Shown here: positions 1 through 59,713 of the stretch, in pieces | How positions within the stretch are numbered: the stretch's first letter is position 1 | Layout of the letters: every line of letters starts with the position of its first letter | Origin: Anaerolineae bacterium | GTDB taxonomy: Bacteria; Chloroflexota; Anaerolineae; 4572-78; JBHHXL01 | Assembly: GCA_046757065.1 (NCBI GenBank) | Contig: JBHHXL010000001.1 | Coordinates: forward strand, 1 to 59,713 | Reading direction: 5' to 3' | DNA: 59,713 nt | The notes under the pieces: model-generated | The model's input: the letters and a program-made list of their open reading frames with translations, nothing else | What the model was told of the DNA's origin: nothing | Database searches by the model: none | Made by a program: the position numbers and the translations under genes

Positions 1-51
1 ACGGCTGTAGTTCCTGAAGTTTATCAGCGAAAGATGGGTGAGGTGCACAAC

Positions 52-1449
52 CTAGAATAACTCGGCGAAGTATGACCGCGCCGCCCGATCCACCAGATCA
101 CGAGTCATTTTCAGAGGTTCGCCCCGGTAGGTGGCGAAGTCGGCCAATTGGTCTAGCAAGTCACGAGGATGGCAGGCCTTCATCGGACGGCCCACTTCCA
201 GGTAGTAAGTGCGGAGCAGGTGAATAAAAGCATTTTTATCAAACTCGATGCCACGTTCCTGGCAGACAAGTCTGAAGATTTCGTAATATTGTTCCTTGGT
301 TGGGTTGCCAATGCCCAGCTTGTGCCGGATGCGCCGTAGGAAAGCATCGTCCACCAACGACTCCGGGTCCAGGTTGGTGGAAAAGACGATTAAGGTTTCA
401 AACGGAACGGCGAATTTCTTGCCGGTGTGGAACGTCAAAAAATCGAGGCGTTCTTCCAGAGGCACAATCCAGCGATTGAGCAAGTCCTTCGGCTCCATTT
501 GCTGGCGGCCAAAGTCATCGATGAGCAGCATACCGCCGTTGGCCTTGAGCTGAAACGGCGCTTCGTAGTAGCGGTTGGTGTCGCTCCAGGCCAGGTCCAG
601 GTCTTGCATCGTCAGTTCGCCGCCGGTGATGACGACCGGAGAGGCGCAACGCACCCAACGCTTATCGAGGCGGTTGGACTCGGCCAACTGAGCCTCTTCC
701 CCATCCACCGCTTCGTGCGTTTCGGCGTCATAGACCTTGATCACCTGCCCGTCTTCAAACAGGGCGTGCGGAACCATAACATTTCCCGGCAGCAGGCCAC
801 GACCAATGGCCTTGGCGATACTGGTTTTGCCGTTGCCGGGCGGCCCGTAAATGAAGAGCGATTTGTACGAATTTACCGCCGGGCCGATGCGATCGACGAT
901 CTCCTCCGATAACACCAGGCCCTCGGTCGCCCGCCGGACATCGGCCTCCCTGACCAGGTGCCGCTTCTGCCCGTAGAGTTTGATCACCTCGATGTAATGG
1001 CGCAGGGCCACCGGGCACGGGCCCACATAACGATTGCGCTCCAGCAACTCTCTGGCGCGCTCGCTGCCCTTGTCGGTGATGGTGTATTGGTAGGAAGCCC
1101 GGTTCAGGTTGCTGCCTCCGACCACCTGGATCAAATGCTGGCTCTTGAGTTCCATCAAGATGGGCTCGACCACGCCGCTAAAATGGAGCCGCATCGACTG
1201 GGCGATCTGCCAGCCCTCCATCGTCGAGGCAAAATAGAGGGTCTTCAGGGCCAGGTTGGCCAAAAACGAGGACGGAATCTGCGTGGCCTCGACAGTGCGC
1301 GGCTCTTCGAGCAGTTGCCACAACGAGCCGCTGAAATCGTCACCCGCAGCGGGCGGGGAAACCCGAGAGCGGGCCGGGAGGGGGGCGTCGCGGGGCTCCC
1401 GCCTCATCGAACGAAGCGATTTCAATCTAACGGACTGGGTATCGGTCAT
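52..1449 (-). CDS. AAA+ family ATPase, uncharacterised subfamily
   Basis: 465-aa ORF with ATG at 1449. Walker A GPPGNGKTS, Walker B-like GMLLIDDFG, Arg-rich C-terminal helical region. Last gene of the minus-strand run. Confidence 0.7.
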   Translation of the reverse strand: MTDTQSVRLKSLRSMRREPRDAPLPARSRVSPPAAGDDFSGSLWQLLEEPRTVEATQIPSSFLANLALKTLYFASTMEGWQIAQSMRLHFSGVVEPILMELKSQHLIQVVGGSNLNRASYQYTITDKGSERARELLERNRYVGPCPVALRHYIEVIKLYGQKRHLVREADVRRATEGLVLSEEIVDRIGPAVNSYKSLFIYGPPGNGKTSIAKAIGRGLLPGNVMVPHALFEDGQVIKVYDAETHEAVDGEEAQLAESNRLDKRWVRCASPVVITGGELTMQDLDLAWSDTNRYYEAPFQLKANGGMLLIDDFGRQQMEPKDLLNRWIVPLEERLDFLTFHTGKKFAVPFETLIVFSTNLDPESLVDDAFLRRIRHKLGIGNPTKEQYYEIFRLVCQERGIEFDKNAFIHLLRTYYLEVGRPMKACHPRDLLDQLADFATYRGEPLKMTRDLVDRAARSYFAELF

Positions 1450-1512
1450 TGTAGACCCTCAATGGCACAACTGATAGCGGATTATGGCTATAGCATAGCA
1501 CATTGTCCCCTT

Positions 1513-2523
1513 TTACACAAGACCAATATCGCTCATCCGCCGCAACTCGGCCAGCCGCGCCTCGGCCTGCCGGCGCGTGACCGCCAGGGCGTGCAGCCCG
1601 CCAAAGCCCTCGATGATGAATGAGGCCGAGACGGTGCCGTACAGGGCGGCCTCAAAGGGATCGCCGCTCAAAGCGTAGCCCACGCTGAATCCGCCGCAGA
1701 AACTATCGCCCGCCCCGGTCAGGTCTGTCACTTGAGCGGGGTAGGCCGGAACGCGCCGGCAGCGGTCGGTCTCCCGGTCGTAGACCGCCGCACCGCGTTC
1801 CCCCTCTTTGATGACGACGACCCTGGGTCCGCGCGCGGCCAGCTCGCGGCAGAGGGTTTCCGCCTCGTAATCGGGTTGCAGCGCCCGCGCCTCGATCTCG
1901 CTGGGCATAAAAACATCGATGTTGCTCAAGAGGCCCAACAGCCGGACGTCGTCCAGGTCCCCCTGCACGGCATAGGGCAAAATATCGACTGAGCGGACGA
2001 TCCGGGTGTGGGAGGCCAGGGCCTCAAGCCAGGTCTCGACCGTTTCGATGCGCATCGGGCACAGGTGGAGCGTGCGCGCCCCCCACAGGTCCGGTTGCAA
2101 ATCCTGCGGGCGGGGCGACATCCGCAGGTGAACCCGCCGGGCGGCTTCGTTGTAGGCCTGAATCTGGGCGGGCGTGGGGGGCGTGCTGCTGTACGGGCTG
2201 GGGGTCAGGGGCACCACCTCGCGGTTGCGCGAAAAGTAACGCCGGAAGCCGTCCGCCTCGTAGATCGTCCAGGCCCGGACCGTCTCGGCCTCCAGCGAGA
2301 TCAGGCCGCGCGTGTCGATGCCGCCGTCGATCAGGGCCTCGGTGTAGCCGGGAGGCCAGTCGTATCCAACCACGGCCACGATGCCCACGGCCTCGCTCCA
2401 GATGCGGGCGGCCACAGCAGCGTAGAGGGCGTTGCCGCCCGGCGCAGCCATACTGGTGCGGCCATCGGCGTAGACGGTGTCGTTCAGCGCCAGGGAGCCC
2501 ACGCAAAGATGAGCAGGGATCAA
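1513..2523 (-). CDS. PfkB/ribokinase-family carbohydrate or nucleoside kinase
   Basis: 336 aa. C-terminal PfkB signature DLTGAGDSFCGGF. TTG start overlaps the upstream stop (TTGA), suggesting translational coupling. Confidence 0.8.
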   Translation of the reverse strand: MIPAHLCVGSLALNDTVYADGRTSMAAPGGNALYAAVAARIWSEAVGIVAVVGYDWPPGYTEALIDGGIDTRGLISLEAETVRAWTIYEADGFRRYFSRNREVVPLTPSPYSSTPPTPAQIQAYNEAARRVHLRMSPRPQDLQPDLWGARTLHLCPMRIETVETWLEALASHTRIVRSVDILPYAVQGDLDDVRLLGLLSNIDVFMPSEIEARALQPDYEAETLCRELAARGPRVVVIKEGERGAAVYDRETDRCRRVPAYPAQVTDLTGAGDSFCGGFSVGYALSGDPFEAALYGTVSASFIIEGFGGLHALAVTRRQAEARLAELRRMSDIGLV

Positions 2524-3305
2524 GATGCTACCCCTCCGGGCGCGCGGCAGATGACGGCGAAAACACGGTGGGGCACGGCCAGTGGATCGGCGGGGAAGCG
2601 TTCTGCCAGAAGGTGCTTCAGATCGGCGTCAAACCTGGCGACCTGCTCCGGCGAGAGGCTGGCCGCCACCCCGGCGCTGGCCCGGATGCGCCCTCGCCAG
2701 GCCTGGTGGCTGTAGGGCGCGGCCACGTCGAAGGAGAAGGTTTCGATGTCTAGAAACCCGGCCACGGCCACATCGCGCAGCCAGGCCGGATACAAGCCGC
2801 TGCCGCCGCCCAGGTTCCAGGCCGGGTTGTGCTGCCTGATCAATTGCTCGGTCGCCTCGACGACGTTGCCGGGCAGCGGAAGCCAGTCAAAGTGGGCGAT
2901 GGCCAGCCGTCCGCCGGGCACGAGCAGGCGGCGCACCTCCCGCGCGGCCCGGGGCCGGTCGAACCAGTGCCAGCACTGCCCGGCGGTGACCACGTCGAAA
3001 CCGCCGCCGGGCAGTCCGGTTTCCTCGGCAATGGCCCGGACGTAGCGGATGTCAACCTCCGCCCGGCCATCGAGCCGCCGCGCCTCTGCCAGCAGGGCCG
3101 GGGCGGGATCGACCGCCGTCACCCGGCAGCCGCGCCGGGCGAACCCCCGGGCCAGGCTGCCCGTGCCGGTGCCCAGGTCCAGAAGTCGCTGGCCGGGCAG
3201 CCCCAGGCCGTAGCCCGCTACACGGTCAAAGAAGGCCTGGGGAAACCCGGCCCGGTAGCGGCCGTAGTCTTCCGCCGTCCGGCCAAAGTCGATGCTCGTT
3301 GTCAT
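2520..3305 (-). CDS. Class I SAM-dependent methyltransferase
   Basis: 261 aa. SAM-binding motif I LLDLGTGTGSLARGFARRG followed by VTAVDP. Confidence 0.8.
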   Translation of the reverse strand: MTTSIDFGRTAEDYGRYRAGFPQAFFDRVAGYGLGLPGQRLLDLGTGTGSLARGFARRGCRVTAVDPAPALLAEARRLDGRAEVDIRYVRAIAEETGLPGGGFDVVTAGQCWHWFDRPRAAREVRRLLVPGGRLAIAHFDWLPLPGNVVEATEQLIRQHNPAWNLGGGSGLYPAWLRDVAVAGFLDIETFSFDVAAPYSHQAWRGRIRASAGVAASLSPEQVARFDADLKHLLAERFPADPLAVPHRVFAVICRAPGGVAS

Positions 3306-3511
3306 TAGGCTATTCCCCCCAGGTGAGGTTAGGTTCTGTTGACATTTTGATTTGCGCCGCAGGTTGGCGCGACTGAAGTCGCTGCTACAGGGCCGTTGGC
3401 CGCAAAGTCCGCCTGCGCGGACTAGATCCTACCGTCCACGTAGGTGGACGGCCGGCGGAACGCCCTTCAGGTGCGATTTCAATCGCTTAATTCTTGAAAT
3501 GTCAACAGACC

Positions 3512-4294
3512 CTAGTACATCGCGATCCCGGCCGACACGTTCAGGTCCTCGCCGGTGGTTGAACCGGCCAGGTCGGACGCCAGAAAGACGGCAGCGTTGG
3601 CCACATCGGCGCCGGGCACAAACCGCTCGAGCGGTGAAGCGGCGGCCAGCCGCTGCCGGGCCGCCTCAACGCTAATGCCCTCCTTCTCCGCCTGCATTTG
3701 AAAGACCCAATCCAGGCGCGCCCCCGCCACGGGGCCGGGCGAGATAACGTTGACCCGCACCCCGTATGGTCCCGTTTCCCAGGCCAGCGTTCTGGCCAGA
3801 CCAACCAGAGCCAGCTTGGAGGCGGCGTAGGGCGTGCGGTTGAGCAGCGGTCGCTTGCCGGTCATTGAGCCGATGATGATGACCGAGCCGGAGCGGCGGG
3901 AGACCATCGACGGCAGGAAAGCGCGGCAGCACAAAAAGACGCCGGTGACGTTGACGGCGAAAGTTTCCTGCCAGTCGGCCAGATCGATCTCCCACAAGGG
4001 CGCGGCGGGGCCGCCAACACCGCTGTTGTTGACCAGGACATCGACCCGGCCAAAATGGTCCAGCACCCGTTCGGCGCAGCGTTGGACGCTGGCCGGGTCC
4101 GAGACATCGGTCGGCACGGCCAACGCCTGCCGGCCCAACGCCTCAATCTCGGCCCGGGTTTCTTGCAGCGGGGCCTCCGACCGCGCCGCCAGGACGACGT
4201 CGGCCCCGGCGTTGGCGCAGGCCAATGAAATCTCGCGGCCGATGCCGCGCCCGCCCCCGGTGACGACGGCCACTTTGTTTTCAAGTAATTGCAT
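3512..4294 (-). CDS. Short-chain dehydrogenase/reductase (SDR)
   Basis: VAVVTGGGRGIGREI cofactor motif, NNSG, and YAASK catalytic Tyr/Lys. I prefer the ATG at 4294 (MQLLENK), which has a GGGAGG upstream, over the track start at 4315. Confidence 0.85.
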   Translation of the reverse strand: MQLLENKVAVVTGGGRGIGREISLACANAGADVVLAARSEAPLQETRAEIEALGRQALAVPTDVSDPASVQRCAERVLDHFGRVDVLVNNSGVGGPAAPLWEIDLADWQETFAVNVTGVFLCCRAFLPSMVSRRSGSVIIIGSMTGKRPLLNRTPYAASKLALVGLARTLAWETGPYGVRVNVISPGPVAGARLDWVFQMQAEKEGISVEAARQRLAAASPLERFVPGADVANAAVFLASDLAGSTTGEDLNVSAGIAMY

Positions 4295-4295
4295 A

Positions 4296-4775
4296 TCAGG
4301 CTCCCGACCTCCCAATCTTCTCAGCCGCCAACTGCACGGCCTGCACTATTTTGACATAGCTGCCGCAGCGACACAAATTTCCGGCCAGATATTCGCAAAT
4401 TTCCTCCGGCGTTGGGTTGGGGTTTTCGGCCAGCAAGGCTTGCGCTGTCAGGAGCATCCCCGGCGTGCAGTAGCTGCATTGAAACCCCATCTTCTCCACA
4501 AATGCCGCCTGGATTGGATGCAGCCCTGCCTCGGATGCCAGGCCCTCCACCGTGGTGATGCGCCGCCCCGCGGCCAGCGGGGCCAGCAGCAGGCAGGCCG
4601 ACAGCGGCCGGCCATCGAGCAGCACGGTGCAGGCCCCGCACAGGCCGAGGCCGCACGTCTGGCGGGCGCCGCGCAGGCCAAGCTCGCGCCGCAGGATTTC
4701 CAGCAACGTCTCGTGTGGTTCGACGTCGAGGCGGTGCGCCTCACCGTTGACGTGGAGGGTGATGGTTCGTTTCAC
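4296..4775 (-). CDS. [2Fe-2S]-binding small subunit of a xanthine dehydrogenase/aldehyde oxidase-family molybdenum hydroxylase
   Basis: 159 aa with two Cys clusters, CGLGLCGACTV and CSYCTPGM...CRCG. GTG start overlaps the large-subunit stop (GTGA). Confidence 0.85.
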   Translation of the reverse strand: MKRTITLHVNGEAHRLDVEPHETLLEILRRELGLRGARQTCGLGLCGACTVLLDGRPLSACLLLAPLAAGRRITTVEGLASEAGLHPIQAAFVEKMGFQCSYCTPGMLLTAQALLAENPNPTPEEICEYLAGNLCRCGSYVKIVQAVQLAAEKIGRSGA

Positions 4776-7078
4776 GCGGCCTCCCCGGCAGGGTCGATTT
4801 GCTTCAGGGCGCGCAGGATTTTTTCGGGGGTCAGGGGCAGATCATAGATGCGAATGCCCAGGGCATCGGCCAGGGCGTTGCCCACCGCCGCCGGGATCAG
4901 GGGCAGGGCCGTTTCGCCCAGGCCGTGCACCTCCGCGCCCGGCCGCTCGATGAGGGAACAGGTTAGCTCCGAGGGCACGTCAAGAAAGGAAGGCAACATA
5001 TAATCCGACAGGTTGCCGTTTCCGACCTGGCCATCGCTAAACAGGATTTCTTCGAACAGGGCGCTGCCCAGGCCCATAATGGCGCCGCCCTCCGTCTGCA
5101 GCTCGGCGGTGAAGCGGTTGACCACCCGCCCGGCGTAGACCACCGGCCGGCAGCGCAGCAGGCGCAGCAACCCCGTCTCGGTATCGACCTCGATTTCTAC
5201 GCCGACCGCGCCCTGGTGCCAGTGGGATGAGGCGATGCCCCGCCCCGTGTCGGGGTCCAGGCCGCCCTGGTTTTCGTGCCGGCCCTCTCCCCGTAGCCGG
5301 GCCTGCCCGCTGTGCTGCACAACCTCGGCCAGACCGAGGCCCCGGTCCGGCGAGCCGGCGACATAGACCCGGCCTTTCTCCAGCACCAGGTCGGCGGGGT
5401 CCGCTTCGAGCATTTCGCCCGCCAGGTCGAGGACCTGCCGCCGCACCTCCCGGCCCGCCCGGCCCACGGCGTGGCTCATCATATAGGTGGACCGGCTGGA
5501 GGTGGTGCGATTGTCGTAGGGCGTGGCAGCGGTGTCGGGGTCGGCCAGGCGGACGGTCTGGTAGGGCACGTTCAGGGCCTCCGCCGCAAACTGAGCCAGA
5601 ACGGTGCGCGCTCCCTGGCCCATATCGATGGTTGCGGCCCGGACCGTAATCTGTCCCTGGCGGTCGATCTCCACGGCTGCCTCCGAGCGGCTGGGGGTGG
5701 TCATCCCTTTTAAGAGAACGGCCAGCCCTTTGCCGCGCACCCGTGGCCCGGCATCCTTTAGGGACGGTTCCGCGCCGCCCGGCCCCCAGTCGATGGCCGC
5801 TGCCGCCTCCGCCAGACATTGCGAGAAGGCCACGTCACGCATCCGCTCTCCGGTGGCAAAGCGGTCGTTCTCTTGCAGCAGGTTTTTTTGCCGGAAGGCC
5901 AGCGGGTCCAGGCCCAGCGCCCGGGCCGCCTCATCCATCATACATTCCGAGGCCCAGACCACCTGGGTGACCGCGTAGCCGCGAAACGCGCCGTTGGGCG
6001 GCAGGTTGGTGTAGACGCAGTAGGAATCGACGCTGACGTGGGGAATGCGGTAGGGGCCAACCGAGGCGTACCCCCCCTTCTGGGCTACGCCGGGGCCGGA
6101 GTCGGCGTAAGCGCCCGTGCCCCAATAGGCTTCGACCTGTTTGGCGACCAGCAGCCCCTCGCCGGAGACGCCCAGCTTGAGGGTCACGGTTGCCGGATGG
6201 CGGTTGAGCGTTAAGAATTCCTCGTCGCGCTCCAGGGCGATGCGCACCGGGCGGCCTGTTTTGCGAGCCAGCGCGGCTGCAACCGGCTCCAGGCGCGGGA
6301 AGACCTTGGCCCCGAACCCGCCGCCGAGCGCGGGCACCACCACGCTCACCTGGCCGGGCGGCATTTGAAATATTTCTGCCAGCACGTCGCGCACGTTGAA
6401 CGGAGACTGGGTGCCGGTGTAAACCACCAGCTCCTCCCCTTCAAAGACGGCCAGCGAAGCGTGCGGCTCCATCGTCACATGTTGGGCGGCGGGCGCGCGG
6501 AAGGTTCGCTCGAAAACGTGGTCAGCCTGGGCGAAGCCGCGTTCAACATCGCCCTGGCGCAGGCGGTAGTGGTGGCAGATATTGGTTCCGATCCGTGGCC
6601 GCATCCCAAAATAGGCCTGGGTTCCTACCCAGCCGGCGGTCAGATCGTGCACTTTTGGAGCGCCGGGTTGGGCAGCCTCGACCTCGTCGTAGACCGCCGG
6701 CAGCGGCTCATAGGCCACGTCGATCCGGGTCAGGGCCTCGGCGGCAGTCTCCGGGTCGACGGCGGCCACGGCGGCCACCGGGTCTCCGACGTACCGCACC
6801 CGGTCCAGGGCTACGAGCGGCTGGTCTTTGATCTGCGGGCCGTAGATCGGGTTGAGGCCCGGATCGGCGGCCAGATCGGGCCCGGTGATGACCGCCGCCA
6901 CGCCGGGCAGCGCTTCGGCGGCGTGGGCGTCGATGTGGCTGATCCGGGCGTGGGGGTAGAGGCTGCGCAGGATTTTGCCGTGCAGCATCCCGGGCAGGCC
7001 GATGTCTTCGCTGAAGACGATCTCGGCTGTGACTCGCTGCCGGGCATCGACCATCGGAACGCGGTTGCTTGCCTTCAT
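4772..7078 (-). CDS. Molybdopterin-binding large subunit of an XDH/aldehyde oxidase-family hydroxylase; substrate unknown
   Basis: 768 aa. Family-typical GGGFGAK, AFRGY, and a C-terminal GLGE(T)A segment. Confidence 0.85.
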   Translation of the reverse strand: MKASNRVPMVDARQRVTAEIVFSEDIGLPGMLHGKILRSLYPHARISHIDAHAAEALPGVAAVITGPDLAADPGLNPIYGPQIKDQPLVALDRVRYVGDPVAAVAAVDPETAAEALTRIDVAYEPLPAVYDEVEAAQPGAPKVHDLTAGWVGTQAYFGMRPRIGTNICHHYRLRQGDVERGFAQADHVFERTFRAPAAQHVTMEPHASLAVFEGEELVVYTGTQSPFNVRDVLAEIFQMPPGQVSVVVPALGGGFGAKVFPRLEPVAAALARKTGRPVRIALERDEEFLTLNRHPATVTLKLGVSGEGLLVAKQVEAYWGTGAYADSGPGVAQKGGYASVGPYRIPHVSVDSYCVYTNLPPNGAFRGYAVTQVVWASECMMDEAARALGLDPLAFRQKNLLQENDRFATGERMRDVAFSQCLAEAAAAIDWGPGGAEPSLKDAGPRVRGKGLAVLLKGMTTPSRSEAAVEIDRQGQITVRAATIDMGQGARTVLAQFAAEALNVPYQTVRLADPDTAATPYDNRTTSSRSTYMMSHAVGRAGREVRRQVLDLAGEMLEADPADLVLEKGRVYVAGSPDRGLGLAEVVQHSGQARLRGEGRHENQGGLDPDTGRGIASSHWHQGAVGVEIEVDTETGLLRLLRCRPVVYAGRVVNRFTAELQTEGGAIMGLGSALFEEILFSDGQVGNGNLSDYMLPSFLDVPSELTCSLIERPGAEVHGLGETALPLIPAAVGNALADALGIRIYDLPLTPEKILRALKQIDPAGEAA

Positions 7079-7089
7079 CCGCCAACTTC

Positions 7090-7947
7090 TCAGGCCGCGA
7101 GGGCGCGCAACGCCCGCCGCACCAGCACTTCGGTCACCTGACGCCGGTACCAGGCCGAGCCGCGCAAATCGTCGATGGACTCGATCCGGCTGGCGTAACG
7201 GGCAGCGATTTGGTCGATCAGAGGTTGGCCCAGTCGCCTGCCCCGGGCCACATCCGTGACCTCGTCAAACGTCTGCGGAGTTTCCGCCGCCGCCCCAACC
7301 ACGACCCGCAAATCCTGGCAGTCGCCGGCGTCATCGAGCCTCAGGCGGGCGGCCACGCTGACACAGGGACGGTCCTCGCTCGACCGGGTTTTGAATTTGA
7401 GGTAAACGGCCCGCGCGCCGGGGGCGGGCGGCGGTACGGTGACGCGCATCAACAATTCGTCCGGGCGTCGCCGGGTCTGGTAATGCCCGGTGATGAAGTC
7501 GCGCACCGGGAGCCGCCGCTCGCCCCGGACGCTTAACAAATGAACGCCGGCCTGGAGGGCGATCAGCGCCGCCTGCGGGTCCGAGGCGTAATCGGCAGCG
7601 ACCAGGTTCCCGCCGACGGTGGCCTGGTTGCGGACCCGCACGTTGGCCACTTTGGCATAGGTCTGCGCCAGGAGCGGGTAATGCTCCTGCACCAGGGGGC
7701 TGGTCTCGACGGCCCGGTGGGTGACCATCGCCCCCAACGTCAGCCCGGCCTCGGGGTCGAATTGCAGGCGATGGAGTTCGGGGATGCGCTGCAGGCTGAC
7801 CAGATAGCGCGCGCCGACCAGCCCCAGCTTGAGGGCAATGGTCAGGAAAGCCCCGCCGGCGATTAGCTGGGCCTCCTCTCCGTGTTGGTTCAAAACGTCC
7901 AGCACCTCAGGCAAGGTGGTTGGTTCCAACAATTCGTAATCAAACAT
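7090..7947 (-). CDS. FAD-binding medium subunit (CoxM/XdhB-like) of the molybdenum hydroxylase
   Basis: Starts MFDYELLEPTTLPEVLDVL, with AGG..L and TVGGNL FAD motifs. I trimmed to the internal ATG at 7947, because the Arg/Trp-rich extension to 8112 overlaps the GntR gene. Confidence 0.8.
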   Translation of the reverse strand: MFDYELLEPTTLPEVLDVLNQHGEEAQLIAGGAFLTIALKLGLVGARYLVSLQRIPELHRLQFDPEAGLTLGAMVTHRAVETSPLVQEHYPLLAQTYAKVANVRVRNQATVGGNLVAADYASDPQAALIALQAGVHLLSVRGERRLPVRDFITGHYQTRRRPDELLMRVTVPPPAPGARAVYLKFKTRSSEDRPCVSVAARLRLDDAGDCQDLRVVVGAAAETPQTFDEVTDVARGRRLGQPLIDQIAARYASRIESIDDLRGSAWYRRQVTEVLVRRALRALAA

Positions 7948-8614
7948 CGGTTTCCGGCGGCTTTCCCAACTCCTCGATGTGGCGCTGCATCGCCCCCGCC
8001 GCCTCATCCGGATCGCCGCCGGCCAGCGCCTGGAGCAGCTCCTCGTGCCGGGTGGCCAGATACTCCAGGTCCATACCGGAAATGCGGGTGGTGGCAATCG
8101 TCCAGTAGCCAAAGCGCAAAGTTGACCAAAGCTGGTGCAGCAATTTGTTGCCTGAGATGAGCATAATGGTTTCGTGAAACTTGTTGTCCAGCCGGGCCAT
8201 CTCGTTGCCGTCCCCGCGCCGGGCGGCCTCGATCATCCGGTCCAGGATTTCGCGCAGCCTTTGCGCGCTCTCCGCCGTCATACGCCCGGCGGCTGTGCGA
8301 GCGGCCAACGCCTCCAGGGCGGCCCGGACGGTGTAGACCTCGTACAACTCCTCCGCCGAAAAGGAGTGGACAAAGGTGCCCTTGTAAGGCTGGGTCTTCA
8401 AAAAGCCAAGCAAGGTCAGGTCGCGCACGGCCTCACGCACCGGGGCCTGGCTGACGCCAAGCTCGCGGGCCAGGGCGCTCTCCACAACCTGCTGGCCGGG
8501 TTTCCATTCCCCATCGAGGATGCGCTCAACGATGAATTCCTTGATCTGCTCGCTGAGGGCCACGCGAGACAGCACGTTGCGGGGTTCTTTGGCATCGGGG
8601 TCTGACTCTGCCAC
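7940..8614 (-). CDS. GntR-family transcriptional regulator with FCD-type C-terminal domain
   Basis: N-terminal wHTH ESALARELGVSQAPVREAVRDL and a helical FCD-like C-terminus. GTG at 8614 is preceded by AGGAGG. The stop overlaps the start of the FAD subunit. Confidence 0.75.
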   Translation of the reverse strand: MAESDPDAKEPRNVLSRVALSEQIKEFIVERILDGEWKPGQQVVESALARELGVSQAPVREAVRDLTLLGFLKTQPYKGTFVHSFSAEELYEVYTVRAALEALAARTAAGRMTAESAQRLREILDRMIEAARRGDGNEMARLDNKFHETIMLISGNKLLHQLWSTLRFGYWTIATTRISGMDLEYLATRHEELLQALAGGDPDEAAGAMQRHIEELGKPPETDV

Positions 8615-8657
8615 CTGGATGTATCCTCCTACGAAAATAGGGCTCTGTGAGGAAGTA

Positions 8658-9536
8658 CTAAAGCAATCGCTCCAATTCGTCAAATAAAAGCTGCGGGTTT
8701 TTGGCCCGGATCAGGTAATAGGGCCGGCGGGCGAAGCGGTGACAAAAATCGGCGCGCCTGGCCCGCAAGGCGTCGTTGTCAATGTTCGGCATCGGCAGGC
8801 CGGGGGCCAGCAACTCGTGCAGGCCAAAGTAGTTCATCAACGAGTGGTAGGTCTGATACTCCCGCTCGAAGGGGATCATTTCGACCACGGCCGTATCAAA
8901 GTTGCCGTCAATCGAGGGCACGATGACCAGGTCTACGTCGCCTGGCTGGTCATAATTGACAAATTCAGGCACGTCGTCGAAGAATTTAGCCACGCCCTGG
9001 TCCTGGTTGGGCTTATCGGCGCGCTCGGTGCCTTTGGCCCGCAAGCGCAGAAAAACGTTCTTGGAGCCCGTCACGGCCCAGCCGCGCTCGTCGACCACCG
9101 TCGTTTCGGTGGAGACGACCCGCCCGCCGCGCCGGGAGCCTTCGATCTGGGACATCGTCTTGCCGTGGTTGGACTCTCCGCCCAGGAACATGATAGTCCG
9201 CCCGCGATAGCGGATGGCCGAGGCGTGGAACGGGTGCAGGCCGGTCGCTTCCAGCCGCAGGGCCAGCATCGATACCAGCACCTTTTGCAGCTCCCCCTGG
9301 AACCAGTCGCCTTGCAACGCCAACCGGCTGTCCTCAAAGCGGATGGCCTTCCGGCCCTCCTGCTGCCAGACAATATCCGGCTCCGGGCGGGTCACGGACG
9401 GCTCCAGGCGCACCTCCGCCAGCCGATAGTCCAAAAAGGTCATCTCGTCCAGCACGTGCAGAACGGGCTGTGCACCGTAAATGTCGACGCGGAGCCGGAC
9501 CGGGCCGCAAGATAACTCTTCGGAAAGTTGCAGCAT
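8658..9536 (-). CDS. HPr kinase (HprK) C-terminal-like P-loop protein
   Basis: 292 aa. P-loop-like FLGGESNHGKTMS in an HprK-like context. No other recognisable domain. Confidence 0.5.
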   Translation of the reverse strand: MLQLSEELSCGPVRLRVDIYGAQPVLHVLDEMTFLDYRLAEVRLEPSVTRPEPDIVWQQEGRKAIRFEDSRLALQGDWFQGELQKVLVSMLALRLEATGLHPFHASAIRYRGRTIMFLGGESNHGKTMSQIEGSRRGGRVVSTETTVVDERGWAVTGSKNVFLRLRAKGTERADKPNQDQGVAKFFDDVPEFVNYDQPGDVDLVIVPSIDGNFDTAVVEMIPFEREYQTYHSLMNYFGLHELLAPGLPMPNIDNDALRARRADFCHRFARRPYYLIRAKNPQLLFDELERLL

Positions 9537-9756
9537 GGTTTTGGCGCTCCTGAAAATACCCCTCCCCTAGCCCCTCCCCGCCGGCGGGGAGGGGTTGGGG
9601 TGGGGTAAAATTTGCCGCGGGCTGAGTCCGTCTCTAAAAATAGACCGGTTCAGGAGTCCGGACACTTGCACCTGCGCGCAAGTGCAGGTGATGAATTCCG
9701 GACTCCTATTTTCACGCTTCGCGCCGGTGATGAGCTGTCCGGCCCGTGGCGACTTC

Positions 9757-10713
9757 CTACATAGCAGTAATCGGACGGCTTTGCAGCAGGTACAAACGAC
9801 CGTCCGCGATACCCCATTCGATATCCTGCGGGCAGCCGAAATGCGCTTCCACCCGATTGCCCAGGTCTACCAACTGGATGAGTTCCGCCTCCGTCAGCAC
9901 GCGGGCCGATTGTTTTTCCGGCGGCACGGCCACGGTCTCGATGCCGCCCGCTTCGTTCTGGCTGACCATTACGGATTTTTTCGGCACGAATTCGCTGATG
10001 AGCTCGTAATCCTCGCGGTCGATTTTGTAGCTGTCGGGCGTGATTTTGCCGGAGACAACCCCCTCACCCAGCCCCCAGACGGCCTCAATCATCATCTGGA
10101 AATGGTTGCCCAGGATCGGATCGACGGTGAACAGCACCCCCGATTTCTCGCAGGCGATCATTCTTTGCACGACGACGGCCATCGAGACCGGCCGCCGGTC
10201 GAAGCCCTTTTGGCGGCGATAAAAGATCGCTTGCGAGGTGTAGAGGGAGGCCCAGCAGCGGCGCACCGCCTCGAGGACGGCCTGGCCGCCGCGAACGTTC
10301 AGGAACGTCTCTTGCTGCCCGGCAAAGCTGGCCCCGGCCAGGTCCTCGGCTGTGGCGCTGGAGCGCACGGCCACGATGGCGTTGTGGCCCAGGGCCTGAT
10401 AGCGTTCTAAAATGCGGCGGGCCAAACGCTCCTCAAGAGGGACCTGGTCAAACCAGCGGCGGATCCGGGCCTCCGCTTCCCGGAGTTGGGCGCTGTCGCT
10501 TCGGTCCAGCCCGGCCAGCAAGCGGTTGATGTCGGCTTCCACGCCGCTGGTTTCGACCATCTGCCGGTAGGCCGGGGTGCACACCACGAAACCGGGCGGA
10601 ACGGGCAAACCGGCCTGGGCCAGCTCTCCCAGATTGGCCCCCTTTCCACCCGCAATGGAGGCGCTGTCCCGCGAAATCTCGTCGAACCCGGCGCACAGGG
10701 GCGCGTCGAGCAT
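9757..10713 (-). CDS. PEP/pyruvate-binding (ATP-grasp) domain protein; N-terminal module of PEP synthase, PpsB-like
   Basis: AGGKGANLGEL motif and C-terminal DIEW...LYLLQSRPIT. I prefer the ATG at 10713 with GAGGA upstream, 4 nt after the cyclase stop. Confidence 0.75.
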   Translation of the reverse strand: MLDAPLCAGFDEISRDSASIAGGKGANLGELAQAGLPVPPGFVVCTPAYRQMVETSGVEADINRLLAGLDRSDSAQLREAEARIRRWFDQVPLEERLARRILERYQALGHNAIVAVRSSATAEDLAGASFAGQQETFLNVRGGQAVLEAVRRCWASLYTSQAIFYRRQKGFDRRPVSMAVVVQRMIACEKSGVLFTVDPILGNHFQMMIEAVWGLGEGVVSGKITPDSYKIDREDYELISEFVPKKSVMVSQNEAGGIETVAVPPEKQSARVLTEAELIQLVDLGNRVEAHFGCPQDIEWGIADGRLYLLQSRPITAM

Positions 10714-10717
10714 ACAG

Positions 10718-11437
10718 CTAATCCTCGATGATGGCAACGGCCCGCACGGGAGCGCCGGTGGTGCCCTTCCATTTGACCGGCAGCAACGACAATTTGAAGC
10801 CGTAGGGTTGGGGCAGCGCGTCTAAGTTTGCCAGGTTCTCCAGGTGATAATACTCACGGGCCAGCATCACCCGGTGCGCGGGCCAGAATTCCTTCGTCTC
10901 GAACATAGCTTTGACCGGACGGTCGAAGGTTGGGGCGTCGATGCCGGCCATCTTGACCCCCTGGTCGAGCAACCAGTGCGTGGCTTCCCCGGTCATCCCG
11001 CAATGCTCGGTCAGATAGCGCATCTCGGTGTTGTACCGGGATGCGCCGGTTTTGATAAGGACAATATCGAGCGGCTTGAGGGCGTAGTCGATCTGGCGCA
11101 GCGCTCCTTGCAGGTCGTCGGGGGTGATGCCGTAGCCGGGCGGCCTGTCGGTGAAGTCAAGTACGACGCCATCCCCGTAGCAGTATTCAAGCGGGATTCC
11201 TTCCGGGCCGGGGGCGTCATCGCGCATGTGCCGCAGCGAGTCGACGTGGGTGCCGACGTGATCGCCCAGAACCACCACGTAATGGGCGGTGAGCCAATCC
11301 GCGCCGTGCTCAGCCGCGCCGATGTTAGCCGCGAATTCCTCCCAGCTTTCCAGCATAGCCAGGATGGGACGGGCCACGCGGGGGAAAACGACCATATCAC
11401 CGCTGACTTCCATGCTGAGGTCGATGAGGGTTGTCAT
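10718..11437 (-). CDS. Cyclase-family (kynurenine formamidase/isatin hydrolase-like) metal hydrolase
   Basis: HVGTHVDSLRHM matches the HxGTHxDxPxH cyclase-family signature. ATG at 11437. Confidence 0.8.
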   Translation of the reverse strand: MTTLIDLSMEVSGDMVVFPRVARPILAMLESWEEFAANIGAAEHGADWLTAHYVVVLGDHVGTHVDSLRHMRDDAPGPEGIPLEYCYGDGVVLDFTDRPPGYGITPDDLQGALRQIDYALKPLDIVLIKTGASRYNTEMRYLTEHCGMTGEATHWLLDQGVKMAGIDAPTFDRPVKAMFETKEFWPAHRVMLAREYYHLENLANLDALPQPYGFKLSLLPVKWKGTTGAPVRAVAIIED

Positions 11438-11455
11438 TATCAAAACCCCTTTTGT

Positions 11456-13171
11456 CTAACCAGCCACGATCTCAACAGTGCCGGTGCTACCGTTGACCCG
11501 AACGCGGTCACCGGTCTTGATGCGCCGGGTGCTGTCCATCGTGCCGACCACGGCCGGAATACCGAATTCGCGGGCCACAACCGCCGGATGCGCCAGCGCG
11601 CCCCCGGCGTCGGTGACCAGGCCGGCGATCTTGGTGAAGACGACCACCCAGGCCGGATTGGTCATCACGCAGACCATGATTTCGCCGTGCTGAACCCGGT
11701 CGAAGTCCTCTGGCCCCTTGACCAGCCTGGCCTTGCCCTCCACCACTCCGGCGGAACCGGCCAAACCCTGGATCACGTCCGCCGGTTCGGCCGATTTTTC
11801 CCCGGCCATTTCAAACCGCTGCGGGTAGCCCCACAGGGTGTGGTATGGCTCCTCGTACACCGCCCAATGGTTGGCCGAGCCGACCCAATCCCTGGGCCTC
11901 ACCTGCCAGGCCCGGTCGCGCTCGCGGCGGGCCTGCTTGATGGCGGCCCGCCCGTCAAAGCCGTCGGGGTTGTCGCCGGTTTTGGGGTTGGAAACGTACC
12001 AACGCAGCGGCTCGTACTCAAGATAAAAGATATCTTCCGGATCGTCAAGCAGGCCGATCCTGGCCAGATGGCGGCCGATGCCCAGGAACACCAGCCGCAG
12101 ACGGGCGTAGGTCCCCTGGTCGATGTAGAAGTGGTGATCGGGCGTGAGGGGCATCATCTTCAGGGCCAGTTCCAGCGCCGCCTCGAATTTAGCCCGTTGT
12201 TCGTCACCGGCGCTATCGGGGATGAGCGCCCGCAGCTCCTCGATAGCCGCGGCCTGGTCGGTGCGGACGTGCTCCAGTTGGGAGGGGTAGTCGTAATCCG
12301 AGGCCAGGTAGCCTTTGATCGTTTCAATCACCGGCGTGGTGTCCTCGACCCACAGCTTGTTGATGTACTCGTGGCTGTGGATGGCCCGGTAGCCAAACTC
12401 CTGGGCATAAGCCTCAACATCGGCCAGGAACGCCTGCCCCCGGTCGCTGGCCTCCAGGGCGGGCCGGATGGCGGTGGCCGTTTCGCCGCCGTCAAATATG
12501 GCCTTGAGGTCGGGGTCTGCCTTGACCTGTTCCTTGAGCTCCCACAGCCGGTTGATCGAGTCCCAATTTCGGTCCTCAACCGACACCAGGATGCGACCGA
12601 CCAGGGCCGGGTCCACCTCGCCGATCACTTCGGCTACGACGCCGCCAAAATCAATGGAGGACTGGAATTGGGCCAGGTTCAAAATCCAGTGGATGCGGAA
12701 ATGGCGCTCTTGAATATCCAGGGCTTCCTCCAGATGGATCATCAGTTCCGGTAAAGACGCGGTATCCAGCGGAAAGTTATCGAGGTACTCAAAATTGCGC
12801 TTGATCTCCGGCAGGTAACGGTCGTTCCACCAATCCAGGAAATTGGTGGCGTAGGTGGACATCACCATACCGTAGTAGGGCGAAATTTTGCCGGCCTCCT
12901 CCGGGTCGCGGGGCATCACCGCTGTGTAAACGTAGCCGTTTACCTTCTTGGCCAGCCACTCCTTCCCGAACGGCGCGCCAAAGCGCCGGTACAGGTACTC
13001 GCAGGTTGGCCCCCACCAGCCCCCGACATCAAAATACATCGGGGAGACGGGGTTTGGGATGTGCAGGTCATCATAAAACCAGAAATGTTGCTTCTCGGCC
13101 TCGCCTTCCCAGGTGACGGGAAAATCACTATCCCCAAAAAAGGTGTCGTGCACTTTGGCTGAGTCTGCCAT
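11456..13171 (-). CDS. PEP-utilising enzyme mobile (swivel His) domain protein with a large N-terminal substrate-side domain; PpsA-like
   Basis: 571 aa. C-terminal GGALAHPAVVAREFGIPAVVG phosphohistidine swivel motif. N-terminal FPVTWEGEAEKQHFWFYDDLHIPNPVSP. AGGAGG RBS. Confidence 0.75.
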   Translation of the reverse strand: MADSAKVHDTFFGDSDFPVTWEGEAEKQHFWFYDDLHIPNPVSPMYFDVGGWWGPTCEYLYRRFGAPFGKEWLAKKVNGYVYTAVMPRDPEEAGKISPYYGMVMSTYATNFLDWWNDRYLPEIKRNFEYLDNFPLDTASLPELMIHLEEALDIQERHFRIHWILNLAQFQSSIDFGGVVAEVIGEVDPALVGRILVSVEDRNWDSINRLWELKEQVKADPDLKAIFDGGETATAIRPALEASDRGQAFLADVEAYAQEFGYRAIHSHEYINKLWVEDTTPVIETIKGYLASDYDYPSQLEHVRTDQAAAIEELRALIPDSAGDEQRAKFEAALELALKMMPLTPDHHFYIDQGTYARLRLVFLGIGRHLARIGLLDDPEDIFYLEYEPLRWYVSNPKTGDNPDGFDGRAAIKQARRERDRAWQVRPRDWVGSANHWAVYEEPYHTLWGYPQRFEMAGEKSAEPADVIQGLAGSAGVVEGKARLVKGPEDFDRVQHGEIMVCVMTNPAWVVVFTKIAGLVTDAGGALAHPAVVAREFGIPAVVGTMDSTRRIKTGDRVRVNGSTGTVEIVAG

Positions 13172-13237
13172 CGCCTCATCCTCCTGTATGCGAATGGTTA
13201 TTGAATTTGAACGCGCAGGGTAATCGATGATTGATAA

Positions 13238-13266
13238 ATCATAATCGATAATCGATAATCTGTCAA
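13238..13266 (-). promoter_or_regulatory. Sigma-70-type promoter of the PpsA-like operon, with heptamer repeats in the spacer
   Basis: The minus strand reads TTGACA-N17-TATGAT. The spacer is ATCGATA-type tandem heptamers, and the TGATT-GATA-AATCA palindrome (13228-13241) overlaps the -10. Confidence 0.55.
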
Positions 13267-13453
13267 GAGTTTGTGATAGGATTAGCGGTTAGCATTCCAG
13301 TGGATCAGGTTCCGGCGCTTAACCTTGCTCAATTTGGCGAAATCAATATCATACACTGTAAATACTTGCCTGTTCCAAAAAAGTTCTGACCTATTGAAGC
13401 ATTCACAATTCAAGACGATGCCTTAGGTCATTCAGTGTAGAGGGCTACCAAAC

Positions 13454-13774
13454 ATGGCTTATTCTGAGAGCGACAAGGTGTTCCATTACTTTCTACAAGA
13501 GATTAAGTATCGCCTGGGTCACCACCTTAAAGAGCTCATCCTCTTTGGCTCCAGAGCGCGAGGAGATGATATACCCGGTTCTGATTATGACTGCCTGGCC
13601 ATCGTCGATGAAATTTCACCCGAGATTAATAATATCATAGATGAATTAGCAGGGGAGCTTCTTTTTCGGTACAATGCCGTTTTCTCAGTTATCCCGATTT
13701 CAGAACCACTTTACTTGCAGGCTACTCTTGATCCATTCTTAATAAATATCCGTGAAGAGGGCATCACCTTATGA
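13454..13774 (+). CDS. Minimal nucleotidyltransferase (MNT-type antitoxin of HEPN/MNT modules)
   Basis: 106 aa. LFGSRARGD...SDYD nucleotidyltransferase motif. Lies in an AT-rich segment. Confidence 0.8.
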   Translation: MAYSESDKVFHYFLQEIKYRLGHHLKELILFGSRARGDDIPGSDYDCLAIVDEISPEINNIIDELAGELLFRYNAVFSVIPISEPLYLQATLDPFLINIREEGITL

Positions 13775-13806
13775 GTGATGCCCCTGACTTGGAAAAATTC
13801 CTATAA
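13771..13806 (+). pseudogene. Possible remnant of the cognate HEPN toxin gene (11 codons)
   Basis: The ATG overlaps the MNT stop (ATGA), the classic toxin-antitoxin junction. The frame MSDAPDLEKFL stops after 11 codons, directly abutting the next gene. Confidence 0.3.
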
Positions 13807-15846
13807 GTGCCACACCCATTTCCTAAAACTCGCTGGCCGCTTTTCCGCTACTTGTGCCTGCCCACGCTGCTGCTCTTAATACTTCTGCCGGCTTGCGCCT
13901 CCACCTCACTAACCCCACCCCCCGCTCGCCTCTACATCTTCGACGTAAGCGACCTGCACCTGGACCACCACCGGCACTGCCTGGGGGCCACGGGTAATCG
14001 CCACTGCACCGTTGATAGCCCTCCGCCCCCCGGCAAATCCTACGACGACCTGCTGCGCGATTATGACACGTTGATCTTCATCACCACCTTGCAAGGGATC
14101 GTCAACCGCGAGAAGCCGCAATTGTACCTGATCCACGACCGGGGCCGGCCCGAAACCGGGAGACCGGGTATCGACACCTTCTGGCTGGAGAAGTACCGGG
14201 AGCCGGACCAACCCTACGGCTGGCTGGTGGGGACCGAGATCGTTGAGCTGAATGGCCTGGAGACGCTGCTGCAAACCTTCGCCCCGGCGGTGGAGGGCGT
14301 CGTCCTCTGGGACCCGGCGCTGCCGGCCACGCTCAATGTAGCCACGACCATCGCCGGCGTCGAGAATCTGGCCGTGTTGCGCGCGGGCAGCGACCTGACG
14401 CCGCTGGTGACCGCCCATCTGCCGGTCAAGCGATCGCTGGTGGGGCTGTTTCAGCCGAACGCGCCGACTCTGCCCGGTAGTAGCACACCCTCCTCCGGCT
14501 CCCCGAAAACGGACGCCTACCTGTGGGCTAAGGAGCAATATCTGGATACGGGCCAGGCCAACGCCCAATTTGTGGCCTACCTGGAAGATGGCTGGCCGGC
14601 CACCCGTTACCGCCAACAGCAGATGACGCGGGGCGGCGTCTACGCCCTCGAACGCGACTACGTCGTCCAGCAGCGCGGCTTCGCCTTCGACCTCTCCCCC
14701 TGGCCCAATGAGCCCCCAATCGACGACCCCGGCCAGCCCCCCGGCGCTGACGCCGCCGCCTTCGAAGCCATCCTCCAGGCTGCCGCAGACGAGGCGGGCG
14801 GTCGCCTGATCAAGGTCTGGGGGTTTATCCCCTGGTACGAGAAATACGCCGCCGCGCCCGGCTTCGGCGGGCAGAACGATCCGGTCCAGGGCGAGTGGGA
14901 GAGCACCTGGCTCTTCTCCCGCTATGGCGCTTATTTGCAGGGCGGCGGCGGCGACGTGTTCGGGGTGGCGATGGCCAACGTCTCCGTCCACAAATTCGGC
15001 CCGCAGCCGGCGCATCGCCGCCCACCCGCAACGCCCTCCAGGGCGGCGCTCAAGGAAAAAGGCTACCTCACGTCGCAGGGCCAGGTCTCGCCGGAGCGCA
15101 CCTTTGTCCTGTTTTACGCCGGCGATTACGACCTGGCCCACCCGGTCTACACCCTGCTGGGCAACACGGACGTTGCCCCCTGGCTGGACCCGCACCGGGG
15201 CGAGGTGCCGCTGGCCTGGGGGATGAACCCGGCTCTGGTCGAAGATATTCCGGGCATTATGACCTATCTCTACGCCACCCAGACCGGCAACGATTTCTTC
15301 GTGGCGGCCAACAGCGGCGCCGGCTACCTCAACCCCGACGGGCTGCCGGATGTGACCCTGCTCCGCTGGTTGGAGCGTAGCCGCAGTTTTTACAACGATT
15401 ATGGCTATAACGTGCAGGGCTTTCTGCTCAACGGCAACGGTGATACGATGTCGCAGCGGCGATTGGACGCCTTCACCTTCCTGACGCCGGCGGGTATCCT
15501 CACCCCCGATTTTGAAACCGACGAACCCTGGCCCCGTTTGCAACGCGAGACTCCTCTGTCGGCGATGGCCGGGGCCACCTTAAGCGGCGACCCCGGCCTG
15601 GCGGCGGAGGCGATTCACGCCACCTACCGCCGCAACCTGGCCGAGGACCGCCCGCCTTTCCTGGCCTTCCGCTCCTCTTTCCAATCGGTCAGCCTCCTGT
15701 GGGACGTGCAAAACCGCCTGCAGGCCGACGACGCAGCCGGGCGGGTCACGACCGAAGCGGGCCAGGTCTTGCATCCCAATTACACCGTGGTCGATCCTTA
15801 CACCTTCTTCGCCCTGCTGAAAGTGTGGCTGGAGGAGGGGCGGTAA
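13807..15846 (+). CDS. Lipoprotein, possibly of the GxGYxYP putative glycoside hydrolase family
   Basis: 679 aa with a GTG start. Signal peptide with lipobox LLPAC. ANSGAGYLNP resembles the GxGYxYP motif. The family call is tentative. Confidence 0.55.
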   Translation: MPHPFPKTRWPLFRYLCLPTLLLLILLPACASTSLTPPPARLYIFDVSDLHLDHHRHCLGATGNRHCTVDSPPPPGKSYDDLLRDYDTLIFITTLQGIVNREKPQLYLIHDRGRPETGRPGIDTFWLEKYREPDQPYGWLVGTEIVELNGLETLLQTFAPAVEGVVLWDPALPATLNVATTIAGVENLAVLRAGSDLTPLVTAHLPVKRSLVGLFQPNAPTLPGSSTPSSGSPKTDAYLWAKEQYLDTGQANAQFVAYLEDGWPATRYRQQQMTRGGVYALERDYVVQQRGFAFDLSPWPNEPPIDDPGQPPGADAAAFEAILQAAADEAGGRLIKVWGFIPWYEKYAAAPGFGGQNDPVQGEWESTWLFSRYGAYLQGGGGDVFGVAMANVSVHKFGPQPAHRRPPATPSRAALKEKGYLTSQGQVSPERTFVLFYAGDYDLAHPVYTLLGNTDVAPWLDPHRGEVPLAWGMNPALVEDIPGIMTYLYATQTGNDFFVAANSGAGYLNPDGLPDVTLLRWLERSRSFYNDYGYNVQGFLLNGNGDTMSQRRLDAFTFLTPAGILTPDFETDEPWPRLQRETPLSAMAGATLSGDPGLAAEAIHATYRRNLAEDRPPFLAFRSSFQSVSLLWDVQNRLQADDAAGRVTTEAGQVLHPNYTVVDPYTFFALLKVWLEEGR

Positions 15847-16018
15847 GCAACGCCCTTCCCGGCGCGTCCAAGAATTAAAGACCCTGACACAACCACCCCA
15901 ACGACGGATAGCCCACAAAGTACCCTTCTAACCAGATTCCTATGACGATTAAAGGGATTTCACAGGTATTTGTGCAACAATAGAGCCAGGTGCTGCGTAC
16001 ATCAGAATAGCTCGGTTT

Positions 16019-16100
16019 TAGCAGTTGTTCAGAAATAGTTTGTCATTTTTGCAGGATGTTTCTTGGGAAAAGTGAAAAGTTATTTACGGACAGTTACTTA
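16019..16100. repeat. Copy A of an ~70-85 nt imperfect-hairpin repeat family (copies B 41282-41352 and C 49211-49292)
   Basis: Arms AGCAGTTGTTCAGAAATA / TATTTACGGACAGTTACT. Aligns by eye to the reverse complements of copies B and C. Confidence 0.7.
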
Positions 16101-16124
16101 GATTAAGGGAAAGGCTGGTCGAAG

Positions 16125-17084
16125 ATGATAGCGTTTGTTTTAAGCGGGGGGGGCAACCGGGGCGCGTTACAGGTGGGCGCGCTGCAAGCGCTGGCCGAGC
16201 GAGGGGTGAGGCCCGACATCGTGGTCGGGACCTCGGCGGGGGCCATCAACGGCTTGATGGTTGCCTACGACCCATCGCCGGGCCACCTGTCGAAGCTGGC
16301 CGACATCTGGCGCAACCTTTCCAGGGAGAGCATCTATCCGGGCAATTACGCCACGATGTTGTGGCGATTGGCCCGGGGCGACGCCGGGCTTTTTCCCAAC
16401 GATAGCTTCAAGTCGTTTTTGGCCGGACACACCCCGAATAACGTGCAAACCTTCGCCGAATTGACCACCGCAGCCGGGGTCAAATTCTACGCCACGGCCA
16501 CCCAGATTCCCTCCGGCCAGTTACACGTCTTTGGAGACGATGAGAGCGAAAACTTGCTGGACGCCCTGGTCGCCAGCTCGGCCCTGCCGCCATTTCACCC
16601 GCCGTACCGGATCGGTGACCGGGTCTACGTCGATGGAGGGGTGGTCTCTAACTTACCGCTCCAGGTGGCGCTGGACCGGGGCGCGAAAACCGTCTACGCC
16701 CTGCACATCGCCGACGATCCCGCCGAACAAGCGCCCGGCTACGGCGCGATGTCGGTGGCCTACTGGTCCATCGCCAAATTGCTACACGAGCAAGTTACCG
16801 CCGAGCTGGAAGGGGTCAACAGGCAGCGCGGCGTTAAGGTGTACTACATCCAGCTTACGTCTGATTTCCCCTTAACCGCTACCGACTTTAGCCAGGGCAA
16901 ACAACTCATCAACCGGGGCTACGGGCTGGCAATGGAATATTTGAACCACCAACCTTTGCCGCTGGCAACTCAAATCGGCCAGCACCTCAAAGACTGGGCG
17001 CACCACCTCTCCAGCCTGCCCGGACAGGCGAAAGCCGCCGTTCAGCGAGCCACTTCCGCTGACGCCCAACAGAACGCCGGGTAA
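16125..17084 (+). CDS. Patatin-like phospholipase
   Basis: GGGNRGA oxyanion motif, GTSAG (GxSxG) nucleophile, DGGV Asp motif. Confidence 0.85.
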
Positions 17085-17235
17085 TTCATCATTAAATTTC
17101 TCCGTGCGCTCTGCGTCTCCAAAGTTTGGTAATTCACCGAACTTATGGATAATTGAGATAGGCGTCAGGCGCAGATTTCAGATAATCACTGGCGACCGGC
17201 AATTGCCAACCAACACGAACCATAGGAGACAGACA

Positions 17236-18219
17236 ATGAACATTTTGGTCACCGGGGGGGCCGGGTACATCGGCAGCATTGCCGTAGAACAACTGATCGA
17301 AGCCGGGGAGGGGGTGGTCGTCTTCGATAACCTCTCGCAGGGACACCGGGCCGCCGTCCATCCCGAAGCGGTGTTTGTCGAGGGCGATCTGGCCAACAAG
17401 GCCCAGATCGACGCCGTCTTTGAACAGCACCCTATCGATGCAATCATGCATTTTGCCTCGTACACGCTCGTTGGCGAGTCGATGCAAGAGCCGTTTATGT
17501 ACCTGGGCGATAACGTGACCAACGGCCTCAACCTGTTGCGCTCTGCCGAGGAACACGGCGTGCGCAGATTTATTCTGTCCTCCACGGCCAACCTCTTCGA
17601 CGAGCCGGAGCGCATCCCCATCGCCCCCACAGAACGGATCGTGCCGGGCAGCCCCTATGGCGAGGCCAAGTTTATTTTGGAACGGATACTACACTGGCTG
17701 GACCGCACCCGAGGCTGGCAGTACGCTGCCCTGCGTTACTTCAACGCCGCCGGGGCTAGCCCAACCTTCGGCGAAGACCACGATCCGGAAACGCACCTGA
17801 TCCCCATTATTTTGCAGGTGGCCCTGGGCCGGCGCGAGAAGATTGTTCTCTTTGGCGATGATTATCCCACCCGTGATGGGAGCTGCGTCCGCGATTACAT
17901 CCACGTGATCGATCTGGCCCAGGCCCACATCCTGGCCCTGGACGCCCTGGCCCGGAACGAGGGCAGCCGGGCTTACAACCTGGGAAATGGGAACGGCTAT
18001 ACGAATAAAGAGGTTATCCAGACGGCCCGCGACGTGACCGGCCATCCCATCCCAATGGAGGTTGGCCCGCGCCGCCCTGGCGACCCGGCCACCCTGGTTG
18101 CCGACAGCAGCGAGATCAAGCAAGTGCTAGGCTGGAGGCCGCGTTACCCCGACCTGCGTTCCATTGTAGAAACGGCCTGGCGGTGGCACCAGGCGCATCC
18201 TGAGGGCTATGAAGATTAG
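17236..18219 (+). CDS. galE: UDP-glucose 4-epimerase
   Basis: [14 protein letters not shown], and YGEAK catalytic Tyr/Lys. AGGAGA RBS 6 nt upstream. The track extension back to 17104 is rejected. Confidence 0.9.
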
Positions 18220-18349
18220 GGCCTGGTCAACTAGATCATGGGTGAATTGGTTGGCCGGTTGACCAATCACAAGCCAACCGGTCAACCGCTTTACCACGCC
18301 AGGCGGCCGGTTGGCGGGATGGGGCAATCCTGCATATAATCCGGAGGCA

Positions 18350-19489
18350 ATGAAGGTAGCCATTAACGCCTGGTTTTGGGACAGACCATCGGTTGGCAGC
18401 GGCCAATATCTTCATCACCTGGTGCCAGCCCTGCTCGAGGTCGATTCCACCCTGGAAATAACCCTGGTTGTCCCTGAGCGCAAGCTGGTCCACGAAGCGC
18501 CGCACCTGCTCAAACTGGCCTCTGTCCATCCCGTGCGCGTTCGGGTAGGCAATCTGGGGAAAGTCTGGTTCGAGCAACGCCTGTTTCCCCGCGCCTGCCG
18601 CCAGGTTGGGGCGGACCTGGCCCACGTGCCCTACTTCGGTTCGCCGCTGGCCCCGCCCCTGCCGACCGTTGTCACAATTCACGACCTGATCCCGATGGTC
18701 CTGCCTGAATATCGAGGGGGGCTATCGGTGCGCCTGTACACCTCGTTGGTGGCGGCAGCGGCAGGCCAGGCCGACCTGATCCTGACCGATTCGCAGGCCA
18801 GCAGCCGCGATATTCTGGCCCGGCTGCACCTTCCCCCGGAGCGGGTACGCGTGGTCTACCTGGCCCCGGCCCCTCAGTTTGAACCGGTCGTCGATTGGGA
18901 GGCCCTGGATGCGGTTAAAGAGAAATACGGCCTGCCGGAAAACTTCATCCTGTACATGGGCGGCTTCGACGCCCGCAAGAACGTGGCGGCTTTGCTGCAC
19001 GCCTGGACCTGGGTGGCCAGGGCGCTCGGAGATGAATACCCTCTGGTGCTGGCCGGCCAGCTCCCGGACGGCGATAGCCCCCTCTTCCCCGATCCGCTGC
19101 CGGTTGCCCGCGCCCTGGGCATCGATGACCTGGTGATCACGCCCGGCTGGATCGAGGAGGCGGACAAACCGGCGCTGTACAGCGCGGCCCAGGTCTTCGT
19201 CTACCCCTCTCGCTACGAGGGCTTTGGTCTGCCGGTTCTGGAAGCGATGGCCTGCGGCACGCCGGTGGTCACCACCACAGCAGCCTCATTGCCAGAGTTG
19301 ACCGGGCCGCACGCCTTTCAAATCGACCCGGATGATACGAAGCACCTGGCCTCGCCCATCATCGCCCTGACGGTGCAGGAAGATACCCACCAGGAAATGA
19401 GCGAGCGCGGCTTGTGGCAGGCTTCGCAATTCACCTGGGAGAAGGCGGCGCAACAAACGCTGCAAGCCTACCAGGATGTCATGGTCTAG
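18350..19489 (+). CDS. Glycosyltransferase family 4 (GT-B, GT1-domain)
   Basis: C-terminal VYPSRYEGFGLPVLEAMACGTPVV motif. ATG at 18350 after GGAGG. Confidence 0.8.
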   Translation: MKVAINAWFWDRPSVGSGQYLHHLVPALLEVDSTLEITLVVPERKLVHEAPHLLKLASVHPVRVRVGNLGKVWFEQRLFPRACRQVGADLAHVPYFGSPLAPPLPTVVTIHDLIPMVLPEYRGGLSVRLYTSLVAAAAGQADLILTDSQASSRDILARLHLPPERVRVVYLAPAPQFEPVVDWEALDAVKEKYGLPENFILYMGGFDARKNVAALLHAWTWVARALGDEYPLVLAGQLPDGDSPLFPDPLPVARALGIDDLVITPGWIEEADKPALYSAAQVFVYPSRYEGFGLPVLEAMACGTPVVTTTAASLPELTGPHAFQIDPDDTKHLASPIIALTVQEDTHQEMSERGLWQASQFTWEKAAQQTLQAYQDVMV

Positions 19490-19493
19490 CATC

Positions 19494-19537
19494 GGATTAG
19501 ATTGGTTCAATCTCGGAGATTGAACCAATCTGGCACA
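19494..19537. repeat. 44-nt palindromic repeat, copy 1 (identical copy at 32701-32744)
   Basis: GGATTAGATTGGTTCAATCTCGGAGATTGAACCAATCTGGCACA, with 16-nt arms AGATTGGTTCAATCTC / GAGATTGAACCAATCT. Lies 5 nt after a plus-strand stop codon. Confidence 0.85.
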
Positions 19538-19545
19538 AACTTACT

Positions 19546-20775
19546 ATGAAAATCGTAATGATCTCCAAAGCCCTCATCGTGGGGACCTACCAGAAAAAGC
19601 TGGAGGAAATGGCGGCGGTGCCCGACATCGACCTGACCGTCGTCGTGCCCCCCTGCTGGATCGACGAGCGGGGCACAATGCCCCTGGAACGCGTTTACAC
19701 CCAGGGCTATGACCTGCGCGTGACCGAGATCGCTTTGAACGGCCATTTCCATTTGCACTACTACCCCAGGTTGAAAAAAATTATCCAAGAAGTTCAACCG
19801 GACGTGGTTCACATCGATGAGGAACCGTATAATGTGGCCTCTTTCCAGGCGATGCGTCTGGCCCGCCGGGTTGGGGCCAGGACCGTCGTTTTCACCTGGC
19901 AGAACTTGCGGCGCAGCTACCCGCCTCCCTTCAGATGGATAGAGCGTTACGTCCTCCGTAACACCGACGCCCTGATCGCCGGCAACAGCGAAGCCATTGA
20001 CGTCTGGCGGGCCAAGAAATATGGCGGCCCCATCTATGTCATCCCCCAATTTGGGGTGGACCCCCGCATCTTTCAACGCCAGGAACACGCCATCCGCAAG
20101 AGCAAACCCAGCATCCTGCTGCGGCGCAGCGCCCGCCGGCCCAGCCAGCCCCATCTGACCATTGGTTACGTTGGCCGCCTGGTTCCCCAAAAAGGGATCG
20201 ATATTCTGTTGCAGGCGGCAGCCAGGCTGGAGGGGCCCTGGGACTTGAAAATTCTGGGTGGCGGCCCGGAACGCTATCGCCTGGAACGGATGGCCCAATG
20301 GCTGGGGATTTCCGGCCGGGTTACCTTTTCCCCGCAATTGCCCTCCACCCATTTGCCCAATTACTTGAGCGGGCTCGACGTGCTGGTGCTGCCCTCGCTC
20401 AGCCGGCCCAATTGGAAGGAGCAGTTCGGGCGGGTGCTGGTTGAAGCAATGGCCTGCAATGTGGTCGTGGTCGGCGCCGAATCGGGGGCCATCCCCGAGG
20501 TCGTTGGCGATGCCGGGCTGACCTTCCCGGAAGGCGACATTGAGGCCCTGCACGATCGCTTGCAGCGGTTGTTATCTGACCCTGAATTGCGACAGACGTT
20601 CCAGAAACTGGGCCGCCAACACGTCACGGAACGCTTCACCCAGGCCGCCATCGCCCGGGCCACCGTCAAGGTGTACCGGCAAATTTTAGGGGAAACGGAA
20701 GATGAGCCGACCTCGGACGACCTGCAAGAAGTTCACAACTCAACCCGGCAGGTTAGCTGGTTAACCGGCGATTAA
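19546..20775 (+). CDS. Glycosyltransferase family 4
   Basis: 409 aa. VLPSLSRPNWKEQFGRVLVEAMACNVVVVG GT1-type motif. Confidence 0.8.
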   Translation: MKIVMISKALIVGTYQKKLEEMAAVPDIDLTVVVPPCWIDERGTMPLERVYTQGYDLRVTEIALNGHFHLHYYPRLKKIIQEVQPDVVHIDEEPYNVASFQAMRLARRVGARTVVFTWQNLRRSYPPPFRWIERYVLRNTDALIAGNSEAIDVWRAKKYGGPIYVIPQFGVDPRIFQRQEHAIRKSKPSILLRRSARRPSQPHLTIGYVGRLVPQKGIDILLQAAARLEGPWDLKILGGGPERYRLERMAQWLGISGRVTFSPQLPSTHLPNYLSGLDVLVLPSLSRPNWKEQFGRVLVEAMACNVVVVGAESGAIPEVVGDAGLTFPEGDIEALHDRLQRLLSDPELRQTFQKLGRQHVTERFTQAAIARATVKVYRQILGETEDEPTSDDLQEVHNSTRQVSWLTGD

Positions 20776-20784
20776 CCCTCCCCT

Positions 20785-21462
20785 TCAAGGCCCAAGCACG
20801 ATGCTGTCCTTCAAGCCCTCGAAGGTGACCGGCCCGATGCCGCGCACATTCATAATCTCGTCAACCGTGGCAAAGGGGCCCTGCTCCTCTCGATAGTCGA
20901 TGATCCGTTGGGCAATGACCGGTCCAACGCGGGGCAAGGTCTCCAGCTCTTCAAGCGTGGCCGTGTTGATGTTGATCAACTGCCCCATCGCCGGTGCGCT
21001 GGCCGGCGGCACCGGAGTTGCCCCCGAAGCTTTCTTGATTCCCCCCGAAACCGACGGCAAAGGATTTTGCCCGTCCCGGCGCGGCACGTAGATTTGCTGC
21101 TGGTCACTGAGTTCCTGGGCCAGGTTGATGAGCGCCAAATCCGCTTCCGGCAAAGCGCCCCCCGCCAGGACAATCGCATCTTTGATGAGACTGCCCGGCG
21201 GCAGCCGGTATACGTCGGGGGTTGCCACCGCGCCGCTGACATAAACGCGCAAAGGTTTGGGGGTTGCAGTTGGCGCTATCACGCCGGGGGTTGGCTGCGC
21301 CGTTTCCGCGATGGGGGTGGCGGTCGGGTTGGCTTCGGGGGTGATAATCTCCAGCGGGGGCGGCGCGGGTTTTCGCAGGAAAACAACCACGATCCCCAAT
21401 AGAGCAACATTCAACAGCGTCACAAAAATCGAAGAGCGATGCTGCTCTAACCAGCGGTTCAT
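20785..21462 (-). CDS. comEA: ComEA-like DNA-binding protein (SLBB plus helix-hairpin-helix)
   Basis: N-terminal TM helix. SLBB-like VYVSGAVATPDVYRLPPGS. C-terminal HhH ININTATLEELETLPRVGPVIAQRII...VRGIGPVTFE. Confidence 0.8.
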   Translation of the reverse strand: MNRWLEQHRSSIFVTLLNVALLGIVVVFLRKPAPPPLEIITPEANPTATPIAETAQPTPGVIAPTATPKPLRVYVSGAVATPDVYRLPPGSLIKDAIVLAGGALPEADLALINLAQELSDQQQIYVPRRDGQNPLPSVSGGIKKASGATPVPPASAPAMGQLININTATLEELETLPRVGPVIAQRIIDYREEQGPFATVDEIMNVRGIGPVTFEGLKDSIVLGP

Positions 21463-21570
21463 CGGGCCTTCTCCCTGATTTTCTCTTAACCTTAACCCTT
21501 CAATTGTAATGAACGAAGAAAATCAAAGGATTTGCAGATCAGGGGACCCGCAAGGTATGGAATCTGCCGT

Positions 21571-22263
21571 TTAATTTTGGGAAAAGCGATAGCCGATGCC
21601 GCGCTCGGTGATGATAAACCTGGGGTTGCGGGGATCCGTTTCGATCTTTTTGCGCAAGCGCCAGATGTACCACTTGACGCTATCCAGGCTGGCTTCGGTG
21701 TCGTAAGACCAGACGTTATCAAAAATGATTTCGGTGGGCAATATACGGCCGGCCCGCTCGGCCATATAGAGCAGAAGATCGTATTCGGTCGGCGTCAGGT
21801 CCGCCTCCTCGCCATCGACCATAACCCGGTGCTTGCCGGGGTCGATGATCAGTTTGCCGGAGCCAAAACGCAAGGGCGAGCTGCCGTTGGGGGCCGGCAT
21901 CCGCACCCGTCGCAACACCGCCGATACCCGGGCCTGCAACTCGCCCGGATGGAAGGGCTTGACCACGTAGTCATCGGCGCCTATGTGCAGCCCCCGGATA
22001 ATATCCTCCTGAGCGCCGCGCGCCGTTAACATAATAATCGGCACGCTGGAGATCTCGCGGATGCGCTCGCAGGTTTGCCAGCCGTCCAGGTTGGGCATCA
22101 TCACGTCGAGAACCACCAGATGTGGCTGGGTCTGGTGGAGCAGACGCAAACCACTCTGCCCGTCCGTGGCCGTGGACACTTCATACCCATCGGCAGCCAG
22201 ACTACGCTCAATTAATTGCAGCAATAACCGGTCGTCGTCTATGACTAAAATTCGTTCCGCCAT
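21571..22263 (-). CDS. OmpR/PhoB-family response regulator
   Basis: Receiver ILVIDDD...VVLDVMMP...K, plus a C-terminal winged helix ending GIGYRF. No adjacent histidine kinase. Confidence 0.9.
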   Translation of the reverse strand: MAERILVIDDDRLLLQLIERSLAADGYEVSTATDGQSGLRLLHQTQPHLVVLDVMMPNLDGWQTCERIREISSVPIIMLTARGAQEDIIRGLHIGADDYVVKPFHPGELQARVSAVLRRVRMPAPNGSSPLRFGSGKLIIDPGKHRVMVDGEEADLTPTEYDLLLYMAERAGRILPTEIIFDNVWSYDTEASLDSVKWYIWRLRKKIETDPRNPRFIITERGIGYRFSQN

Positions 22264-22359
22264 TGTCTCTCCAACCCCTTAATTATAGATCACACCCTTC
22301 CTATTCTATGAAGGTTCCGGGCATCTGTCAACGTGCCTTTGGTCCATATCTGGCGGCGG

Positions 22360-23433
22360 TCAGCGCCCGATCGCCCGGCGTTTCAAGCGCAGCAGCCGGG
22401 GCAGACCGACCACGTAGGCCCAATACGCAACCCGATTCGTTGGAAAATCGAAAGCGCCCAAACCGCGAATTAGCTCTCCCCCGAAACCGGCTTTGAAGCG
22501 ATAAACCCCCCACATCGGGTCGGACTCGTCGAAGGCATCCGGCGCGCCCCACATATCGTAACGGCGGCAACCCAGGCGGCGCGCCAGTTGCATAACCTCC
22601 CACTGGAGCAGGTAGTTGGGCATCAGGTTACGGTAGCGATCCGAGGATGCGCCGTACATATACCAGGCCGTATCTTCGAAGTGGAAGAGGATGAGGCCGG
22701 CCACAGGCTCCGGCCCGACCCTGGCCAGGATCAGGCTGGCCCGCCCGGCGGCCATGAACTGCGACCACAGGTCGAGGTAATACGCCTCGGGCCGGATCAG
22801 AAAGCCGTTGCGGCGGCTGGTCTGGGCGTAGAGGCGGTAGAAGGCAGGCAACTCCTCCGCCCCGCCCTGGCTGACAGTCACCCCCTTGCGCGCCGCCAGC
22901 CGGATGTTGTAGCGCCACTTACCCTTCATTCGGGCCAGCAATGCGTCCTCATCAACAGATAGGTCAATCACAATCGTGTTGCGAAACTGGATTTGCTGGG
23001 AGGAAAAGCGCCAGCCCTGCGCCGCCAGACAGTCCAGCACCGGTTGGGCCAGGACGTTGTCATTTTCACTCGTCGCGCCGTAGCTGCGCGCGACATCGGG
23101 GTCGATTTTGATAAAAATGGCTCGCCGGGCGCGGGCGAAGCCGGCCAGGGCCGTGAGGACCTGGCGGACCGTCGCCAGGTCCTCGTAATCCAGGGCGGGG
23201 CCTTTGGGAACGTACATCATCCCCCAGGGCGTGCCGGGGATAGCCCGCCGCAAAACCTGGGCGGCGGCCAGCGGGCGGCGGGCGCCGGCCCACAACAGGC
23301 GAACGGGCTGCCAGCCCCACCGGCTCTTAAACTCGCCCCATTCCCACGTTTGCAAAACGTGACGGCAGGGCAGCGCAGCCAGGGCCTCGTTCCATCGAGC
23401 GCGGTCGGTGATGGGCGTGGGCGGGCCGATCAT
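22360..23433 (-). CDS. FemAB-family peptidoglycan interpeptide-bridge peptidyltransferase (paralogue 1)
   Basis: 357 aa. VLQTWEWGEFKSRWGW start and YRFKAGFGG near the C-terminus. Confidence 0.8.
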   Translation of the reverse strand: MIGPPTPITDRARWNEALAALPCRHVLQTWEWGEFKSRWGWQPVRLLWAGARRPLAAAQVLRRAIPGTPWGMMYVPKGPALDYEDLATVRQVLTALAGFARARRAIFIKIDPDVARSYGATSENDNVLAQPVLDCLAAQGWRFSSQQIQFRNTIVIDLSVDEDALLARMKGKWRYNIRLAARKGVTVSQGGAEELPAFYRLYAQTSRRNGFLIRPEAYYLDLWSQFMAAGRASLILARVGPEPVAGLILFHFEDTAWYMYGASSDRYRNLMPNYLLQWEVMQLARRLGCRRYDMWGAPDAFDESDPMWGVYRFKAGFGGELIRGLGAFDFPTNRVAYWAYVVGLPRLLRLKRRAIGR

Positions 23434-24470
23434 GCCGCGCCCCGCCGGGTGAAGCGATCATACAGGCGGTACAGGGGCCAGTTGTAAACATAATCAAAAG
23501 CGCCGGCGCTGCGCACGAGCTGCCCGCCGAAACCGCGCTTGAAGCGATAGACCCCCCACAGCCCATCCTGCCGCCCTCGAAAGTTGGCTTCCAGGGTCGC
23601 CTCGTCGGCATCGGGCACGCCCCACAGATCGTAGGTCGTGCAGCCCGCGCGCCTGGCCCAGCGGATGGCCTCCCATTGCAGCAAATAGGCCGGCATCCGC
23701 TGCCGTTCCAGGTTATTCGAGGCCCCGTAAAGGTAGTAAGCCCGCTTGCCCTGGGCGAAGACCATCAAGGCGGCCAGGGGTTGTCCCTCGAATTCGGCCA
23801 GCAGCAACGCCCGGCGCTCCGGGGGGAACACCTCGAAGGCGGTCCGGTAGTAAGCCGGGCGGTGAATGCCGAAGCCGTTGCGCCGGGCGGTGATCTGGCT
23901 CAACTCGTAAAAAACCGGCAGGTCAGCCACCGTCCCCGGCCGGATGGTCACCCTTTTGCGCCCGGCCAGCCGGATGTTGTAGCGCGTCTTCTGCTTCATC
24001 CCGGCCAGGATTTCCGCCTCGCTGCCGGAAATGGAAATCACGCTGGTCCGGCGTGGCTGGACCGGCGGCGCGTGCCTGAAGCCATACCGGGTCAGGTCTG
24101 GCGCCCGGTCGTCCGAAACATCCGGCTCAATTTTCAGAAAGATGGCGCGCCGCCGCCGGGCGATGGAATGGGCGGCCTGCAAGAAAGCCTCGACCGCCGC
24201 CGGCTTCTCCCAATCGAGCAGCGGGCCTTTGGGGATGTAGGCCACCGACAGCCCAAGCGGCAGCTTGCGGAACAGGACCTGGGCCGCTGCGCCGGCCTCT
24301 TCCACCCACAGGCGGACGGCCCCCCAGCCGAAGCGGCTCTTTAGCTCGCCCCAGGGCCAGCTTTGCAGGAGGTGCGCCGCCGGATAACGAGCCACAATCG
24401 CTTCCCAGGCCGCTAGCTGAGAAATCTGCGTCAATTGTAGGGATAACAACCGGTCCTCCGCCATAGTCAT
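23430..24470 (-). CDS. FemAB-family peptidyltransferase (paralogue 2)
   Basis: 346 aa. LLQSWPWGELKSRFGW and YRFKRGFGG. Overlaps paralogue 1 by 4 nt. Confidence 0.8.
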   Translation of the reverse strand: MTMAEDRLLSLQLTQISQLAAWEAIVARYPAAHLLQSWPWGELKSRFGWGAVRLWVEEAGAAAQVLFRKLPLGLSVAYIPKGPLLDWEKPAAVEAFLQAAHSIARRRRAIFLKIEPDVSDDRAPDLTRYGFRHAPPVQPRRTSVISISGSEAEILAGMKQKTRYNIRLAGRKRVTIRPGTVADLPVFYELSQITARRNGFGIHRPAYYRTAFEVFPPERRALLLAEFEGQPLAALMVFAQGKRAYYLYGASNNLERQRMPAYLLQWEAIRWARRAGCTTYDLWGVPDADEATLEANFRGRQDGLWGVYRFKRGFGGQLVRSAGAFDYVYNWPLYRLYDRFTRRGAA

Positions 24471-24630
24471 TGGAAGCTTCGCCCAAGAAGACTCGTCTGG
24501 ATCGTAACGAAGCCGGGTAAGTTTGTCAAAATTCCTTATGTGTATGGCAGTTATGCCCGGAAATTTGATTCTGTGGTATAATACCGCTCACTTTCAGCCC
24601 GACAGAATCTTGTAACCTGGAGAAGTTATT

Positions 24631-25524
24631 ATGCAAGCCCCCGACCCTATTATCTTTCATATCGGCCCCCTGGCTTTGCGCTGGTACGGCATTCTGATTG
24701 TCACCGGCGCGATTGCGGCCGCTTACGTTGCCACCTTCGAAGCCAACCGCCGCCGGGAAAACCCGGACCACGTCTGGAACGCCCTGATCTGGGTCCTCAT
24801 CGCCGGAATCGTCGGCGCCCGCCTGTATCACGTCTTTTCCACGCCGCAAGGAACCAACCGAAACCTGAGCTACTACCTGGAAAACCCCGTTGACATTTTG
24901 AAAATTTGGGAAGGTGGACTCGGTATTTACGGCGCAGTGCTCGGCGGGGTGTTGGCGATCTGGATTTACGCCCGGCGAAACAACCTCAGCATCTGGCGCT
25001 GGCTGGATATAGCCGCCCCCGGTGTGCTTCTGGCCCAGGCCATTGGGCGCTGGGGAAACTTTTTCAACCAGGAGCTATACGGCCCGCCGACGACGCTGCC
25101 CTGGGGTATCCCCATCACCAACGCCTTGCAGCGCATCCCTCCATACGACGACCTGACGCTCTACCCCCTGGACGCGACGCGGTTTCACCCCACCTTCCTG
25201 TACGAGTCGACCTGGAACTTCGTCTGGTTTCTGATCCTGATGTGGGGTATCCGGCGTTTTCGGGCCAGGCTCCGGGATGGCGATGTGATCTCCCTGTACC
25301 TGATCATCTACCCCCTCGGTCGCATCATCGTTGAGTCCTTCCGGCCCGATGCCTGGACGCTTTACGGCATTCCCACCGCACAGATTGTTTCGGGGTTGTC
25401 GATCCTGCTGGGTATCGGTTTGATGGTCTGGCGGCGGCAGGTTGGGGGCGACTCCTCAGAGCTGGAAACCGTGCCGCAGCGACGGCGGCCTGGCCGCAAG
25501 CCCAAGGGGCGACCGGCCCGCTAG
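24631..25524 (+). CDS. lgt: Prolipoprotein diacylglyceryl transferase
   Basis: IGPLALRWYGILI and GRWGNFFNQELYG signatures. TGgTATAAT extended -10 at about 24574-24582. Confidence 0.9.
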   Translation: MQAPDPIIFHIGPLALRWYGILIVTGAIAAAYVATFEANRRRENPDHVWNALIWVLIAGIVGARLYHVFSTPQGTNRNLSYYLENPVDILKIWEGGLGIYGAVLGGVLAIWIYARRNNLSIWRWLDIAAPGVLLAQAIGRWGNFFNQELYGPPTTLPWGIPITNALQRIPPYDDLTLYPLDATRFHPTFLYESTWNFVWFLILMWGIRRFRARLRDGDVISLYLIIYPLGRIIVESFRPDAWTLYGIPTAQIVSGLSILLGIGLMVWRRQVGGDSSELETVPQRRRPGRKPKGRPAR

Positions 25525-25560
25525 GCAACGATCACCGGACCCATTCTGCGCGAAAACAAG

Positions 25561-25598
25561 GGCCGGGCTTCCGCAATTGAAGCCCGGCCGTTTGATTC
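25561..25598. terminator. Bidirectional intrinsic terminator between lgt and rpoD
   Basis: Stem GGCCGGGCTT / AAGCCCGGCC with a 9-nt loop. Followed by GTTTGATT on the plus strand, and preceded by the complement of TTGTTTTC for the minus strand. Confidence 0.6.
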
Positions 25599-25620
25599 TG
25601 GTCGGTAGGGGATGGCTGAC

Positions 25621-26817
25621 TCAGCTCAAATAATCGCGCAATTGGCGGGAGCGGCGGGGGTGGCGCAGCTTGCGAAGGGCCTGCCCCTCGATTTGGCGGA
25701 TGCGCTCGCGGGTCAGGCCGAATTTCTTGCCAACCTCCTCCAGGGTGTAGCTGCGGCCGTTCTGCAAACCAAAGCGCAGGCGCAAAATGCGGGCCTCGCG
25801 CGGGGTCAGCGTGGAGAGCACATCTTCCAGTTTTTCTTGTAAAAGACGGTGGTAAGCGGTGTCTGGGGGGGTGGGCGCGTCTTCATCTTCGATGAAATTG
25901 CCCAATTCGCTGTCCTCTTCTTCCCCTACGGGGCGTTCCAACGATACCGGGTGACGGCTAACCCGCAGCATCCAGCGCACCTTGGCCGGTTCCAGCTCAA
26001 GCTCTTCGGCCAGCTCCTCAGGGGTGGGTTTGCGCCCCCATATTTGCTCCAGTTGGCGCGAAACCTGGTGAAGTTTGCGAATGCGGTCGCTCATATGAAC
26101 CGGCACCCGAATGGTGCGCCCCTGGTCGGCCAGGGCGCGGGTGATGGCCTGGCGGATCCACCAGGTGGCGTAGGTGCTAAATTTATACCCCCGATGGTAA
26201 TCAAATTTTTCCACGGCCTTCATCAGACCCAAATTGCCTTCCTGGATCAGGTCTGAGAAAGGCACTCCCTGCCCCATATATTTCTTGGCGATGCTTACCA
26301 CCAGGCGGGTGTTGGCTTTGATCAGATGGTCGCGCGCTCGTTCACCGTCGCGAATAAATTGCAGCAATCGACGGCACTCGTCTTCGCCCAAGGCATTGCC
26401 CCCATCCAACCGCTGCTGGGCTTTGCGTCCACGTTCCAACTGCTTGGCCAAAATGGTTTCCTCTTCCGGAACCAGCAATGGCACGCGGGCCATCTCTTTG
26501 AGATAGAGGCTAATCGTGTCATCGGCAGCAATGCCGCTTAAGTCAAAGGGATCGCCTTCCGCTTCAATAGAAACTCTCTCTTGGTTGGCCAGGCTCTCTT
26601 TCAGTCGCTTGTCCTCCTCAGCCTCCTCGGCATCGGGATAAACCTCAATCCCCCGATTGATCAACTCAATGAATATCTCGTCAAGCTGAGCAACATTTTC
26701 CTCGGCCTCGGGAAAAGCATGCATCAAATCATCAGTTGTTAGATAGCCCTGTTCCACCGCTTTATGCATCAACTCGTTCAGGGCACTTAATTCAGTAATT
26801 ACTGTTTCCTCCGACAT
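25621..26817 (-). CDS. rpoD: Primary RNA polymerase sigma factor (sigma-70)
   Basis: [13 protein letters not shown] (region 2.3/2.4), RTIRVPVHM, and region 4 [15 protein letters not shown]...[18 protein letters not shown]. Confidence 0.92.
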
Positions 26818-26978
26818 TCTGACCTGCTACCTCTTCACTGAAGTATTCATACTCAACCATTCCAAGGCCAAACAGTAGCCAGGCAGGAAAAAATCCCCGC
26901 CTGGCAATATACCATTCATCAAAATTGGCCGGCCCTCTCAATTCAAATTGGCTACAGCATTAGCGAACAGGCGTGGCT

Positions 26979-27007
26979 ATTATAGCATACGGGGCTTGCC
27001 ATGTCAA
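26979..27007 (-). promoter_or_regulatory. Consensus sigma-70 promoter for rpoD
   Basis: The minus strand reads TTGACA-(17 nt)-TATAAT exactly, about 160 nt upstream of the rpoD ATG. Confidence 0.65.
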
Positions 27008-27098
27008 CAGGGAAAATTTTATGTAAACTTAATCGTCTCAGGCAACGACTCTGGCCGCAATTGCCTGAATCTCGGGGGCACCCCGACCAAATCTCTAC

Positions 27099-27127
27099 TT
27101 GCCACATATTCAGTTTGATGATATAAT
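27099..27127 (+). promoter_or_regulatory. Near-consensus plus-strand promoter driving a ~355-nt leader or ncRNA
   Basis: TTGCCA-(17 nt)-TATAAT. The next CDS start is at 27491. Confidence 0.5.
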
Positions 27128-27317
27128 ATATGTCAACTTAATATGTTAAGTAACGATATGTCCCCTATGGGTAGTAGTTAAGTCGATTTCACATCCCAGA
27201 TATTGTGGTTTCATCGGTAAGCAGATAGATTGGATAACGGTATTTTCCTGCTGCTAAACTTCGAAACCACGCTGTGTGTTTTCCGGGAGGACCGCCAGAC
27301 GCGTCCGACCGATAGAA

Positions 27318-27418
27318 TCAGGTAAGTAGGGAGGATGGGGTCCCGAAGCGGGTCGATCTTATAAAACTTTGGTCGCACGAAGAGGGCACTAGCAACCCAT
27401 CCTCCCTTACTTACCTGA
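27318..27418. other. Long hairpin (22-bp stem with one bulge, ~56-nt interior)
   Basis: TCAGGTAAGTAGGGAGGATGGG pairs with CCCATCCTCCCTTACTTACCTGA. The interior contains the CCCGaagCGGG mini-hairpin. Confidence 0.6.
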
Positions 27419-27490
27419 ACTTTTACGACCTCGCGCGCGTCACGCCCGGCGCGCCAACTTTAATATCGTAACCGGAGGGGTTGGTTACCC

Positions 27491-28249
27491 TTGGATCGCT
27501 TTCTACGCGAGTTAGCCACGCTCACCCCCAATCAATGGATCGCCCTCATTGCCCTGCTGGTGTTGATCAACATGATTGTCGTCGGCGGCCTGGTATGGTT
27601 GGTGGCCGATGAGTTCTCAACGCCCCCTCTGTTTTCGCCGGCGGTGCGAGCCCAGGCCGTAGCCACCCGCACCCCTCGACCCACCTTTACGACAACGCCG
27701 GACCAGCCCACCCCCGCACCCTTCCCAACTTCGACGAACACCCTGGTGCCAACCTGGACGCCATCCATTACCCCCACCCCGCCGCCGACCCACACCCCCC
27801 TGCCCACCGAGACGCCAACGGAAACGCCGGCGCCGGTCATCACCAGGGTTTTTCCAACTGCCACGCCAACCCCTACGCCGACGCCTGATGTGGACTTCGT
27901 GGCTACGATCCGGCAATTGACTCCCTGCGAAAATCAGGGCAAACACCACATCTTCATTTACGTCCGAGACCAGGCCGGGGCGGGTATTCCCAACATTCAG
28001 CTCCGGGTCTGGTGGCCGGGGGGAGAAGCATTTGTTATCACCGGAGATAAGATCGAAGACCCCGGGCTAACCGATTTTGCTATGTTCAAGGGCAGCTACT
28101 TCGTGGAAGTCGCCGGTTTCGCCAGCGATGTTGTCGGCCCCATCAGCCCGGATATTCCGCAGGATGAAACCTGCGCGGAAACTGGTAATCCCGTCGCCAA
28201 CTCGTTATACCATTACTCCTTTGAGGTTATTTTCACCAAAGTGCGTTAA
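27491..28249 (+). CDS. Membrane-anchored protein with a Pro/Thr-rich linker and an uncharacterised C-terminal domain
   Basis: TTG start after GGAGGGG. N-terminal TM WIALIALLVLINMIVVGGLVWLV, a TPTPTP linker, and a ~110-aa globular C-terminus. Confidence 0.5.
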   Translation: MDRFLRELATLTPNQWIALIALLVLINMIVVGGLVWLVADEFSTPPLFSPAVRAQAVATRTPRPTFTTTPDQPTPAPFPTSTNTLVPTWTPSITPTPPPTHTPLPTETPTETPAPVITRVFPTATPTPTPTPDVDFVATIRQLTPCENQGKHHIFIYVRDQAGAGIPNIQLRVWWPGGEAFVITGDKIEDPGLTDFAMFKGSYFVEVAGFASDVVGPISPDIPQDETCAETGNPVANSLYHYSFEVIFTKVR

Positions 28250-28264
28250 TCCGAGATCGGCCTG

Positions 28265-29956
28265 ATGCAAAAACTCAACCTCAAACCCTGGCAGTGGATT
28301 GCCATTATCGGTTATCTGTTGGCGTTGAACGTCATCGTCTTCGGCACGATCTTTTACCTGTTAGGCTCCGCCGATGCCGTCCACCTGGCCGGGTTGAACT
28401 CGCCCGGCCTGGAAAGCCCAACGGCCACCGCTACCAAACGCCCAACCTTCACGCCGACCTTCACCCCGGAGGTGTGGCCAACCTTGACCGCCACCCGGAC
28501 CCCCTCGCGGACTCCGCTGCCGGTAGCGAAAGCGCCGCTACCGACCGATACATCCACGCCCGTGCCGCTGCCAACCCGAACCCCTACCCGGCGGCCAACC
28601 GCCACCCCCCCGCCGACGGCAACACCTACCCCCTCGCCGGCAGCGACACCAACGGACACACCCTCGGCCACCCCCTCGCCGGCCCCAACGGCCACGCCGA
28701 CGCCAACGGCGACCGCAACCCGCACGCCTCGCCCAACGGCCACGCCATCGCCAACCTGGACGCGGGCGCCAACCCGTTCCCCAACGGCCACGCCGACGCC
28801 GACGGCAACCGCAACCCGCACGCCTCAGCCAACGGCCACAGCCAGCCCAACTTCAACACCGACGGCCACACCCACAGCCACCTCGATGCCCACGCCCACG
28901 GCCACCCGGACACCGACGGCCACCTCGATGCCCACGCCCACCGCTTCCGCAACGGCCACGCCGGTAGCCGTCGCGGCCATTCTTCCGGATGCGGCTGACC
29001 ACAACCCTTCGCCGCCCTCGCCGGCAGCGCCTGTTGGAGCGCTGCCCGTCTCCAACCAGAGCGTTAGCCTGAGCTGGCCGGCCTCGCCGGACGTGGCCCG
29101 TTACCGCGTGTACAGCGATATGGGCACAGGCTACGGTGTCCTTATCTTCAAGACCGATGTCAGCCAGCCCTCTTTCCTTGACGAGGGGTTGCAGCCCGGC
29201 GCGCGCTATGCTTATCGCATCGCTGAGCTGCCGGTCGGTGGACAGGACGAACGGGCATTGGGGCGGGCCGTGGTCTTGACCTACGACAGGGCGCCCCTGG
29301 CCGCCTCGGCCCTCATAGCCGGCAGCCCGCCCAAGGCAACTCCAACCCGCTCGCCCGTAGTGGTCACCCCCGCGCCCACCTCGCTGCCCCCAGATGCCAT
29401 CTTGCTCGGTCTGCTAAGCGCGCGCGATTTCATCGATGAGTTTGGCAATTTAATCATCGCCGGTGAGGTGCGCAACGATTCGAACATCGACGCCGGCCAG
29501 GCCGATGTCGCCGTTACGTTCTATGACGCCAACGGCGCGGTCATCGGCGAGGCCAATGGGGGCACGCTGCTCGAAACGCTGGCTCCGGGAACACGTTCTC
29601 CCTTCCTGCTAACCCTCGAGCGCCCGCCGGATATGGCCGACTACAGTTTGCGCGCCGTCGGCCGGCCTGCCCCCCCGCAGCCCGAAGCCGGTCTGGTGGT
29701 TGTTTCCTCGCAAGCCTATGAAGACGGAACGGGGTTCTACCACGTGACGGGGACCGTTGAGAACAGGGGGCCTTCCACCCAGGCCCGCGTCCGCATCCTG
29801 TCCATCCTGTACACGCGAGACGGTGACGTGATCAACGTCGGTGAGGTTTACGCCACCCCGTTCAGGCTCCCGCCCGGCGAGCAGGGCACGTTTGACATAG
29901 CCTTTACCTATTACCCCAAAGTCCTCAGCCACGCCGAAATAGCGGTGGTCGAATAA
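28265..29956 (+). CDS. Membrane-anchored PT-rich protein with an FN3-like segment and two C-terminal FxLYD-like repeats
   Basis: N-terminal TM. A ~210-aa (T/P/A/S/R) repeat linker. [18 protein letters not shown] (FN3-like). Repeated ..[15 protein letters not shown].. and ..[15 protein letters not shown].. Confidence 0.6.
28560..28960. repeat. In-frame tandem DNA repeats encoding the PT linker
   Basis: A ~93-nt unit ACGGCCACGCCGACGCC(A/G)ACGGC(G/A)ACCGCAACCCGCACGCCTC.. appears twice (about 28688 and 28782). A ~54-nt unit ACGGCCACCTCGATGCCCACGCCCAC also appears twice. Confidence 0.7.
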
Positions 29957-29992
29957 CCTCTCCCCGGCGATGCTTGCCATTTACAAGGCCCA

Positions 29993-30604
29993 ATGCTAAA
30001 ATTCCCTATGCAGGCCGACTTATGGCCTGGGCCATCGGGCCTCGAAGGCCGTTTCAGAAAGAGAGAACCATCCGCCGTGGTCGTGCGTCCCGCCGAACTT
30101 GCCGATCTGAATGCGTGTTGTGAAATTGACGGCGCATACGTCACCGATTATGTGTGGCAGATGCAGGTTCGCGAGCGCGACGGGTCGATTGACATCAAAT
30201 TTGACACGATCCGCCTTCCGCGCCAGATGAAGGTTCCCTACCCGCGTCACCCGGATGAGTTGTGGCCCCACTGGCAACAAGAAGCCTGTTTTTTGGTCGC
30301 GGCTCAGGACGACCAAATCGTTGGGTATCTCGACGCCTGCCCGGACCCTGGAGACAATGTGCTCTGGATTTACAACCTGGTCATTGCCAGGACAGCCCGG
30401 CGCAGGGGCGTGGCTACGGAATTATTGCAGGCCGCAGGCCACTGGGCCAAACAACGAGGCCAACGCCGGTTTATGCTTGAGCTGCAAACGAAGAACTACC
30501 CGGCCATATGCTTCGCGCACAAGCACGGCTTTGCCTTTTGCGGGTACAACGACCGCTATTTCGCCAACGGCGATATTGCGCTATTCTTTTCTTTACCGGT
30601 TTAG
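29993..30604 (+). CDS. GNAT-family N-acetyltransferase
   Basis: Acetyl-CoA motif A-like ARTARRRGVATELLQAAGHWAKQRG. Confidence 0.8.
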   Translation: MLKFPMQADLWPGPSGLEGRFRKREPSAVVVRPAELADLNACCEIDGAYVTDYVWQMQVRERDGSIDIKFDTIRLPRQMKVPYPRHPDELWPHWQQEACFLVAAQDDQIVGYLDACPDPGDNVLWIYNLVIARTARRRGVATELLQAAGHWAKQRGQRRFMLELQTKNYPAICFAHKHGFAFCGYNDRYFANGDIALFFSLPV

Positions 30605-30736
30605 CCGGGGACAGAGAACAGATGACAGAATACAGATGTCAGACGACGGACATCAGGCATCAGATAGCAGGGTATTCGAGTAGAGAAGTCTGCCCTCCGT
30701 ATTCTGTCATCTGATGTCTGTCGTCTGATTAACCTT

Positions 30737-32674
30737 ATGGAAACCTTTTTTAACTCCGCAGTTAATATCCTGAAGCTGCTTGATGAAGTCACAGCCTCGG
30801 CCATTGCCATCTTTGCTTTTTCCCTGCTGTTGTACCTCTTTGTTTACAACTTTCGCAGCCCGGTCAGCCTGGCCTCGATGGCCCTGCTCGCCTGCATCTG
30901 CATCACCTATGCTGGCGACGTGGCCCTCTTTCAAGCTGACTCACTGGCATCGGCCCGGCCCTGGCTGCAATTCCAATGGATAGGCATCGCCTTTACGCCC
31001 GCAGCCTATTTGCACTTTTCCGATGCCTTGCTCCGCACGACCAACGCCTTCTCAAAGCTGCGGCGGTGGGCCGTTGCCGCCGGCTATGCGATTGGGTTTA
31101 TTTTGATCCCCCTGGCCATCTGGACGGAGTTGCTGGTGCGCGACGGCTTTTACCTGCCCGCCATCACCCAATTTCAGGCCGGGCCTTTGTTCTGGTTGTT
31201 TACCCTTTATTTCTTCGCGACGGTCATCTGGGGCGTTCGCAACATCCAATACGCGCGCCAGCGTTGTTTGACCTCGGCCTCGCGGCAGCGGATGACTTTG
31301 CTGGCCATCAGCTTTGCCGCGCCGGCCCTGGGCGTGTTCCCCTATATGCTCCTGGCCAACCGCGAACCGGCGGTTCCCTCCCTGGCCCTGCTGCTGGTGC
31401 TGCTGCTGGCCAACCTGGGCCTGGGGGCGATGCTGACCATTATGACCTACAGCGTGGCCTTCTTTGGCGTCTTCAGCCCCGAACGCGTGGTGAAACACAA
31501 CCTGGTCAGTTTTCTGACGCGAGGCCCGCTGGTTGCTACCCTGGTCATCTTTATCGTCCTGGCCCTGCCCAAGAACGAGCGCCTTCTGGGCCTGCCTCGT
31601 GACGCCATCTTGCTAATCACCATCGTCATCGTGATGGTGGCCTCACAACTGGTGCTCAACCTGGCCAAACCCCTGATCAACCGGCTGATCCATCCCCGGG
31701 ATCGGGCGGAGATCGCCTGGATCAGGGCGCTGGATCACCGCCTGTTGACCACCACCGACGTGCAGCAAGCCCTGGAGAACGTGCTGCTGGCCCTTTGCGA
31801 GTTAATGCGCGTGCGAACCAGTTTTATCATCAACGTTGCTGCCCGTTCAGGCCCGCGCCTGGAAACGTATGTCGGCTCGATGAACGGCGTGGAAACCGCC
31901 CTGTCGGAGTACCAGTTGAACGCCCTCACTGCCCCGCAAAACGGCCAGGGGCAGCCGGCATTCATCTCGCAGGGAAACTTTTGGTTTGCCCTGCTCAAAA
32001 CCCAGGCGCGGGACAAAACCCTGGGCTTGCTTGGTGTCGAGGCCCGCTCGGCAGCGCCCGATTTATCGGCCCAGGAACAGGAGATCATCAACAACCTGAT
32101 CCATCAGGCAGAACTGGCCCTGGAGGACCGGCTCTTGCAGCAAGACGTATTCGCCGCCCTACGAAAAATTCTGCCCAACATCGAGCGTGTGCAGCGGTTG
32201 CGCAGCACCGTTCGCTACGTCGGTTCGCCCACGCTGGGCAGCCTCACCGGGGACGAAAATCCCGTCGAAACCCCAGATTTCCCCCACCTGGTCCGCGATG
32301 CTCTGACCCACTATTGGGGCGGTCCCAAGCTAACCGACAGCCCGTTGCTCAAAATGAAGGTCGTTCAATCAGCGCTCGGCGACCACGGCGGCAGCGCCCC
32401 GAAGGCGCTCCGCAGCGTGCTCGGTAACGCCATCGAAAGCCTGCGGCCCGACGGCGAACGCCGCATGACGACCACGGAATGGCTGCTCTACAACATTCTG
32501 GAACTCAAGTTCATCCAGGGGTTGCGCGTGCGCGACATCGCTCAGCGCCTGGCTATGAGCGAGTCTGATCTTTACCGCAAGCAACGCATTGCCATCGAGG
32601 AAGTAGCCCGGGCTTTACGGGACATGGAGGGGCAAACGGGCGAAAAATCCCCGTCCGAGCCGGCGTCCGGTTGA
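30737..32674 (+). CDS. Multi-pass membrane protein (7TM-sensor-like N-terminus) with a cytoplasmic region and a C-terminal sigma-70 region-4-like HTH
   Basis: About 8-10 predicted TM helices in the first ~330 aa. C-terminal TEWLLYNILELKFIQGLRVRDIAQRLAMSESDLYRKQRIAIEEVARAL. No kinase motifs. Confidence 0.6.
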   Translation: METFFNSAVNILKLLDEVTASAIAIFAFSLLLYLFVYNFRSPVSLASMALLACICITYAGDVALFQADSLASARPWLQFQWIGIAFTPAAYLHFSDALLRTTNAFSKLRRWAVAAGYAIGFILIPLAIWTELLVRDGFYLPAITQFQAGPLFWLFTLYFFATVIWGVRNIQYARQRCLTSASRQRMTLLAISFAAPALGVFPYMLLANREPAVPSLALLLVLLLANLGLGAMLTIMTYSVAFFGVFSPERVVKHNLVSFLTRGPLVATLVIFIVLALPKNERLLGLPRDAILLITIVIVMVASQLVLNLAKPLINRLIHPRDRAEIAWIRALDHRLLTTTDVQQALENVLLALCELMRVRTSFIINVAARSGPRLETYVGSMNGVETALSEYQLNALTAPQNGQGQPAFISQGNFWFALLKTQARDKTLGLLGVEARSAAPDLSAQEQEIINNLIHQAELALEDRLLQQDVFAALRKILPNIERVQRLRSTVRYVGSPTLGSLTGDENPVETPDFPHLVRDALTHYWGGPKLTDSPLLKMKVVQSALGDHGGSAPKALRSVLGNAIESLRPDGERRMTTTEWLLYNILELKFIQGLRVRDIAQRLAMSESDLYRKQRIAIEEVARALRDMEGQTGEKSPSEPASG

Positions 32675-32700
32675 AAACGGGGCGATTCAACCGGGGCAGT

Positions 32701-32744
32701 GGATTAGATTGGTTCAATCTCGGAGATTGAACCAATCTGGCACA
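32701..32744. repeat. 44-nt palindromic repeat, copy 2
   Basis: Identical to 19494-19537. Lies 27 nt after the stop at 32674. Confidence 0.85.
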
Positions 32745-32851
32745 TCACCGGGAATCCCTTCCGAAATTTACCCTATTCCAAAAATCCTTCTGTTCGTGTA
32801 AAATGGACCGAAACCGGTTCCATTTCTATTTTTGGGGAAGGCCGCAACTCG

Positions 32852-34228
32852 ATGACAACAAGACATAACACACCCACGGCGGATCTATCCCTGGTGCAGC
32901 CAGGCTGGCTGGCCAGGAAGAACTCGCTGATCCTGGTGGCCGGTTTTGCCCTGATCATTCTCATCGGCACAGTTCTGCTGCGGCTGCCAGCGGCCGGCTC
33001 GCAACGGCCCTTGACCTGGGAGGAAGCGCTGTTTATTTCAACCAGCGCCACGACGGTAACGGGGTTAGTGGTCATCACCCCGGTGCTGGACCTCTCGCTC
33101 TTCGGCCAGATTGTGGTCCTGCTGCTGATGGAGATCGGCGGCGTGGGTTTTATCGCCTTTTCGGTGGTACTCTTCGCCCTGATCGGGCGGCGGCTGGGGC
33201 TGGCCGAGCGGACCCTGCTCAAAGAAACGCTCGGCGTGCTGGAGGCGGCCCGCATTGTGCGCTTCACGCTGCGCGTCCTCGCCACCACGATTTCGATACA
33301 GATCATCGGCGCTTTTCTGCTGTGGTTGCGCTGGCAATCCCAACTCGGACCCGGCCGGGCCGCTTATCTGGCCCTGTTTCACGCCGTCAGCGCCTTTTGC
33401 AACGCCGGCTTCGATCTTTTCACGGGCACAGGCCAGATTCTCTTCGGGTTTGGCCGCGACCCCTTTACCCTGGGCGTGATGATGGCCCTGATCGTCATCG
33501 GCGGGTTGGGTATCCTGGTCGGCTATGAAGTGGCGACCTTTCCCTGGAACCGCCGCTTTTCAATCCACACCAAGCTCACCCTGCTCATCTCGGGGGCGTT
33601 GATCATCATTAGCCTGCCCATCATCCTGGCCGACAACGTTTTTGGCGGGACGGCCCTCAGCGGGATGACGCGAAGCGAGCAATTTATGGTCGCCCTCTTC
33701 AACGTTATCTCGGCCCGAACGGCGGGGCTGACCATTATCTCTCTGGATGATTTAAGCCAGGCCAGCGCCCTGGTGCTGATGGTCTCGATGTTCATTGGCG
33801 GCGCACCGGCTTCGATGGCCGGCGGCGTAACCATCAGCACCGTCGGCGTGCTGATCGTCGCCGTCCAGTCCACCGTGCGCGGGCTGCCCCAGGCCGTCGT
33901 TTTTGGGCGCGTCCTCCCCCTGGAGACGATTGCTAAGGCCGTGGCGATTATGACCGTTTCAACCCTGCTCTGTTTCGTGGTCACGCTATTGCTGCTCACC
34001 GACCGGATCGGCGAACTCCTCCCGGTTGCATTTGAAACGGTCAGCGCTTTTTCAAACACGGGCTACTCGTTGGGCGCAACGACAGACCTGGACCGGTTTG
34101 GGCGCTTGCTGGTAGCCTTCACCATGTTTTGGGGCCGGCTTGGCCCGCTGACAATGGTGGTGTTGCTGGCGCAACGCGAGCGCCCGACGCTGGTTCGTTA
34201 CCCAACCGAGCAAATTGTGCTTGGCTAA
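32852..34228 (+). CDS. trkH: TrkH/KtrB-family potassium transporter membrane subunit
   Basis: 458 aa and polytopic, with four selectivity-filter-like segments (TVTGL, NAGFD, RTAGL, SNTGYS). Confidence 0.88.
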   Translation: MTTRHNTPTADLSLVQPGWLARKNSLILVAGFALIILIGTVLLRLPAAGSQRPLTWEEALFISTSATTVTGLVVITPVLDLSLFGQIVVLLLMEIGGVGFIAFSVVLFALIGRRLGLAERTLLKETLGVLEAARIVRFTLRVLATTISIQIIGAFLLWLRWQSQLGPGRAAYLALFHAVSAFCNAGFDLFTGTGQILFGFGRDPFTLGVMMALIVIGGLGILVGYEVATFPWNRRFSIHTKLTLLISGALIIISLPIILADNVFGGTALSGMTRSEQFMVALFNVISARTAGLTIISLDDLSQASALVLMVSMFIGGAPASMAGGVTISTVGVLIVAVQSTVRGLPQAVVFGRVLPLETIAKAVAIMTVSTLLCFVVTLLLLTDRIGELLPVAFETVSAFSNTGYSLGATTDLDRFGRLLVAFTMFWGRLGPLTMVVLLAQRERPTLVRYPTEQIVLG

Positions 34229-34272
34229 AAATTAGCTATAGTTACCATCATCAAGCGACGAAAGAGGAAAAC

Positions 34273-35073
34273 ATGTTACAGTGGCTTCAACGGCGAGTGT
34301 GGCAACCCAATAGTATACTGGAACGGCTGCGACCATCACCGCAAGCCAATGTGGAACAGCTTGACAAACTCGATCTGGCGAACAAAACCCTGCGCGCGAA
34401 TTCCAGGAGATCGACTCGCCGCCGCCGCCAGCGCGAGTTTTTTGTGATCGGTCTGGGCCGCTTTGGCAGCAGCCTGGCCCGGGCGCTGGTCGATATGGGG
34501 CACGATGTCCTGGCGGCAGACATCGATTACCATCTGGTGCAGGTCTATTCGAGCGATTTACCCCACGTGGTCCAACTGGATGCAACCAATTTTGAGGCGA
34601 TGAGAGAAGTCGGCGCGGAGCATTTCGATACCGGCATTGCCTGTATGGCCACCGATTTTGAAAGCAATCTGCTGGCGACCGTCTTGCTGCGCAAGCTGGG
34701 CGTTCCTCACGTCATCGTTAAGGCGCGGACCCGCACCCAACGCGAAATCCTGCTTCAGGTCGGCGCCGATGAGGTCATCCTGCCCGAACAGGAGGCCGGC
34801 GTGCGCCTGGCCCGGCGGCTATCGACGGTGGATTTTGTGGATTACCTGGAACTGAGCCCCGATGAAGGCATCGTGGAGTTGCTGGCCCCGCCTCACCTGC
34901 ACGGCCTGACCCTGGCTGAAGTCGATCTGCGGCAAAGTTACGGCTTAACGGTCCTGGCTATTCGCCGCCCGGACCAGTCTCTGGTCAACCCGCCCGCCGA
35001 CGCCCGCATCGAAAGCGGCGACGAATTGCTGGTGATGGGCAAAATCGTCGACGCCCAACGAATGTGCCAGTAG
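34273..35073 (+). CDS. trkA: TrkA/KtrA-type K+ transport regulatory subunit (RCK N and C domains)
   Basis: FFVIGLGRFGSSLARAL Rossmann motif and a C-terminal TrkA-C-like segment DELLVMG. ATG at 34273 after AGAGGA. Confidence 0.85.
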   Translation: MLQWLQRRVWQPNSILERLRPSPQANVEQLDKLDLANKTLRANSRRSTRRRRQREFFVIGLGRFGSSLARALVDMGHDVLAADIDYHLVQVYSSDLPHVVQLDATNFEAMREVGAEHFDTGIACMATDFESNLLATVLLRKLGVPHVIVKARTRTQREILLQVGADEVILPEQEAGVRLARRLSTVDFVDYLELSPDEGIVELLAPPHLHGLTLAEVDLRQSYGLTVLAIRRPDQSLVNPPADARIESGDELLVMGKIVDAQRMCQ

Positions 35074-35081
35074 GCTGGCAA

Positions 35082-35110
35082 TTGGCAAACGAGGCCAGGC
35101 CACCTATAAT
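35082..35110 (+). promoter_or_regulatory. Sigma-70 promoter upstream of surE
   Basis: TTGGCA-(17 nt)-TATAAT, about 33 nt upstream of the TTG start. Confidence 0.55.
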
Positions 35111-35142
35111 CTGGCCGGCCTTTATCCGGAGGGTTTTCAAAC

Positions 35143-35925
35143 TTGCTCATCCTGGTTACCAACGACGACGGTATCGAATCCCCAACCCTGATGCCCCTGA
35201 AAATGGCTTTGGACCGGGTGGCCGAGACTGTTCTCTTCGCGCCCGACCACAACTGGTCTACCAGCGGGCACTCCAAGACGATGCACAAACCGCTGCGCGC
35301 CGATCTGCTAACCCTGGCCGATGGCTCGCAGGGATATGTTTCCTCCGCCCCTCCCTCCGATTGCGTGGCCCTGGCTCTGCTAGGCGTCGTGGATCGGCGG
35401 CCCGATCTCATCGTATCGGGCATCAATATGGGGGCCAACCTGGGCTACGATGTTTATTATTCCGGGACGGTGGCCGCCGCCGTGGAAGGCGTGATTTCGG
35501 GCCTGCCGGGCGTTGCTTTTTCGCGCGAGATTCCGGCGGATGAGGATAATATTGCCGCTCAGGCCGCCTTCGCCGCCAGACTGACCAAAATGATCCTGGA
35601 CAAGGGCCTACCCGCCGATACCTTGCTGAACGTCAACTTCCCTCCCGATCCCTGGCACGAGGTCAGGGGGGTCTACATCACCCGGCTGGGGCGGCGGGTC
35701 TACCGGGACGAGCTGGTGCGTCGAGAGGACCCGCGCGGGCGGGTCTATTACTGGATCGGCGGGGAGGCCCCGCTCGGCAAACCCGACCACGGCACCGACA
35801 TCTGGGCCTTGCAGAATAAGCTCATCTCCATCACCCCCCTCCACCTGGACATCACCACCCATCGCTTCCGCGAGGAGTTGCGGCGCTGGCACGTTGAAGA
35901 GTTGTTAGACACGAATGGAGTTTAA
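35143..35925 (+). CDS. surE: 5'/3'-nucleotidase SurE
   Basis: (M/L)LILVTNDDGIESP and SGINMGANLG signatures. TTG start. Confidence 0.9.
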   Translation: MLILVTNDDGIESPTLMPLKMALDRVAETVLFAPDHNWSTSGHSKTMHKPLRADLLTLADGSQGYVSSAPPSDCVALALLGVVDRRPDLIVSGINMGANLGYDVYYSGTVAAAVEGVISGLPGVAFSREIPADEDNIAAQAAFAARLTKMILDKGLPADTLLNVNFPPDPWHEVRGVYITRLGRRVYRDELVRREDPRGRVYYWIGGEAPLGKPDHGTDIWALQNKLISITPLHLDITTHRFREELRRWHVEELLDTNGV

Positions 35926-36808
35926 GCCCCTCCCCTCCCCCGGAAAATGGATTACCCTGGCCGGCAGCCTGGTCTTGGGGGGCCTGGCCGGCTGGCTCTT
36001 CAGCCTGCTAAGGGGGCAATCGGTCTCGCCCCGGGCCTTTTGGCTGGGGCTGGCTTTCCTGGCCAGCCTGCTGGGGGGAGCCGTGCTGCTTTATTGGACC
36101 ATCGCCGCCTTCCGGCTGCGCTACCGGCTCAATCGAAACGGCCTGGTCATCCGCTGGGGGGCGGGCTGGCAGCGTGTGCCGATGGAACGCATCCGGGCAG
36201 TTATGCCGGGCAGCGAGGCAGCCCGGGCAGTGCGCCGCTTTCGAGGGCTGCACATACCGGGCCTCCGCGCCGGACAGGGCGATGTGGCCGGGTTGGGGCC
36301 GGCCCGCTTCTTCGCCGTCGCCCCGATGTCGCAAAGCGTGGTAGTCAAGACCGATCGCCGGGCCTACGTCATCTCCCCGGCAGAGATTTCCGCCTTTATC
36401 GACGCCTGGCAGAGGCGGGCGCCCCTCGGCACGACGCAGACCTGGCCGGAGGCGTTTGAGCGGCCCGGTTTTTGGGGGAGTCCCCTCTGGCAAGACTCAT
36501 GGACCTGGGGATTAGTGGGGGCGGCCACGGCCTTGTTCGCCGCGCTGGCCGGGTTTGTTTTCCACCGATATCAGGCGCTGCCCCAATCGCTGCCGGTCCA
36601 TTTCGATGCGCTGGGCCAGGCCGACCGCATCGCTAACAAGCAGGTTATGTTGTTTTTGCTCCTGGTTGGGGGCAGCCTGCTGTTGTTTAATTCATTATTG
36701 GGAGCATATCTGCACCGCCGCGAGCGGCTGGGGGCGTACCTGCTGTGGGGGTTAGGCGGGGCGGTCCAGGCCGGGCTCTTCATTGCGATGCAGGCGATGG
36801 GGGGTTGA
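35915..36808 (+). CDS. Membrane protein with a bacterial PH-like domain
   Basis: Two N-terminal TM helices, then RLRYRLNRNGLVIRWGAGWQRVPMERI (bPH-like), then C-terminal TM helices. Confidence 0.5.
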   Translation: MEFKPLPSPGKWITLAGSLVLGGLAGWLFSLLRGQSVSPRAFWLGLAFLASLLGGAVLLYWTIAAFRLRYRLNRNGLVIRWGAGWQRVPMERIRAVMPGSEAARAVRRFRGLHIPGLRAGQGDVAGLGPARFFAVAPMSQSVVVKTDRRAYVISPAEISAFIDAWQRRAPLGTTQTWPEAFERPGFWGSPLWQDSWTWGLVGAATALFAALAGFVFHRYQALPQSLPVHFDALGQADRIANKQVMLFLLLVGGSLLLFNSLLGAYLHRRERLGAYLLWGLGGAVQAGLFIAMQAMGG

Positions 36809-37302
36809 TGATGACGACCGGAGACACCGCGCTCGAAGCCCGCGTGGGCCGGCTCTTGCGCCGGCACAACCTGACCCTGGCCACCGCCGAGTCCTGCACG
36901 GGCGGGCTCATCGGCCACAAGTTAACCAACGTCCCCGGCAGCTCCGATTATTACCTGGGCGGCGTGGTGGCCTACGCCTACGAGGTCAAAGAGCGCGTCC
37001 TCGGCGTGCGGCACGATACGCTGTATGATTTCGGCGCGGTCAGCGCCGAAACAGCCCTGGAGATGGCCCGGGGCGCGCGCCGGTTGTTGGGGGCCGATCT
37101 GGCCGTTTCGGTCACGGGCATCGCCGGGCCGGGCGGCGGTCTGCCGGACAAGCCGGTCGGGCTGGTCTACATCGCCTTGTCCAGCCGCGCCGACGACATC
37201 CACCGCCGCTTCGTCTGGAATGAAGATCGAGAGGGCAACAAGGAACTCTCGGCCCGGGCTGCGTTGCGGTTGATCATCGATTACCTGGAGGAGAAAGGGT
37301 AA
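36808..37302 (+). CDS. pncC: Nicotinamide-nucleotide amidohydrolase (CinA C-terminal domain, PncC)
   Basis: LATAESCTGGLIGHKLTNVPGSS and VSVTGIAGPGGG signatures. The ATG overlaps the preceding stop (TGATG). Confidence 0.85.
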   Translation: MMTTGDTALEARVGRLLRRHNLTLATAESCTGGLIGHKLTNVPGSSDYYLGGVVAYAYEVKERVLGVRHDTLYDFGAVSAETALEMARGARRLLGADLAVSVTGIAGPGGGLPDKPVGLVYIALSSRADDIHRRFVWNEDREGNKELSARAALRLIIDYLEEKG

Positions 37303-37312
37303 ATCATCTTCT

Positions 37313-37573
37313 ATGGAGCAAGTCGAGTTTATAGAGGAACCTGCCCGGGTGGAAGCGCACCTGGCGGCGGACGGAACCGTCCGGCCCAAAACGATCTTCT
37401 GGCGGGGAAGGCAGCGGGCGGTTACGACCGTCGGGCGGCAGTGGACGGAGGCCGGCGGGCGACGGGTGCTGGTCGAAACCAGCGACGGGTCGCGCCTGGA
37501 GCTAGAGCTGCGCGGTGAGGACCTGAGCTGGTGGGTGCGGCGCTTCTGGCCGGGGCCGGAGGTGGCCTTGTAG
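37313..37573 (+). CDS. Hypothetical small protein
   Basis: 86-aa ORF 10 nt after pncC, followed by a terminator. No recognisable motif. Confidence 0.4.
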   Translation: MEQVEFIEEPARVEAHLAADGTVRPKTIFWRGRQRAVTTVGRQWTEAGGRRVLVETSDGSRLELELRGEDLSWWVRRFWPGPEVAL

Positions 37574-37581
37574 AAAGAGAA

Positions 37582-37614
37582 AGACCCTGAAGGTTTTGAA
37601 GGCCTTCAGGGTCT
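37582..37614. terminator. Hairpin terminator between convergent genes
   Basis: AGACCCTGAAGG / CCTTCAGGGTCT 12-bp stem, between the stops at 37573 (+) and 37622 (-). Confidence 0.6.
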
Positions 37615-37621
37615 GAGGATT

Positions 37622-38755
37622 TTAACCGGGCACATCCCAGGCGATCCGCTGCCCGCCCAACCCACTCCGGGACAGGAAGCGGAACACGCGGTAAATATCG
37701 TCCAGGCTCAGCAGCCCTCGGAAATGCAGGCCGTCGTAGACCAGGGCCACCCGGCTGGATGTCCGGGCCAATGCATCCTGGGCCTCGGACAGCGGGGTTG
37801 TGATCGTCACCCTGGGCACGTTTTGCACCGCGTGCATAATGTCGCTGATGGGGCTGTTCCACTGGCCTTGCTCGATGGCGCGGGCCACGTCCTGGCTCGT
37901 CGCCACCCCCAATAGCTGCCGGCTGTACGGGTCTAGCACGGCAAAATCGGATTGCTGGCCGCCCATCACCATTGAAGCAACCTGGCCTACCGGCGTGCCG
38001 GGCTGCAAGGCGACGGGACGCCCGTTGCGCGGCATCGCCTGCCCCACCTGAACGTTGCGCAGCACGCCGCGCGCGGCCACGGCCTGTCCCTCTTGACCGC
38101 CCGCCGTGAAGATGAACAGGGCGATCAGGGCCAGGAGGAACTGGCCGCTAAAAATCCCGATCAGGCCCAGTCCAATCGCCAGGAACCGGCCCACGGTGAC
38201 GGCGGCCTGGGTGGCCCGCTGGTAATCCACGAAGAAGCCCAAAGCGGCCCGAAAGACGCGCCCGCCGTCCAGCGGAAAGGCCGGAAGCATATTAAAGACG
38301 GCCAGCGAGACATTGGCGCTGAACAGAAAAGCCAGGAAGCCGGTTAAACCGGGCCGGGCGAACAGGCCCAGCGAGAGCGGCGCGCCCTGCAAGACGGTCA
38401 GGCTCAGGATGACCGGCAGCAAAAGCAGGGCCAGGATGACGTTCACCGCCGGGCCGGCCAGGGCCACCACCAGCTCTTGCCGGGGCTTTTCGGGCATCCG
38501 CTCCAGGCGGGCCACGCCGCCGATGGGCAACAGGGTAATATCCTTGACCGGAATACCATACCGCAAGGCGGCCAGGCTGTGCCCCAGCTCGTGCAACAGG
38601 ACCAGCGAAAACAAGCCCAGCGTGACCAGCACGCCGTACAGCGGCCCGGCGCTGCCCCCGTAGTTCAACGCCCCCCAGACCAGAATCAACAAAAAGGTCA
38701 GATGTACCTTGATATCGATGCCAAACACTCGTCCCAATTTAATCGACCAGCTCAT
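37622..38755 (-). CDS. M50-family site-2 protease with a C-terminal CBS pair
   Basis: HELGHSLAA (HExxH) in a TM helix, NMLPAFPLDGGRV, and a C-terminal CBS-like pair. ATG at 38755 (MSWSIKLGRVFGI). Confidence 0.85.
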   Translation of the reverse strand: MSWSIKLGRVFGIDIKVHLTFLLILVWGALNYGGSAGPLYGVLVTLGLFSLVLLHELGHSLAALRYGIPVKDITLLPIGGVARLERMPEKPRQELVVALAGPAVNVILALLLLPVILSLTVLQGAPLSLGLFARPGLTGFLAFLFSANVSLAVFNMLPAFPLDGGRVFRAALGFFVDYQRATQAAVTVGRFLAIGLGLIGIFSGQFLLALIALFIFTAGGQEGQAVAARGVLRNVQVGQAMPRNGRPVALQPGTPVGQVASMVMGGQQSDFAVLDPYSRQLLGVATSQDVARAIEQGQWNSPISDIMHAVQNVPRVTITTPLSEAQDALARTSSRVALVYDGLHFRGLLSLDDIYRVFRFLSRSGLGGQRIAWDVPG

Positions 38756-38861
38756 TAGCTCATCTCCACAATCAATACGAACCGCAACTACAGTTAAGGG
38801 AATTATAGCCGACAATTGTTAGAAACAGCATAGAATTAGATTAAGGCAAGATTAGAGCGCG

Positions 38862-40409
38862 CTAGCGGCTCCAACTGAGTTGCTCATCCCACCAGTTGCG
38901 CTGGCCGTAAGGCTCGCCGGGGGGAGGGGTGAAGACGCCCCCGTCAAAGGCGTAAACCCGACGCCGTTCGCCGCTGGCCAGGTGCAGCAGCCAGATGCCC
39001 CAATTCCCGCCCCGGTTGGACAGGAAAGCCAGCCATTCGCCGTCGGGAGACCAGGTCGGCAGGCCGTCAACCGCCGGGTCGTCGGTCAGGCGGCGGCGAC
39101 CGCTGCCGTCGCTGTTGACCAGGTACAAATCCCAATTGCCACCGGGGTTGGCCATATAGGCGATCTGCCCGCCCCCTGGCGACCAGTCGGGGGCGCGGGC
39201 CAGCGCGTCGGCCTGGAGGACCCTGGCGCTGGCCTGCGCCGTTTGGGCGGAGGGAGGAGAGCCCAGGTCGCTTTGCCACAGCCCGCAGCGATTGCCGGTC
39301 CGGTCGCAGCCCACATAGGCAAAGCGCCGCCCGTCGGGGGCAAAGGTCGGGGCCTGGCCCTCCAGGCCCAGGTCCATCTCCGCCGAGCCATCCCCCCGGC
39401 TGGTGTAGAGCCGCCAGCGGCGGTCGCTCTCCCGCCGGGAGGCGTAGATGAGGCGATCTTCGCCTGCCTGGCCCGGCGACCAGTCGGGTTGGGCGTCCTC
39501 CCAAAAGCCACCGACGATACCGGTTTGCCCCCCCGCCAGATCACCGCTCAACAGGGAGCGGGGGCCGGTTGGCTCGCTCCAGGCCCGGTAGGCCAGTTGC
39601 CGGCCGTCGGCAGCCAGGGCCGGTTCCGAAACGCCGTCCAGCGGAAAAAGGCGGTGGTTCGCGCCATCGGCGCTGATCAGGTGGATTTCGTAGACCTGGC
39701 GCTGCGGGGCCGGGTTGAAAAAGGAGAAGGCGATGGTCCCTTCAGGCGACACCCCGGCAGGAGCGGTCGTTGCCGGCGCGGGCGAGGGTGATGGGAGCGG
39801 CAGAGGCGCTGTCGCGGTGGGCGTCGCCGTTGCGGGCCTCGCCGTCAAGGTGGGGTTGGGGAGAACTGCCGGCCCGGTCGGTTCGGGCGCAAGCGCGGGG
39901 GGGGAGGCGGTCGCCGGGGCCGGTCCGGGCGTCGAGGTCATAGTCGCCGTCGCCGGGGGAAGGGCTGTAGCGCTCGCGACCAGCCCGGCCCCGGCCCGGT
40001 TGCTGCCCGGTGGAGTTGCGCTCGCGCTCAGGCTCGGGCTTCCCGGCAACCGGCCCCGCACCACGACGAAGACGCCGGCCACCAGAAGCAGGATCGCGGC
40101 CAAGGCGCCGGCGTTGCCCAGCCAGCGGTTCAGAGCGGTCCGGGCCAGGGAGGGCCGCCGCCCGGTTCGAACCTGCTCCCGGCGCAAAGCCTGCCCGACG
40201 CGATGGCGCAGGGCGGGCGGCGGGTCGGGTTGCCCCAGGGCCGTTTTCAAAACCGGGCCCAATTCAGCCTCGACCTGCCGGGCCTCCGCCAGGCGGTGGG
40301 CGCAGGCAGGGCAGTCCTGCGCGTGCGCTTCAACCCACCGTCGTTCTTCAGCAGACAGGGTTCGATCAAGATAGGCTTCGACCTGCCAGGTCAAATGCTC
40401 AGGGGGCAT
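38862..40409 (-). CDS. Anti-sigma factor (zf-HC2) with a TM helix, PT-rich linker and an extracytoplasmic TolB-like PD40 beta-propeller
   Basis: HAQDCPACAHRL zinc-finger motif, TM ALAAILLLVAGVFVVV, and repeated DWSP(D/G)G..(I/L)A(F/Y) PD40 motifs. ATG at 40409 overlaps the sigma gene by 11 nt. Confidence 0.75.
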   Translation of the reverse strand: MPPEHLTWQVEAYLDRTLSAEERRWVEAHAQDCPACAHRLAEARQVEAELGPVLKTALGQPDPPPALRHRVGQALRREQVRTGRRPSLARTALNRWLGNAGALAAILLLVAGVFVVVRGRLPGSPSLSASATPPGSNRAGAGLVASATALPPATATMTSTPGPAPATASPPALAPEPTGPAVLPNPTLTARPATATPTATAPLPLPSPSPAPATTAPAGVSPEGTIAFSFFNPAPQRQVYEIHLISADGANHRLFPLDGVSEPALAADGRQLAYRAWSEPTGPRSLLSGDLAGGQTGIVGGFWEDAQPDWSPGQAGEDRLIYASRRESDRRWRLYTSRGDGSAEMDLGLEGQAPTFAPDGRRFAYVGCDRTGNRCGLWQSDLGSPPSAQTAQASARVLQADALARAPDWSPGGGQIAYMANPGGNWDLYLVNSDGSGRRRLTDDPAVDGLPTWSPDGEWLAFLSNRGGNWGIWLLHLASGERRRVYAFDGGVFTPPPGEPYGQRNWWDEQLSWSR

Positions 40410-40989
40410 TTTGGGCCTCGGGCGTATGTGGCACCAACCCGCGCCGGGCCAGCGTGTCGGCCAGACGGCGGCGGGCGTTGTGCAGACGGGAATAGACCGT
40501 TCCCACGGGACAATCCAGCAGCGCGGCGATCTCCACCGCCGGGATTTCCAGGTAGTAATGCAAAACGACAACCTCCCTCAGCGGCTCGCTTAAGCCCTGG
40601 ACGGCTTCCCACAAACTGAGGCGATACTCGTTGCGCAGAAAGGCGGTTTCCGGGCCGGGCCGGGCGCTCGAAACGGCAGCTCCGGCCTCTGAGCGGCTTA
40701 GCCAGGGCCAGGGTATGGTTAGCAGGCGTTTACGGCGCAACTGGCTGCGGCAATAATTTAAGGCGATCTGGTACAGCCACGTCCCGAAGCTGGCCTGCCG
40801 GGGGTCGAAGCGGCGCCGCGCTCTATAGGCCCGCAGAAACGTTTCCTGGACCACATCTTCCGCCGCTTGCGGCTGCCGCAGCATAGACCAACCCAGGCGG
40901 TAGATGGCCGCTGCGTGCCGCTGGTACAATTCATCAAAGGCGTCGGTTTCGCCATCTCGCCAGCGCTGGATCAGGGTTTCTTCAGCCAC
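40399..40989 (-). CDS. ECF-type RNA polymerase sigma factor
   Basis: Region 2 (DVVQETFLRAY..) and region 4 (IPAVEIAALLDCPVGTVYSRLHNARRRL). Confidence 0.88.
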   Translation of the reverse strand: MAEETLIQRWRDGETDAFDELYQRHAAAIYRLGWSMLRQPQAAEDVVQETFLRAYRARRRFDPRQASFGTWLYQIALNYCRSQLRRKRLLTIPWPWLSRSEAGAAVSSARPGPETAFLRNEYRLSLWEAVQGLSEPLREVVVLHYYLEIPAVEIAALLDCPVGTVYSRLHNARRRLADTLARRGLVPHTPEAQNAP

Positions 40990-41010
40990 ACTCTTCCCCA
41001 GAAGCTCTGC

Positions 41011-41175
41011 CTGGTTAGTAACTATTCAGCCGCCTGGCAAAAACAGGTGACCGGCACTCCCGTAGGGGTTAGGCGCTTCAAGGGTAAGATTCGCCCATAA
41101 TCTTGACAGTTTTGCCGCAAAAAGTGGCCTTTTTAAGTGCCGGTCACCTATAGCCTGAATAGTCACCCTGGTTAC
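41011..41175. repeat. Imperfect inverted repeat pair flanking ~77 nt
   Basis: AGGTGACCGGCACT (41045-41058) pairs with AGTGCCGGTCACCT (41136-41149), perfect over 14 nt. GTAACTATTCAGCC pairs with AGCCTGAATAGTCAC further out. Confidence 0.6.
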
Positions 41176-41255
41176 TTGATTGTACGCCGCAGTGGGTTAA
41201 ATCCTTCAAGTACAGACATTATGCCCTAACAACACCGGCAGCGCAACCGATTAGA

Positions 41256-41283
41256 TTGACACTTTGCCAAAATGGTTTATACT
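41256..41283 (+). promoter_or_regulatory. Candidate promoter for the CBS-domain gene
   Basis: TTGACA-(16 nt)-TATACT. The predicted transcript starts inside repeat copy B. Confidence 0.45.
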
Positions 41284-41352
41284 TAGTAACTGTCCGTAGG
41301 TAGCTTTTCACTTTTTCCCAAAAAATGACGGGTTATTTCTGGACAACCGCTT
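41282..41352. repeat. Copy B of the hairpin repeat family (inverted relative to copy A)
   Basis: TTAGTAACTGTCCGTAGGTAGC...TTATTTCTGGACAACCGCT. About 12 nt shorter than copies A and C. Confidence 0.7.
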
Positions 41353-41430
41353 ACCATCACCTCGATCTCCATACCAGATGCAACGTTCTTTCACTGTCCT
41401 AATTAGACACCCCGGAAAGGATGTTGAAAA

Positions 41431-41871
41431 ATGAAAGTCCAAGGTGTTTTAGCCACCAAGGCTATGGGCCCAGGGGTCATTACCGTTCGGCCCGAACAAC
41501 CTGTCAGGGAAGCCGTCGCCCTTTTATCCGAACACAATATCGGGGCGCTGGTTGCCGTTGACGAATTTGAGCATCCTGTGGGCATCGTCTCCGAGCGAGA
41601 CATCGTGCGCGAGGCGGCCAGCAACGAGCAGGTGTTCGCAGCTCCCGTCAGCAAGATCATGACCCGCAATGTCATCACCGGTTTGTGCCAGGATGATCTG
41701 AAATCGGTGGCCGACACTATGACCGAGCGCCGCATCCGCCACCTGCCGGTCTTGGATGAAGGCAAACTGGTGGGCATGATATCCATCGGCGACGTGCTCA
41801 AGGCCCAGCGCGACGCCTACGCGGGTGAGGTGGACACGCTCCAGACCCAGATTTTGGCCGAAGGAGGCTGA
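41431..41871 (+). CDS. CBS-pair domain protein
   Basis: 146 aa with two CBS motifs (..HNIGALVAVDEFEHPVGIVSERDIV.. and ..RRIRHLPVLDEGKLVGMISIGDVL..). Confidence 0.85.
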   Translation: MKVQGVLATKAMGPGVITVRPEQPVREAVALLSEHNIGALVAVDEFEHPVGIVSERDIVREAASNEQVFAAPVSKIMTRNVITGLCQDDLKSVADTMTERRIRHLPVLDEGKLVGMISIGDVLKAQRDAYAGEVDTLQTQILAEGG

Positions 41872-42010
41872 CAAACTACCCGGCTAAACGCGCATCACCG
41901 TATGTGGGGGGATAGTGGAGCTTGGCGGCGTGCCGGCGGGCATCCAGCGACGTTGGACCCCGGAGGGTACGCCCGGCATTAACTTCTAGCAACCGACAAA
42001 GGAGCATCTC

Positions 42011-43411
42011 ATGGCAAAACTCGGCACCGAATCCAACCCCCTCCGCGTAGCGATTATTGGCTCGGGCCCCACCGGGTTCTACACAGCCGAACACCTGTTC
42101 AAGCAGAAAGACCTCATCGTCGAAATCGATATGTACGACCGCTTGCCGACGCCGTTTGGCCTGGTCCGGGGCGGGGTCGCGCCCGATCATCCCAAAATCA
42201 AGTCGGTCACCGCCGTTTACCACCGAACGGCTCAGAACCCCCGCTTCCGCTTCTACGGCTACGTTGAATTCGGCCAGGATGTCCATCTGGAAGACCTGCG
42301 GGCGCATTACCACCAGATCGTCTACACCACCGGGGCGCAGACCGACCGGCGTATGGGCATCCCCGGCGAGGACTTGCAGGGCAGCCATCCGGCCACCGAA
42401 TTCGTGGCCTGGTACAACGGCCATCCCGATTTCCGCGATCTCCAGTTCGACCTCTCGCAGGAGCGGGCGGCGGTGGTCGGCATCGGCAACGTGGCGATGG
42501 ACGTGGCCCGCATCCTGTGCCGCACGCCGGAGGAGCTGGCGAAAACCGACATCGCCGATTACGCTCTGGAAGCCCTCAGCCGGAGCAAGGTCAAAGAGGT
42601 AGTGGTGCTGGGCCGGCGCGGTCCGGCCCAGGCCGCTTTCACCAACCCCGAAATCAAGGAGATGGGCGAGCTGGCCGACGCCGACGTCTTCACCCTGCCG
42701 GAAGAGGTGGAACTGGACGAACTGAGCCGGGCCGCCCTCGAAAGCAACCCGGACCGGGCCACCCAGAAAAAGGTGGGGATTTTACAAAGCTACGCCCGCA
42801 ACAAGCCCAGCGGCAAATCGCGCAAGCTGACCATCCGCTTCCTCGTTTCGCCGGTCGAACTCATCGGCGATGAGGCAGGCCGCGTGGTCGGGATGCGTCT
42901 GGTCAGAAACGTCCTCTACGCCACCGAGGCCGGGACGCTGCGCCCCAAACACACCGACCAGTTTGAGGAGCATCCGGTGGGCCTGGTGTTCCGCTCGGTT
43001 GGCTACCGGGGGGTGCCGCTGCCGGGAGTCCCCTTCCACGAAAGTTGGGGGGTCATTCTGAACGAAAAGGGCCGGGTCATCGACCCGGAGAGCCAAAGCC
43101 CGGTGACCGGTGAATACACCGCCGGCTGGATCAAACGCGGGCCGAGCGGCGTCATCGGCACCAACAAGCCCGACGCGCTGGAAACGGTCAACTGTATGCT
43201 GGAGGACCTGGCCGCCGGCCAAACCCTGAATCCGGCCCACCCGGAAATCGAGGCCGCTGAAAAACTGGTCCGCCAGCGCCAACCGAACTACATCTCCTAC
43301 CAGGACTGGCTGCGCCTCGACGAGCTGGAGGTGGCCCGGGGCCAGGAGTTGGGCCGGCCCCGGCTCAAGTTCACCCGCATCGAGGATATGCTGGCCGCCC
43401 TGGGCCGCTAG
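42011..43411 (+). CDS. FprA/adrenodoxin-reductase-type NADPH:ferredoxin oxidoreductase
   Basis: VAIIGSGPTGFYTA FAD motif, second dinucleotide motif AAVVGIGNVAMDVARIL, C-terminal GWIKRGPSGVIGTNK. Confidence 0.85.
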   Translation: MAKLGTESNPLRVAIIGSGPTGFYTAEHLFKQKDLIVEIDMYDRLPTPFGLVRGGVAPDHPKIKSVTAVYHRTAQNPRFRFYGYVEFGQDVHLEDLRAHYHQIVYTTGAQTDRRMGIPGEDLQGSHPATEFVAWYNGHPDFRDLQFDLSQERAAVVGIGNVAMDVARILCRTPEELAKTDIADYALEALSRSKVKEVVVLGRRGPAQAAFTNPEIKEMGELADADVFTLPEEVELDELSRAALESNPDRATQKKVGILQSYARNKPSGKSRKLTIRFLVSPVELIGDEAGRVVGMRLVRNVLYATEAGTLRPKHTDQFEEHPVGLVFRSVGYRGVPLPGVPFHESWGVILNEKGRVIDPESQSPVTGEYTAGWIKRGPSGVIGTNKPDALETVNCMLEDLAAGQTLNPAHPEIEAAEKLVRQRQPNYISYQDWLRLDELEVARGQELGRPRLKFTRIEDMLAALGR

Positions 43412-43413
43412 CG

Positions 43414-44280
43414 ATGCCGTCGATCCTGGTCACCGGCGCGGCGGGCAAGACCGGCCAGGCCGTGGTCCGCGCCCTGGCCCGGCGGGAGGCGGCGGTTCGG
43501 GCCCTGGTTCGGCGCCCAGAGCAGGCGGGGTCGCTGCAAGCCTTGGGGGTGCAAGAGGTGGTGGTCGGGGATATGCGCGACCCGGTGGACCTGGCTCAAG
43601 CGGCCAGGGGAGTGCGGGCCATCTACCACATTTGCCCCAATATGCACCCCGACGAGGTGGCTATCGGCCAGGCGGCGATGGCCGCCGCGCGCCAGGCCGG
43701 TGGAGCCCATTTCGTCTACCACTCCGTGCTGCACCCTCAAACGGAAACGATGCCCCACCACTGGCAAAAGCTGCGCGTCGAGGAGCGCCTCTTCGAGTCC
43801 GGCCTGCCTTACACCATCCTGCAACCGGCGGCCTATATGCAAAATGTGCTGGCCGGCTGGCAGCAAATCGTTGAGGCGGGCCGCTACCGGCTGCCCTACG
43901 CCGTCGAAACCCGGCTGGGGATGGTCGATCTGGAGGACGTGGCCGCCGCCGCTGCCCTCGTTTTGACCCAGGCCGGGCACGAGGGGGCCATCTACGAGCT
44001 GGCCGGCCCCGAGGCTCTGACCCAAACCGAGGTCGCCGCCATCCTCAGCCGGCATCTGGGCCGCCCCATCCGGGCCGAGACCGTGGCCCGCCAGGTCTGG
44101 GAGCAGGACGCGCGCCAGGCGGGTCTGGGCGATTACGCGGTCGAAACGCTGCTCAAGATGTTCGATTATTACGAGCGGCACGGGTTTTGGGGAAACCCCA
44201 ACGTCTTGCACTGGCTGCTGGGTCGCCCGCCGACGACATTCGCCGCCTTCGTCAGGCGCGTGGCGGGCGGTTCCTCTTAG
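43414..44280 (+). CDS. NmrA-like/atypical SDR NAD(P)-binding protein
   Basis: ILVTGAAGKTGQAVVRAL Rossmann motif. 288 aa. Confidence 0.8.
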   Translation: MPSILVTGAAGKTGQAVVRALARREAAVRALVRRPEQAGSLQALGVQEVVVGDMRDPVDLAQAARGVRAIYHICPNMHPDEVAIGQAAMAAARQAGGAHFVYHSVLHPQTETMPHHWQKLRVEERLFESGLPYTILQPAAYMQNVLAGWQQIVEAGRYRLPYAVETRLGMVDLEDVAAAAALVLTQAGHEGAIYELAGPEALTQTEVAAILSRHLGRPIRAETVARQVWEQDARQAGLGDYAVETLLKMFDYYERHGFWGNPNVLHWLLGRPPTTFAAFVRRVAGGSS

Positions 44281-44380
44281 AGCCTATCCGAATAACCCCG
44301 GAGTGCGGGCTTTAGCCCGTTTCAAAGAAGGCAGACTGAAGTCTGCACTCCGATTTCTCGGATGGGCGCTTAATAAGAGA

Positions 44381-44410
44381 TTGAACCCAATTGCGAGCCT
44401 GGTGTATAAT
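44381..44410 (+). promoter_or_regulatory. Candidate promoter of the CHAT / caspase-TIR operon
   Basis: TTGAAC-(18 nt)-TATAAT. The -35 lies inside GAGATTGAACCCAAT, a half-site-like copy of the 44-nt palindromic repeat. Confidence 0.45.
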
Positions 44411-44445
44411 AGTTCCGCAATGACTGGAGCAGGTCATTTCAACTC

Positions 44446-44529
44446 GACGAAGGACGATGGACCGCGAAGCGTGACCAACATTCTATCAAAGGACCCGATT
44501 TTCGTCATTTGTCCTTCGTCTTTCGTCAC
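44446..44529. repeat. GACGAA-type hairpin element, left copy
   Basis: GACGAAGGAC (44447-44456) pairs with GTCCTTCGTC (44511-44520). The tail TTCGTCATTTGTCCTTCGTCTTTCGTC is homologous to 48766-48792. Confidence 0.65.
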
Positions 44530-44581
44530 GCCGCAGACCAGGCCGCAGGCCACCGTCAAGCTCCGGCAGAAGGAGGAGGCT

Positions 44582-46690
44582 ATGCCCATCGCTCCAGGCG
44601 ATCTGAACCGGGATTTCGAAGAGTTTGACGAGCACCTCCCCCTGCAACAGGCCCTCGACCAAATTAACGCCGGCCCAAGCAGCCCGGCCTACCTCGTCGT
44701 CAGGTTTGCCGGCGGCCGGTTTGCGATCCTGAGCCGGCGCGAGCTGACCCAGGCCCTGGCTGCCCTGCCGGCGCGGGACAGAGCTTCCGCGCTCAAAGCC
44801 AGGCTGGGCGACCTGTTTGCGGGCCTGGCCGCAGCGCCCATCGAGCAGGCGAGCATAGACCCCTTTTTCGATCTGAACTACGCCCTGCTTCAAGCCCCCG
44901 ACGGGCGGCGGGTCGTCGTGGACGGGGGCGGTCAGGTGGCCGGCATCCTGACCGAAGCGCCGGCGACGTTTCGCGGCATCGACGACGCCTGGGCCAAGGG
45001 CGGGCTGACCCTGCGCGGCGAGCCGGAACCGGAGGCGGAGGCAGCGGCTGAAGCGGAAAGCCGCTGGATCAACGTCGAGCTTCGGGATGAGGCGATGCAA
45101 ACGGTCGATCCCCGGACGAAGCCCCTGCAACCCGGCCAGACCTACAACCTCAGCTTCGATGTGGACGTCGAGGCCCGCGCCCGGTCGCTGCTGGAGAACG
45201 CCCTCTTTGAATACAGGTTCCGGGAGGGGGAGGCGGAAGTGGACATCACCATCCGCCTGGAGAGCAGCGATTTCGAGATTTTGACCGAGCCGCAAAAACT
45301 GCGCGTACCCCGCAACGGCAAATCGAAGAACAAAGCCCGGTTCGATGTTGTGCCGCGCAAGGAAGGTCCGGCGGTGATCAACGCCGTGCTGCTCAAGGAC
45401 GGCAATTTCGTGCAACTGCTGACGCTGAAGTTCACCGTCGTCGAGGGGGAGATGTTCGCTCAGGAGGCGCTGGGCCGCCCGGTGGAAGCGGCCTTTTTGA
45501 TCCGGCCCCGCAACCTGAACCTGACCATCCTGCACAACGGGGCGGCCTTCCAGCTCATTATGTCCGGCGCGGTTGCGGCCACGGCCACGTTGCCCATCAG
45601 CCGGGATTACCTCAGGGCCAAAATCAATCAGGCGCGGCAGGTGCTGCAAAAGGACGTGGTCTATATGCGGGACTCGGCGGGGACGCTGATTTACCAGGCG
45701 GGGATAGACATTCCCCCGGAAGCCAACCGGGAGGCGTTGCGCCGCCTGGCGGATGTGGGCTACGGCCTCTACACCGACATCTTCTACGGCCCGGACGCCG
45801 GCGCGCAGGCCAATCTCCTGGGCGACCGGCTGCGCCAGATGGCTAAGGAGGACCGGCTGAAGATACAAATCTTCTCCCAACACTTCAACCTGCCCTGGGG
45901 CCTGCTCTACATGGCCGACGAGGACGAATACGACCCGGATCACATCCGGCCGGAGCTGTTCCTGGGCCTGAAGCACATCATCGAACACATCCCGCTCCAG
46001 CCGAGCATGCAGGTCACGGATCGCCGCATCGACAGCGTCTCGGGTCTGGCCGTCAGCCTCAACGTCAACACCGACATCGACCAGCAAACGAATTACCCCC
46101 TCATCGCCAACCAGGTGGAGTATTGGGATAAAATCAAGGAAATCGGGGGCGCTCAGGTGGTCCTTCGCAAGACGCCCGACGACGTCTTGCAGGCGCTCAA
46201 AAGCGCCGACACGTCGGACCAACTCCTCTACTTCTACTGCCACGCCGTATCCAGGGACCTTGAGGAAGAAGGCGGGGTCGAAGAGTCATTCTTGAAGATG
46301 ACCGGCGGCGGGCGGTTGACGCTCAAAGACCTGAAACGGTTCGCTTCGGCCCGCAAGCCCCTGCCCGGCGAGCCGCTGGTCTTCATCAACGCCTGCGAGT
46401 CCGCCGAGCTGTCGCCCCTGTTTTACGACGGCTTCGTGCCCTATTTTATGCAGAAAGGGGCGCGGGGCGTGATCGGCACCGAATGTGAAACGCCGGCCCT
46501 GTTCGCCCTGGAGTGGGCCAATCGTTTCTTCGACCGGTTTTTGAGCGGCGAGCCGCTGGGCCAGATTTTCCTGGAACTGCGCCAGGAGTTTTACCAACGG
46601 CACAACAACTTGCTGGGCCTGCTCTACGCCCTGTACGTCGATGGCGACACGCAGGTTGTGCCCGGCCTGCGGCTGCCCGACGCGGGTTAA
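44582..46690 (+). CDS. CHAT-domain (caspase-fold) protease with a large uncharacterised N-terminal region
   Basis: AAGGAGGAGG RBS. C-terminal His/Cys dyad context LLYFYCHAVS ... LVFINACESAE ... GARGVIG. N-terminus has two CBS-like stretches and a beta-rich segment. The track start at 44303 is rejected. Confidence 0.72.
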   Translation: MPIAPGDLNRDFEEFDEHLPLQQALDQINAGPSSPAYLVVRFAGGRFAILSRRELTQALAALPARDRASALKARLGDLFAGLAAAPIEQASIDPFFDLNYALLQAPDGRRVVVDGGGQVAGILTEAPATFRGIDDAWAKGGLTLRGEPEPEAEAAAEAESRWINVELRDEAMQTVDPRTKPLQPGQTYNLSFDVDVEARARSLLENALFEYRFREGEAEVDITIRLESSDFEILTEPQKLRVPRNGKSKNKARFDVVPRKEGPAVINAVLLKDGNFVQLLTLKFTVVEGEMFAQEALGRPVEAAFLIRPRNLNLTILHNGAAFQLIMSGAVAATATLPISRDYLRAKINQARQVLQKDVVYMRDSAGTLIYQAGIDIPPEANREALRRLADVGYGLYTDIFYGPDAGAQANLLGDRLRQMAKEDRLKIQIFSQHFNLPWGLLYMADEDEYDPDHIRPELFLGLKHIIEHIPLQPSMQVTDRRIDSVSGLAVSLNVNTDIDQQTNYPLIANQVEYWDKIKEIGGAQVVLRKTPDDVLQALKSADTSDQLLYFYCHAVSRDLEEEGGVEESFLKMTGGGRLTLKDLKRFASARKPLPGEPLVFINACESAELSPLFYDGFVPYFMQKGARGVIGTECETPALFALEWANRFFDRFLSGEPLGQIFLELRQEFYQRHNNLLGLLYALYVDGDTQVVPGLRLPDAG

Positions 46691-46705
46691 GCAAGGAGGG
46701 AACTT

Positions 46706-47950
46706 ATGCCCGCCCTGGACAACGCCCACGCCCTGGTGGTGGGCATTGCCAACTACCGGAACATCAACAAACTGCCGCCGACCGTCCTCAAGGACGCCCA
46801 GGACATCTGCGACCTACTGATCGACCCGGACCACTGCGGCTACCCGGCGGACAACGTGGAATTGCTGCCGGACGACCAGGCCACCGGGCCCGCCCTGCGC
46901 CGGGCGCTGGCCAGGCTGGCCGAACGCAGCAACCCCGATTCCACCGTCTTCATCTACCTTTCCGCTCACGGCGGGCGGGTGGAGTCGGGTCCGCACGCCG
47001 ATGAATATCTGCTGCCCGTGGACGCGGTTTTTGAAACGAGCGAAGCGGTGGCCCGGACGGCTATCTCCGGCCAGACCTTCACCGAGGCCCTGCGGGCCAT
47101 CCCGGCCCGCAAGCTGGTGGTCGTCTTCGATTGTTGCCACGCCGCCGGCATCGGCCAGCCCAAAGACCCGACCGCGCCGGGCATCAAAACCGGCCTGCCG
47201 GAGGCTTACTACGACCGGCTCCTGGAGGGGCGAGGGCGGGTCATCCTGGCCTCGTCGCGCAGCACCGAGCTGTCCTGGGTGCTGCCCGGGGCCGAAAACA
47301 GCCTCTTCACCCAACACCTGCTGGCCGGCCTGCGGGGGGGCATCCCCAGCGAAGACGGCCTGATCCGCATCTTCGACCTGTTCGAGTATCTCCAGCCCAG
47401 GGTCACCGGTGACAAACCCATCCAGCATCCCGTGTTCAAGGCCGAGGTCGAAGAGAATTTCCCGCTGGCCCTGTACCTGGGCGGGCAGAAGGGCGTGGTG
47501 TCCCGCGATGAGGAGGGCTATCGCTACGACGCGTACATCAGCTACGTCGATCGGGAGCCGGACGCCGCCTGGGTCTGGGAGACGCTGGTGCCGCGTCTGG
47601 AAGAGGCCGGCCTGCGGGTGGCGGTCTCCGGGGACGTTGAGGAACCCGGCGTGGCCCGCGTGGTCAACATCGAGCGCGGCATCCGGCAGGCCAAACGAAC
47701 CTTGATCGTGCTGACCGAGACCTACCTGGCCGACCACATGGCCGGGTTCGAGAACGTTCTGGCCCAGACGATGGGGGTTCAGGAGGGAACCTATCGCCTG
47801 CTGCCGGTCAAAATCGAGGCGATTGACGACCGCCGCCTGCCAACGCGGCTGAGTATGCTGTCGACGCTCAATCTGGCCCATCCCCGCCGCGCCGGGCGCG
47901 AGTTTGAGCGGCTGGTACGCGCCCTGCAAGGGCCGCTGCCGCGCCGGTAG
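46706..47950 (+). CDS. Caspase (peptidase C14)-TIR fusion protein
   Basis: ALVVGIANY.., VFIYLSAHGG (His), LVVVFDCCHAAG (Cys). C-terminal TIR-like YDAYISYVDREPDAAW ... TLIVLTETYLADHMAGFENVL. AAGGAGGG RBS, 15 nt after the CHAT stop. Confidence 0.72.
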   Translation: MPALDNAHALVVGIANYRNINKLPPTVLKDAQDICDLLIDPDHCGYPADNVELLPDDQATGPALRRALARLAERSNPDSTVFIYLSAHGGRVESGPHADEYLLPVDAVFETSEAVARTAISGQTFTEALRAIPARKLVVVFDCCHAAGIGQPKDPTAPGIKTGLPEAYYDRLLEGRGRVILASSRSTELSWVLPGAENSLFTQHLLAGLRGGIPSEDGLIRIFDLFEYLQPRVTGDKPIQHPVFKAEVEENFPLALYLGGQKGVVSRDEEGYRYDAYISYVDREPDAAWVWETLVPRLEEAGLRVAVSGDVEEPGVARVVNIERGIRQAKRTLIVLTETYLADHMAGFENVLAQTMGVQEGTYRLLPVKIEAIDDRRLPTRLSMLSTLNLAHPRRAGREFERLVRALQGPLPRR

Positions 47951-47968
47951 TCGTTCTGAGGCAAAAAA

Positions 47969-48622
47969 ATGCCGGAGCAAGCCTCCATCCCCCCGCCCGT
48001 GGGCGTGGACCCCGTCAAAGCAACGTTCGACCGGGGGCTGGCCGCGCTGTGCCTGCTGGCCGGCAGCCCGGTGTTTGGCCTGGGCGCGCTGGCCATCTGG
48101 CTCGACGGGCTGCTCTGGCCCGAGGACCGGGGGCCGGTTTTTCACCGGGAGCAGCGCGTCTCGGCGGGGCAGCCCTTTGAGCTGTTCAAATTCCGCACGA
48201 TGCAGGTGGCCGCCATCGAGGCGGCGCGGGCGCAGGGGTTGACCGTCAAGTACCTGGAGCGGGAGGACCGGGGCCACACCCGCCTGGGCCGCTACTTGCG
48301 GCGCTGGTACCTGGACGAGCTGCCGCAGTTGCTCAACATCCTGCGGGGCGAGATGAGCTTCGTCGGCCCCCGCCCGCCGGCCCCCTTCGAGTACGAACGC
48401 GAGCTGGCGGAGGGCAACGTCCGCAAGCGGCTGGCCCGGGCCGGCCTGGTCGGTTTGCAGCAGGCCCACAAGGGCCGCACCCGCAGCTTCGAGGAGGAAA
48501 TCGCCCTCGACTACGAGTACGTAGCCACGGCCGGGCAGCTGGGTCCCTGGCGGCGTCTGGTTTACGACATCGGCCTGCTGCTGCGCAGCTTGCGGGTGTT
48601 GTTGGAGGGCAAAGGGCTTTAA
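47969..48622 (+). CDS. Bacterial sugar transferase (polyprenyl-phosphate phosphoglycosyl transferase, small EpsL/WbaP-C type)
   Basis: GPVFHREQRVS..FELFKFRTM and RRWYLDELPQLLNILRGEMSFVGPRPP signatures. 18 nt after the caspase-TIR stop. Confidence 0.85.
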   Translation: MPEQASIPPPVGVDPVKATFDRGLAALCLLAGSPVFGLGALAIWLDGLLWPEDRGPVFHREQRVSAGQPFELFKFRTMQVAAIEAARAQGLTVKYLEREDRGHTRLGRYLRRWYLDELPQLLNILRGEMSFVGPRPPAPFEYERELAEGNVRKRLARAGLVGLQQAHKGRTRSFEEEIALDYEYVATAGQLGPWRRLVYDIGLLLRSLRVLLEGKGL

Positions 48623-48645
48623 GATAATTCCCCACCTGCAAAACT

Positions 48646-48674
48646 TTGCCAATCAACCTGCTGCGCGGTATAAT
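48646..48674 (+). promoter_or_regulatory. Near-consensus promoter driving a hairpin-rich ~300-nt transcript
   Basis: TTGCCA-(17 nt)-TATAAT, 24 nt after the sugar transferase stop. Confidence 0.5.
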
Positions 48675-48730
48675 CCCCCTGGTGCACAATGGTCGCTGAT
48701 AGTTTTAACAATCAGCTTCCCCACCGGCAA

Positions 48731-48795
48731 ACGACGAATGACGAAATGCGGTCGGAATAAGGGCGTTCGTCATTCGTCCTCAGTCTTTCGTCCGT
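48731..48795. repeat. GACGAA-type hairpin element, right copy
   Basis: GACGAATGACGAA (48733-48745) pairs perfectly with TTCGTCATTCGTC (48766-48778). Same orientation as the left copy. Confidence 0.65.
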
Positions 48796-48975
48796 TGACT
48801 GACCAGGTCATATTCAAATGGGTGTATTCAAAATGAGCTGGAAAATGTAGAACAAACTGTTAGTTTGTTCGATCCGGACAAGCTAACAGCTTGTCCTACA
48901 ACTGATTTTGAATGCCCCCTATTCAAATCACCAGATGTAGGTCCGCACTACAAACCTGCCCTAAGGAGAAGACTC

Positions 48976-49158
48976 GTGGCTCGACCCAAACCGAAACGGC
49001 CGTCCGGCGCGTACACGATCAGCAAAGAAGCGCCGAAACGGAAAATTTCCAAACAGAAGATCATTTTGTACATTATCAGTGTCCTCATCATCCTCAGCTT
49101 CGCCCTGAGCTTCCTGGCCAGCGGGCTGGGCGGTCTTACCAGCCACGGGGGGCCGTAA
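48976..49158 (+). CDS. Possible small membrane protein (basic N-terminus plus one TM)
   Basis: GTG 7 nt after AAGGAGA. (V)ARPKPKRPSGAYTISKEAPKRKISKQK followed by IILYIISVLIILSFALSFLASGL. No homology recognised. Confidence 0.3.
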   Translation: MARPKPKRPSGAYTISKEAPKRKISKQKIILYIISVLIILSFALSFLASGLGGLTSHGGP

Positions 49159-49210
49159 ATTCGCTGCCGCCGTTCTGCAACCATCTCCTGGAAATTGCGT
49201 AGTGTCCACT

Positions 49211-49292
49211 GAGTAGCTGTCCGCAAATAACCTTGCATTTTTTCCCAAGAAACACCCTGAAAAAAGGTCAAGGTATTTCTGGACAACTGCTC
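49211..49292. repeat. Copy C of the hairpin repeat family (inverted relative to copy A)
   Basis: GAGTAGCTGTCCGCAAATAACCTTG ... CAAGGTATTTCTGGACAACTGCTC, arms roughly 20/24 complementary. Confidence 0.7.
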
Positions 49293-49327
49293 AAATCGCC
49301 TAGATACGCAATTCCCCAGGAGTGTTT

Positions 49328-49864
49328 ATGATGACGGACGAAATTACCCCACCCGAAACCGAGCAGAGGCCGCCCCTATCGAAATCTTCGGAGAAGAACC
49401 TGGCGATGCTGGCCCACGGCAGCATTTTGTTGACCTTCCTGGCCGGGATCAGCACGGGCGGCCTGGGGGCGGTGGTTGCGGCTTTTCTGCCGCTGGTTCT
49501 GTGGTTTTTCTATCGAGACCGGTCTCGATTTGTTGCCTTCCACGCAATGCAGGCGACCTTGTTTCAACTGGCCGTTCTGGGAGGAACCCTGGTGGCCGCC
49601 ATAGTCGTCGCTCTAGTGCTACTGGTCGTCTGGCTGGTGACGGGCATATTGAGCATCATCTTGATCGGCCTGCTGCTGATCCCGGTGGCCCTGCTGCTGA
49701 CGATTGCCCTGGGCCTGTTGCTGCCGCTCATCCCCATCGCCGCCGTCGGCTACGGCCTTTTCGGCGTGTGGGAGATTTCCAACGACCGCGAGTTCCGCTA
49801 CGAGTGGCTGGCCGACTGGCTCACCAAACGCAACCGGGGGCAACTTTTCTTGCAAGAAGGCTAA
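49328..49864 (+). CDS. DUF4870-like membrane protein
   Basis: EKNLAMLAHGSILL...PLVLWFFYRDRSRFVAFHAMQATLFQL matches the DUF4870 pattern. ATG 5 nt after AGGAG. Confidence 0.65.
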   Translation: MMTDEITPPETEQRPPLSKSSEKNLAMLAHGSILLTFLAGISTGGLGAVVAAFLPLVLWFFYRDRSRFVAFHAMQATLFQLAVLGGTLVAAIVVALVLLVVWLVTGILSIILIGLLLIPVALLLTIALGLLLPLIPIAAVGYGLFGVWEISNDREFRYEWLADWLTKRNRGQLFLQEG

Positions 49865-49890
49865 CCCCGGCGGAAGCTCCAAACTTGTAG

Positions 49891-49919
49891 ACAGCGGCTC
49901 CGGGCAGCCGCTGTTTGTT
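49891..49919 (+). terminator. Hairpin plus T-tract after the DUF4870 gene
   Basis: ACAGCGGCT-ccgggc-AGCCGCTGT followed by TTGTT. Abuts the next ATG, so it could instead be an attenuator. Confidence 0.4.
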
Positions 49920-50981
49920 ATGTCGAAAGGCGGGTCTATGCGCCGCGCAGTTCCGATTCTGATCGGCCTCACCCTGGGTCTGGCCGGCACCGCAGCAATT
50001 TTGTGGTACATCCTGTTGCGACCGCTCAGTGGGGCAGCGCCGGCGGTCGCGGACCTGCCGGCTGTGGCTGCTGTGGTCAACGGGGAGGCCATCACCGCCT
50101 CGATGGTCGAGGCCGAGATCAACGTGGGCCGGGCCACCAACCTGCTGAGCCTGAACCGCCTGGAGCAAACGCTGTCGCCGTTGCAGGGCGAAGATTTGCG
50201 GCAGGCCCAGAAGGAAGCGGTCACCCAACTGGTCAACCGCCACCTCATTCTACAGGCCGCCGCCCAGGATGGCTTCGCCCTGAGCCCCGATTTCATCGAA
50301 GCGCGGACCCAACTTCTCTTCGGCGGATTCAGCCGGGCCGAGCTTGAGGCGGCGCTGGCCCGGGCCGGGGCCGATTACCAGGACCTGCTGTGGTGGGTGG
50401 GCGAGGTCACGACCGTGGAAGAGTACACGGTTGGGGTCATTATGGCCGGGGCCGCCCCCGCCGAACGGCAGCGCGTTTTCAACGACTGGCTCAACGCCCG
50501 CCAGGCGCAAGCCCAGGTCACCCGTTACCTCGACGGCCGGGCCACCTCGCCGACGGCCCTGGCCGGTTCGCCCGCGCCGGACTTCGAGCTGGCGGCCCTG
50601 GACGGCGAGACGGTTCGATTGAGCGACTATCAAGGTCAGATAGTGCTCGTCAATTTTTGGGCGACCTGGTGCCCGTCCTGCATCGCCGAGATGCCCGAAT
50701 ACGAGGAAATCTTCCGGCGGCAGCAAGGAGAGGGCTTCGTTGTGCTGGCGATCAACCTGCAAGAACCGGAGACGGTGATTGACAGCTTCGCCGAGGGAGT
50801 TGGCCTGACCTTCCCCGTCCTGCGCGACGCCTCGGGCGAGGTGACGACCGACCTGTACCAGGTGGTCGGGATGCCCAGCAGCTTCATCGTGGATCGCAAC
50901 GGGCTGATCTTCTACCGCCACGCCGGGCCGATGAGCGGCGAATTACTGTCAGAAAAACTGGCGGCTCTAGGCCTGGAATAA
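49920..50981 (+). CDS. Membrane-anchored thiol:disulfide oxidoreductase (SurA-N-like chaperone segment plus TlpA/ResA thioredoxin domain)
   Basis: N-terminal TM, and WATWCPSC (CxxC) in a thioredoxin-fold context. Start at 49920 or 49938. Confidence 0.8.
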   Translation: MSKGGSMRRAVPILIGLTLGLAGTAAILWYILLRPLSGAAPAVADLPAVAAVVNGEAITASMVEAEINVGRATNLLSLNRLEQTLSPLQGEDLRQAQKEAVTQLVNRHLILQAAAQDGFALSPDFIEARTQLLFGGFSRAELEAALARAGADYQDLLWWVGEVTTVEEYTVGVIMAGAAPAERQRVFNDWLNARQAQAQVTRYLDGRATSPTALAGSPAPDFELAALDGETVRLSDYQGQIVLVNFWATWCPSCIAEMPEYEEIFRRQQGEGFVVLAINLQEPETVIDSFAEGVGLTFPVLRDASGEVTTDLYQVVGMPSSFIVDRNGLIFYRHAGPMSGELLSEKLAALGLE

Positions 50982-51016
50982 CCATCAAACCTCCCGTCTC
51001 AAGGGTTTCTAGCCCA

Positions 51017-52711
51017 ATGTCTCAACCCGCTTCGGACACACCCACCCTCGACCGCGCGCGTTACCTGCGCGTGGTTTGGTTTTTTGGCCGCGCTTTCCTC
51101 CACGTTTTCTGGTGGGACTACGTCCTGCGCAAAATCCTGCCCGATGGCCTGCCGTCCCAATCGGCGGAACATCGCTGGCGCAAAATCTCCCGCAATTATC
51201 GGGCTATGGCCATCCGGATGGGCGGCGTGCTGATCAAACTGGGCCAGTTTCTCAGCATCCGGGTGGACGTGCTGCCCCGGGCCATCACCGAAGAGCTAAT
51301 CGGCCTGCAGGATGAAGTCCCCTCCGAGTCCTTTGAGGACGTGCAACGCATCATCGGCCAGGAATTTGAGCGGCCGGCCACTGCCGTCTTCCAGGAGCTT
51401 GAGCCGACGCCGCTGGCGGCGGCCTCGCTGGCCCAGGTTCACCGGGCGCGGCTGCCGGACGGCCAGCCGGTGGTGGTCAAGGTTCAGCGCCCGCGCATTG
51501 GCGTGTTGGTTGAGACAGACCTGGCCGCCATCCGCCTCAGCCTGCGCGTTCTAAAGCTCTTCCGGGGCATCACCCGCCGGGCCAACCTGGACAGGCTCTA
51601 CGCCGAATTCGCCAAGGTCACCCGGGCCGAGCTCGATTTTGAGGCGGAGGGCCACAATGCTGAACAGTTCGCCGAAAACTTCGCCTGCGATCCGGTCATC
51701 TATGTCGCCCAGGTCTATTGGGAGTACACCCGCCGCCGGGTGCTGACGATGGAAGATGTGGCCGGGATTAAGATCACCGATTTTGAGGCCATCGAGCGCT
51801 GCGGCATCAGCCGGGCCCAGGTGGCCGACAAATTGTACAACGCCTACTTGCAGCAAATATTCGTCCAGAACTTCGTCCACGCCGACCCGCATCCGGGCAA
51901 CCTGTTCGTGCACCCCCTGCCCCGGCCCAACAACCTGTCTGAAAACGACCCCACCCCCTTTCGCCTGGTCTTCGTCGATTTTGGTATGATGGTCTGGATA
52001 CCGGAGCGGCTGCGCGGCCATTTCCGGGATTACGTGATTGGCTTCGGCACGCAAGACGCGGGGCGGGTGGTGCGGGCCTACGCCAGCGCCGGGTTCCTGC
52101 TGCCCGGCGCAGACCTGAAACGCCTGGAGCAGGCCCAGGCCGAGGTTTTCCGCCGCTTTTGGGGGGTGCGTATGGGCGAGATGCAGGAACTGGCCTTCAG
52201 CGAGGCGCGCCAATTCGCTTACGAATACCGCGACCTGATCCGCGAAATGCCCTTCCAACTGCCGACCGACGTCCTCTTCATTGGCCGGGCCGTCGGCATG
52301 CTGTCCGGGCTGGCCACGGAGATGGACCCGAATTTCGACGTCTGGACGGCCACCATTCCCTTCGCCCAACAACTGGCCGCCGGCGACAAATCGGACGGGC
52401 TCTGGCGGGTCGGCTTGCAGGAGCTTGGGGAGGCGCTGCGCCCGCTGCTGACCCTGCCCGGCCAGCTCGAACGCTTTCTGGGGCAGGCCGTTACCGGGGA
52501 TTTGCAGACGCAGTTCTCCCTGGCCCCAGACACGGGCAAGGCCGTGCGCCGCCTGGAAACGGCCGTCCACCGCCTGCGCTGGAGCGTGATCTTCGCCGGA
52601 CTGTTGGTCGCCGGGGTTCTGCTGCGCGCCCTCGAAGGGCCGGGCCCGTTGAGCACCGGCCTGATTCTGGCCGCCGCCCTGTCGTTGTTGTGGGGGTTGA
52701 CGCGGCGCTAA
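51017..52711 (+). CDS. ABC1/UbiB-family atypical kinase
   Basis: IKLGQFLSIRVDVLP, AASLAQVHRA, HADPHPGNLFV, and C-terminal TM helices. Confidence 0.88.
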   Translation: MSQPASDTPTLDRARYLRVVWFFGRAFLHVFWWDYVLRKILPDGLPSQSAEHRWRKISRNYRAMAIRMGGVLIKLGQFLSIRVDVLPRAITEELIGLQDEVPSESFEDVQRIIGQEFERPATAVFQELEPTPLAAASLAQVHRARLPDGQPVVVKVQRPRIGVLVETDLAAIRLSLRVLKLFRGITRRANLDRLYAEFAKVTRAELDFEAEGHNAEQFAENFACDPVIYVAQVYWEYTRRRVLTMEDVAGIKITDFEAIERCGISRAQVADKLYNAYLQQIFVQNFVHADPHPGNLFVHPLPRPNNLSENDPTPFRLVFVDFGMMVWIPERLRGHFRDYVIGFGTQDAGRVVRAYASAGFLLPGADLKRLEQAQAEVFRRFWGVRMGEMQELAFSEARQFAYEYRDLIREMPFQLPTDVLFIGRAVGMLSGLATEMDPNFDVWTATIPFAQQLAAGDKSDGLWRVGLQELGEALRPLLTLPGQLERFLGQAVTGDLQTQFSLAPDTGKAVRRLETAVHRLRWSVIFAGLLVAGVLLRALEGPGPLSTGLILAAALSLLWGLTRR

Positions 52712-52730
52712 AATCTCAGGAGCGAGAAAA

Positions 52731-53801
52731 ATGCACGAAATCGTGGGTAATTTGCATCTGCACACCCTCGCCTCAGACGGGGCCGGTACGCACCAGGAGG
52801 TGGCCCAGGCCGCGGCCCGGGCCGGCCTCGATTTCATCGTTTTTACGGACCACAACGTCTGCCTGGACGGCGTCGAGGGCTGGCACAAACCCTCCGGCGG
52901 GGGGAAGGAAGTTTTGCTACTGATGGGCGAAGAGGTCAACGACGAGCAGCTCCAGCCGGAGGCGAACCATCTGCTGTGCTACGCCATCGGCCAGGGAGTC
53001 GAAGGCCTGGCCGCCGACCCGCAACGCCTGATCGACGGGGTCAACGCCCAGGGCGGCATCTGCTTTCTGGCCCATCCACTGGAACGGCCGGGGCTGGGGG
53101 TTGGCGAGGCGGCCATCCCCTGGCTGAACTGGGAGGTCGAAAACTACCTGGGCCTGGAGCTGTGGAATTATATGTCGGAGGCCAAAAGCTATATGCAGAC
53201 CAAAGCCCACGCCCTGCTGTGCGCCTTTCAGCCCGATCGCTTCATCAGCGGCCCCTTTCCGGAAACGCTGGCCAAGTGGGACGAGCTGCTGGGGCGCGGC
53301 CAGAAGGTGGTGGCCATCGGCAACACCGATGCTCACGCCAACGTCTATTCGATGGGGCCGCTGCGGCGGGCGGTCTATCCCTACGAGTATCTGTTCCAGA
53401 CGGTCAACACCCATTTGTTGCTGGCGGAACCGCTCTCGCGGGAGGTGGGGACGGCGAGTTTGCAGATTCGAGATGCGCTGCGGGCCGGCCATTGTTTTGT
53501 CGGCTACGATCTGATCGGGGCCACCCGTGGCTTTCGCTTCACCGCCCGGGGCGGTCAGGAGCCGGCGTTGATGGGCGACGACCTGACCCTGGCCGCCGGC
53601 GGCTCCATCGAGCTGGAGGTCCGCTCGCCGTGCCGGGCCGAGATCACCTTGCTCAAAGACGGGCAGGCCATCCAGCAGGTTCGGGGAAAGGAGCTCACCC
53701 TGGCCGCCAGCGAGCCGGGGGTGTACCGCGTCGAGGCTCGCCGCCCGCACCGGGGCAGGTGGCGCGGTTGGGTTTTCAGCAACCCCATTTACATCCGGTG
53801 A
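52731..53801 (+). CDS. PHP-domain (CehA/McbA-like) metal-dependent phosphoesterase
   Basis: NLHLHTLASDG and FTDHN PHP motifs near the N-terminus, and GNTDAH later. Confidence 0.75.
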   Translation: MHEIVGNLHLHTLASDGAGTHQEVAQAAARAGLDFIVFTDHNVCLDGVEGWHKPSGGGKEVLLLMGEEVNDEQLQPEANHLLCYAIGQGVEGLAADPQRLIDGVNAQGGICFLAHPLERPGLGVGEAAIPWLNWEVENYLGLELWNYMSEAKSYMQTKAHALLCAFQPDRFISGPFPETLAKWDELLGRGQKVVAIGNTDAHANVYSMGPLRRAVYPYEYLFQTVNTHLLLAEPLSREVGTASLQIRDALRAGHCFVGYDLIGATRGFRFTARGGQEPALMGDDLTLAAGGSIELEVRSPCRAEITLLKDGQAIQQVRGKELTLAASEPGVYRVEARRPHRGRWRGWVFSNPIYIR

Positions 53802-53811
53802 TCAGGAAGGG

Positions 53812-55485
53812 TTACGGCAGATCGTTTGAGGCCTGGGTCAAGGTTAACTTCCCGGCCCGGGTCAGCAGCTTGTAGCCCTGGCTGGGCACGGTGACGATGA
53901 ACTCCGGGTTGTCCTGGTTGACCTCCAGCTTTTCGCGCAAGGTGTTGATGGCCGCCGCCAGGCGCATGCGCAGGCCGGCGATGTTCGGTTTCCCGTACAG
54001 CGTGGTGGCGATCTCCTCGTAGGTGCAAACCTCGCCCTGCTTGCCGTGAAGCATTTTGAGCAGAGCCGTCTCCGTGGCAGACAGGCGGGCGACCAGCTCC
54101 CCCTGGTGATCGAGGACCAGGCCATCACGCAGGCTGACCGTAATGCCCAGCGGGGGCAGGAAATCGCTCTGTGGGCGCTGGTACTGGACCTCCGGCGGCA
54201 GCTCGGGCTGGTTCCAGAGGGTGACCGTGAAGTTGCTGGCCCCCAGGCGGAAACTTTGGCCCAGGTAAATGGCCGTGTGTTCATCCGGAGCCACCTTTTT
54301 GCCCTCAATAAAGACCCCGCCCCGGCTGTTCAAATCCTTGACGAAGATTTGCTGCTCCTGATAGCTGAGCATCGCGTGCGGGCGCGACACCAACGGGGAA
54401 TTGATGACAACGTCGCAATCGGGGTTGCGCCCGATGACAACTTCCGTGTTGGGCACCAGGCGACGCCGTTCGATCAGTTGATTGCCCTCCTTGATCAGCA
54501 GGTGGGCGACGCCGTGCAAACTGCGCATAGTGTGGTTCTTGTAGCGCGCCAGCCAGTCCTCGAACTGTAGCCAGAAGGGTAACTCCAGACGGGCCGTCAC
54601 CGCCAGCTTTGGGTCGGGCAGTTCAGCGGTCCCGCCGATGGCGAACATCTTGTAGATGTGATGGGTAAGTTTCTGGGCCAGGTCCCCAAAATCGTCGTAC
54701 TTAAGTTGCTTCATCTCGGTGAGCAGCGCCGGCGGGGTTACCTTGCGGGGGATGGTCAACACCCAGGGCGTCCGCATCCCGATAGCCACGCCCAGGGCAA
54801 TATATTGCGCCGGCTCCACCGGCTGGCCCAGGTCCAGCAAGGTGAATTTGGCTCCCTGCAAATTGCGCCGCATCTTACACAACGGCTCATCTGATTTGTC
54901 GGCCAGCGCCTGGGTCAAGGCCCGGCCCTGCAATTTTGTCGAGCGAAAGGCCCGGGCATAGGTGTGGTAAAGGTCATAATGCTGCCGGAAGTTGTTGTTC
55001 AACAGGAAGAAAAATGGCCGTTGAGTGCCCGATAGGGCCTTTAAGCCGGAACAACCCTGGTGGCAAAAGGCGCAATATTCCGACATCAACCGTTTCATGC
55101 GCCGTCGCTCTGATAGATCACGGGCCAGTTTGGGCAACGCTGCGGCAAGGCGGGCGTGATCGGTGTAGGTCAGGAGGGTGCGGTTTTGCAAGATTGGGAT
55201 CGAGGGGCTGCCCTCCCGCCTGACGACGACGAAGGGCTTGTTCAAACCCAGGGCAATCCCGATTTCTATCAAAATGTCAGGGTTGGGGGTGGACAGTTCA
55301 AAGATGGCAAACGAGGTTAGAAAAATATTCTGGCAGGTCTTTAGCAGACGGTCGGACTGAACGGCTTGTGGATCAGCGTAGTACGATCGCAGACCGGCCG
55401 GTTCCAGGGCGCTGGCCGCAGTCTCGCGGAATCGTTCGGCCTCTGGCAACGCCGGGTCATAGTCGATCAGGTACAGGCCTCGCAT
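53812..55485 (-). CDS. FHA-domain regulator with a C-terminal OmpR/PhoB-type winged-helix and two N-terminal NDT/TIR-like Rossmannoid domains
   Basis: FHA: VVIGRNPDCDVVINSPLVSRPHAML...VKDLNSRGGVFIEG. wHTH: LSATETALLKMLHG...YEEIA...LRMRLAAAINTLREKL...VPSQGYKL. N-terminus: FAIFELSTPNPDILIEIGIALGLNKPFVVV and LLDLGQPVEPAQYIALGVAIGMRTPWVL. ATG at 55485 after GGAGG. Confidence 0.68.
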   Translation of the reverse strand: MRGLYLIDYDPALPEAERFRETAASALEPAGLRSYYADPQAVQSDRLLKTCQNIFLTSFAIFELSTPNPDILIEIGIALGLNKPFVVVRREGSPSIPILQNRTLLTYTDHARLAAALPKLARDLSERRRMKRLMSEYCAFCHQGCSGLKALSGTQRPFFFLLNNNFRQHYDLYHTYARAFRSTKLQGRALTQALADKSDEPLCKMRRNLQGAKFTLLDLGQPVEPAQYIALGVAIGMRTPWVLTIPRKVTPPALLTEMKQLKYDDFGDLAQKLTHHIYKMFAIGGTAELPDPKLAVTARLELPFWLQFEDWLARYKNHTMRSLHGVAHLLIKEGNQLIERRRLVPNTEVVIGRNPDCDVVINSPLVSRPHAMLSYQEQQIFVKDLNSRGGVFIEGKKVAPDEHTAIYLGQSFRLGASNFTVTLWNQPELPPEVQYQRPQSDFLPPLGITVSLRDGLVLDHQGELVARLSATETALLKMLHGKQGEVCTYEEIATTLYGKPNIAGLRMRLAAAINTLREKLEVNQDNPEFIVTVPSQGYKLLTRAGKLTLTQASNDLP

Positions 55486-55607
55486 GTGATCCTCCCTCGC
55501 CATCGATTTACCCAACCCCGGATGGCCTTTAATAGTACCACACTTTAAGGAAAATCAAAACTGGCCCGGCAGTTGGGGGTGTATTTCACTTTTGGGGCAA
55601 GTTTTGC

Positions 55608-55664
55608 GGAGTCGAGGCTTCAGCCGGAGATTAGTAGGCTTTGACCGGCTAAAGCCTCGACTCC
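55608..55664. other. Strong 20-bp hairpin flanked by ~29-nt direct repeats (55565-55593 and 55716-55744)
   Basis: GGAGTCGAGGCTTCAGCCGG pairs with CCGGCTAAAGCCTCGACTCC. Flanking repeats are CCCGGCAGTTG(G/A)GG(G/A)TG(T/C)ATTTC(A/C)CTTTT. Confidence 0.6.
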
Positions 55665-55848
55665 AAAGCCCATTTTGCTAGCAACTCCATAAATTCGCCC
55701 CTAAACTGAAATGCTCCCGGCAGTTGAGGATGCATTTCCCTTTTCTTTTTGGGTAATTTAATGTATGATAACTGTCACCCTGGAGCAGGGGCTTGGGGGG
55801 CGGCGTGATTGCAGCCGCCGGGTATTTTAAGAATAGAGTGAGGCAACA

Positions 55849-57297
55849 ATGGGACCTTCAAACGGCGAAGATTGGACGGGGGAGAGTACCCAATCAACGA
55901 CGACAGATGCGGAGCAGGACACAGCAGATATTGAAACCACAGCCGGAATAGAGCAACCGGAACCACAGCGCAGCCCCAGAAAACTGTTGCTGGGGCTGGT
56001 CGCCGGGGGGCTGATAGCCTTGACCTGTGTCGGGGTTGTCATTGCTCTGGCCATCGGTCGAGTTGGCAAAACCGTCGCGCCGGTCTTCCAAAACGCATCG
56101 ATTTTTGCCGGTGAGCCGGCCCTCAATCAAATTGCCTTTGTCGGCAACGACGACAACATCTGGCTCGCCTCGCCGGATGGCGAGCAATTGCGCCAGCTCA
56201 CTTCCAATGGCCAGGGCTATAACTTCCCCACCTGGGCCCCCGACGGCCGTCGCGTGGCGTTCATTGGGCCGGATGCCGAGGGAAATACGGCTCTGTACGT
56301 CTCCTCCGCCACCGATATCGATCCTTCCATCTTCTTCGCCAGCCCCAATTCCGCCCCTTTCTACCTGTATTGGGCCCCCGACAGTCATTCTCTGACCTTC
56401 CTGACCCAGGAAACGTCGGGCTTGTCGATGCGCCTGGTGGATACCAGCACGCCCGGCGACAAGCGCGTTCTGGCCACCGGCGCGCCCTTCTACTGGGTCT
56501 GGTCCCCCAACAGCGACCGGATGCTGATGCACGTCGGGGGCGCTCGGGCCATTTCAAGCGATGCCCACCTGTCCGTGTTAGCCAACCGCGAGGATGCGCA
56601 GCGCATCGAGCTGGACCTGGCCCCCGGCCGGTTTCAAGCGCCGCTCTGGTCGGCGAACGGCCAGCACATCTTCTACATCGCCTCGAACAGCGCCGGGCAA
56701 GATTTCATCTACCAAACCGATCCCGATACCCTGGAGCAAATCTCGATCGCCGATGTGGCCGACGTGACCTATATGGCCGTCTCGCCGGATGATCGCTACC
56801 TGGCCTACCTGGAAGTGATGCAGGGCTCTGCTCCCCCTCTGGGCGCAGCTTACCTGATTTCGCTCGAAGACGGCGGCGGTGATCGCAAGCAGATTATGGA
56901 CGATCTGGTGATGTCGATGTACTGGTCGCCCGACGGCTCCAAGCTGGCCGTGCTGGCGCCGGGGTTCGACGATGACGGCTCGGTGGCCAGGGCCGGCGGG
57001 CTGATGGCCCCGCTGCCCCAGGAACTGGTCTTCCGCTGGTGGATTTACGATGTTGAAGCCGGCACGCTCGAACCTCTAATTTCCTTCAACCCCACCCGGG
57101 ATTTTCTGCAAACCGTGCCCTTCTTCGACCAGTATCACCTGTCCCTGACCTTCTGGTCGCCCGACAGCCGCTACTTCGTGGTCGCCAAAGCCGATGACGA
57201 CTCCAGGGAAGGGACCATCTGGGTTGTGGACACCACGGGCCAGGAAGCTGACCGGCAAATTGGAGAGGGCACTCTAGCCGTGTGGTCGTGGCGCTGA
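55849..57297 (+). CDS. Membrane-anchored TolB-like PD40 beta-propeller protein
   Basis: N-terminal TM LLLGLVAGGLIALTCVGVVIALAI. Repeated W(A/S)PDG..(V/L)A(F/V) motifs. Confidence 0.75.
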   Translation: MGPSNGEDWTGESTQSTTTDAEQDTADIETTAGIEQPEPQRSPRKLLLGLVAGGLIALTCVGVVIALAIGRVGKTVAPVFQNASIFAGEPALNQIAFVGNDDNIWLASPDGEQLRQLTSNGQGYNFPTWAPDGRRVAFIGPDAEGNTALYVSSATDIDPSIFFASPNSAPFYLYWAPDSHSLTFLTQETSGLSMRLVDTSTPGDKRVLATGAPFYWVWSPNSDRMLMHVGGARAISSDAHLSVLANREDAQRIELDLAPGRFQAPLWSANGQHIFYIASNSAGQDFIYQTDPDTLEQISIADVADVTYMAVSPDDRYLAYLEVMQGSAPPLGAAYLISLEDGGGDRKQIMDDLVMSMYWSPDGSKLAVLAPGFDDDGSVARAGGLMAPLPQELVFRWWIYDVEAGTLEPLISFNPTRDFLQTVPFFDQYHLSLTFWSPDSRYFVVAKADDDSREGTIWVVDTTGQEADRQIGEGTLAVWSWR

Positions 57298-57326
57298 GTG
57301 GCGCGTTCCCCCGGAGCCAACATTAG

Positions 57327-58640
<1,314 letters not shown>

Positions 58641-58660
58641 CTTCACCAGCAGAGGGTTCT

Positions 58661-59713
58661 ATGTCAGAATTAGACGACCGCTTTACCCAGGACGAAGGCA
58701 TTGCCATCTTCAACGGCAACGAGGCCGTGGTCAAGGGCGGGTTGGAAAGCGAGATCGCCTTCTGGTCCGGCTATCCCGGCTCGCCGATGGCCGGCATCCA
58801 CACCACCCTGGGCAACCTGGCCAGGGGCCTTTTCGCCCAGAAGGGCATCGTTTACCACCGCGCCCTGAACGAGATGACCGCCTCCGCCGAGCTGGGCGGC
58901 AGCCAGAAGGCCGGCGTCAACGGCCTGGTGGCCTGCAAGCACGTCGGCCTGCTGTGGATGACCGACCAGCTTCTCCTGGAGAACCTGATCGGAACGGGCG
59001 ACGGCAGCGGGGCGCTGGTGGTGGTGGGCGATGACGTCGGCGCGAAAAGCTCCACGGCGGCGATGGATACGCGCCGGGTCTTCGAAATGCTGCATATGCC
59101 CTACCTGGAGCCGGGCTCGATCCAGGAGATGAAAGACTTCGTGCCCATTGGCATCGACATCTCCCGGCGGAGCAAGCTCTACGTCGGGCTGCGGGTCGTG
59201 GCCGCCCTGGGCGACGGGGGGGGCACGGTCCAGGTCGGCCCCAACCGTTACTCGCCCGTCAACGCCATCGACAAGATCGATGTCAAAATGCCGCCGCCGG
59301 GGCTCGGGCCCGAGGCCGTCAGCGAGCAGGAACGGGCCGTCCTGTCCAGACTCCAGGTCGCCCTCGACGTCGCCCGCGAACACGGCCTGAACTCGATCGC
59401 CAATCCCGGCGTGGCCGGGTCGCTGGGCTTCATCACCTCGGGCAAAACCTACGCCGATCTGTACCAGGCCCTGCGCGATTTCGGCCTCCAGGGCCGGATA
59501 CCGGTTCTCAATTTCGGGATGCCCTACCCCCTGGATGAAGCGCTCGTTCTGCGTTTCGTGGCCGGCCTGCGGCAGGTGATCGTCATCGAGGAGAAGGGCG
59601 GGGTGCTCGAAGAGCGGATCAAGGCCCTGCTCCATTCGGCGCGTTCGCAGGCCGAGGTGGGGCAGGTTGCCGTGTACGGCAAGGACCTGCCGGACCAGGC
59701 CGAGGGCTTTCCC
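58661..59713 (+). CDS. Indolepyruvate/2-oxoacid:ferredoxin oxidoreductase-family protein, N-terminal part (runs off the window)
   Basis: Not in the supplied track. My hand translation from ATG 58661 is open for 351 codons to the window end. FNGNEAVVKGGLE..., SGYPGSP, VIVIEEKGGVLEE motifs. Confidence 0.7.
   Translation, partial: MSELDDRFTQDEGIAIFNGNEAVVKGGLESEIAFWSGYPGSPMAGIHTTLGNLARGLFAQKGIVYHRALNEMTASAELGGSQKAGVNGLVACKHVGLLWMTDQLLLENLIGTGDGSGALVVVGDDVGAKSSTAAMDTRRVFEMLHMPYLEPGSIQEMKDFVPIGIDISRRSKLYVGLRVVAALGDGGGTVQVGPNRYSPVNAIDKIDVKMPPPGLGPEAVSEQERAVLSRLQVALDVAREHGLNSIANPGVAGSLGFITSGKTYADLYQALRDFGLQGRIPVLNFGMPYPLDEALVLRFVAGLRQVIVIEEKGGVLEERIKALLHSARSQAEVGQVAVYGKDLPDQAEGFP

Follow-up and report, generated by a model that had tools for sequence, protein, structure and literature searches.

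A CBS-CHAT protease gene directly upstream of a caspase-TIR gene in an Anaerolineae genome: a possible lineage-specific juxtaposition of two parts of one conflict toolkit

Two neighbouring genes for caspase-fold proteases occupy positions 44582-47950 of an Anaerolineae contig, and a preliminary description of the sequence proposed that they form a two-gene cell-death or defence module. Are they the two halves of one system, or components of separate systems that came to lie side by side? The window analysed is the whole stretch of 59,713 nt (59.7 kb). Gene 1 (44582..46690, + strand, 702 aa) runs from an ATG at 44582 to a TAA at 46688-46690, and gene 2 (46706..47950, + strand, 414 aa), encoding a fusion of a metacaspase-like C14 protease with a TIR domain, follows after 15 nt. 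An AGGAGG-type ribosome-binding site, AAGGAGGAGG, precedes gene 1, and another (AAGGAGG) lies 6 nt upstream of the gene 2 start. The coordinates, frames, gap and AGGAGG sites first described for both genes were all borne out by the sequence. A longer GTG ORF starting at 44303 was rejected as gene 1 because homologues begin at the same MPI... N-terminus.

About 170 nt 5′ of gene 1 is a promoter-like site (TTGAAC-18 nt-TATAAT, 44381..44410, + strand) with 10 of 12 consensus matches, a pattern match alone and without functional weight. It could serve both genes and possibly also the sugar-transferase gene after them. Being 15 nt apart with a single promoter-like site, genes 1 and 2 are probably co-transcribed. 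The sugar-transferase gene begins 18 nt after gene 2 with no terminator in between, so the tight linkage noted earlier is correct as a distance but is not specific to the pair, the sugar transferase being equally close to gene 2.

The genes flanking the pair, and the window otherwise, are of the housekeeping kind, and there is no defence island. As stated in the preliminary description, the 59.7-kb window contains no gasdermin, CRISPR or SLOG gene; it is also devoid of STAND and other NTPase genes, of a further TIR gene, of a CBASS cyclase, and of a gene for x174, a small protein that follows some gene 1 homologues (see below). PADLOC gave only a generic 'caspase' match at the locus, none of its models matching gene 1, in keeping with the earlier view that the pair fits no named system.

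In the gene 1 product (AF2 model, pLDDT 82.9) a CBS pair is followed by an Ig/macroglobulin-like beta-sandwich, then by a helical region and, last, by a CHAT protease domain. The CBS pair, a Bateman-like module, spans residues 1-126 (44582..44959, + strand). With a profile of residues 1-135, 16 of the 18 PDB matches were CBS-domain proteins (best E 6.8e-7; full-pair match, E 1.5e-4), and two beta-alpha-beta-beta-alpha units are seen in the AF2 model, which turns a tentative 'CBS-like' guess made by eye into a supported assignment. CBS pairs generally bind adenosine-containing ligands, and this N-terminal one may serve ligand sensing or dimerisation. It is limited to a Chloroflexi-type subset of the family; many members are without it, and soil homologues align only from about residue 145-160 on. 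By our own reading of the family alignment, the canonical ribose-binding Ser/Thr and Asp positions are not kept, and ligand gating of gene 1 is therefore uncertain.

The beta-sandwich (residues about 160-290; 45059..45451, + strand), recognised in the AF2 model and by structure matches, resembles amylopullulanase and the macroglobulin (MG) domains of complement C3c/C5 (E 1e-4 to 2e-6), with a weak match to DUF7363, and corresponds to the 'Ig-like' segment noticed earlier. It is part of a conserved core (residues about 150-700) common to the whole gene 1 family. The CHAT caspase-fold domain (residues 425-702; 45854..46687, + strand) is identified by fold matches and by Pfam CHAT over residues 425-660 (E 2.6e-10; 40.6 bits, cut-off 24), and the catalytic His554 (nt 46241-46243, + strand) and Cys605 (nt 46394-46396, + strand) are invariant in 40 homologues. 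Foldseek matches of the model include Csx29/TPR-CHAT (1.8e-11), separase, DdvA and SAVED-CHAT.

Gene 2 begins with a Peptidase_C14 domain (residues 8-249; 46727..47452, + strand; Pfam E 3.2e-19), the closest structures being the metacaspases Yca1 and MCA4, GSU0716 and MALT1. Across 35-120 homologues His88 (nt 46967-46969, + strand) and Cys144 (nt 47135-47137, + strand), the latter in a metacaspase-type D-C-C-H-A-A-G motif, are invariant. A poorly conserved linker (about residues 148-162) separates the p20-like from the p10-like part, and some caspase-TIR genes (P0404) are naturally split at about residue 160. The TIR domain (residues 277-403; 47534..47914, + strand; Pfam TIR_2, E 1.1e-12) has its nearest counterparts, by sequence as well as by fold, in TLR1, TLR6, TLR10, MyD88 and TRR-2, with BtpA and AbTir ranking behind. 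Glu349 (nt 47750-47752, + strand) coincides in position with the catalytic Glu of TIR domains, and Phe348-Glu349-Asn350 is invariant across the same 35-120 homologues. This TIR subtype (60-62% identity) is found also behind the adaptor domain EAD1, which fits a payload or effector role in Kaur/Aravind-type systems. The CHAT, C14 and TIR domains and the catalytic His, Cys and Glu residues of the preliminary description thus all hold up in profiles and alignments, and, judged from their sequences, both genes apparently encode real and active caspase-fold proteases.

If the two genes formed one system, they might be expected to co-occur elsewhere, and this was the test set at the outset. Neighbourhoods of about 125 related loci, mostly on metagenomic contigs, were surveyed over ±10 kb around each homologue. 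No gene 1 homologue occurs within 10 kb of caspase-TIR in any of 38 caspase-TIR loci. In 33 of the 38, the neighbour of caspase-TIR is either an NLR-like NTPase of the (TIR-)nSTAND1-WD40/TPR kind or a TIR protein. In 27 of these it is a second large ORF that starts with TIR (TIR_2-nSTAND1-WD40 by Pfam), always adjacent and, with one exception, codirectional. Five more have nSTAND1-TPR/WD40, TIR_2-nSTAND1 or a TIR_2 protein of small size, and the last shows an arrangement collinear with locus L046 (see below). The family is normally STAND-associated, and the earlier remark that a STAND partner is missing is true of the window but not of the family. At the aligned position Glu is mostly absent from the sensor TIRs (F-T-D, F-I-D, F-G-D); the effector TIR has an invariant F-E-N.

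These neighbourhoods suggest that gene 2 supplies the effector to an NLR-like system; elsewhere it directly adjoins the large TIR-nSTAND1-WD40/TPR NTPase. Once triggered, the TIR-nSTAND1 sensor would oligomerise, and its N-terminal TIR, mostly lacking the catalytic Glu, would nucleate the effector TIR via TIR-TIR contacts. Clustering would then activate the metacaspase-like protease, for which Arg or Lys is the probable residue before the cut, and probably Glu349-dependent NAD+ cleavage by the effector TIR as well, the end result being cell death or growth arrest. Since the sensor gene is absent from the window, gene 2 would be an orphan effector here, and its sensor may be encoded elsewhere in the genome, or may be gene 1.

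Gene 1 keeps different company. In its sample of about 86 loci, the homologue lies directly 5′ of a same-strand FhaA_N-FHA/FHA gene pair in 14 (10 nt away in L050), and in 12, among them P0002 as the closest homologue, the downstream gene encodes x174, a small two-TM protein and candidate membrane effector. Usually gene 1 is alone or beside this two-TM protein. Caspase-TIR is found near a gene 1 homologue in one lineage only (L046/047/055), at a distance of 3.8 kb and with a TIR-nSTAND1-WD40 gene between them, and only a small minority of CBS-CHAT genes have a TIR gene within 10 kb. The closest relatives of genes 1 and 2 are in unrelated contexts (x174 in L132, an orphan beside MoaC in L017, TIR-nSTAND1-WD40 in L133). 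The idea of a self-contained module of the two genes is therefore largely contradicted by these neighbourhoods.

In Actinobacteria, FhaA/FHA gene pairs form part of operons for the cell envelope and cell division, and the 14 FhaA loci, together with separase among the best Foldseek matches, could indicate that gene 1 has no immune role but encodes a protease for development or the cell cycle in filamentous Chloroflexi, comparable to HetF or separase, and that its adjacency to gene 2 is meaningless. The lack of a PADLOC match for gene 1 and of a defence island in the window would agree with this. We consider it unlikely: the context shifts even between close relatives, FhaA and x174 being interleaved in the tree, and members of the family sit within MoxR and nSTAND1 conflict systems. 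At its N-terminal side the core (353 representative clusters at E<=1e-30) bears different modules, among them a CBS pair, an LCAT-like lipase and TIR-CHAT, and such swapping is typical of modular conflict proteins; conflict genes, unlike core developmental ones, usually behave in this way.

In P0302 and P0336 the gene 1 core forms a fusion with TIR_2-CHAT, inside a MoxR/C14-TCAD2 system; it is beside nSTAND1 in L110 and L124; and another CHAT protease precedes it in 5-6 loci. Because it recurs with nSTAND1, MoxR, CHAT and TIR-CHAT, both genes are drawn from one conflict-system toolkit found in multicellular bacteria. Each is a member of a widespread bacterial cell-death or immunity family of its own, and only here, among about 125 loci, do they stand directly side by side. 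The explanation we favour, with about even confidence, is a lineage-specific juxtaposition of two conflict-toolkit parts, with no sensor NTPase in the window, rather than a conserved two-gene system. Gene 1 would be a ligand-gated CHAT protease, its CBS pair an adenosine-nucleotide-type sensor or dimerisation module joined to the conserved Ig-like/helical/CHAT core that in relatives bears other N-terminal modules. The data show which domains are present, that the catalytic residues are intact, and which neighbourhoods and fusions occur; for both genes, activation logic, substrates and defence role are what we infer from them. As a counterpoint to juxtaposition, the locus combines a 15-nt gap, one promoter-like site and adjoining caspase-fold proteases as in SAVED-CHAT/PCaspase.

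The main model of the preliminary description was a two-tier cascade without a sensor NTPase, in which the CBS-CHAT protein took over the activator role of TIR-nSTAND1: a ligand bound by the CBS pair would cause CHAT to cleave caspase-TIR, at the variable linker (148-162) or the caspase-TIR interdomain linker, and the promiscuous metacaspase-like proteolysis thus released, plus TIR NADase activity, would lead to abortive infection. We regard this as possible but doubtful. The spacing behind one promoter-like site, the intact catalytic residues of both genes and the experimental precedent of a sensor-CHAT that cleaves and activates a second caspase-like protease are in its favour, and the split in P0404 marks the linker as a natural break point. 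The variable slot 3′ of gene 1, elsewhere filled by x174, fits a protease-effector module, and as the gene 1 core is repeatedly tied to this toolkit (TIR, CHAT, C14 and nSTAND1, by fusion or neighbourhood, and the L046 island), a functional link may exist here. Yet direct adjacency was observed in this window alone (0/38 caspase-TIR loci, and one other lineage of about 86 with a sensor gene in between), the nearest relatives of each gene are in unrelated contexts, gene 2 is just as close to an unrelated sugar-transferase gene, and the unconserved CBS positions leave ligand gating uncertain. What survives of the two-gene module is a shared toolkit, seen in fusions and neighbourhoods that extend to MoxR, and a cascade with a precedent, weakened by these counts.

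The alternative first offered, a Thoeris-like route in which the TIR of gene 2 makes a nucleotide from NAD+ that is sensed by the CBS pair of gene 1, with CHAT as executioner, is very improbable. In type IV Thoeris a TIR product does activate a caspase-like protease, Glu349 is invariant, and the adenosine-containing ligands of CBS pairs would suit such a signal, but most CBS-CHAT genes are without a TIR gene over 10 kb, the CBS pair is missing from many family members, and the caspase-TIR family is tied to TIR-nSTAND1, not to CBS proteins. The trigger of the TIR and the purpose of the fused caspase would also be left unexplained, and we know of no CBS domain that binds cADPR-type signals.

Among known systems, type IV Thoeris (Rousset et al. 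2025) likewise combines a TIR protein, ThsB, with a caspase-like effector, a promiscuous Arg-specific executioner. There, however, the TIR and caspase are separate and linked by N7-cADPR, with the caspase C-terminal domain as the proposed signal binder, whereas gene 2 fuses them, has no separate ThsB, and belongs to a family partnered by a STAND NTPase. The nSTAND1/EAD-type NTP-dependent conflict systems of multicellular bacteria (Kaur, Burroughs, Iyer, Aravind; eLife 2020 PMC7159879, eLife 2021 PMC8195603) share the caspase, CHAT and TIR effectors, the hosts (filamentous Chloroflexi, cyanobacteria, actinobacteria) and the logic of the same domain on sensor and effector, the gene 2 family adjoining nSTAND1 NTPases with an N-terminal TIR; the gene 2 TIR subtype occurs behind EAD1, and a gene 1 relative lies within a MoxR/TCAD2 ternary system. 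They differ in that the window is without any NTPase and that the adaptor would be TIR, not a dedicated EAD or Death-like domain. Neither the caspase-TIR and TIR-nSTAND1-WD40 pair nor the CBS-CHAT architecture was found described in those two papers. In caspase-STAND (Avs-type) protease-effector modules such as EACC1-KrAvs12 (bioRxiv 10.1101/2025.11.14.688446), a STAND sensor governs a caspase-like protease in Chloroflexi and actinobacteria. The gene 2 caspase is related (NCBIfam caspase_w_EACC1, 'caspase, EACC1-associated type', 105.7 bits, under the cut-off of 140), but there is no EACC1, Pepco or MBL substrate gene, and caspases of the gene 2 type are polypeptides separate from the STAND protein and linked to it through TIR. 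The resemblance of the gene 2 TIR to those of the animal proteins TLR1, TLR6, TLR10 and MyD88 is one at the domain level. An oligomerised NLR-like NTPase recruiting a caspase by a homotypic adaptor would parallel CARD-mediated recruitment in the apoptosome or inflammasome, a recruitment model that comes from gene neighbourhoods only.

For gene 1, the best structural matches of the C-terminal half are to Craspase (type III-E gRAMP/Cas7-11 with TPR-CHAT Csx29; 7zoq, 8eex, 8d9f; E 1e-11 to 1e-9), although identity is only 11-16% and Cas7-11, a CRISPR array, TPR and Csx30 are all absent here. In the type III-B CRISPR-CBASS hybrid of Haliangium ochraceum, SAVED-CHAT cleaves and activates PCaspase (Steens et al.; bioRxiv 10.1101/2023.06.23.546230; PDB 8tl0). 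That system resembles our locus in joining a sensor domain to CHAT and in having a gene for another caspase-like protease close by, and the gene 1 model matches 8tl0 (E about 1e-6). The sensor of gene 1 is a CBS pair plus Ig-like domain, not SAVED (the PADLOC SAVED_CHAT model gave no match to gene 1 at E<=1), the second protease here carries a TIR domain, no CRISPR or CBASS cyclase is nearby, and the pairing is not conserved. If a cascade from CBS-CHAT to caspase-TIR does operate, it would be an analogue of that from SAVED-CHAT to PCaspase.

The CBS-CHAT gene (gene 1, 702 aa) lies at 44582-46690 and the caspase-TIR gene (gene 2, 414 aa) at 46706-47950, both on the + strand and separated by a spacer of 15 nt. 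AAGGAGGAGG is found upstream of gene 1, and AAGGAGG occurs 6 nt ahead of gene 2. The preliminary description placed both ORFs correctly, and the CHAT, C14 and TIR domains it read in them give Pfam matches above their gathering scores. A longer ORF with a GTG start at 44303 was rejected as gene 1, since the aligned homologues share the same start and begin at MPI. NCBI annotates gene 2 as 'caspase family protein'. Two sets of inverted repeats precede the pair: nested repeats at 44279-44370, directly after the NmrA stop codon (outer arms of 13 nt, inner arms of 17 nt), and a 17 nt repeat at 44446-44527, in the putative 5′ UTR of gene 1. Their folding is not significant (z = -1.4), they match nothing in Rfam (nor does any other part of the window), and no further copies are present in the window.

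The window is a chromosomal contig from an Anaerolineae MAG and is not a defence island. Its other genes are of housekeeping type, including an NmrA-like reductase, a sugar transferase, an ECF sigma factor with its anti-sigma, an RpoD-type sigma, xanthine dehydrogenase, TrkH and an ABC1 kinase, among others. About 4 kb upstream of the gene pair, the region 37622-40989 (- strand) resembles a regulated-intramembrane-proteolysis sigma/anti-sigma module, comprising an ECF sigma factor (40399-40989, - strand), a zf-HC2 anti-sigma protein with PD40 beta-propeller repeats (38862-40571, - strand) and an M50 site-2 protease with a CBS domain (37622-38815, - strand). Further downstream, 53812-55515 (- strand) encodes a 567 aa protein with an FHA domain and a C-terminal DNA-binding domain of the OmpR type (Trans_reg_C).

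Gene 1 matches the CHAT family (PF12770) over residues 425-660 (E 2.6e-10; 40.6 bits against a cut-off of 24), and His554 and Cys605 are invariant in an alignment of 40 homologues. Judged by this profile score and the His/Cys dyad, the product is predicted to be a caspase-fold protease of the CHAT type. The AlphaFold2 model (mean pLDDT 82.9) shows two beta-alpha-beta-beta-alpha units (residues 1-126), a disordered linker (127-156), a beta-sandwich (about 160-290), a helical region (341-423) and the CHAT domain (425-702). Foldseek searches of the PDB with this model gave Craspase TPR-CHAT/Csx29 as the top match (1.8e-11), followed by separase, the CHAT anti-sigma factor DdvA and SAVED-CHAT; the beta-sandwich matches the macroglobulin domains of complement C3 and C5. 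The segment that had been called Ig-like by eye was therefore correctly recognised, as was the 'CBS-like' N-terminus: when PDB sequences were searched with a profile of residues 1-135, 16 of 18 matches were CBS-domain proteins (best E 6.8e-7), matches over the whole pair reached E 1.5e-4, and the two repeated units of the model agree. The Pfam CBS model was below significance on the single gene 1 sequence. By fold and profile the N-terminus is a CBS pair (Bateman module), and a TIR-like fold at this position, which would have permitted TIR-TIR docking, was rejected on the same grounds. Ligand binding by this CBS pair is putative because its conserved ribose-binding positions look degenerate in the family alignment. 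That a signal made by the TIR domain of gene 2 is sensed by the CBS pair of gene 1 is the least probable of the readings considered, and very unlikely.

An exhaustive search of 1.84 billion representatives returned 3673 relatives of gene 1, 353 of them at E ≤ 1e-30. The conserved unit of this family is residues about 150-700 (the Ig-like, helical and CHAT core), and identity among homologues is only 45-61%. The N-terminal part is interchangeable between members, the CBS pair being that of a Chloroflexi-type subset. Other members carry an LCAT-like alpha/beta-hydrolase (lipase) at this position (proteins P0260 and P0273) or a Cu-oxidase-like (multicopper-oxidase-like) region (P0331). Two proteins of about 1400 aa, P0302 (L136:8001-12212) and P0336, have the architecture X(about 300 aa)-TIR_2-CHAT-[gene 1-type core], and in the P0302 core the catalytic Cys is replaced by Ser (NVSES versus NACES). 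P0302 is preceded, in order, by genes for a C14-TCAD2 caspase, an unknown protein, a bpMoxR AAA protein and a second unknown protein, which together make up a MoxR 'ternary' conflict system. Through its CHAT core, gene 1 belongs to a large modular family that widens the sensor-CHAT theme beyond SAVED-CHAT and TPR-CHAT.

Gene 2 matches Peptidase_C14 over residues 8-249 (E 3.2e-19; 70 bits against a cut-off of 21.4) and TIR_2 (PF13676) over residues 277-403 (E 1.1e-12; 48.9 bits against 28). Its caspase motifs are of the metacaspase type, S-A-H88-G-G and D142-C-C144-H-A-A-G, and H88, D142, C144 and H145 are invariant in the alignment. With a score above the gathering threshold, the S-x-H-G His and the D-x-C-H Cys, it is a predicted C14 peptidase. 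The closest solved relatives of the caspase are yeast and plant metacaspases, GSU0716 and MALT1, making it likely that cleavage occurs after basic residues. The protein is also related to the NCBIfam 'caspase, EACC1-associated type' (105.7 bits, below the cut-off of 140). In sequence and fold, the TIR domain is nearer to TLR6, TLR1, TLR10, MyD88 and Hydra TRR-2 than to bacterial BtpA and AbTir. Phe348-Glu349-Asn350 is invariant in 120 homologues; a Glu aligned to Glu349 is also seen in scaffold-type TLR TIRs, and position -4, where the WxxxE motif has its Trp, is Met345 in gene 2 and varies within the family. For gene 2, AlphaFold2 gave a poor model (pLDDT 57), built on a shallow alignment of near-identical sequences, and it served coarse fold matches only.

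Members of the gene 2 family from Chloroflexi and cyanobacteria (e.g., Cylindrospermum, Pleurocapsa) are 72-80% identical, a degree of cross-phylum conservation that is atypical for immune effectors. Across P0121-P0240, identity to members from KSB1, Actinomycetota and Planctomycetota is 53-68%. P0404 (255 aa, on a 720 kb contig) and similar matches of 223-255 aa look like the C-terminal half of caspase-TIR, starting at about residue 160, directly beyond the variable linker that separates the p20-like part from the p10-like part. Gene splitting, a frameshift or an artefact of gene calling could each account for them. Short matches to the gene 2 TIR (150-255 aa) had suggested new 'X-TIR' architectures, but at least the one that was aligned, P0404, proved to be such a C-terminal half.

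If the two genes form a module, they should be found together elsewhere. Full-length caspase-TIR orthologues were examined at 38 loci, including up to 10 kb of flanking sequence to either side, and tblastn found a gene 1 homologue in none of them (0/38). A different partner was found instead. In 27 of the 38 loci a second, large ORF fronted by a TIR domain adjoins caspase-TIR, on the same strand in 26, and where annotated these partners are TIR_2-nSTAND1-WD40 proteins of 950-1500 aa. By Pfam, the partner is nSTAND1-TPR or nSTAND1-WD40 at L009, L029 and L034, TIR_2-nSTAND1 at L022 and a small TIR_2 protein at L033, and L005 is collinear with L046 (described below). Overall, 33 of the 38 loci have a TIR and/or nSTAND1 partner; the five apparent orphans are L013, L016, L017, L020 and L023, two of which are short contigs. 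A home-made 'stand' HMM picked up TIR sequence, and its counts were left out for these loci. Caspase-TIR is thus a strongly conserved effector that nearly always occurs with a TIR-nSTAND1-WD40/TPR NTPase, an uncharacterised pair for which no description was found in a literature search on 'caspase-TIR'.

The two TIR domains of this pair differ. The N-terminal TIRs of the nSTAND1 partners (L001-L038, e.g., L002:3478-3882) are 30-42% identical to the effector TIR and have mostly replaced the catalytic Glu (F-T-D, F-I-D, F-G-D and similar), whereas the caspase-linked TIR keeps F-E-N. This suggests that the sensor carries a dead scaffold TIR and the effector a live one, with activity predicted from the motif. 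A TIR like that of gene 2 (60-62% identity) is found also behind the adaptor domain EAD1, which marks it as a payload. These features together suggest a sequence of events in which the NLR-like nSTAND1 sensor would oligomerise, its dead TIR would template the assembly of effector TIRs, and the resulting clustering would switch on the caspase and the TIR NADase. The pair would offer a direct bacterial test case for TIR-TIR recruitment of a caspase, joining the TLR/MyD88 scaffold to apoptosome/inflammasome logic.

The neighbours of gene 1 homologues, sampled at about 86 loci, are different again. In 14 of these an FhaA_N-FHA/FHA pair lies downstream, with CBS-CHAT directly upstream of the FhaA_N-FHA and FHA genes on the same strand (e.g., L050:10111-11369, where the gap is 10 nt); CBS-CHAT/FHA loci are L048-L054, L056, L057, L062, L064, L066, L068, L072 and L087. 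This neighbourhood hints at a link to FHA/Ser-Thr-kinase signalling of the envelope or of division in some Anaerolineae. That gene 1 is a non-immune, developmental protease is nevertheless considered improbable. In 12 loci, gene 1 homologues are directly followed by x174, a small protein of ~175 aa that combines two TM helices with an Ala/Glu-rich coiled coil (L046:6091-6615 and L059:2689-3216; also L058, L060, L061, L067, L070, L073, L081, L082 and L132), and the closest distinct homologue, P0002 (61% identity), is among those with x174 downstream. No Pfam family was found for x174, only a weak match to the RNase_Y_N coiled coil; it could be a substrate of the CHAT protease or a membrane effector. 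Another CHAT protease is found directly upstream of the gene 1 homologue in five or six loci, and at L110 and L124 long-form proteins with the gene 1 core adjoin nSTAND1 NTPases. Three genes form an array at L110:3982-11626, one for a CHAT-like protein of 390 aa, one for an nSTAND1 NTPase of 1066 aa and one for a 1043 aa core protein, the last consisting of a 500 aa unknown N-terminus and a gene 1-type CHAT core.

Caspase-TIR occurs near a gene 1 homologue in one lineage only of the about 86 loci (L046/047/055), where the genes are not adjacent and the order is CBS-CHAT, x174, TIR-nSTAND1, nSTAND1-WD40, caspase-TIR. Cross-matching of the two match lists returned this lineage alone. CBS-CHAT and caspase-TIR are not a conserved two-gene operon recurring across lineages, and for the most part the pair does not qualify as a module. 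The preliminary description therefore holds in part: what it observed in the two genes was confirmed, and the pairing it proposed does not recur as adjacent genes at the loci examined. The 59.7 kb window contains no STAND gene, no second TIR gene and no x174. Derivation of the window from an L046-like island by recent deletion was rejected, the flanks being unrelated and the L046 CHAT protein (56% identity) not being the closest homologue.

The reading given the most weight, at about even chances, is that two conflict-system proteases, each evolving separately, have come to lie side by side in this lineage, and that caspase-TIR has been orphaned from its usual TIR-nSTAND1 sensor. A functional two-tier cascade of the two genes is possible but doubtful. 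A CBS-gated CHAT protease would here have taken over the role of TIR-nSTAND1, giving an NTPase-free, caspase-like cascade whose executioner acts by promiscuous proteolysis and TIR destruction of NAD+; more broadly, and just as tentatively, caspase-TIR/TIR-nSTAND1-WD40 would be a 'TIR-apoptosome' in which the dead sensor TIR recruits and activates the caspase via TIR-TIR contacts. The links of the gene 1 core to TIR_2, CHAT, C14-TCAD2/MoxR and nSTAND1 (P0302, P0336, L110, L124 and the loci with an upstream CHAT gene) lend some support to such a cascade, as does the experimental precedent of SAVED-CHAT and PCaspase. Rewiring to a CBS-CHAT activator is plausible, yet its support is a single occurrence, and the 15 nt between the genes is weak evidence for coupling because gene 2 is itself only 18 nt from the sugar transferase gene, with no terminator between. 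Should the two genes work as a cascade, they would make a compact, easily testable system with an architecture not yet described for defence. The window itself illustrates the reshuffling of conflict-system parts, with two intact death-protease genes and no sensor NTPase; its two-gene arrangement adds little, and the interest lies mostly in the caspase-TIR/TIR-nSTAND1-WD40 pairing and the modular CHAT-core family.

Among known systems, PADLOC and NCBIfam assigned the locus to no named one, as had been anticipated, returning only generic 'caspase', a sub-threshold 'caspase_w_EACC1' and a weak ThsB match (E 0.0086); PADLOC has no model for the TIR-nSTAND1-WD40 partner. When every neighbouring gene and the window's large ORFs were scanned with Pfam, no ThsA (SIR2/SLOG or Macro-TM), gasdermin or Cas7-11 emerged, and Rfam gave nothing, so the stated absence of gasdermin, CRISPR, STAND and SLOG/ThsA-type partners stands and the locus is not Thoeris type I or II, a gasdermin-protease system or Craspase. 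Nor is it type IV Thoeris, in which TIR and caspase are separate proteins rather than fused as in gene 2, signal binding is proposed for a C-terminal domain of the caspase, and a separate ThsB-type TIR gene is present, whereas the window has no second TIR gene. A survey of cyanobacterial orthocaspases found TIR_2 in 1 of 473 proteins. SAVED-CHAT/PCaspase (Steens et al.; bioRxiv 10.1101/2023.06.23.546230) uses a SAVED sensor where gene 1 has a CBS pair, the PADLOC SAVED_CHAT model did not match gene 1 at E ≤ 1, and the window is without a cyclase, CRISPR gene or cOA source; the locus is not of this type. Experiments on SAVED-CHAT and PCaspase have demonstrated a CHAT-to-caspase cascade, and if the two genes work as a pair, such a sensor-CHAT to caspase cascade is their closest working likeness. 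In the nSTAND1 conflict systems (Kaur et al. 2020, 2021; PMC7159879, PMC8195603), NTPase and effector are adjacent and carry the same adaptor domain, a feature of the gene 2 family in 33 of 38 loci but not of the window. Gene 2 is a member of an nSTAND1-system effector family, and the window holds an incomplete instance because the NTPase is missing. Given this known cascade and the fusions and neighbourhoods of the gene 1 core with TIR_2, CHAT, C14-TCAD2, MoxR and nSTAND1, both genes are parts of one toolkit, known from the computational work of Kaur, Burroughs, Iyer and Aravind.
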